From positions 4,050,001 through 4,082,000 of the forward strand of contig NC_014148.1 in assembly GCF_000092105.1 (NCBI RefSeq): a stretch of DNA of 32,000 bases. Direction: 5' to 3'. Source of the DNA: Planctopirus limnophila DSM 3776. GTDB lineage: Bacteria > Planctomycetota > Planctomycetia > Planctomycetales > Planctomycetaceae. A program made the translations under genes and the position numbers. Below, piece after piece: positions 1 through 32,000 of the stretch. The notes under the pieces were generated by a model. The model was not told where the DNA came from, ran no database searches, and saw only the letters and a list, made by a program, of their open reading frames with translations. The first letter of the stretch is position 1. Every line of letters starts with the position of its first letter.

Positions 1-49
1 AACCCACGGGAAAGTCCCACACAAATCATGACCAGACCGGCACTTCCCA

Positions 50-784
50 TCAGCATGGCAACTCCTCCGCCTCGGCCATCCCTGCCGAAGATCGCCCGGA
101 CTTCCAGACAATGCCCACTCCAATCATCAGGAGTAACAGCCCGGCTGGCCATTCTTCATCCATGCGAAACCCGCTCTGTTCGATAGCGGGCGAATTTTCA
201 TGCATACGACCATCTGCCGAAATCATGAGGGCCGAAAACAACAGGATCGCTGCCGCCAGAGCACTGATCGTCATACGAAATCGCACCAGAATCGCAGGAG
301 ATTTCACTAGGTTCATTGAGCCCTGGGCAACTGCCGATGGAGCGTGCGATGCAACCGGAAAAAACTGCGGAGTGTTAGCAGAGACGATGTACAGCACCAT
401 CGTACCTGCCAAAGCCATCACTCCACTTTCCCAAACTTTTCCTTCCAGAAGTGTCCCTAAGGCGGCACAGATCATTCCCCCCGCCAGAAACAACAAACTG
501 ACGATTCTCGATCGAGGGGAGGCACAGCGATACGTCGCCCACGCACCCACCAGTGCCACAGTGGCGAACCAGCACAGATCAGCCGGGCGGGAAATCTCGA
601 ATGTGGAGCTTTGACCTTTAGTCAGCTCCCAAAGTATGGCCATAAGTCCCATGACGACGACCACACATCCCAGAGAACTCACCACCAGCCGACGTGACCA
701 ACTGGCAGCTCCCCACGCCAGCCCGACGACCACTGGCCAGAAGAGCTCGACTTGTTCCGTGATGTTCAAAGCCAACGAGATCAT
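50..784 (-). CDS. hypothetical polytopic membrane protein
   Basis: 244-aa ORF with about 7 helix-length hydrophobic segments (e.g. VELFWPVVVGLAWGAASW, LGCVVVVMGLMAILW, IVSLLFLAGGMICAALGTLL, ISALAAAILLFSALMI, GLLLLMIGVGIVW). No catalytic motif recognised. The opposite-strand ORF 111..614 looks like an antisense artefact. Confidence 0.5.
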   Translation of the reverse strand: MISLALNITEQVELFWPVVVGLAWGAASWSRRLVVSSLGCVVVVMGLMAILWELTKGQSSTFEISRPADLCWFATVALVGAWATYRCASPRSRIVSLLFLAGGMICAALGTLLEGKVWESGVMALAGTMVLYIVSANTPQFFPVASHAPSAVAQGSMNLVKSPAILVRFRMTISALAAAILLFSALMISADGRMHENSPAIEQSGFRMDEEWPAGLLLLMIGVGIVWKSGRSSAGMAEAEELPC

Positions 785-908
785 CTTTCCGCCCGGACTT
801 CTTTCGAAAGAACCTGATTCCGTTTACCCAGTCTTTTCCAGACTGTGATCTCGATCTGAGAAAAAACCATCGCGCACTCTCTGCAACAAATTCACCCTGA
901 TAAAAAAC

Positions 909-1811
909 TCAGAGGGGCCCTTCAGGAGCAGGCCCACCGCGCCGCCAGGCTTCTGCGGCTTGAGCACACGCTGCGATTCTTTGCCGGACGAGTTCAATCA
1001 GTTCGGCATCCTGTTGCTTGCTGTAAGCGGCAATCTCCTCGGGCAGAATGGGCTTCCCAAAGACGACACGCACCCGCCGGGGACGCAACATCAGTTTGCC
1101 TCGTGGCAGAGCGAGATTGGCTCCCGCAATCCCTGCAGGATAAACAGGGACTTTCCCGCGTCGCATCAGGGCCAGAAAACCTGGTTTCAGTGGCCCCATT
1201 TCTCCATCGACCGATCGTGTCCCCTCAGGAAAAATTCCCACTAGAAACCCCTGTTCGAGACGGTGCTGCATTTCCCTCAGGCTTCCCGCACGAGCCGCAT
1301 CTCGATCAATCGGCACCACATAAACCTTCCTTAAGAAGGCTCCCAGAAACCGCTTTTCAAACAAGGTGCTGCGCGCCAGATAGGTGACGGGCCGACTAAA
1401 CGCCAGTGGTAACAGCAAAGGATCGAGCATGCTCTGATGATTGCTCAAGATCAGCCCACCCTCTAAGTTATTGAACTGCTCCGATCCACTCACCCGGTAA
1501 CCCATCCAGGGGTAGAACACCATTCGGAAGACCATCTGGCAATAAAACCAGACCCGATGCCGCTGAACTCCAAGCGGCAACCCGGGAGGTGGAACAGGTT
1601 GTGGTTCAGCAACTTGTTGGCATGGCGCAGAAACAGCCGCCGGTTCGTTCGCCCCCGCTGCTACAGAGGCTGCTGGCTCATGATTGACCACATCGTTAGG
1701 AGTGGTCGAGGGAAGACCGGTATTGTCCACGCTCACGTCTTTCTTCGTCGATTCTGGCAAATAAACTAGGCTGGCCATCAATCTCAAGTGGAAAACATGC
1801 TGTCCAACCAC
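909..1811 (-). CDS. plsC: lysophospholipid (1-acyl-sn-glycerol-3-phosphate) acyltransferase, PlsC/AGPAT family
   Basis: Has the H(X)4D acyltransferase motif (NHQSMLDP), the FPEGTRS motif and the VPVYPAGIAG block in the order typical of the PlsC family. It also carries a roughly 90-aa low-complexity Pro/Ala-rich N-terminal extension. Confidence 0.85.
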   Translation of the reverse strand: MVGQHVFHLRLMASLVYLPESTKKDVSVDNTGLPSTTPNDVVNHEPAASVAAGANEPAAVSAPCQQVAEPQPVPPPGLPLGVQRHRVWFYCQMVFRMVFYPWMGYRVSGSEQFNNLEGGLILSNHQSMLDPLLLPLAFSRPVTYLARSTLFEKRFLGAFLRKVYVVPIDRDAARAGSLREMQHRLEQGFLVGIFPEGTRSVDGEMGPLKPGFLALMRRGKVPVYPAGIAGANLALPRGKLMLRPRRVRVVFGKPILPEEIAAYSKQQDAELIELVRQRIAACAQAAEAWRRGGPAPEGPL

Positions 1812-1993
1812 CGAGAATCAATTCGCCAGAACAGTAACAGAACTCGGGTTGTGTCGAAATCCCTTTGGATTCATAGTCTCAGGACAACGGCATTCATTTC
1901 TCGCAGGCAGAATTGGCAATTCCCACTGGCCCGGCAATCATGCTCTATTCACCCATCGAATCGCAGCCATCGAACTTCAAGAGGCAGACCGGT

Positions 1994-2818
1994 ATGTCTT
2001 CGTCGATCACGTCTTATCTGCGGCTGTTACTTGTTCACATCGTTCTGATAGGTGTCATCCTGACAGGTGGCGGCTGGTGCCAACTCTTACCAGCCACTCT
2101 CGCACAATCCGGCGGAACTGTTGCCAGCGAGAATGAATCTGCCAACTCTCCGAGTGCCCTCGACCCGCAGGAAAATGGGCTTGCAGAAGGACGCTCGACG
2201 TTCTGGTGGTTGATCGAAACTTCCGGCTGGATTGGTCTGGCACTCTTGATTATTTCCCTCTATTTCGTCGCCAAAGTCACACAGTGCTTCCTCGAGTTGC
2301 GAGAGTCCGTCCTCATGCCGCCCAAGTTTGTGGCCAGATGCCATCAACTGATTGCGGAGCGGGAATTCACCACGCTGCTGGCGACTGCCAAGGCAGAAAA
2401 TTCTGAGATTGGCCGCGTACTGACCACTGCCTTCTCTGGTTTATCCATTGGCATCGCCGAAGCGCGTGAAGCGGTGGATCGTGGTGCCGACACACTGGCC
2501 GTTAACCTGGAAACCAAAATCAGCATGCTGGCCGTGATCGGTTCTTTAGGCCCGATGATTGGTCTGCTGGGCACGCTCAAGGGGATGATCTCCAGCTTTT
2601 CGGTCATTGCGCTTTCCGATCAACAGATGAAAGCCAGTGCCGTCGCCGGCGGAATCTCGGAAGCACTGATTCTCACCTTCGAAGGAGTCGCCCTTTCAGT
2701 CCCCGCGATTTACTTCTTTGCGTTTTTTCGCAATCGAGTCGCCAACCTGACAGTCGCTGTCCAGAACACTGCCGATGAAATCGTCAAACGAGTTTATCTC
2801 GCTGCCAAAAACAACTGA
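1994..2818 (+). CDS. exbB: MotA/TolQ/ExbB family proton-channel protein
   Basis: The C-terminal half has the family signature (LAVIGSLGPMIGLLGTLKGMISSF ... GGISEALILTFEGVALSVPAIYFFAFF), three TM segments and a signal-like N-terminus MSSSITSYLRLLLVHIVLIGV. The ORF is open from 1913; ATG at 1994 is preferred but the start is uncertain. Confidence 0.85.
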   Translation: MSSSITSYLRLLLVHIVLIGVILTGGGWCQLLPATLAQSGGTVASENESANSPSALDPQENGLAEGRSTFWWLIETSGWIGLALLIISLYFVAKVTQCFLELRESVLMPPKFVARCHQLIAEREFTTLLATAKAENSEIGRVLTTAFSGLSIGIAEAREAVDRGADTLAVNLETKISMLAVIGSLGPMIGLLGTLKGMISSFSVIALSDQQMKASAVAGGISEALILTFEGVALSVPAIYFFAFFRNRVANLTVAVQNTADEIVKRVYLAAKNN

Positions 2819-2869
2819 TTCAGTCCCTGAGCATCCTTCGCACCCAGATTCTTCAGGAACAGATCCACC

Positions 2870-3391
2870 ATGCCCATTCAGCGCCATGCTCACGGCTCGG
2901 AGATGAATCTAGAGCCCAATCTGACACCACTGCTTGATCTCGTGTTTCAACTCATCACGTTCTTCATGCTCGTGATCAATTTCAAAGGAGCATCTCTCGA
3001 TTTAAGCCTGAAACTCCCTGTTCTGGGCTCAGCCAGGCCCATTGAATGGAAAAAAGGAACAGAGCCCATCGTGATCAATCTTCGCAGCGATGGGACTGCC
3101 CAGGTTTACGGCGAACCCATCGATCCTGCCGAGTTTTTCGCAGCCATGGCTCGACAAGTCTCCAATGCTAAAAATCCCGATGCAGAGGCCGAAAGCCGAC
3201 CTGTCATTCTCCGTGCGGATGAGCGGGTTCCTTTCTCGCGGATCAACGAACTGATGACTCTCAGCCGTGAACATGGATTTGAGAATTTCGCACTCAGTGC
3301 CATGGTACCTTCCGCTCAGACTGGCCCTGGAAATCGTTCCAAGTCTGTTCCAAAGGTACCCGCAACCAGAGAGCCAGGAGGTTCACCATGA
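2870..3391 (+). CDS. exbD: ExbD/TolR family biopolymer transport protein
   Basis: N-terminal signature NLTPLLDLVFQLITFFMLV (single TM with conserved Asp) followed by a periplasmic domain (VILRADERVPFSRINELM). Lies directly downstream of exbB. Confidence 0.85.
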   Translation: MPIQRHAHGSEMNLEPNLTPLLDLVFQLITFFMLVINFKGASLDLSLKLPVLGSARPIEWKKGTEPIVINLRSDGTAQVYGEPIDPAEFFAAMARQVSNAKNPDAEAESRPVILRADERVPFSRINELMTLSREHGFENFALSAMVPSAQTGPGNRSKSVPKVPATREPGGSP

Positions 3392-3900
3392 GGCATCGGA
3401 ATCGATTCTCTCACGGAAATGTGGAACTCAACATGGCCGCCATGCTCGACATGGCGTTTCAACTTCTGGCATTCTTTATTCTCACCTTCACACCGTCGCC
3501 CATCGAAGGACAGTTCGCACTCAAACTGCCACCCCCTGTAGCGCAAACGCAACCTGAGACTTTGACTCCCGCCAGCAATGATGCCGAAGCGATGCTCGAT
3601 CTGCAGGCGATCCATCTCACGTTACTGGCCAATCCCGAAGGCCGATTGAACGCAGTTCTGCTGGAAGATCAACCGCTGTTCCAGGGCGACTGGACACCCC
3701 AGCAAGCGACACTCCTGAACAATCAGCTGAAAGAGATCTTTCAAACACCAGATTCTCCCTTTCACCAGATTCAGATCATCTCGGACAAAACTCTGCACTA
3801 CGGAGACATGATGAAAGTCGTGGAAGTCGTTTCCCGACAGAAACTGGCCAATGGCAAATATCTGCGGGAAATTGGATTTAGCGAACGAAACACCAGATAA
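3388..3900 (+). CDS. exbD: ExbD/TolR family biopolymer transport protein (second paralog)
   Basis: NMAAMLDMAFQLLAFFILTF TM signature, then IQIISDKTLHYGDMMKVVEV periplasmic block. Its ATG overlaps the upstream stop (ATGA, 3388-3391), indicating translational coupling. Confidence 0.8.
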   Translation: MRHRNRFSHGNVELNMAAMLDMAFQLLAFFILTFTPSPIEGQFALKLPPPVAQTQPETLTPASNDAEAMLDLQAIHLTLLANPEGRLNAVLLEDQPLFQGDWTPQQATLLNNQLKEIFQTPDSPFHQIQIISDKTLHYGDMMKVVEVVSRQKLANGKYLREIGFSERNTR

Positions 3901-3955
3901 TGAATTGGTTTCTCAATGGACCAGCGGATCGATTCAGCGCTTGAGTGGATGGAAC

Positions 3956-5137
3956 ATGGCACGTCGAACAAGAGTCAGACCCTTTGGGGCCGGCATACCA
4001 GCGGGGCGAACCCTTTCGCTGGTGCTCCTCTTGTTCATTGTCGGTCTCTGCGTACTACGCGCCAGGCAGCCCGGGTTCTGGACATGGCTCGCCATCGATG
4101 ATTCCCGCCAGTTAGTTCTCACTGACCACGATCTTCCACAAAACCAGTTTCACACAACGGTCAAAGCCCACAAAGCATCCGCTGAAACCGGTCCAGCTTC
4201 TCAGGTGATCAACAACACCCTACCCGACGAATGGTCGAGCTTCTCAAACGAGGCTCAACCCATCGAAGATCGGCAGGCTCTGCAACAAGTCGATATGCCC
4301 GCCTATTGGAGATTAATGAGCTGGACCAAAAGTGAATCATTTCTCGATCTGCTCCAGCGTGCCAATCCGCAGGTCCTCTTCGTGAATCTCTGGGAAGAAC
4401 CGCAGGTTCACCGGGGCCAGCCTGTCCGGCTCCGGCTCAATGTCCGCCGCGTCCTTTCCTATCAGGCGGGTGAGAACAACCTGGGGATTACTCAACTCTA
4501 TGAGGCTTGGGGTTGGACGACAGACTCGAAATCGTTTCCTTACGTCGTGGTCTTCCCCGAATTGCCGGCCGGCCTCCCTTTAGGTGCTGATGTCAACGCC
4601 GAGGTCGAGTTCGCTGGCTACTTCCTGAAGGTCATGGCCTACGATGCTTATGAAACTCGCCGCGGGGCCCCTTTACTGATTGGGCAACTTCGCCTGCTCC
4701 AACCCACAGCAACTAATTCTCCTACATGGCCCAAGCCACGAGAAATGATTCTATGGGCAGTTGGCATATTTGCGGCTATCGGTCTTGCCATCGCATTCGG
4801 GATACGCCAGTTCCGCCAGAGTCATCCGTCACTGCCAGTGATCACCACTTCCAACAACAGCGAGACAATTCGGCCCAGTCTTGTGGAGCAGACCGAAGCT
4901 CCAACAGTTTCAACTCCACCAACGTTCGAGAATCAGCTCACACAAATACCTCAAGAAAGAAGCTCATCCACGGAATTGAACAATACGCTGACACCATTGC
5001 CAGACGCAGAGAAAACGCCCTCGGCCTCGAACGATCAGGCGTGGTTCAATGTGTCCGATTCGACCGCTCAAACTTCCGGTGGAATTGATCTCTTCGCTCA
5101 GCCGTCAAGGCCCAAACCTCCATCCGCTGAGAGATAA
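3956..5137 (+). CDS. hypothetical two-TM membrane protein with Ser/Thr/Pro-rich C-terminal tail
   Basis: The ORF is open from 3851, but that extension overlaps exbD2. ATG at 3956 gives a basic N-terminus plus TM (MARRTRVRPFGAGIPAGRTLSLVLLLFIVGLCVL). A roughly 270-aa domain follows, then a second TM (ILWAVGIFAAIGLAIAFGI) and a disordered S/T/P/Q tail. No family recognised. Confidence 0.55.
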   Translation: MARRTRVRPFGAGIPAGRTLSLVLLLFIVGLCVLRARQPGFWTWLAIDDSRQLVLTDHDLPQNQFHTTVKAHKASAETGPASQVINNTLPDEWSSFSNEAQPIEDRQALQQVDMPAYWRLMSWTKSESFLDLLQRANPQVLFVNLWEEPQVHRGQPVRLRLNVRRVLSYQAGENNLGITQLYEAWGWTTDSKSFPYVVVFPELPAGLPLGADVNAEVEFAGYFLKVMAYDAYETRRGAPLLIGQLRLLQPTATNSPTWPKPREMILWAVGIFAAIGLAIAFGIRQFRQSHPSLPVITTSNNSETIRPSLVEQTEAPTVSTPPTFENQLTQIPQERSSSTELNNTLTPLPDAEKTPSASNDQAWFNVSDSTAQTSGGIDLFAQPSRPKPPSAER

Positions 5138-5138
5138 T

Positions 5139-5170
5139 CTGTCGCTCGCTGTCTATCGAAAGAGCGACAG
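5139..5170. terminator. possible bidirectional hairpin between convergent genes
   Basis: 9-bp perfect stem ctgtcgctc (5139-5147) / gagcgacag (5162-5170) with a 14-nt loop. It sits between the stop at 5137 (+) and the stop at 5204 (-). There is no clear U-tract on either strand, so the call is weak. Confidence 0.3.
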
Positions 5171-5203
5171 TAAGCCGAAACGAATTTCTTGCCAGGCATT
5201 TCG

Positions 5204-6958
5204 TCATGCTTCCGGCGGATCATCATCCATCAAGTCGAAATCATCACCAAACAACAGCAGTTGAGACTCGGCCCTGATCGATTGGGGGGCTTTGAGTTTT
5301 CGCCGGGCCACCAGAGTTGATGAATCTTCTCTCTGAGGATCGGCACGGAGATTCATCGATCTCAACATCTGCCGGATCTCTTCCATCCGATCTGCCTGCA
5401 GTGGTGTCTTATCTTTTCGCCAGCGGAGCATGCGAGGAAATCGCACGGCAATCCCGGATTTATGCCGGGGCGACTCCTGAAGACTTTCAAAGCCAATTTC
5501 AAACACCAGCTCAGCCTTCACACTGCAAACCGGGCCAAATTTCTCAATGGCATGTTCGCGAACAAACTTGTCCACTTCCCGCATTTCATCATCGGTCAAA
5601 CCCGAATACGCCTTGGCGAACGGTACCAGCACATTCCCTTCCCAGACAGCAAATGTATAATCGCTGTAAAGACTGGCCCTTCGCCCATGACCCCGCTGGG
5701 CATAGACGAGCACGGCATCAATCGTCATCGGTTCGATCTTCCACTTCCACCAGTCACCACGCACTCGACCAGCCTGATAAGTCGAACTCTTTCGCTTGAG
5801 CATTAAGCCTTCGACACCTCGCTCCCGGCTCGTAGCCCGCACATTCGCCATCTCTTCCCAGCTCGATTCGTGAATGAGTGGTGCCAACTGCAATCGAGTA
5901 AGCGGCAACCCCTCAAACAGTTTCTCCAGTAACTCCCTGCGGCGCACTAAAGGCTCATTTCTCAGGTCTTGCCCTTTGTGCTCTAACAAGTCGAAAATCA
6001 TCATTCCCGCAGGAACATCCTGCTGCAGTTTCTTCCCGACGGTCTTCCTGCCAATCCGCCTCTGCAGTTGTGAGAATGGTTGAAGCTGTCCTTCCTTGAT
6101 GATCAGAATCTCTCCATCCAGCACCGTTCCCAAAGGCAACTGCTCAATCTCAGGAATCAACTCCGGGAAAGCCTCGGTAATCAACTCCTCACCGCGCGAC
6201 CAGATGAAGACCTCACCACCGTCGAAACCCATGACCTGTCGATGGATCACCTGCGCTCGAATCCCATCCCACTTCCACTCAACCTGCCAATCGGAGGTCG
6301 CACCCAGCGTTTGAATTTCGTCCTCCAAAGGGTAAGCCAGACAGAACGGATAGGGCTGACTGATATTCAGCTCCTGCCCTTCCGGCTCGATCAAGGCGCG
6401 ATAGTTTTCTGCTGTCGGCTGCCAGTTTCCCATCAGGCGATGAGATAAAATGGGTACTGCTATCCCTGTCACTTGAGAGATCGCCCGCACAATCAGTTGC
6501 TGCGAAACCCCGACACGAAAACCGCCCGTTATCAGCTTGTTCCAGACAAACCGTTCAGTCGTGCCCAGCGATCTCCAGGCGTGCTTGAGCATCAATTTCT
6601 GTTCAGATTCGCCGGCATTGCGCAGTTTGAGAAGTACTTGAGTAATCCACCATGAAAAGGGTCGATCCTCACTCTCCTGAGGTGGCGGAAGCAGCAGCGC
6701 AATCGTCTCGGCCAGATCACCCACCGCTTCATAGCATTCAGCGAACAACCACTCAGGAAGTTCAGCCAGTTCGGCTGCCCAGAGCCTCAGACGCTTCACC
6801 GGAACAGGCTGCGCCGGGCGATGGCCACTCAAAAACCAAACGGCCCAAGCGGCATCGACTGGCTCTGCCTGGGCAAAATATCTCTCCAGTGCGGCTAACT
6901 TCTCGCTGGTGCGTGTCGTCGCATCCAGTTCTTTGAAAAGTTGAGAAAAGCGGCGCAT
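5204..6958 (-). CDS. ATP-dependent DNA ligase (bacterial Lig/'damage-response' type)
   Basis: Adenylation motif I KxDG (EWKWDGIRAQ), LDGEILI (motif III region), MIFDLLE (motif IV), EGLMLKRKSSTYQAGRVRGDWWKWK (motif V) and an OB-fold block IDAVLVYAQRGHGRRASLYSDYTFAVWE. About 50 extra C-terminal residues (see findings). Confidence 0.9.
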   Translation of the reverse strand: MRRFSQLFKELDATTRTSEKLAALERYFAQAEPVDAAWAVWFLSGHRPAQPVPVKRLRLWAAELAELPEWLFAECYEAVGDLAETIALLLPPPQESEDRPFSWWITQVLLKLRNAGESEQKLMLKHAWRSLGTTERFVWNKLITGGFRVGVSQQLIVRAISQVTGIAVPILSHRLMGNWQPTAENYRALIEPEGQELNISQPYPFCLAYPLEDEIQTLGATSDWQVEWKWDGIRAQVIHRQVMGFDGGEVFIWSRGEELITEAFPELIPEIEQLPLGTVLDGEILIIKEGQLQPFSQLQRRIGRKTVGKKLQQDVPAGMMIFDLLEHKGQDLRNEPLVRRRELLEKLFEGLPLTRLQLAPLIHESSWEEMANVRATSRERGVEGLMLKRKSSTYQAGRVRGDWWKWKIEPMTIDAVLVYAQRGHGRRASLYSDYTFAVWEGNVLVPFAKAYSGLTDDEMREVDKFVREHAIEKFGPVCSVKAELVFEIGFESLQESPRHKSGIAVRFPRMLRWRKDKTPLQADRMEEIRQMLRSMNLRADPQREDSSTLVARRKLKAPQSIRAESQLLLFGDDFDLMDDDPPEA

Positions 6959-7044
6959 CCCCTGTCCTTCACCAGATCAGCGTGGTTGCTCAATTCTAGC
7001 AGCACCACAGATCGAGAACAGAGAGATAGAAATCTACATGAGTT

Positions 7045-7965
7045 TTACAGCGCGCCGCTCCCTGTCAGCACCACGCGAACAGTTCGCAGGAGAATCTTGA
7101 AATCATTCCAGATCGAGCAGTTCTGCAGATACAGCAGATCGAGATTCACCTTGCGGCGAAAGCTTTCAATATCATTGTCGTAACCGTTGATCACCTGTGC
7201 CAGGCCGGTCAGTCCGGGCTTAAGCCCCAGTCGATTGATGTAGTTGGGAATCTCAGCTGAGAGCTTTTCGATGAATTCCGGCCGCTCAGGACGTGGCCCA
7301 ACAAGTGACATTTCGCCCTTGAGCACATTCCATAACTGAGGCAGTTCATCAAGGCGGGTTTTCCGCATGAACCGTCCCGCCGGTGTCACTCGAGGATCAC
7401 CCTGAACTGCAAACTGGGCACCATTTTTCTCAGCGTCTGTGCGCATTGTGCGAAACTTATAAAGCGTAAACGGCTTTCCGTACCCATCTTCTTTCCGACG
7501 GTTGTTCTCAGGATGACGTCGTTCAACACCCGGCGGAAGAGCCGCTTGCCTTTGATTGCGGCGATCACGACGCCCCGACTTCCGCTGATTCAATCCCACG
7601 CGCGTCTGGCAGAAGATAATCGGCCCAGGAGAAGAAACTCGAACAAGGATGGCTGCCAGCACCATCAGCGGAGCGGTCGCAGCGATTAATACCAGTGCTC
7701 CCACAATGTCCATTATCCGCTTGGCCAGGCGCGTCCCTTCGCTGAGACACCTCGTACTTCGACGGGTTTTTTCCAGCTTCAGTTGTGTCAACCATTGGGG
7801 AGGAATTGTCGAATCATCAGCCACGTACTGATCATACAAATCCGCAAAATCGCTTCCTGCATGATCATCCCGTTCTCTGGCCGACGGATTTGGCAGAGTG
7901 GTCGAGATCTGATCTTGAGGAGTCGCAATGGTGGACAGTGGCTTCTCGAGAATTGTCGCGCTCAT
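7045..7965 (-). CDS. polyprenyl-phosphate sugar phosphotransferase (bacterial sugar transferase, WbaP/WcaJ C-terminal domain family)
   Basis: RIMDIVGALVLIAATAPLMVLAAILVRVSSPGPIIFCQTRVG ... FTLYKFRTM ... DELPQLWNVLKGEMSLVGPRP ... LKPGLTGLAQV. All canonical blocks of the family are present. Confidence 0.9.
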   Translation of the reverse strand: MSATILEKPLSTIATPQDQISTTLPNPSARERDDHAGSDFADLYDQYVADDSTIPPQWLTQLKLEKTRRSTRCLSEGTRLAKRIMDIVGALVLIAATAPLMVLAAILVRVSSPGPIIFCQTRVGLNQRKSGRRDRRNQRQAALPPGVERRHPENNRRKEDGYGKPFTLYKFRTMRTDAEKNGAQFAVQGDPRVTPAGRFMRKTRLDELPQLWNVLKGEMSLVGPRPERPEFIEKLSAEIPNYINRLGLKPGLTGLAQVINGYDNDIESFRRKVNLDLLYLQNCSIWNDFKILLRTVRVVLTGSGAL

Positions 7966-8174
7966 GGCATCGGCACCTGGCCTTGATTTCTGATCAAGGC
8001 ACCTGCTGAAACAAGGGAATGTCAGCCATTCGAATCCCGTACGAATGGGCCAAAGCTCTCTGGCAGAGCCTGTGTTTTCGTATCGAGCTTACGTCGCATG
8101 ATCGCCGCAGGAGGCCATCTCATTGCCGATCTCCAGAGGCTCGTCGTGGTTCTTTGGCCACCTGGCGCGGTTGT

Positions 8175-8206
8175 ACCAGCATGTGGCCATTTCGCCACAT
8201 GCTGGT
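8175..8206. other. 13-bp perfect stem hairpin in long intergenic region
   Basis: accagcatgtggc (8175-8187) / gccacatgctggt (8194-8206) with a 6-nt loop. No adjacent U-tract. Function unknown. Confidence 0.4.
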
Positions 8207-8899
8207 GAAGCGTGGTCATCAGATCCGCTCGTGAATCAATCATTGATTTCAAAAGGGCTGGAAAGCCACCCGGCACAGCCAGTTGTTCAGCGATTGATAC
8301 AAAGTGTAAAGAATCGCGATAAGCAACAGAATCACTTTTATCGCTACAACCACTACAATCAAACCTGCATCACTCTCGCAAATTCCTCGTAACCACAATG
8401 AGGGCTGAGTGTTACAGCACGAGGCCCGTTTGTAGCGATTGCAGCGATTATAGCAGTGGCACGGCCTGTGCTGATTGTAGTGCCATCGGGGCTGATAACG
8501 CCCTGTCTGTGTGACGAGCGTGTGATGGAGACCTGAGACCTCCGGAATCACGCCTTGAGATGCATGCCTTCCGCGTCTGTGGCAAGCGTGGAAGGCTTCC
8601 GGCCGCCAGGAGTCTGGGGCGGCACAACGGGCTTTCATCACTTTCGTGAACTGTAGTGAAGAGAGCACGTGCCCCAGACCCTGCGGCGTGCTGGAACCAA
8701 CCGCCAGCCTGACATCGAGTCATCACACCAAGACCAATAAACGCCACGACTTCGATCAATGACGACCAGTCAGCCCATAACGACTCTTTGAAAGTCAGGC
8801 CTGTCTGGATTGCACCATACATCACTCACGACCTGAGAGTCGTGCTCTGCCCATGAACGAACTGAAGGATTGTGTTTTCCCCTATTTGCCACGAGAGGA

Positions 8900-9460
8900 A
8901 TGGTTATGTTGAGGTCATTTTTTCGAGATGAAAGCGGTTTTATTGTCAGTGCCGAACTGGTACTGATTGGCACGTTGGTTGTTCTGGGAATGATCACAGG
9001 TCTTGTCTGTCTTCGTTCAGCTGTGGTCGATGAACTCGCTTCGCTGGGAGCCGCATTCCGTGGCATGAACCAGACCTATTACACGCCGGCATTTTTTGGT
9101 TGCCGCAAGTGGTGGGGACGCACCAGTTTCACAGCGGGTTCATTCTATAGCGATGGTCGCTATTTCGCATCGTATCCTCTAGCGACCGAGATCCAGGGTG
9201 GCTGGGGAACGAGCGATTTTGTTCCAGCCGCACCACCTGTGATCAACACTGCTCCTGGCGATAGTAAGACAGTAACACCCTCGCCCTTGACACCTCAGCC
9301 CGAAGATTGCCCGCCACCCGCTGTGACAACTCCTTGCGACAATTGTCCTCCCGAAGGAAACGTCCACGGCCCGGTAGCTCCGCAATTTCCTCAGTATGGG
9401 CCCGATGGCAAGCCGTTCATCCCCTTTGGCCCATCACCACAGGCATTACCACAGTTTTAA
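8900..9460 (+). CDS. Flp/TadE-like prepilin-type N-terminus fused to a Pro-rich C-terminal region (hypothetical)
   Basis: GAGAGGA lies just upstream of ATG 8900 (alternative ATG at 8906). The N-terminus MLRSFFRDESGFIVSAELVLIGTLVVLGMITGL resembles the Flp leader / G-xxxx-E hydrophobic helix. The C-terminal 70 aa are Pro-rich. The ORF is open from 8870. Confidence 0.55.
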   Translation: MVMLRSFFRDESGFIVSAELVLIGTLVVLGMITGLVCLRSAVVDELASLGAAFRGMNQTYYTPAFFGCRKWWGRTSFTAGSFYSDGRYFASYPLATEIQGGWGTSDFVPAAPPVINTAPGDSKTVTPSPLTPQPEDCPPPAVTTPCDNCPPEGNVHGPVAPQFPQYGPDGKPFIPFGPSPQALPQF

Positions 9461-9518
9461 TAACACTTATTCAACCCTCTATTGACTAGCGAGAGTCGCT
9501 TTCAGCCCGTTGAATACA

Positions 9519-9560
9519 GACAGGCCATGAGGAATACACCTCATGGCCTGTCAATTTTTT
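9519..9560 (+). terminator. Rho-independent terminator
   Basis: 14-bp perfect stem gacaggccatgagg (9519-9532) / cctcatggcctgtc (9539-9552) with a 6-nt loop, followed by aaTTTTTT (9553-9560). It lies 59 nt after the stop of the 8900..9460 gene. Confidence 0.85.
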
Positions 9561-9603
9561 GCGAGAGTGATATTGAGCTTCGTAGGAAGCTATCGATCAT
9601 TCT

Positions 9604-11001
9604 TTAATAGCGAACTTCACCACCGACCGTCAGTCCCTGCAGGAAGGCATCTGTAAATCGAGGATTCAATCTCAAATTTGTCTCAGGAGGGTTAGTCTGT
9701 GTGGTCGCGTTGTAATCCACATTCATGTAAGGCCGACTGACCATACCTGTCCACATCCCTTCCCAGCTCACAAAAATCGAGAAGTTCTGCGTGACATGAA
9801 CCTTACCCGAGACTTGCAGATCCAGAATGGGACCGAAGGTTGTGTCTGTGACAGTTTGACTCACAAGTCCTTCGCCCTCAAGCACATTCTGATCCGACAA
9901 GGTGGCTTTGTAGGAGTTCAAACCAATCAAGGCTTTAGGTTCCGCAGCCAATGAGAACCTCTTGCCGACTAACTCGGCCCGCAAACCAACCTGTGGCCCG
10001 TAGTAGTTGTTATTGACGCTGGAATCAATCGTCGTCGTATAGGTCGTCGCTGCAGGATCGGAAGGATCTTCACCCGCCGATGTATTTACACCGACCTGTG
10101 AAAATGTTTCTCGGAAATTCATGTAGCGAAAACCAATCATGGGTCGCACTTGAAAGAAGGCATTTGGATCAGGTGCATCGACCACATAATTCGCTTCAGT
10201 CCCCCAGATGCCAGTTCGTAATGTCGCCTGGTAGGAACGATCAAAGCTGAGAAGTGCGTTACTGCCATCGACATCCAGTGGAATCAGTGGGAAAATCCCG
10301 TCCAATGTCCCCGTGCCGGATGGGATCTGCACGCCACCAACAATGCTTGAAGTGTTTGTCTGCAAACTAAAGACACTGGTTTCCAATGTCCCTTCAAAAA
10401 TCGGTAAGCCCCACGTCCCACGAATACCGTTGTTATCCTTCAGCGAGATGGTATCCAGATTTTGCACCACACCCTGACCAATGAGTGCACCAGTCACCAG
10501 ATCAGTCGCAGGGATTAATGCCCCGGGATTATTCCGAAAGCCCGAAAGATCAGTACCCACGACCGTATTTCCAGGGTCTTCCACATCCCAGAGCAAATAT
10601 TCGAGACGGAAGAAACCGTGGCGGAAGGTGTTCTTCAAGGCCTTCTCGATCGGCGAATCGGCATACATCCAGCCACCGTCATCCGGATACTGCGTGTAAG
10701 TCGTATTCGGCATGTTCCCATCAATGAAGCCATTCCCTGGATAACCATAAGCTGGTGGAAATGGCGCCGAGTATCCCTGCGGGCCATATCCATTGGGATA
10801 CCCGCCATGCGGGCCCTGAGGCATCATCCCCTGCCCGTATTGACCCTGCCCTTGCGGGCCGGGACCAAACGATGGCTGGGCATACCCCCCAGAGCCGTAA
10901 ACGCTGTCAGCCTGAGGAAACGATCCATCCTGCGCGAAAGCATTCGAGCTCATCGCGAGTGGTAGCAGGCATAATGTGGTGAAAAGGTACCGCACCGGCA
11001 T
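9604..11001 (-). CDS. outer-membrane beta-barrel protein (planctomycetal BBP7-like) with Gly/Pro/Gln/Tyr-rich N-terminal region
   Basis: Signal peptide MPVRYLFTTLCLLPLAMSSNAFAQ (start at the internal ATG 11001; the ORF is open to 11028). A low-complexity GPQGYG-rich stretch follows, then alternating amphipathic strands. The C-terminal ...LTVGGEVRY has the terminal aromatic residue typical of OM barrels. Confidence 0.7.
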   Translation of the reverse strand: MPVRYLFTTLCLLPLAMSSNAFAQDGSFPQADSVYGSGGYAQPSFGPGPQGQGQYGQGMMPQGPHGGYPNGYGPQGYSAPFPPAYGYPGNGFIDGNMPNTTYTQYPDDGGWMYADSPIEKALKNTFRHGFFRLEYLLWDVEDPGNTVVGTDLSGFRNNPGALIPATDLVTGALIGQGVVQNLDTISLKDNNGIRGTWGLPIFEGTLETSVFSLQTNTSSIVGGVQIPSGTGTLDGIFPLIPLDVDGSNALLSFDRSYQATLRTGIWGTEANYVVDAPDPNAFFQVRPMIGFRYMNFRETFSQVGVNTSAGEDPSDPAATTYTTTIDSSVNNNYYGPQVGLRAELVGKRFSLAAEPKALIGLNSYKATLSDQNVLEGEGLVSQTVTDTTFGPILDLQVSGKVHVTQNFSIFVSWEGMWTGMVSRPYMNVDYNATTQTNPPETNLRLNPRFTDAFLQGLTVGGEVRY

Positions 11002-11403
11002 GTTCACCTTCCCAGGTCGAGTGTCCACAGTAGGGGCATCCTGCTGGCGACAAGACTATGTGTGCTCGACTGGTCTCACCAGAGATACCCTGGTCCCAAA
11101 GCACACGACAATTCCGAATGTGTCGTATGTATCGGTTGTAAGAGCCAATCGACTTGCCGCTTTCCCGTCCCGGGCTGTTAAAAAACTCCGGCAATACCGT
11201 CTATAGCGAATCTAACGGCGAAACATGCCTTTCCTGAATCGGCAAAGTCTGCCATTCACTTAGGCTTGACCTGTTTTCGATTTCGCGCCAGCCATCTCGC
11301 AGAGACCGCGCAATCTCGAATAACAAAGATGGATCAGGCGAAGTGGCGGGATATATTCAATGGTCATCAGCGAATGCCTGTCAGACCATTGGGAGAGTTC
11401 CGC

Positions 11404-12747
11404 ATGCCTTCCACCACAATTCTTAACTGCAGCAGATGGATTTTTTGTCAACTCCGACACGGATTCCTGACTTTCACTCTCTTGATGTGCTCTGCTTTCA
11501 CATCGATCACAGCTCTGGCAGACGAACTGAAAGTCGACGAAGTGCAGCGGTTGATTGATGCCTACACCCGCAAGCATCCCGCTGCCGTTGTCGCAGCTAA
11601 AATCATCCGGCCCGCAGGTGACCTCTATGTGACTTCCGGAGAGTTCATTCCTGAGGAAGTCCTCCGAACTGACAAGTCCAGCACTGAAAGATCTGACACT
11701 CAAAAACCCAATGACAAACCAGCACGTTCCGCTGATGAACATTCCCTCTTTGCCCTGGCCTCGGTGACCAAAACCTTCACTGGGGTCCTTCTGGCACTTC
11801 TTGCCGAAAAGCAGGTTCTCTCCCTCGGGGATCCTGCCGTCGATTATCTGCCGCAAGCCTGGAAGCTCCCGAGCGAACATCAGGCGGGTATCGAGCGAAA
11901 AATCTCACTATTGGAACTGGCCACACACTCATCCGGCCTTCCTGTCCAACCGCCAGATATTGTGAGTTTTGCCAGGCAACACCAGACCGAAAACAATCCC
12001 TATTCTCTGTATGACCGCAAGGCTCTCGAACAGTCTCTTCCCGGAGTCAAGCTCAGCCATCCGATGGGCGAAAAGTACCTCTACTCGAATCTGGGGATGG
12101 GCCTGTTAGGGCATGCACTGGCCAATGCGACCAACACCGCGACCTTTGAATCCGCTTTACAGACTCATCTGCTGGAACCACTCGAGCTTCACGAGACGAG
12201 GGTCCATTTAACACCAGAAATGCAGACGCGACGAGTTCCGACTTTCAATCAACAAGGGATCGCTGCACCCACCTGGTCGTTTGCGACTTTAGAAGCCTGT
12301 GGCGGGCTCCACTCCTCCATCCATGATCTGACAAGGTGGGTCAAAGCCCATTTTCCACCCCCGAAAGATACTGAGAATCCCAACACCGACGAAAGCCTGC
12401 TTCCACAGCGACACTCTTCCCCAGAGATTTCCGCTGCGTTCGCCAACAGTTTAAAGACTCATTTTCCCCAACATCCCGACCCGTTGTCGAAAAAGCTTCA
12501 AATGGGACTGGGATGGCACTTGATAACCATTCCTCTGCCGAAAAACACGATGCCCGACAACCACAAAAATGAACATCGCCCCAGCAGGAAAAGGATCGCT
12601 TTTCACGCTGGGGCGACAACCGCCTCAAGAAGTTTTGTCGCTCTCGATGCCGAACATCGTGTCGGTGTGATTCTGCTGGCCAATGTCCCGCATTCGCTGG
12701 ACGATATCGGCATCCAACTGATGCAGCGATTACTGACCCACGAATGA
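11404..12747 (+). CDS. serine hydrolase, beta-lactamase/transpeptidase-like (class C / EstB-like) family
   Basis: SxxK nucleophile motif (LASVTKTF), YxN motif (LYSNLG) and a distal HAG triad position (FHAGATTASRSF). The ORF is open from 11266. ATG at 11404 gives a plausible signal sequence ending ...SITALA. Confidence 0.8.
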   Translation: MPSTTILNCSRWIFCQLRHGFLTFTLLMCSAFTSITALADELKVDEVQRLIDAYTRKHPAAVVAAKIIRPAGDLYVTSGEFIPEEVLRTDKSSTERSDTQKPNDKPARSADEHSLFALASVTKTFTGVLLALLAEKQVLSLGDPAVDYLPQAWKLPSEHQAGIERKISLLELATHSSGLPVQPPDIVSFARQHQTENNPYSLYDRKALEQSLPGVKLSHPMGEKYLYSNLGMGLLGHALANATNTATFESALQTHLLEPLELHETRVHLTPEMQTRRVPTFNQQGIAAPTWSFATLEACGGLHSSIHDLTRWVKAHFPPPKDTENPNTDESLLPQRHSSPEISAAFANSLKTHFPQHPDPLSKKLQMGLGWHLITIPLPKNTMPDNHKNEHRPSRKRIAFHAGATTASRSFVALDAEHRVGVILLANVPHSLDDIGIQLMQRLLTHE

Positions 12748-12769
12748 GCCCATTTCAGAAGTCATCCAA

Positions 12770-13828
12770 CTATTGCCGACGGAATCGATACTCTTCATTT
12801 TTCGAATCGAAATCCGCTGCTGCTAACTGCTGGCCAAAAGAAATTTCTGTGTAGCTGTAGGCCTCCAGTAAGGTTTCCTCATCGACAGTCTCCGCGTCGG
12901 CAGTACCACTCGATGGCCAGGAAAAGTTTCGAATGCAAACGGGAACTTTCCACTCGTTATCAATGATCGTGATTGTCTTGCGATAATCCGGCGAAACGTC
13001 TTTCGAACGGTATTCCACCTGGAATGCCGTACAAGGACGATCCCCAAACGTCTCGCCTTCCAGCACATCACAACTGGCAAAATTAGCCGCTTGCAAATCC
13101 ATAGTGTGATAATGAAGCATCAGTTTCGTCAGCTCGAGTAACCCCGCTTTTGTCACAGGATACCGCGATTCGGCCATCGCCAGCGAACTTTCAGGTTCAA
13201 TCGAAATCGCTGGTAAGCGGGCCTTCCAACCACCGGCATGCACAATCATCTTGTCTGCATTTTCACCGGCGACATACAGCACTTCTCGACCTGCATCACC
13301 AGTCAGCCATTTCAGATAAATACTGAATGGCTGATGACGAATCTTGACGTAAATCGACTGCTCTTCCGTCAACTCACCAGCCACCAGCTCCTGCTTCGTG
13401 AACTGGGCGGTGTAATCCGGTGTCTGCTGCAGAAAAGCCAATCCTTCACGCAGCATGCTCACTTTTCGCCGCAGATTCGCAGCTTCAGGAGTCTCCGCGG
13501 TCACTGGCTCAACCTTCTCGATGACGCTCCGCCCCATCGAATCGGCAGTGGTCGCTGTCGCCATGGCCACTTCAATCGCAGGATTCATGTCAGAAGTGGC
13601 CGAACTCTCTGCAGTTAAATCCGTTTTACTCTCAGGTGTCGATCTAGCAAACGACATCTTGAGTGGCTGAGATTTTTTGACCACGATCTGGCGGTAGTCA
13701 GCACCGGCAATCGAGGGATCAAATTCGAGACGAAGCCCGATCAAGGTCACAAGAGCCAGAGCCACGGCTGTTCCATTAGCACGATGAACAGTCGGCAGAC
13801 TCCAGTAAAGACGAATCATTCGACGCAT
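12770..13828 (-). CDS. hypothetical secreted protein, DUF1571-like (planctomycetal family; assignment from memory)
   Basis: Start preferred at MRRMIRLYWSLPTVHRANGTAVALALVTLIGL (signal/anchor); the ORF is open to 13939. The C-terminal 230 aa (LAFLQQTPDYTAQFTKQELVAGEL...IYLKWL...VLYVAGENADKMIVHAGGW...) match my recollection of DUF1571. Confidence 0.55.
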   Translation of the reverse strand: MRRMIRLYWSLPTVHRANGTAVALALVTLIGLRLEFDPSIAGADYRQIVVKKSQPLKMSFARSTPESKTDLTAESSATSDMNPAIEVAMATATTADSMGRSVIEKVEPVTAETPEAANLRRKVSMLREGLAFLQQTPDYTAQFTKQELVAGELTEEQSIYVKIRHQPFSIYLKWLTGDAGREVLYVAGENADKMIVHAGGWKARLPAISIEPESSLAMAESRYPVTKAGLLELTKLMLHYHTMDLQAANFASCDVLEGETFGDRPCTAFQVEYRSKDVSPDYRKTITIIDNEWKVPVCIRNFSWPSSGTADAETVDEETLLEAYSYTEISFGQQLAAADFDSKNEEYRFRRQ

Positions 13829-14483
13829 ACATGGGGTTTCCTGGTTGGGGAGCCACAGTCGATCACGGAGAAACGAAAGGCAATTTGCGTCGGGGGCAGA
13901 TTCCACAAGACAGGATGCGCACTCACAGTTTCGACCCAAACCAGGATGCGACCAGGTTGGCCCAAGCCAAGCCTTGCCCAGATCTCACCGAGTTCATCAT
14001 CGGCAAATAAGCAAGCTGGTTATGAGGCACGAGTCGATGACATCCGCAGGATTTGCCAGATGAACTGCCGATCAGCGAGAAAGAATTGCCAGGAAAGAGC
14101 CCACCACAAAGAGAATCGGCGAACCTTGCAGAACTTCCGCACCCCGTTTGTCTCTGACTGATCGACCAGACTCCTCGGGACACATGCCCCAGCCGTCAGA
14201 GTCTCGCATCGGAATATGACGAAAGAATCATCTGGCTTACCGGTTGTTCAGGATCGATGTTCTCACCTCTGCCAGCAAATGAAGCCGGCACAAGATTCAA
14301 GCTGCGGAAGAAACGTCCGTTCAACAAGGTGGATTTGCCACGAATAACGGATCGGATTTGCCGCGAAACTGAGACATTGGTTGAAAACCAGCCACATCAG
14401 TCGAATTTCACGAGGTAGACTATCCACACGAGGACGATGGATTGTGGAATTCTCTCAGCAGACGCCATTGTTAACCCTGATCT

Positions 14484-14502
14484 TGACCAGATGATCTGGT
14501 CA
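14484..14502. promoter_or_regulatory. 19-bp perfect palindrome, candidate operator upstream of the ABC transporter operon
   Basis: tgaccagat-g-atctggtca (9+1+9), about 105 nt upstream of the ATG at 14606. A second 8-bp palindrome, atcgcgat, lies at 14509-14516. Confidence 0.3.
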
Positions 14503-14605
14503 CGTTGTATCGCGATTAACAATCAACACGAAGTTAATGATTATCCGAGCGGGGCCGGGCTTTTCTCTCGAGAGGGGCTTCTGCCGCGAAGACCATTGGC
14601 AACTT

Positions 14606-15430
14606 ATGATTCAACTGGATCGACTGACGAAAAAGTTCTCAGACTTCAAGACGGGTGAACGTCTGGCACTTGATCACGTCAGCTTCGATGTCAAACCCGG
14701 CGAAATCTTTGGACTACTGGGCCCCAATGGCGCAGGTAAAACCACCTGCCTGAGAATTCTCAGTACTGTCCTTAAACCAAGTTCCGGTTCCGCCATCATC
14801 GCCGGCTACGACGTCGCCACTCATCCTGCTCAAGTTCGCGCCCGCATCGGCTTCATGTCGAATAACACCGGCATCTACGACCGCATGACCGCCTGGGAAC
14901 TTGTCGAATACTATGGTCGGCTCTATGGCATTCCGCAGGCACAACTCACTCAGCGACTCGAAACGATTTTCAGCACATTGCAGATGAATGAAATTCGCGA
15001 AGTGCTCGGCTCCAAAATGTCGACCGGTATGAAACAGAAGGTTTCCATCGCCCGAGCCATTGTGCACGATCCACCCGTCATGATCTTCGACGAACCGACC
15101 AGTGGACTCGATGTGCTTGTCGCCCGCAGAGTGATTCACGCTGTCGAATCACTGCGAGATCAGGGCAAGTGCATCATCTTCTCGACACACATCATGCGTG
15201 AAGTCGAGAAACTGTGTGACCGCATTGCGATCATTTATCGCGGACGCATCCTGGCTCAGGGTTCCATTGAAGAACTGCGCGATACACATCATCAGCGGGA
15301 TATCGAAGAACTCTTTTTTGAACTGATTTCCGCCTGCGATGCCGAAGAAGCTGAGCACCTTCGTGCCAATGAAGACTCCATCAATCCCGGCCTCGACGAC
15401 ACCAGCACGAACGTCGAGGTGAGACCATGA
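14606..15430 (+). CDS. ABC transporter ATP-binding protein (NatA-like, ABC-2 exporter type)
   Basis: Walker [10 protein letters not shown], signature-like [12 protein letters not shown], Walker [13 protein letters not shown] and H-loop FSTHIM. ATG at 14606 ([11 protein letters not shown]) fits the family N-terminus; the ORF is open from 14537. Its stop overlaps the next gene's ATG (ATGA at 15427). Confidence 0.9.
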
Positions 15431-17919
15431 ACTGGCGCAATGTCTGGCTGATTTTCCGCCGCGAAGTTCTCGATCAATTGCGCGATCGCCGCACATTATT
15501 TATGGTGGCTGTTTTACCATTACTGCTGTATCCCGCACTGGGAATCGGCATGATGCAGTTGACTGTACTCTTCAGCGAGCAGCCTCGCACGGTCGTGATT
15601 CTGGGAGCTGCTGATCTTCCTCCGCCTCAACTGCTCGATGGTCATCGCTTTGCTCAAGCCTGGTTCGAGACCAATACCGAGAGCCGGAACAAGCTCGAAG
15701 TCATTACCGATCTGCCACCAGAAAACGCAGACACAGAAAACTCCAAAGCTTCATCTGCCGATGCTGAGCAGCCGACGAATACCACAAAAAAGTCAGCCGC
15801 TTCACCTGCCGATCTGGCTCGCCGACAAAGAATCCTCAACCAGGCTAAAGAACTTCAGGTTCTTATTGAACAACTTAAACTGCTCAATCCCGCTGCGGTC
15901 GAAAGAGGTCGCCCTGCAACTTTACTTTCCCCCGAACTGGAAGCCACTCAGGTTCAACTTCGCAAAACGATGAGTGAGCTCTTTAAGCAAAGCGGCATTC
16001 AGGTTCTCATTATCATCCCGCCCGATTTTGACCAGAGTATCGAAGCCGTCAAGCAGCAACTTGCCAGTCAACGTAGCCAGCCAGGCGAAGACAGCGCAAA
16101 GGATGCCATTGCACCACTGGCCCCCACCACACCACTGACACCTGCGAACAACTTCGACTACCCCCGACCACTCATTATTCGCAATCGTGCGGATGACAAA
16201 TCGGTGATTGCCTACACACGCGTTGTTGAAGTGATGGAATCGTGGGAAAGGCAGATCCTTCGCGATCAACTGAAAGCCGGTGGTCTTCCCGAACAATTGC
16301 CCACACCCATTCGCGCCCACGTCGTCGAACTGGCCGATTCTCAACAGGTCGCGAATAACGTCTGGAGCAAGCTCTTCCCGGCCATGCTGATCATTATGGC
16401 TGTTACCGGCGCGTTTTACCCCGCCATCGATCTGGCTGCGGGTGAGAAAGAACGCGGCACTATGGAAACCCTTCTTATCTGTCCGGCCAGCCGCACCGAA
16501 ATCGTGATTGGCAAATTCTTCACTGTCATGGGCTTCAGTATGGCCACGGCCGTGCTGAATCTCTTAAGCCTCAGCTTCACCGGCAAGTATGTCTCATCGC
16601 TAGCAGCATCCAATCTCTCTCGCAATGTCGATCTGACACTCCCGGCATTCTCATCGCTTGTGTGGGTTGCCGTTCTTCTCATCCCCATTGCTGCTCTCTT
16701 TAGCGCACTTTGCCTCGCACTGGCGACATTCGCGCGAAGTTCTAAAGAAGGTCAATACTACCTCACCCCACTTTTGATGGTGACGTTAGGACTCACGGTC
16801 TTCTGCCTCTCACCCGCTGTCGAAATGCAGCCGTTCTATAGTATTCTGCCAGTCGTTGGCCCAGCCTTGCTGTTAAAAGAGCGACTCCTCGGGACTGCCG
16901 ATTCATATCTTCTGTGGCTCTATTCCATACCGGTACTGATCACGTCGGCCGGCTACAGCCTGCTGGCTCTCTGGTGGGCGATTGATCAGTTCAGTCGAGA
17001 GGAAGTCCTCTTCCGCGAATCCGAACGCTTCGAACTCAAACTCTGGCTCAGGCAACTCCTCCGTGACAAAACGCCGACACCTTCCTTTGCCGAAGCCGGC
17101 GTTTGCTTTGTCGTGATCATGCTGCTGCAGTTTGCAGCTCTCAAAATGTTCCAGCAACCACTCAGTCAGGCCAAGCCCGATGAACTGGGCGGGATCATGC
17201 TCAAACTGATGATTGTTCAACAGGTCGCCATCATTGCCACTCCCGCCCTGATGATGGGAATCATCCTCACAACGAGCGTACGGCAGACCTTTCAATTCCG
17301 CTTTCCGAAGCTGCGCTATCTGGCAGCCTCAATCATACTGGCATTGAGTGTCTTCCCCCTGTCGCTGGAACTCTCCCATCGACTGGCCTGGTTCTTCCCA
17401 CCGTTACCAGAAAGTATGAAGCTGGTCGGCGAACTCCTCTCGAAAAATGAGCAACCTCTGTGGTTACTCCTGGTCGCCTTTGCGATCGCACCTGCGATCT
17501 GCGAAGAACTGGCTTTCCGAGGATTTATCCTGAGTGGCCTCAGGCAGGGCGGCCGACATGGCCTCGCCATCGTCATCTCGGCCATCAGCTTTGGCATCAT
17601 TCACATGGTTTCACAGCAGGTTTTCAATGCCGCACTTCTAGGGCTGATCATTGGTCTTCTGGCCGTTCAAAGCCGGAGCATTTATCCGGGAATGCTCTAT
17701 CACTTCCTGCATAACGGGATGCAAGTGGGCCTGAGTCAAATACAAACTCAACTGACGAAACCCGGGTTCCATCAGACTTTCATCACGGTCTCTGAAGGCG
17801 AACTTGTCTTCCGCCCGCTGCTGCTCCTCCTCTGTGCATTGATTGCCATGGCGGCACTCACCTGGCTCGTCAGCCAGCCATATCCACCTCGTGAAGATTC
17901 CCCCGCACCAGCGAACTGA
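15427..17919 (+). CDS. ABC-2/NatB-like permease fused to a C-terminal CPBP (CAAX/Abi) intramembrane protease domain
   Basis: An N-terminal TM is followed by a roughly 270-aa extracytoplasmic loop and then a 5-6 TM ABC-2 block ([24 protein letters not shown]...). The C-terminal third carries the CPBP motifs EELAFRG ([15 protein letters not shown]), FGIIH (ISFGIIHM) and HFLHN. Confidence 0.8.
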
Positions 17920-18156
17920 TCTGGCACATGCTGCCCAATCCATCTGTACATTCGTCACGACAGACATGGGTTGACCACCTGGCTGGTTAATGTCATCTCC
18001 AACACGCCAGTTCTGTCCCAGCCATAGTGAGCCGGGCACCTCGAAGGACTTTCGAGATTCGGGAACTGGTCTCCTCAGCCATCATCACGATCACATCTGC
18101 AGGCATGCCGAGAGGTGATGTTTTGTAGAAATCGTGGAGTTTATGGAGATATCAAG

Positions 18157-18828
18157 ATGACGCGTCGCGATCTCACACACATTACGTTCGTGCTCGATCG
18201 ATCGGGTTCCATGACATCGATCAAAGCCGCCACCATCGAAAGTTTTAATGCCTTTCTCAATTCCCAAAAATCATTGCCCGGCTGCGCCACGATGACTCTG
18301 GTGCAGTTCGACTACGCCTACGAACTCCTGGCCAATATGCAGCCACTCGACGCGATACCTGAACTCGACATTGAGACATTCATCCCCCGCGGTTCGACCG
18401 CATTACTTGATGCCATGGGCCGGGCGATTGCTGAAACTGGGGAAGCACTTTCAAAGCTGCCCGAAGCAGATCGCCCGGGAACGGTGATCTTCGTGACGCT
18501 GACCGATGGTGAAGAGAATTCGAGTCTGCAGTTCGACATGGCGACCATCAATCAGCAGATCAGCCATCAGCGGTCGGTCTATCAGTGGCAGTTTGTTTTC
18601 CTCGCAGCCAATCAGGATGCGATTGCCACGGCAGCGAACCTGGGGATCGGTGCCGGCCAGGCACTCCGTTTTGCCAGCGATCCCGAAAAAGTAGCCGCCA
18701 CTTTTGACATTATGAACGCACAAATGCAGAAGGTTCGCGCTGCGAAAATGGCCGATGACGACGAGGCTGACCCACTCCTCAGTGAAATCGAATTCACCGA
18801 CGCGATGCGAATTCTGGCGGATGAATAA
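18157..18828 (+). CDS. stand-alone von Willebrand factor A (vWA) domain protein with MIDAS motif
   Basis: GGAGAT RBS lies 7 nt upstream of ATG 18157. DxSxS MIDAS (FVLDRSGSMTS), downstream Thr (GSTALLDAMG) and Asp (LTDGEEN) positions are present. About 224 aa with an acidic C-terminal tail (DDDEADPLLSEIEF). Confidence 0.8.
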   Translation: MTRRDLTHITFVLDRSGSMTSIKAATIESFNAFLNSQKSLPGCATMTLVQFDYAYELLANMQPLDAIPELDIETFIPRGSTALLDAMGRAIAETGEALSKLPEADRPGTVIFVTLTDGEENSSLQFDMATINQQISHQRSVYQWQFVFLAANQDAIATAANLGIGAGQALRFASDPEKVAATFDIMNAQMQKVRAAKMADDDEADPLLSEIEFTDAMRILADE

Positions 18829-18946
18829 CTCTTCACTCAGACAAACGTTCGCATAATAAACCACTTGTGCGCGGGCGTTCACTCAGGCATGATCTTCCAC
18901 ACAGTTGTTTTCACCCACTTACCGGTGCGTCAAGGGCCACATACGC

Positions 18947-20002
18947 ATGTCGGACACGACTCAAATCCTGCGCCAATGGATGTTGCTGCGGATTCTCTCT
19001 GCCCGTCGGCAAGGCGTCACTCTCAAGGCGTTGGCCGAAGAACTCAAGGCGTCGACCAAAACCATACAACGCGATCTCGCACTGCTCCAGCAACTGGCTT
19101 TCCCCATTGACCAGGAGGTCTCTTCGCACGGACGCAAACTCTGGAAAATGACTGATACCACCGGCATACCAGCCCTCACATTCACTCTCGAAGAAGCGGC
19201 CGCTCTTTACTGGGGAAGTCAGTTCCTCGAAGGGCTGGCTGGCACTTACTTCTGGCAAGGCTCACGTACGGCTCTCAAGAAAATCCGCACAGCTTTAGGA
19301 GCACCGGCACTCAAACACCTCCAGAAACTGGCCACAGCCATTCATCTCACAAACGCCAGAGTCGTGGATTATGAATCGCGGGCCGAACTGATCGACAATT
19401 TAATGGTCGCGATCGAAGAACGCCGACTCACAGTAATTACCTATCAATCACTTCGGGCGACGGAACCGGTCACACTTTTAGACATCTACCCCTATGCCCT
19501 GGTTCATCACAAGCATGCTTTATATATCATCGCCTGGTCACGGGATCACGAGGCTATCCGCACCTTTAAGGTGGATCGTATCAGCCACGTCGAACTCCAC
19601 GGCTGGCAATTCAATCGCCCCGAGGATTTCGACCCGGCAGCCCACCTAGAACATTCGTTCGGCATCTTCTCGAGCGATAAAGCACCAGAAACTGTGAAAG
19701 TCCGCTTTGCTCCTGGTGTCAGCCGCATTTTAGAGGAAAAACAATTCCACCCCAGCCAGAAACTCAGCACTCAGCGAGATGGGAGCATTCTGGCCGAATA
19801 CCAACTCGGCCCCCTGGAAGAATTCACCTCCTGGCTCCTCAGCTTCGGCCCCCAGGTCGAAGTATTGGAGCCTGAACACCTGAGAACACGAGTCATCGAC
19901 TCCCTCAGGCAGACAATCCATCACTACGAAAAACCAGGCTTACCGCCAACTTCGGCACTAGCACCTAAATTTTCATTATCAGCCAAGCGGAAAGCGAAAT
20001 AG
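18947..20002 (+). CDS. WYL-domain transcriptional regulator (N-terminal wHTH, central WYL, C-terminal WCX-like extension)
   Basis: HTH block ILRQWMLLRILSARRQGVTLKALAEELKASTKTIQRDLALLQ. WYL-type block ITYQSLRATEPVTLLDIYPYALVHHKHALYIIAWSRDHEAIRTFKVDRI. Lies directly upstream of cas3 on the same strand. Confidence 0.85.
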   Translation: MSDTTQILRQWMLLRILSARRQGVTLKALAEELKASTKTIQRDLALLQQLAFPIDQEVSSHGRKLWKMTDTTGIPALTFTLEEAAALYWGSQFLEGLAGTYFWQGSRTALKKIRTALGAPALKHLQKLATAIHLTNARVVDYESRAELIDNLMVAIEERRLTVITYQSLRATEPVTLLDIYPYALVHHKHALYIIAWSRDHEAIRTFKVDRISHVELHGWQFNRPEDFDPAAHLEHSFGIFSSDKAPETVKVRFAPGVSRILEEKQFHPSQKLSTQRDGSILAEYQLGPLEEFTSWLLSFGPQVEVLEPEHLRTRVIDSLRQTIHHYEKPGLPPTSALAPKFSLSAKRKAK

Positions 20003-20046
20003 CTGACTGTTTATTTTATAGATAATGCCTATCCACTCGATCTGCG
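20003..20046 (+). promoter_or_regulatory. AT-rich putative promoter/operator region for the cas operon
   Basis: ctgactgtTTATTTTATAGATAATgcctatccactcg is the only AT-rich patch between the WYL gene and cas3. It contains a -10-like GATAAT and an imperfect inverted repeat TAGATA-N5-TATCCA. Confidence 0.3.
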
Positions 20047-22749
20047 ATGTACCAAGGCTCTACCCCGATGTTTGATTTCAGCGCCAAATTCGAACAACTG
20101 ACTGGCAGCCCACCTTTCCCGTGGCAAGCAGCTCTTTTCGAAAGAATGACCACCGGCAAGGAGGTCGATATCCCTTCCGTTTGCCACATTCCCACGGGAT
20201 TAGGCAAAACCTCGATCATTGCCATCTGGTTGCTGGCTCTTGCCAGACGACCGAATGACCTTCCCACACGCCTGGCTTATGTCGTCAACCGCCGCACAGT
20301 CGTCGATCAGACAACGACCGAAGTGGAACGCATTAAGAAAAATCTCTCTGCGGCGAACCTCGGCATCCGCGATCTGATGATCAGCACATTAAGAGGGCAG
20401 TTTGCCGATAATCGGGAGTGGTCGAAGAATCCCGCCTTACCCGCTGTCATCTCTGGCACTGTGGATATGATCGGCAGTCGGCTCCTCTTCTCCGGCTACG
20501 GTGTTGGCTTTAAGGCGCGGCCACTCCATGCCGGTTTTCTCGGACAGGACACACTGTTAGTTCACGATGAAGCGCACCTGGAACCAGCTTTCCAGAAACT
20601 GCTTGAATCGATCATGAGTGAGCAGCAGCGAGAACGATCGACCTCGGATGTTCCCTGGCGACCGCTGCAAGTCATGCAACTTTCAGCCACCATCCGTTCG
20701 GATGATGACAAAAGCAGCCAGAAATCGCCCCCCTTCGGGCTCAGCCCGTCGGATGAAAAACATCCGGTTGTGAAACAGCGTCTTCAAGCCACTAAGACCA
20801 TGACCTTGCAGGAAGTCGCTGATGAGAAAAAACCTCTCGTGGAGGCCGTTGTCGCTCGCGCTCTCGAACTTCGGGATTCAAATCGCACAGTGATTATCTT
20901 CCTTCGCAAACTTGACCATGTTGAAAGTGTTCAAGGAGAACTCGAAAAGAAGAAACTTTCGGTACAATTTCTGACAGGGACACAGCGAGGTTACGAACGT
21001 CAGCAGATGGCCGATCCGACATCACCCACCGGCTGCCCGATCTTCGCCCGCTTTCTGCCCCCCCCCAAAGCCAATGACTCGCAAAGTCCATCGTGGAAGG
21101 TAACGCCTGCAGCAGGGACTGTTTACCTCATCTGTACCAGTGCCGGTGAGGTGGGTGTCAATCTCTCTGCCGACCATCTCATTTGTGATCTTTCCACCTA
21201 TGAAAGTATGGCCCAGCGCTTCGGCCGCGTAAATCGGTTCGGCGATCGTGACGACAGTTCGATTCACGTGATCTATCCCTCGACATTCACCGGCGAAGAT
21301 GTATTTAGCCCACCACGGGAAAAGACACTTCTGCTCCTTCGGCAACTTGAAGGCGATGCCAGCCCGGCGGCTCTATCGAAGCTTTACAATGCACGATCAG
21401 AAGAGGTTCATCAAGCATTCACCCCGCTTCCGACCATACTTCCCGCAACCGATATTCTCTTTGATACCTGGGCACTGACATCCATCAAGGGAGAACTCCC
21501 GGGGAGACCACCCGTCGAACCTTACCTCCATGGAATTGAAACCTGGGAGCCACCACAAACCACCATCGCGTGGCGCGAGGAAGTCGATCTCCTGAATGCA
21601 GAAGTTCTCAAAGAGCACCCTCCCGAACAATTGCTCGAAGAGTTTCCCTTATTGCCTCATGAACTCGTCGTCAATACCAGCGAGCGCGCGTTCAAGCATC
21701 TGGCAAAGCTGGCCGAACGACATCCCGAAACCATCGTGTGGATGATCGACCGCAAAGAGAAACTCACGCTCGTCCCACTGAAGGAAGTAGCCAACAAGGA
21801 TCGCAAGGAACGCATTGAACACTGCACCATCCTCCTGCCACCTTCGATTGGCGGCCTGAACAGTGGCCTCCTCGATGGCGACTCTGAAGCACCTGCACTT
21901 GATGTCTCCTGCAAATCACCGACCTCAGAAAACAAGCAACGCTCACGACTGCGGGTTACAGAAGATGAACTCCCATCTTTCCTCAAACAAACTAGGGAGA
22001 TGCGAGTCGTTCGACAGATCGTGCTGGAAGTGGATGAATCGGATACGACCACGCCCGTATCACAAGTTAATACCCAGGAATCATCGACGCTTGATGATCT
22101 GGAAACCGAGTCAACCACTTCACCCGCGAACGGAAAAATCTGGCTCTGGCTGGCAACCCCTGCTCGAACAGGCTTAGGAACGCTGGGTTCAAAGGCACCC
22201 ATCGGGTTGCAACACCATGTGGACGATGTCGTGCGTGAAACAGAACAGATTCTCAAAGAATTGAAGCTCCCTGAGAAGTTGAAGGCTGCTGTCCGCTTGG
22301 CTGCGAAGTATCACGATGAAGGCAAACGAAGACCTTTCTTTCAGATGATGCTGGGAAATCGAAATTTTCCCGATGTTCTGTTGGCCAAGTCTCAGACCGG
22401 CACTGGGCGAATTACAGAAACTTATCGTCACGAATTCGGTTCACTCAGAGATATCACACATGATGCGGAATTCAACGCATTGGAGCCCCATGATCAAGAT
22501 ATCGTGCTTCATTTGATTGCTGCCCACCATGGCCGGGCCAGGCCTCATTTTTCGGCTGATGAAGCCTTTGATCCTTTTGCGCTGGAGAGTGAATCCATCG
22601 CTTTCGCTACAGAAATCCCCCGTCGCTTTGCAAGGTTACAACGCCACTACGGCCGCTGGGGTCTGGCTTATCTGGAATCGATCTTAAGGGCAGCCGATTA
22701 CGCCGCCAGTGCTCACCCTTCTTCACGCGAGGAGCCTGTTCATGAGTAA
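20047..22749 (+). CDS. cas3: CRISPR-associated helicase/endonuclease Cas3, type I-G (I-U) architecture (helicase N-terminal, HD nuclease C-terminal)
   Basis: SF2 motifs: I PTGLGKTS, II VHDEAHLE (DEAH), III LSAT, VI QRFGRVNRFG. The C-terminal HD domain (about nt 22189-22716) has LQHHVDD, KYHDEGK, YRHEFGS, IAAHHGRARP and RAADYAAS. The 900-aa length and domain order match the GSU0051-type Cas3. Confidence 0.9.
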   Translation: MYQGSTPMFDFSAKFEQLTGSPPFPWQAALFERMTTGKEVDIPSVCHIPTGLGKTSIIAIWLLALARRPNDLPTRLAYVVNRRTVVDQTTTEVERIKKNLSAANLGIRDLMISTLRGQFADNREWSKNPALPAVISGTVDMIGSRLLFSGYGVGFKARPLHAGFLGQDTLLVHDEAHLEPAFQKLLESIMSEQQRERSTSDVPWRPLQVMQLSATIRSDDDKSSQKSPPFGLSPSDEKHPVVKQRLQATKTMTLQEVADEKKPLVEAVVARALELRDSNRTVIIFLRKLDHVESVQGELEKKKLSVQFLTGTQRGYERQQMADPTSPTGCPIFARFLPPPKANDSQSPSWKVTPAAGTVYLICTSAGEVGVNLSADHLICDLSTYESMAQRFGRVNRFGDRDDSSIHVIYPSTFTGEDVFSPPREKTLLLLRQLEGDASPAALSKLYNARSEEVHQAFTPLPTILPATDILFDTWALTSIKGELPGRPPVEPYLHGIETWEPPQTTIAWREEVDLLNAEVLKEHPPEQLLEEFPLLPHELVVNTSERAFKHLAKLAERHPETIVWMIDRKEKLTLVPLKEVANKDRKERIEHCTILLPPSIGGLNSGLLDGDSEAPALDVSCKSPTSENKQRSRLRVTEDELPSFLKQTREMRVVRQIVLEVDESDTTTPVSQVNTQESSTLDDLETESTTSPANGKIWLWLATPARTGLGTLGSKAPIGLQHHVDDVVRETEQILKELKLPEKLKAAVRLAAKYHDEGKRRPFFQMMLGNRNFPDVLLAKSQTGTGRITETYRHEFGSLRDITHDAEFNALEPHDQDIVLHLIAAHHGRARPHFSADEAFDPFALESESIAFATEIPRRFARLQRHYGRWGLAYLESILRAADYAASAHPSSREEPVHE

Positions 22750-23641
22750 CGATCAACCCGGAATTCGCGTTGATGTGGACGTAACCAACCCCGGCCAATT
22801 CTTCGCCTGCTGCGGCTTACTGGAACTCGCCGACCGCCTCTGGCCCGGTGCCGAAGGCTGGTTTGAACCGGGAAGTCGCACATTTAACATTAACTGCGTC
22901 GGGACGCTCCAGACTCTCGTGATATCACTGCACGAAGCAAAGTTGGTAAGCACCATGACGGCACCGCAGCGTCGTCGACTCGAAGAGCTATCTTCCCTCA
23001 AAGCAAAAGAGTTGAAGGAACAGCCATCACTGGAAAACGAGAAAAAGGAACTTGAAAAACTGCGTAGAGAATCGCCTCTAGTGTTGCTGGCTCCATTTTC
23101 AATCCGACTTGACTGGTTTGAAGATGAATTCTCTGGGGGTGGTCGATTCAAGACATGGGCTGGCCAGCAATCAGTGGAATCAATTTCAACATCCATGAAA
23201 CACGCACTGAGCACTTTTACTTGGTGGCCACACCCTCCGAAGACACTGCTGGACGAAATCTCTCACGAAAATGGATTGGGCTTCAACTTTGATTCCCATG
23301 TAAGTAGCCAAGGATCTGCTCTTGATGTTGGTTTCAGCCTTGATTCACTGTCTACAAACTCGACGACCAGAATTACCGTAGGTGCCAGACCATACCAGGA
23401 ATTTCTTACATTCGTCGGCCTTCAGCGGTTTCGACCATTAGAAGTCTCCAACGAGAACCGGTTCTTGTATCAAGCTTGGACAACTCCACTCAACCCACTT
23501 CTGGCGGCTGGAGTTACCTCTTGCACCATTGACGCGATTGCGCACCTGACATTCGAGTTTCGACTCTTGTATCGAACTAAGTATCTGAAGAGTTTTCTAA
23601 ACGCCACACCCTATTCTGGAGCGACAAATGTCCTTGTCTAA
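22742..23641 (+). CDS. csb3: type I-G/I-U Csb3-like protein (small Cas8u1-type large-subunit candidate)
   Basis: ATG 22742 overlaps the cas3 stop (ATGAGTAA). The N-terminus IRVDVDVTNPGQFFACCGLLELADRLW matches my recollection of the Csb3 signature. It occupies the large-subunit slot between cas3 and cas7u. About 299 aa. The assignment needs HMM confirmation. Confidence 0.65.
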   Translation: MSNDQPGIRVDVDVTNPGQFFACCGLLELADRLWPGAEGWFEPGSRTFNINCVGTLQTLVISLHEAKLVSTMTAPQRRRLEELSSLKAKELKEQPSLENEKKELEKLRRESPLVLLAPFSIRLDWFEDEFSGGGRFKTWAGQQSVESISTSMKHALSTFTWWPHPPKTLLDEISHENGLGFNFDSHVSSQGSALDVGFSLDSLSTNSTTRITVGARPYQEFLTFVGLQRFRPLEVSNENRFLYQAWTTPLNPLLAAGVTSCTIDAIAHLTFEFRLLYRTKYLKSFLNATPYSGATNVLV

Positions 23642-24701
23642 GAAAATTGATGAGTTTCTGTCATTGAATGGCCCTGCCGCATTGGTGATTCGCGAGCACC
23701 TGACGCCCGTCGAGGGCGAAGATGGTGTGCTATTTCCTCCAACTTATGCCGCCCAAAAGTCTGGCGAACCCGGCGGATACAACATCGACACAGATGCACA
23801 AGGGCAGTCGATTTGTCTCATCGACAGTGTCGGTGCTCAGGCTAATCGCATCGAACCGATGTTCGAAGAAGAACCTTACTCGTCCCTCGTTCCACAAATT
23901 GTCGTCAAGGCGGGTGAAAAGGAAGTCAGTATTTTTGAAGCTGGTCATCGGGCGGGTGACGCACTCGTTCGCTGTTCGGAACTTCAGCAGACTTTACAGG
24001 ATGCCTTTAAGTCTGTTCTCAAAGGTGATGCCGAGCCACTCGCCAAGATCGCACCCACTTCCTTAGTCTTCGGCGTCTGGGATTCACGCGACACCCAGGC
24101 CAAACTTCCACGTATCATTGGCTCGACCATCCGCGCTTATGATGTGAGCAGACTCAAGCGCTCCGCCCAGTTCAATCCTGCAACAGAGTATGTCAACGAA
24201 GGCTTACTCCCTGAGCCAGCGGATAAAACGGCCAAAGATGCTTTTGCTGAACGAGGATTTATCCATGTTCCAGCCACAGGCTCCCATGGCGGCATCATTG
24301 CCCACGGCGGTATTCGTCGCGATGCAACATTAGCACTCACAGCTATTCGCCGCCTCTTCGCAGGCAAGGATGACGCAAAGACGCTCAAACTCCGCCGCTA
24401 CATTCTTGGCCTCTCCCTCGTCGCCTTTACTAAGAATCCTGCGGGTGACTTGCGACAGGGCTGCAATCTGGTGCTGGATCCTTCCAAACCACGAGAATTT
24501 GTTGAAGTCCTGCCGACGGGAGAACGAAAACCCGTCACATTCACCCATGAAGACGCACTGGCGTTCGCCCAGCAGGCCGCCCACGATTTCGGCGTCGGCG
24601 AAAGCCGGGTTGTCCCCTTCGACAAGCAGCGGGCACTCAAGGATGTCAGCCCCAAGGACAAGGAAGAGAAAAAGTCTAAGCCGAAAGCCGCCAAGTCTTG
24701 A
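23628..24701 (+). CDS. csb1: type I-G/I-U Cas7u (Csb1, GSU0053 family) backbone RAMP protein
   Basis: Overlaps the csb3 end by 14 nt. Contains LTPVEGEDGVLFPPTYA..GGYNIDT...ICLIDSVGAQANRIEPMF and SLVFGVWDSRDT blocks, characteristic of the GSU0053/Csb1 family as I remember it. 357 aa, with a Lys-rich C-terminal tail. Confidence 0.75.
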   Translation: MSLSKKIDEFLSLNGPAALVIREHLTPVEGEDGVLFPPTYAAQKSGEPGGYNIDTDAQGQSICLIDSVGAQANRIEPMFEEEPYSSLVPQIVVKAGEKEVSIFEAGHRAGDALVRCSELQQTLQDAFKSVLKGDAEPLAKIAPTSLVFGVWDSRDTQAKLPRIIGSTIRAYDVSRLKRSAQFNPATEYVNEGLLPEPADKTAKDAFAERGFIHVPATGSHGGIIAHGGIRRDATLALTAIRRLFAGKDDAKTLKLRRYILGLSLVAFTKNPAGDLRQGCNLVLDPSKPREFVEVLPTGERKPVTFTHEDALAFAQQAAHDFGVGESRVVPFDKQRALKDVSPKDKEEKKSKPKAAKS

Positions 24702-24750
24702 TTGGCAGCGACCGCCTGAGTTGCATCTTCGATAAACAGCCTCTCGTTCC

Positions 24751-26349
24751 TTGCCTGTAGCTGGAGCATTGATCGTGTCGTATCTCTGTTTGACTGTCCG
24801 ACTTCATCAACCGCTCTTCCATGGCCAGCGGGATGGTGGTGAGCCAGAGTGGCCTCCTTCACCTCTGCGTCTTTATCAGAGCCTTGTCGCTGCAGCGGCA
24901 GCACAAACACCGGATGGTGACCCGATGGCAGTGGCCGGAGACGCCTTACAATGGCTGGAACGGCAGCCTGCACCGGCGATTATCGCTGCCAAGAGTCGGC
25001 TTTCCGTGACTCCGTATCGGATGTATGTCCCCAACAATACGGCTGATCTGGCGGCTTCCTCCTGGTCACGCGGAGCCACCGATACCATCACCGCCAGGGT
25101 TGAAAAGGATATCCGGCCGCTTCATCTCATTCGGCCAGCTGATCTCACAGAACCGGTTCTTCACTATCTTTATGATATCGGTGAGGCTCCTTTTCCCTAC
25201 CTGGAGATTCTTGGGAGGCTGGCACGTTCGATTACACACCTCGGGTGGGGGATCGATCAGGCCTTTGGAAATGCCACGCTTCACGCGACCATGCCTGCGT
25301 CTCAAGCGGGCGAAGAACTGTGGTTACCAGTCATTGACCCGACAGCCACTCAACTCCGAGTCCCTATCAAAGGCTCGTTGCTCGCACTTTCGGCCAAGCA
25401 CGGGGCCTTTTTGAATCGATTGAAACAGGATCTTTTTCACCCTGTTCCCCCACTCACTGCTTTTCAACTCAAGGGATATCGCCCGGATTCTCTGAGACAG
25501 GCCCAACCATTTGCGGCCTTTCAAATTCTCACGATCGACGGTTCGCGGATGCGACTGTTCGATACCACTCAAAAATCTCTGGTTGTCGCGGGTATGCTCC
25601 GCCATCTTGCTGGGCAGGCCGCTCAAGAATCCCGCTGGTCTGATGCCAAGATTAGCAGCGTGATTTTTGGTCACGCCACTCTCCGCAATTCCAATGGAAA
25701 TCAAGAGCGGCATGTTCATCAGCACAACCCGCAACGGCAGGAAAGCCAGGATATTGTTGGCCCGGATCGACTCGCCTACCTGCCTCTTCCCTCAATCGAG
25801 TTTCGTGGCCAGGGTTTATCTGTCGGCAGTGTTCGTCGAGTCCTGATCACGACGTTTGGTCAAGGTTGTTTTGAAGAAGTCGCCTGGACTCGAAGAGCCT
25901 TGAATGGTCGCGATCTGATCAGTGAACACAATGGGCATGCCACGGGAATGATGGCTTCGATCCCAAACTCTGAGAAAATGGTTCAACGCTACACAAATGC
26001 AGCCAATACCTGGGCAACGGTCACGCCGGTCATCCTCCCCGGGCGTGATGATCGCAATCCACGCAAGGCAGAAAAGCTCATTCGAAAAGCACTGTTGCAG
26101 GCAGGTTTTACTGAATTTCTTGCTCAGAATGCCGAGTTAGAATTGCGCAATGTTTCGTTCTGGCCAGGTAGTGACCTCGCCTCCCATTTTCGAGTTCCCA
26201 AGCATCTCGAAGCTTATCCTCGATACCACGTTCGGCTGAAATGGCCCGCCTTGGGGCAGGAACCTCTCAAACTCCCCGGAGTTCTCTGCATCGGAGGTGG
26301 CCGCCACTATGGGCTGGGGTTGTTTGCTGCGGAGAGGGTGAGTGAGTGA
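24751..26349 (+). CDS. csb2: type I-G/I-U Csb2 (GSU0054 family) Cas5u-Cas6u fusion protein
   Basis: N-terminal block LTVRLHQPLFHGQRDGGEPEWPPSPLRLYQSLVAAAA (the EWPPSP.RL.QAL signature of Csb2). C-terminal Gly-rich RAMP loop CIGGGRHYGLGLF. 525-532 aa. There is no ATG start; in-frame candidates are TTG 24751, TTG 24769 and GTG 24775. Confidence 0.8.
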   Translation: MPVAGALIVSYLCLTVRLHQPLFHGQRDGGEPEWPPSPLRLYQSLVAAAAAQTPDGDPMAVAGDALQWLERQPAPAIIAAKSRLSVTPYRMYVPNNTADLAASSWSRGATDTITARVEKDIRPLHLIRPADLTEPVLHYLYDIGEAPFPYLEILGRLARSITHLGWGIDQAFGNATLHATMPASQAGEELWLPVIDPTATQLRVPIKGSLLALSAKHGAFLNRLKQDLFHPVPPLTAFQLKGYRPDSLRQAQPFAAFQILTIDGSRMRLFDTTQKSLVVAGMLRHLAGQAAQESRWSDAKISSVIFGHATLRNSNGNQERHVHQHNPQRQESQDIVGPDRLAYLPLPSIEFRGQGLSVGSVRRVLITTFGQGCFEEVAWTRRALNGRDLISEHNGHATGMMASIPNSEKMVQRYTNAANTWATVTPVILPGRDDRNPRKAEKLIRKALLQAGFTEFLAQNAELELRNVSFWPGSDLASHFRVPKHLEAYPRYHVRLKWPALGQEPLKLPGVLCIGGGRHYGLGLFAAERVSE

Positions 26350-26549
26350 GGTTGTTCGTGGTAAAAGTCTGGTTGCGAGCTGCTACATTTTGCGTAACAA
26401 CGAGCAACGATTGGGATTTGTTCTCTGCGAGTGGAAGTCATGGCCTGAGTGAAGGGAAAGCTGATTTGACTTTTCCCTGCTCGATGTAATGAAGATGGCG
26501 GATTCCTGCCAGCACTCGATGAGTTTTCGTCAGTACCTGAAGTTCGTAC

Positions 26550-26724
26550 ACGAGCCGGAAGCGTCAGCGACGGGCCTATTCAATTCATCGCTTGATCACC
26601 ACAGGTTCCGCTTCAACCCTTTGCAAACCGGATCTTTTTTCTTGATTCGAACTCGCTCCCGATCACGAGATCATTGATGCGAATTCCCTTCTGAAAATGA
26701 CCGTCGCTGACGCTTCCGCCTCGT
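26550..26724. repeat. long imperfect inverted repeat (candidate structured RNA, REP/MITE-like element or bidirectional terminator)
   Basis: 18-bp perfect arms cggaagcgtcagcgacgg (26556-26573) and ccgtcgctgacgcttccg (26701-26718), extendable to 23/24 (26550-26573 vs 26701-26724). Partial complementarity continues inward (aattc..atc..tgatc segments). A T6 run sits near the centre (26635-26640). It lies between the convergent stops at 26349 and 26791. Confidence 0.6.
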
Positions 26725-26790
26725 CCCGTCGTTGTCGGTTCGTTGTTATTCGAAGGCAACGATCGTGGGACTCGGGCAGGGCGCACAGAG

Positions 26791-29700
26791 TTACCGGTTC
26801 GGAGCGGATTCTTTCAGTAGTTGTTTCATTCCTTCGCCGAGTGCTTCACCAATGAGGAAGTAGCTTTCGGCATTGCCGAACCAGTGGTGTCCGTGGGTGG
26901 TGTTGGGGGAGAGTTCGGCTGGGCGTGCGAAGTCGGTGGTTTTGATGAAGAGGGCATTGTTGATTTGCCCGGTCCCCTGCTCCTGCGCTTTTCGGAACTC
27001 GAACATATCGCCGCTGGTGACAGGGCCCCCGTTGCCGAGCTCGCCCACGACGACCGGCAGGTTTGGCGAATCGAATTCTTTACGGAGATCTTTGACGAGG
27101 TTGACGAGATTCTGTGCGTACTCGGCAATCGCTGGCTTTTCGCACATATCGTTCCAGCCCTGTTGCCAGACAAATCCGGCGATTTCGTACTTCTGATCGC
27201 CCAGCTCAGCGAGAGCGGCACGGACTTCTTCGACCATCTTTGTGTAATAAGGCCCGACCTGGCCGCCGGAACTGGGAGGCCTGAAATCGACGAAGAGGCT
27301 TTTGCCGCCCCAGGCGGTTTTGATCAGCAGGACGGGTTCGTCAAGGTAGTCACCCATCACAAAACCAAACCCCAACTCGGGCCCGATGTGGCTGCTGCCG
27401 CCATAGCCGGTATAGCCTATTGTCAGCCCCCCTTTGCGGACCTTATCGTCGACCTTGAAGGAGATCTGCACATCATCGCGGATGACCCATTCGCCCTTTT
27501 CGTTTTTCAGGCGTTTGAGTTTTTCGGCGCTCTGGGAGTGTTTCATCGACCAGACGAGGTTTCCTTTGCCGCCGTTGTAGTCTCTCTTTCCATCCATCGA
27601 GACCACGCCGTGCCCTTCCATGTTGGATTGACCGGCGAGGATGAAGACCTTGAGAGGCTTCGCTTCGGAGTTGGCGGCAATGCGGACAAGTTGCGGGGAT
27701 GCCTGGGAGGCTTTAATCGCAGTGATCGTTTCTCGGACGCACTTGGCCTTCATGCGCATGAGATGCCTGGGAAAGTCTTTTTCGTCCTTCTCGAAGTAGT
27801 TCGCGATTTGAGTCAGTTCCGGAATGACGGCTTTGGCATGGGAACCATAGGTGAGGAGGATCTCCATAAGTTCGGGAGTGCGTTGTTCACTGGCCCAGGG
27901 ATTTTGATCGCGAGTATAGGTGACGAGAGCGTGCATGCCTTCTTCGATGTGGTGCTGCGAGAGGAGGCGCAGACCTTCGACGCGAATTCCATCGGCGAAC
28001 ATTTCACCGCTGGGGGCGGGCTGGATGATGGCCTCGTAGATGGCAGGGAGGAGAGGCTTGATTTCTTCAAGTGAGAGGTGTCGATAGACGGAACCAATGC
28101 TGCCGCGAGCACGACCATCTTCGTTCTTGAGGCCTGCACGCACGGCTTTGTAGAGTGCCGGGCGATCAACACCATCCAGCGAGCGGCCGAGCATGCCGTC
28201 ATCATCAAACAGAGCGAAGGAGAGATATCGCTGCTGCATGCCGCGAGGGTCGTTGATTCGATCGACCTGAGCGAGCAGTTCGAGGAGTTGAGGGACAGCT
28301 TTTGTGGCAGGGGCACCGATGGCAGCCAGTGCTTCAGCCGCTTTGATGCGGAGCCAGAGGTCTGGATGCTGCAAGGTCTTCTGGAGGGTATCGACGGCAG
28401 GTGCTCCGCGTTTGCGGAGGAAGATCAACGCCTGGCAGGCACCATAGCGAGTATCGAGACTTGGAGAGTCGAGCATCTCGATCAAGCGCGTGACGGGAGG
28501 GTTCTTGCGGCGTCCCATAGCCATGGCAGCGCGCTCGCGCACGACGGGCGACCAACTTTCCAGACGCTCAATCAGTTGTTCATCGCTGAGTGAATCGTAG
28601 AAACTTTTGCGATCTTTGTTATCCCAGCCACGCCCATCAACAATCAGCGATTGGGCGGCGGTGGCGTCGAGTTCGGTCACTGTACCCGGCTTTTTTCCAG
28701 TGAGGTAAATCTTCTTTAGCGGCATGGCGTAGGCCAGCAGATAGCTGCCCGTGCTATCCCAATCTGCGTAGCTATCGCTTCCCGGTTCGGGCGGGCCTTG
28801 ATGCAGGTAGCTGTGATCCCAGCGGCGTGCGAGGTCGAAGTACCAGTTTCCATATTCCTTCATCCAGGCACCAGTCGCGTTTGGTCCGGCTTGAGCAACG
28901 CCGGGCATGGCCCAGAGGATGTTGAAGAAGTTGCCCGTATGTCCGCAATCACGCTCCGGTCCGTGGGAGGCAAGGCTCATGTGCGAGAAGAACTCGGCCC
29001 CTTTGGATTCCCCCAGTATGTTAAATAAGACGGCGGCCATACCGCATTTGCCGTTATCCTCGTGAGTCTCAATCCAGGGATGATGGTCGCCATAGGGAAT
29101 GGCACCTTTGCCGACATAAAAGCGGAGCAGTTTCATACTGCGCTCAATCGCGAGATCGAGAGCAGGATCTTTGACGCCTGCCTCGCGAGCCAACACCAGT
29201 GAGATTGTCAGCGGCAGACCGGGAGAGTTCATCATGCCATAGCCGCCGAGACGACCATCGGGCTTAGCGAAACCATGACCCCATGAGCCGACCGCACTTT
29301 GCCCCTGGGCGGCTTCGAGTGCGAGTCGCTTTAAGTCAGGCATCACGGAATCATCGCCCGTGGCGATCTTGTATTCTGCAAGGAACATCGTGACGTAGCC
29401 GTAATACCAGGTCGCCATGCCTTCGTTGCGGTAGCTGGCGGCCCACTGGGCTTCTTTCTGAATGAGTGGCAGGAAGCTTGGGTCTCCGCTGGCCAACAGA
29501 GCGAGGGCATTGAGTGATCGGGGAATGGGATCGAGATGCTGAGCATAATCGGGAGTGGCCATCCGCCGGGCGAGTTCGCTGCAACCTTGTTCAAGAATGA
29601 GCTTCGATTTCGGGCAATTGTAGGGAGCGGTCGCGCTGTAGGTTCCGAGGATGGGGAGCTGGACCACAACCTCGTCTGTGCGACCATTGCGTGAACGGGT

Positions 29701-30024
29701 GAGAGTCAGGTGGCCCTGGCCGGCTTCAGATTCTGCCAGAGTGAGTGCTTGGCCCATTTCGGTGCGTGGGTCATGGGAAAACGGCTTGCTGCCGACGCCG
29801 AGAATCACGTCGCCAACTTGGAGAACACCTTCAGCGGGAGACCCTTTCTCCACTTTGGTGATCCTGATCTCGCGGGCATCGGAAGTGACCAGTTTGTCAC
29901 AACGGATCCAGCCGCGGAGGCCCGTGGCACCGAGATTCCAGTCATGCTTTTGGTCGGCAGCCACGCACGAGCCAGCCACTGCAAATAAGACCGTGAGCAC
30001 GAGGACATTAAGTCTGATTTGCAT
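26791..30024 (-). CDS. secreted multidomain protein: PDZ domain, large helical middle region, HEAT/PBS-lyase-like repeats, C-terminal sialate O-acetylesterase-like (GQSNM) domain
   Basis: Signal peptide MQIRLNVLVLTVLFAVAGSCVAA. PDZ-like ITKVEKGSPAEGVLQVGDVILGV. HEAT-like repeats SPVVRERAAMAMGR / LDTRYGACQALIFL / DLWLRIKAAEALAAIGAPA. C-terminal esterase blocks VFILAGQSNMEGHG, IKTAWGGKSL and FVWQQGWND. Confidence 0.8.
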   Translation of the reverse strand: MQIRLNVLVLTVLFAVAGSCVAADQKHDWNLGATGLRGWIRCDKLVTSDAREIRITKVEKGSPAEGVLQVGDVILGVGSKPFSHDPRTEMGQALTLAESEAGQGHLTLTRSRNGRTDEVVVQLPILGTYSATAPYNCPKSKLILEQGCSELARRMATPDYAQHLDPIPRSLNALALLASGDPSFLPLIQKEAQWAASYRNEGMATWYYGYVTMFLAEYKIATGDDSVMPDLKRLALEAAQGQSAVGSWGHGFAKPDGRLGGYGMMNSPGLPLTISLVLAREAGVKDPALDLAIERSMKLLRFYVGKGAIPYGDHHPWIETHEDNGKCGMAAVLFNILGESKGAEFFSHMSLASHGPERDCGHTGNFFNILWAMPGVAQAGPNATGAWMKEYGNWYFDLARRWDHSYLHQGPPEPGSDSYADWDSTGSYLLAYAMPLKKIYLTGKKPGTVTELDATAAQSLIVDGRGWDNKDRKSFYDSLSDEQLIERLESWSPVVRERAAMAMGRRKNPPVTRLIEMLDSPSLDTRYGACQALIFLRKRGAPAVDTLQKTLQHPDLWLRIKAAEALAAIGAPATKAVPQLLELLAQVDRINDPRGMQQRYLSFALFDDDGMLGRSLDGVDRPALYKAVRAGLKNEDGRARGSIGSVYRHLSLEEIKPLLPAIYEAIIQPAPSGEMFADGIRVEGLRLLSQHHIEEGMHALVTYTRDQNPWASEQRTPELMEILLTYGSHAKAVIPELTQIANYFEKDEKDFPRHLMRMKAKCVRETITAIKASQASPQLVRIAANSEAKPLKVFILAGQSNMEGHGVVSMDGKRDYNGGKGNLVWSMKHSQSAEKLKRLKNEKGEWVIRDDVQISFKVDDKVRKGGLTIGYTGYGGSSHIGPELGFGFVMGDYLDEPVLLIKTAWGGKSLFVDFRPPSSGGQVGPYYTKMVEEVRAALAELGDQKYEIAGFVWQQGWNDMCEKPAIAEYAQNLVNLVKDLRKEFDSPNLPVVVGELGNGGPVTSGDMFEFRKAQEQGTGQINNALFIKTTDFARPAELSPNTTHGHHWFGNAESYFLIGEALGEGMKQLLKESAPNR

Positions 30025-30340
30025 GCTGATGACTTTTTAATAAGTGGGGAAAGTCGATTCTGGCTGCCAATTCAACGAAGCCCACAGGGGCCGGGATTCA
30101 ATCGATCATGCCGCAGTTTGACGAACTGACTTGCAGTACAAACTGTAATTGTACGCAACAACAGGATGGGTTACGCCAGAAATCGGGGAAATCTGCAACA
30201 GCTTGGCCTGTGGAACAATTTCGACGAGTGATTTGGCAGGAGTCGTGTCCAGCGACAGGCCGATGCCTGCGTTCGCATCCAAGGCGACACGACATGCCTG
30301 TTGAAGATGATTGCTCAAGATGAGGTCGGTGCTGGGACGG

Positions 30341-30378
30341 AAAAACCGCCTCTTGAGAGTGGTGAAGTCTCAAGAGGC
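30341..30378 (-). terminator. Rho-independent terminator on the minus strand with no obvious upstream gene
   Basis: On the minus strand: gcctcttgaga (stem) cttcaccac (loop) tctcaagaggc (stem), then ggTTTTT. The stem is 11 bp and perfect (30348-30358 / 30368-30378). On the plus strand it is followed by a weaker T-rich run (tatatttatt). Confidence 0.55.
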
Positions 30379-30545
30379 CTCGCTATATTTATTGGCACAC
30401 ATCATTCTTTTCACCAATCCAGCAGAAGACGAGTGTTTAATCTGCGACGAGGACGTGGTGGGGAGAAGTATACAAATCGATTAAAAATTAAGGCTTAAGT
30501 TTATTCTCCTCTTAACCTAATTCTTGTTTGAAGCACGGTGCGGCG

Positions 30546-31472
30546 ATGGTTGGTGATTCCCATGCCTGGAAAGAAAAAGAGTGGGAGCGGTATGCAAACG
30601 AGCTTGTCTCGATAGATCACGGTTTGCGTGGAGGATCGTACCAGAGAATTCCGGACCGAAATGGTGACTGCGGATTGGAAGGCGTCGCGGATAGCGGCGA
30701 CGGATACCAGTCATACGCGGATCAAGGCACCGCAGATGCCGACGAGAGAATTCAAAAACAGAAGAACAAGATCTACATAGATCTCAAGAAGCTGGAGACC
30801 TACAAAGACTTTTGGACCGCTTACTTCGAGGATCGGAAGCTCACACGCTGGACGTTGCTAGTTCCCAAGTTTGAAGACAAGGACGTTTTGAAATACGCGA
30901 AGAAGCGAGCGAAGGAAACCCGGAAGCTCAACCTGCCATTTATCGACGACAATTTCGACGTGTATGTGAAGTCGATCGAGGATTTTCCTGCTGCGACATT
31001 GATTGTCCGTGATCCTCGTTTGCCAAGGGGCGACGGAAAGCCGGTCTCTGCCAACAAGGTCATCGAATTCAAAATGCAGGAACCCCACTTTGTACAGATG
31101 ATTGATAAAAAACTGAAGAAAGCGATGCCTCACGCAACCGATACAGAGCGGGAGGCTTATCGGGAAAAGCTTCTCAACTGGCACCTTCGCTCTGATAATT
31201 ACCAGAAGGGCCTCGAACGCCTGTATCCTCCGCAGTGGGAAGACTTGCAGGAGCTGATATCAACGACAGGGGAATCAATTGAGTCGGAAGGACCTTTGGA
31301 CTCCCGAATGCCGGGAACGAGATTGAATGAGACTCGTAAGGAATTCGCAAAAACGCTTGAACAAGAAATGCCATTTATCTTTCAAGCAGATCGTGACATT
31401 GTCTCTTGGGGAACCATCGCACTCTGGTTAGGGATTTGCCCCTTGGATTTTCCGGAGAACGGAAATGACTGA
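30546..31472 (+). CDS. hypothetical protein, first gene of an overlapping operon (candidate effector/sensor of a defence-type system)
   Basis: Long ORF (TTG 30528 or ATG 30546) preceded by a 150-bp AT-rich region. The N-terminal segment YQRIPDRNGDCGLEGVADSGDGYQSY loosely recalls the GD.GIDG ... Q.K core of Mrr-type PD-(D/E)xK nucleases, but the Lys position is not conserved. The rest is Lys/Glu-rich and helical. No family confidently recognised. Confidence 0.6.
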   Translation: MVGDSHAWKEKEWERYANELVSIDHGLRGGSYQRIPDRNGDCGLEGVADSGDGYQSYADQGTADADERIQKQKNKIYIDLKKLETYKDFWTAYFEDRKLTRWTLLVPKFEDKDVLKYAKKRAKETRKLNLPFIDDNFDVYVKSIEDFPAATLIVRDPRLPRGDGKPVSANKVIEFKMQEPHFVQMIDKKLKKAMPHATDTEREAYREKLLNWHLRSDNYQKGLERLYPPQWEDLQELISTTGESIESEGPLDSRMPGTRLNETRKEFAKTLEQEMPFIFQADRDIVSWGTIALWLGICPLDFPENGND

Positions 31473-31983
31473 ACTTACTCTGGAAAACGCACTTGATGTA
31501 CCCTTCACGTTTTTCCGTCGGCCGACGCCCATGCCGTGCGATGTGCGACCCGTGTGGCGGATGCACGTCCTCGTTCTGCTCCTGAATCAATGCCGTGGCG
31601 CGAAGGCTGGTTTTGAGCAAATTCACGTACTCAATTGGGCGATCCGATCACCAGAAACGCGAAGGGCCTTCCTGCAATTCATCCAAGGCAAGCGGGCACC
31701 GAACGATATCATTGTTCGATACGATCCGAGCCTCAATCGAGCAGTGCGTTTCGCATTCGCTGAAGGTCTTGTTGTCCATCACGAGACGGAGCCGAGCCTA
31801 ATCGAAGACGAAGATGAAAAACGCGCTCCTGCATACCGCGTCATCTTGACAGAAAAAGGCCACAAGCTCGTCGCTGAAATCAAGAAGATGGATGACTGCT
31901 TTACCACTGAAAAGCAGTTTTTGCAGGAAATCGGAGCAAAGATAAGCCAGAAGCAAGTCAAATCGCTTTTCACCTGGAGTTGA
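31465..31983 (+). CDS. hypothetical small protein (172 aa), possible winged-helix 'middle component'
   Basis: The ATG overlaps the upstream gene by 8 nt (31465 vs stop 31472). The segment YRVILTEKGHKLVAEIKK resembles the wing/recognition region of MarR-like wHTH proteins. An acidic linker EDEDEK is present. No family confidently recognised. Confidence 0.6.
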   Translation: MTELTLENALDVPFTFFRRPTPMPCDVRPVWRMHVLVLLLNQCRGAKAGFEQIHVLNWAIRSPETRRAFLQFIQGKRAPNDIIVRYDPSLNRAVRFAFAEGLVVHHETEPSLIEDEDEKRAPAYRVILTEKGHKLVAEIKKMDDCFTTEKQFLQEIGAKISQKQVKSLFTWS

Positions 31984-31984
31984 T

Positions 31985-32000
31985 ATGGGCCTGCGAATCA
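31985..32000 (+). CDS. 5' end of a third co-oriented gene (truncated by window edge)
   Basis: ATG at 31985 lies 1 nt after the TGA of the previous gene (TGAtATGGGCCTGCGAATCA, MGLRI...). Only 5 codons are visible. Confidence 0.3.

What the first reader, a model, noticed from the sequence alone, without database searches (positions are those of the whole stretch)
18947..26349. Orphan type I-G/I-U-like interference operon (WYL regulator - cas3 - csb3 - csb1 - csb2) with no adaptation genes and no CRISPR array nearby
Seen directly: four tightly coupled genes with Cas3(helicase-HD)/Csb3/Csb1/Csb2 signatures. The overlaps are 8 nt and 14 nt, followed by a 49-nt gap.

Canonical I-G loci (Geobacter GSU0051-0058 type) continue with a cas4-cas1 fusion, cas2 and an array. 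Here csb2 is followed by 440 bp without regularly spaced direct repeats, then by a convergent, unrelated 1077-aa gene. The 18 kb upstream holds transporter and envelope genes. Every other intergenic region was read by eye and none contains an array.

Cas3 keeps all helicase and HD catalytic motifs, and Csb2 keeps its Gly-rich Cas6-like loop. The module therefore looks functional rather than decayed. Two explanations fit (inference):
- it is guided in trans by a distant array, or
- it is an array-independent or differently guided derivative of a Cas3-containing type I system, which would be unusual. Known adaptation-less derivatives (type IV, CAST I-F/I-B) have lost Cas3.
Basis: partly seen in the sequence, partly recalled or inferred. 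Interest (0 to 1): 0.8.

Follow-up and report, generated by a model that had tools for sequence, protein, structure and literature searches.

The report
Stand-alone type I-G CRISPR interference operon
This is an intact CRISPR type I-G "search and destroy" gene set in Planctopirus limnophila that has lost its neighbouring spacer-acquisition genes and repeat array, a reduced state that recurs among relatives and is therefore more ordinary than it first looks.

Summary
Window 18947-26349 encodes a WYL regulator, Cas3g, Cas8g2 (Csb3), Cas7g (Csb1) and Csb2. All score far above the curated type I-G cut-offs.

No cas1, cas2 or cas4 gene and no I-G repeat occurs from about 7 kb before the window to 2.2 kb after it. 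That includes a repeat covariance-model search with filters off.

The genes look functional:
- Cas3g keeps its helicase and HD motifs.
- dN/dS against a roughly 94% identical Planctopirus MAG is 0.07-0.22.

The arrangement is not a new kind of system:
- 7 of 30 well-flanked relatives also lack adaptation genes.
- These relatives are scattered across the Csb2 tree.
- The nearest clade is canonical.
- The sibling MAG still carries a degenerate two-repeat regulatory mini-array, in a 1.1 kb segment deleted in this strain.

The source is P. limnophila DSM 3776. Its genome paper lists one CRISPR array, which I could not locate.

Most likely this is an ordinary I-G effector that uses crRNAs made elsewhere. 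Otherwise it was orphaned recently. An array-independent function is not excluded but is unlikely.

The parts
18947..20002 (+). HTH_11-WYL-WCX transcription regulator, first gene of the cas operon
   Evidence: Pfam WCX 3.5e-20, WYL 3.3e-17, HTH_11 2.4e-8. PADLOC CRISPR-associated WYL 3.7e-41. A homologous WYL gene lies upstream of cas3 in 24 of the sources searched, six of which are copies of this window's own locus. dN/dS 0.11 against L011.
20047..22749 (+). cas3g, a helicase-nuclease with an N-terminal DEAH helicase and a C-terminal HD nuclease
   Evidence: TIGR02621 9.3e-191, 637 bits. PADLOC Cas3g 6.8e-243. GLGKT, DEAH, SAT, QRFGR and HD motifs are all present at columns conserved in at least 90% of 55 homologues. 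dN/dS 0.19.
22742..23641 (+). cas8g2 (csb3, GSU0052 family), the large subunit
   Evidence: TIGR04106 2.4e-127. PADLOC Cas8g 5.5e-128. dN/dS 0.11.
23628..24701 (+). cas7g (csb1, GSU0053 family), the backbone subunit
   Evidence: PF09617 5e-45. TIGR02570 4.9e-50. dN/dS 0.07.
24775..26349 (+). csb2 (Cas5-Cas6 fusion, GSU0054 family), the pre-crRNA endonuclease subunit. An alternative TTG start lies at 24751.
   Evidence: PF09609 2.6e-96. TIGR02165 7.4e-149. 100% identical to the protein NCBI names for Planctopirus limnophila DSM 3776. Invariant His485 and the Gly-rich loop are kept. dN/dS 0.22.
18825..18857 (.). Junction where the sibling MAG (L011 2972-4080) carries 1.1 kb that this strain lacks. 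That segment holds a divergent two-repeat I-G mini-array, its TTC-flanked partial target, and two cargo ORFs.
   Evidence: blastn of L011 against L001. Covariance-model hit at L011 3047-3081, minus strand, E 0.006. Sequences read. Spacer-target match of 17 of 20 informative positions, against at most 15 in shuffles. Cargo ORF carries a GerE/sigma-70 region 4 HTH.
26350..26790 (.). Spacer after csb2, where relatives have adaptation genes or an array. It holds no I-G repeat, only a 20-nt inverted-repeat pair at 26554-26573 and 26701-26720.
   Evidence: Covariance-model search with filters off: best hit 9.5 bits, E 2. Inverted repeat. Fold z-score -5.5. The region is conserved in L011 apart from a 1.1 kb insertion at window 26784.

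Best explanation
This is a genuine subtype I-G interference module of the Cas8g2/Csb3 variant, under a WYL-domain regulator, on the chromosome of Planctopirus limnophila DSM 3776.

It sits in a variable defence island, and lineage-specific loss has stripped away its adaptation genes, its array and even its small regulatory mini-array.

Inferred mechanism, from the characterised I-G system:
- Csb2 cuts repeat hairpins out of a pre-crRNA and stays on the 3' hairpin.
- Cas7g, Cas8g2 and Csb2 assemble on the crRNA, with Cas3g as a stable subunit.
- The complex recognises TTN-flanked DNA targets.
- Cas3g unwinds and degrades the target.

No guide is encoded nearby. The crRNAs would therefore have to come from an I-G-type array elsewhere in the genome, and the genome paper reports one array. 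New spacers could not be acquired by this locus itself.

Shown here: gene identities, intact motifs, purifying selection, local absence of array and adaptation genes, and recurrence of the reduced state in relatives. Inferred: the trans supply of crRNA and actual activity.
For: - Family scores are far above the curated cut-offs.
- Cas3g catalytic motifs are intact. Csb2 keeps its invariant His and Gly-rich loop.
- All five genes are under purifying selection against the MAG L011, with dN/dS 0.07-0.22. That range overlaps with, but runs above, the flanking non-cas genes at 0.04-0.10. L011 shows the same arrangement, with no adaptation genes and no regular array in the 10 kb before and 7 kb after csb2.
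- The sibling locus still makes a crRNA-like guide with standard I-G repeat features (CCCCATTGAAGC handle, hairpin) and a TTC-flanked target. The lineage's Cascade is therefore a normal repeat-dependent one.
- Among 30 relatives with at least 3 kb upstream and 4 kb downstream, 7 lack Cas4/Cas1. Four of them keep arrays (L009, L010, L052, L076). L060 and L011 keep only a mini-array, and L057 has nothing. They are scattered over the Csb2 tree, and the sister clade L007/L008 is canonical.
- The genome paper lists 'CRISPR repeats 1'.
- The biochemistry of I-G comes from PMC9638904.
- Trans use of crRNAs is the accepted reading for other array-less systems such as III-G.
Against: - I could not see the rest of the genome. 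The one reported array is unlocated. It could be a false positive of the 2010 pipeline or of a non-I-G type.
- No P. limnophila protein appeared among the 120 best Cas4g/Cas1g homologues, although other Planctomycetaceae did. The genome probably has no I-G adaptation module to keep such an array current.
- The regulatory mini-array segment present in the sibling is deleted here, which fits ongoing reduction.
- One other assembly of the same strain has a 1-nt deletion that frameshifts cas3.
Confidence: 0.5

Rival explanations
1. Recently orphaned and idle. The genome has no usable I-G array, so the operon is an intact but guide-less remnant that has not yet had time to accumulate disabling mutations.
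For: - Stepwise reduction is visible. The sister clade is complete, and the sibling MAG has only a degenerate two-repeat mini-array. This strain lacks even that.
- No I-G adaptation fusion from this species appears among the top Cas4g/Cas1g hits.
- A cas3 frameshift occurs in another assembly of the same strain.
- The island is in flux: the Lamassu genes and two 1.1 kb segments differ between the two genomes.
Against: - dN/dS of 0.07-0.22 over dS of about 0.2 shows long-term constraint while the locus already lacked adjacent adaptation genes and a regular array in both genomes.
- All catalytic motifs are intact.
- One CRISPR array is reported for the genome.
Confidence: 0.3
2. Array-independent or differently guided derivative. 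The Cascade-Cas3 complex is kept for a job that needs no CRISPR array. Examples would be gene regulation, or defence guided by non-CRISPR or mobile-element-borne RNAs, sensed through the WYL regulator.
For: - Purifying selection acts without a local guide source.
- The fully bare state recurs independently in L057.
- Relatives show that I-G Cascade is used for regulation through mini-arrays (PMC10120712 and bioRxiv 10.1101/2023.03.10.532045).
Against: - Nothing in the proteins departs from canonical I-G. The Csb2 repeat-nuclease His and the Cas3 nuclease motifs are kept.
- The state is polyphyletic and shallow rather than a conserved clade.
- The regulatory mini-array that would support a regulatory role is absent here.
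- No relative of Csb2 is found on viral contigs.
Confidence: 0.08
3. Split locus just outside the region examined. The array and cas4/cas1-cas2 lie slightly beyond the sequence I could read, displaced by inserted genes.
For: - Relatives tolerate up to about 4.7 kb of inserted genes between csb2 and the adaptation genes (L019, L064, L037, L082).
- Two inserted blocks follow csb2 here, the DUF6288 gene and Lamassu.
- All assemblies break at the same base 7.9 kb downstream of csb2.
Against: - The break is caused by a dispersed, non-CRISPR repeat. It occurs once in most metagenome contigs that carry it (twice in one), with unrelated flanks.
- It does not match the I-G repeat model.
- The MAG shows different, non-cas sequence after the DUF6288 gene.
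- The top Cas4g/Cas1g homologues include none from this genome.
Confidence: 0.07

Closest known systems
Canonical subtype I-G (formerly I-U) locus, Geobacter sulfurreducens GSU0051-0058 type
   Same: Same four effector genes in the same order (cas3g, cas8g2/csb3, cas7g/csb1, csb2), each matching the GSU005x-based NCBIfam/TIGRFAM models as equivalogs or exceptions. The Cas3 domain order is helicase then HD.
   Different: No cas4g/cas1g fusion, no cas2 and no array in the sequence read (about 26 kb upstream and 8 kb downstream of the operon). Most relatives have all three right after csb2.
Thioalkalivibrio sulfidiphilus type I-G effector (Shangguan et al. 2022, PMC9638904)
   Same: It gives the working model. 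Csb2 processes pre-crRNA through a C-terminal His and stays on the 3' hairpin. Cas7 forms the backbone. Cas3 is a stable subunit bound through Cas8g. The PAM is TTN. The repeats of relatives here have the same layout, with a hairpin, 4 nt, then an 8-nt ATTGAAGC handle.
   Different: The paper gives Csx17 as a legacy name of that system's Cas8g, whereas the large subunit here is of the Csb3/Cas8g2 family. That system also has adaptation genes and an array in its locus. No solved structure matches these proteins by sequence.
Adaptation-less I-G loci in relatives (L009 Pirellulales, L010 Thermoguttaceae, L060 Pirellula sp., L057 Verrucomicrobia bacterium LW23)
   Same: An intact cas3-cas8g2-cas7g-csb2 operon, often with an upstream WYL gene, and no Cas4/Cas1 in the 5 kb upstream of cas3 or the 10 kb downstream of csb2. 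L057 also has no repeat at all.
   Different: L009 and L010 keep 5-10 repeats right after csb2, and L060 keeps a two-repeat mini-array. These loci share only 39-46% Csb2 identity with the window and belong to other clades.
CreR / regulatory mini-arrays and CreTA (PMC10120712; bioRxiv 10.1101/2023.03.10.532045; PMC9458426)
   Same: The sibling MAG L011, and also L081 and L054, carry a two-repeat mini-array divergent from cas3. Its spacer partly matches a nearby TTC-flanked site, and the mismatches include the sixth positions.
   Different: The window itself has no such element. The segment that holds it is deleted.
Array-less, adaptation-less systems thought to borrow crRNAs (subtype III-G), and Cas3-less derivatives (type IV, CAST)
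   Same: No own array or adaptation module, with trans supply of crRNA proposed.
   Different: Those are conserved, distinct subtypes with modified effectors. This is an unmodified I-G effector with an intact Cas3, and its reduced state is sporadic.

Membership tests
Subtype I-G CRISPR-Cas | Cas3g with an N-terminal superfamily-2 helicase and a C-terminal HD nuclease | tested here: met
   TIGR02621 at 637 bits against a cut-off of 400. DEAD domain at residues 26-217 and HD at 721-841. Motifs intact.
Subtype I-G CRISPR-Cas | Large subunit of the Cas8g family | tested here: met
   TIGR04106 Cas8g2 at 424 bits against a cut-off of 125. PADLOC Cas8g 5.5e-128.
Subtype I-G CRISPR-Cas | Cas7g (Csb1) backbone subunit | tested here: met
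   TIGR02570 at 170 bits against 38. PF09617 5e-45.
Subtype I-G CRISPR-Cas | Csb2, the Cas5-Cas6 fusion that processes pre-crRNA | tested here: met
   TIGR02165 at 497 bits against 45. PF09609 2.6e-96. Invariant His485 and the Gly-rich loop are present. Equivalence of His485 to the catalytic H503 of the T. sulfidiphilus protein is inferred, not aligned.
Subtype I-G CRISPR-Cas | Cas4g/Cas1g fusion and Cas2 in the locus | tested here: not met
   Profiles built from a verified Cas4g/Cas1g and Cas2 hit 61 and 58 sources, but not the window, L001 or L011. No cas gene is called in the upstream extension L093. No P. limnophila protein is among the 120 best Cas4g/Cas1g homologues.
Subtype I-G CRISPR-Cas | Adjacent CRISPR array of 36-37-nt repeats ending in CCCCATTGAAGC | tested here: not met
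   A covariance model built from 37 such repeats finds nothing in the window, L001 or L093 with filters off. Three other repeat searches are also negative. The rest of the genome could not be tested.
CreR / CreTA-type regulatory mini-array | One or two degenerate repeats near the cas promoter, with a spacer partly matching a PAM-flanked site nearby | tested here: not met
   Absent from the window. Present in the sibling L011 and in L081 and L054.
Cas3-less type I derivatives (type IV, CRISPR-associated transposons) | Loss or inactivation of Cas3, and association with DinG/CysH or Tn7-like genes | tested here: not met
   Cas3g is present with all motifs. No transposition or DinG genes lie among the neighbours.

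The most novel reading that the evidence does not exclude
Planctopirus keeps a complete, Cas3-containing I-G effector under purifying selection with no array and no adaptation genes anywhere in the genome. It would use the effector in an array-independent or differently guided way, for example with guides supplied by mobile elements or other transcripts, under control of the WYL sensor-regulator.
Probability: 0.07. Interest if true: 0.8.

Novelty: new member of a known kind. Interest (0 to 1): 0.27.

Why it matters
If the trans-array reading is right, this is one more example of modular CRISPR loci being pulled apart in defence islands, and it matters little.

Its modest value is as a natural series in one genus and its neighbours. 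The series runs from a complete locus, to a small array only, to a regulatory mini-array only, to a bare effector. That shows how a Cas3-containing system is reduced while its effector genes stay constrained.

P. limnophila is genetically tractable, so the question of what an array-less Cascade-Cas3 does could be tested directly there. Only if the genome truly lacks any I-G array would the locus become a serious candidate for a non-canonical function.

Tried and rejected
1. An array hidden at the contig break.
- All four assemblies with sequence downstream of the operon end within about 50 nt of one point, about 7.9 kb after csb2; two end at exactly the same base.
- The last bases (GGGTGGCCCCGGTTGAAATTC) resemble an I-G handle. 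I spent the metagenome scan on this sequence.
- It occurs once in five of six contigs and twice in the sixth, with unrelated flanks. It has no Rfam match and no hit to the repeat model.
- Rejected: it is a dispersed repeat, not a CRISPR.

2. A decayed repeat in the 441-bp spacer after csb2. The only hit was 9.5 bits with E 2 on the minus strand. Not significant.

3. The plasmid of the strain as carrier of the array. Neither accession I tried is in the plasmid collection. Untested.

4. Locating the source genome in genome contigs.

5. Literature on CRISPR in Planctopirus. Nothing beyond the count of one array in the genome paper.

6. Solved structures. Csb2 and Cas8g2 have no sequence match. 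Cas3g has only a weak hit to a Cas3 helicase core.

7. Viral contigs. None encodes a Csb2 relative.

8. I ran no further search on translated repeat peptides to fish for spurious ORFs in a hidden array. The chance of success was too low for the cost.
Full report
**What is in the window**

ORF listing and public gene calls give five co-directional genes:
- 18947-20002
- 20047-22749
- 22742-23641
- 23628-24701
- 24775-26349, or from TTG 24751

The 49-nt gap holds for the TTG start. A 441-bp spacer follows, then a convergent 1077-aa gene with DUF6288, HEAT and SASA esterase domains.

Profile searches leave no doubt about identity:
- Cas3g: TIGR02621, 637 bits against a cut-off of 400
- Cas8g2/Csb3: TIGR04106, 424 against 125
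- Cas7g/Csb1: TIGR02570, 170 against 38
- Csb2: TIGR02165, 497 against 45
- an HTH_11-WYL-WCX regulator that also matches the CRISPR-associated WYL models of PADLOC

Cas3g has the I-G domain order, helicase first and HD last. It keeps GLGKT, DEAH, SAT, QRFGR and the HD residues. These sit at columns conserved in at least 90% of 55 homologues. Csb2 keeps an invariant C-terminal His485 and the Gly-rich loop.

**Source organism**

Csb2 is 100% identical to a protein that NCBI names for Planctopirus limnophila DSM 3776. Logan assemblies of that strain are identical to the window.

**No guide source or adaptation genes nearby**

Three repeat searches find no array in the 32 kb.

I then derived the cognate repeat family from 80 related loci. 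It is 36-37 nt, with the layout nTTTCC, a 7-bp stem, a loop, the stem again, then CCCCATTGAAGC. This matches the hairpin, 4 nt and 8-nt handle described for I-G.

I built a covariance model from 37 such repeats. With filters off it finds nothing in:
- the window
- the 2.2 kb beyond its end (L001)
- the 7.1 kb before its start (L093)

The best window score was 10 bits, E about 1.

Profiles seeded with a verified Cas4g/Cas1g fusion and Cas2 hit 61 and 58 of the sources, but not the window.

A search of the large protein collection with a Planctomycetaceae Cas4g/Cas1g returned 120 hits of at least 50% identity where identity was reported. They include Schlesneria and Planctellipticum. None came from the 5.42-Mb P. 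limnophila chromosome.

**The suspicious contig end**

All four assemblies with sequence downstream of the operon stop within about 50 nt of one point, about 7.9 kb after csb2; two stop at exactly the same base. The last bases there look a little like an I-G handle.

A metagenome scan showed this 21-mer once in five of six contigs and twice in the sixth, with unrelated flanks and a conserved hairpin. It has no Rfam match. It is a dispersed repeat, not an array.

**Is the module alive?**

A MAG from a pond (L011, Planctomyces sp. D1_MAG_00040) carries the same locus at 92-98% nucleotide identity. It too has no adaptation genes and no regular array in the 10 kb before and 7 kb after csb2.

| Gene | dN/dS against L011 |
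|---|---|
| WYL regulator | 0.11 |
| cas3g | 0.19 |
| cas8g2 | 0.11 |
| cas7g | 0.07 |
| csb2 | 0.22 |
| flanking non-cas genes | 0.04-0.10 |

dS is about 0.2 for three of the cas genes. The effector has therefore been under constraint while already lacking neighbours.

**How unusual is the arrangement?**

Among relatives with at least 3 kb upstream of cas3 and 4 kb downstream of csb2, 23 have Cas4/Cas1 and 7 do not. The seven are:
- L009, L010, L052 and L076, which keep arrays
- L060 and L011, which have only a two-repeat mini-array
- L057, an isolate of Verrucomicrobia, which has no repeat at all

On a Csb2 neighbour-joining tree these loci are scattered. The sister clade of the window (L007, L008) is canonical. 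The state is thus a recurrent reduction, not a conserved derived lineage. No Csb2 relative lies on viral contigs.

**The sibling's mini-array**

L011 has 1.1 kb between the upstream gene and the WYL gene. DSM 3776 has only 33 nt at that position, window 18825-18857. On the strand opposite to cas3 the extra segment holds:
- a repeat with a perfect CCCCATTGAAGC handle
- a 37-nt spacer
- a second repeat with a perfect hairpin but a truncated 3' end

The spacer matches a site 60 nt away on the cas strand. That site is flanked by TTC, the I-G PAM type. The match covers 17 of 20 informative positions in the first 24, and three of the six mismatches in that stretch fall at sixth positions. Shuffled spacers reach at most 15.

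The target lies about 100 nt upstream of two cargo ORFs, one of them a GerE/sigma-70 region 4 protein. These ORFs precede the WYL gene.

L081 and L054 show the same design just upstream of cas3. L081 matches 19 of 20 positions.

This is the published regulatory mini-array (CreR) pattern. It has been reported for about 4% of I-G loci and noted for I-U. That work also notes that relatives often have 'empty' loci lacking both mini-array and cargo. DSM 3776 is such an empty locus.

**Interpretation**

The proteins are unmodified I-G. The sibling's guide has canonical repeat features, so the effector is a normal repeat-dependent Cascade-Cas3.

The genome paper counts one CRISPR array in the strain. 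I cannot place it or type it.

My ranking of the explanations is:

| Explanation | Confidence |
|---|---|
| Ordinary effector fed in trans by that array | about 0.5 |
| Recent orphaning | about 0.3 |
| Array-independent role | about 0.08 |
| Split locus just out of reach | about 0.07 |

Points in favour of ongoing decay:
- the deletion of the mini-array segment
- the probable lack of I-G adaptation genes
- a 1-nt deletion in cas3 in one other assembly of the strain

Points against decay are the low dN/dS values and the intact motifs.

**Verdict**

The locus is a new example of a known kind, a partial I-G locus, and is of low to moderate interest. One whole-genome array and Cas1 scan would settle the open question.

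Noticed in passing
window 30546-31983, continuing to about 34024 (L001 16919-20397): A three-gene Lamassu-like system lies downstream. It comprises a 308-aa protein with no family match in the LmuA position, LmuC (PADLOC 8e-32) and LmuB (2.6e-107). It is absent from the sibling MAG, whose homology to the window ends at window 30228. The cas operon therefore sits in a variable defence island.
   Followed up: partly
L011 2981-3174; L081 5046-5239; L054 1827-2740: Two-repeat I-G mini-arrays lie divergent from cas3. Their spacers partly match a nearby TTC-flanked site upstream of cas3 or of cargo genes. This is the CreR-like autoregulation pattern, seen here in three unrelated I-G loci. Single stray repeats also occur upstream of cas3 in L059, L073 and L034.
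   Followed up: partly
window 22742-23641 and 24775-26349 compared with 18947-22749 and 23628-24701: Divergence from the sibling MAG is mosaic. cas8g2 and csb2 have dS of 0.04-0.05. The WYL gene, cas3g and cas7g have dS of about 0.22. This suggests recent recombination inside the operon.
   Followed up: no
L001 20591-20620 (about window 34218-34247), just outside the window: A dispersed structured repeat (GCAGGGTGGCCCCGGTTGAAATTC..CCGGGGTG..) ends or nearly ends every assembly with sequence here (two at the same base). It recurs in freshwater metagenome contigs with unrelated flanks. It has no Rfam family and its nature is unknown.
   Followed up: partly
window 26554-26573 and 26701-26720: A 20-nt inverted-repeat pair (GCCGGAAGCGTCAGCGACGG) encloses 127 nt in the spacer after csb2. 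It folds into a long hairpin with z-score -5.5. The same 20-mer sits next to the other dispersed repeat in metagenome contig L089, so it may be a small mobile or REP-like element.
   Followed up: partly
window 21106 (L003 position 3592): An otherwise identical assembly from run SRR9434984 lacks one C here. This splits cas3 into 394-aa and 513-aa ORFs. It is either a real inactivating mutation in a derivative culture or an assembly error.
   Followed up: partly
L011 12010-13110 (inserted at window 26784): The sibling MAG has an extra 312-aa ORF with no family match, between csb2 and the DUF6288 gene.
   Followed up: no
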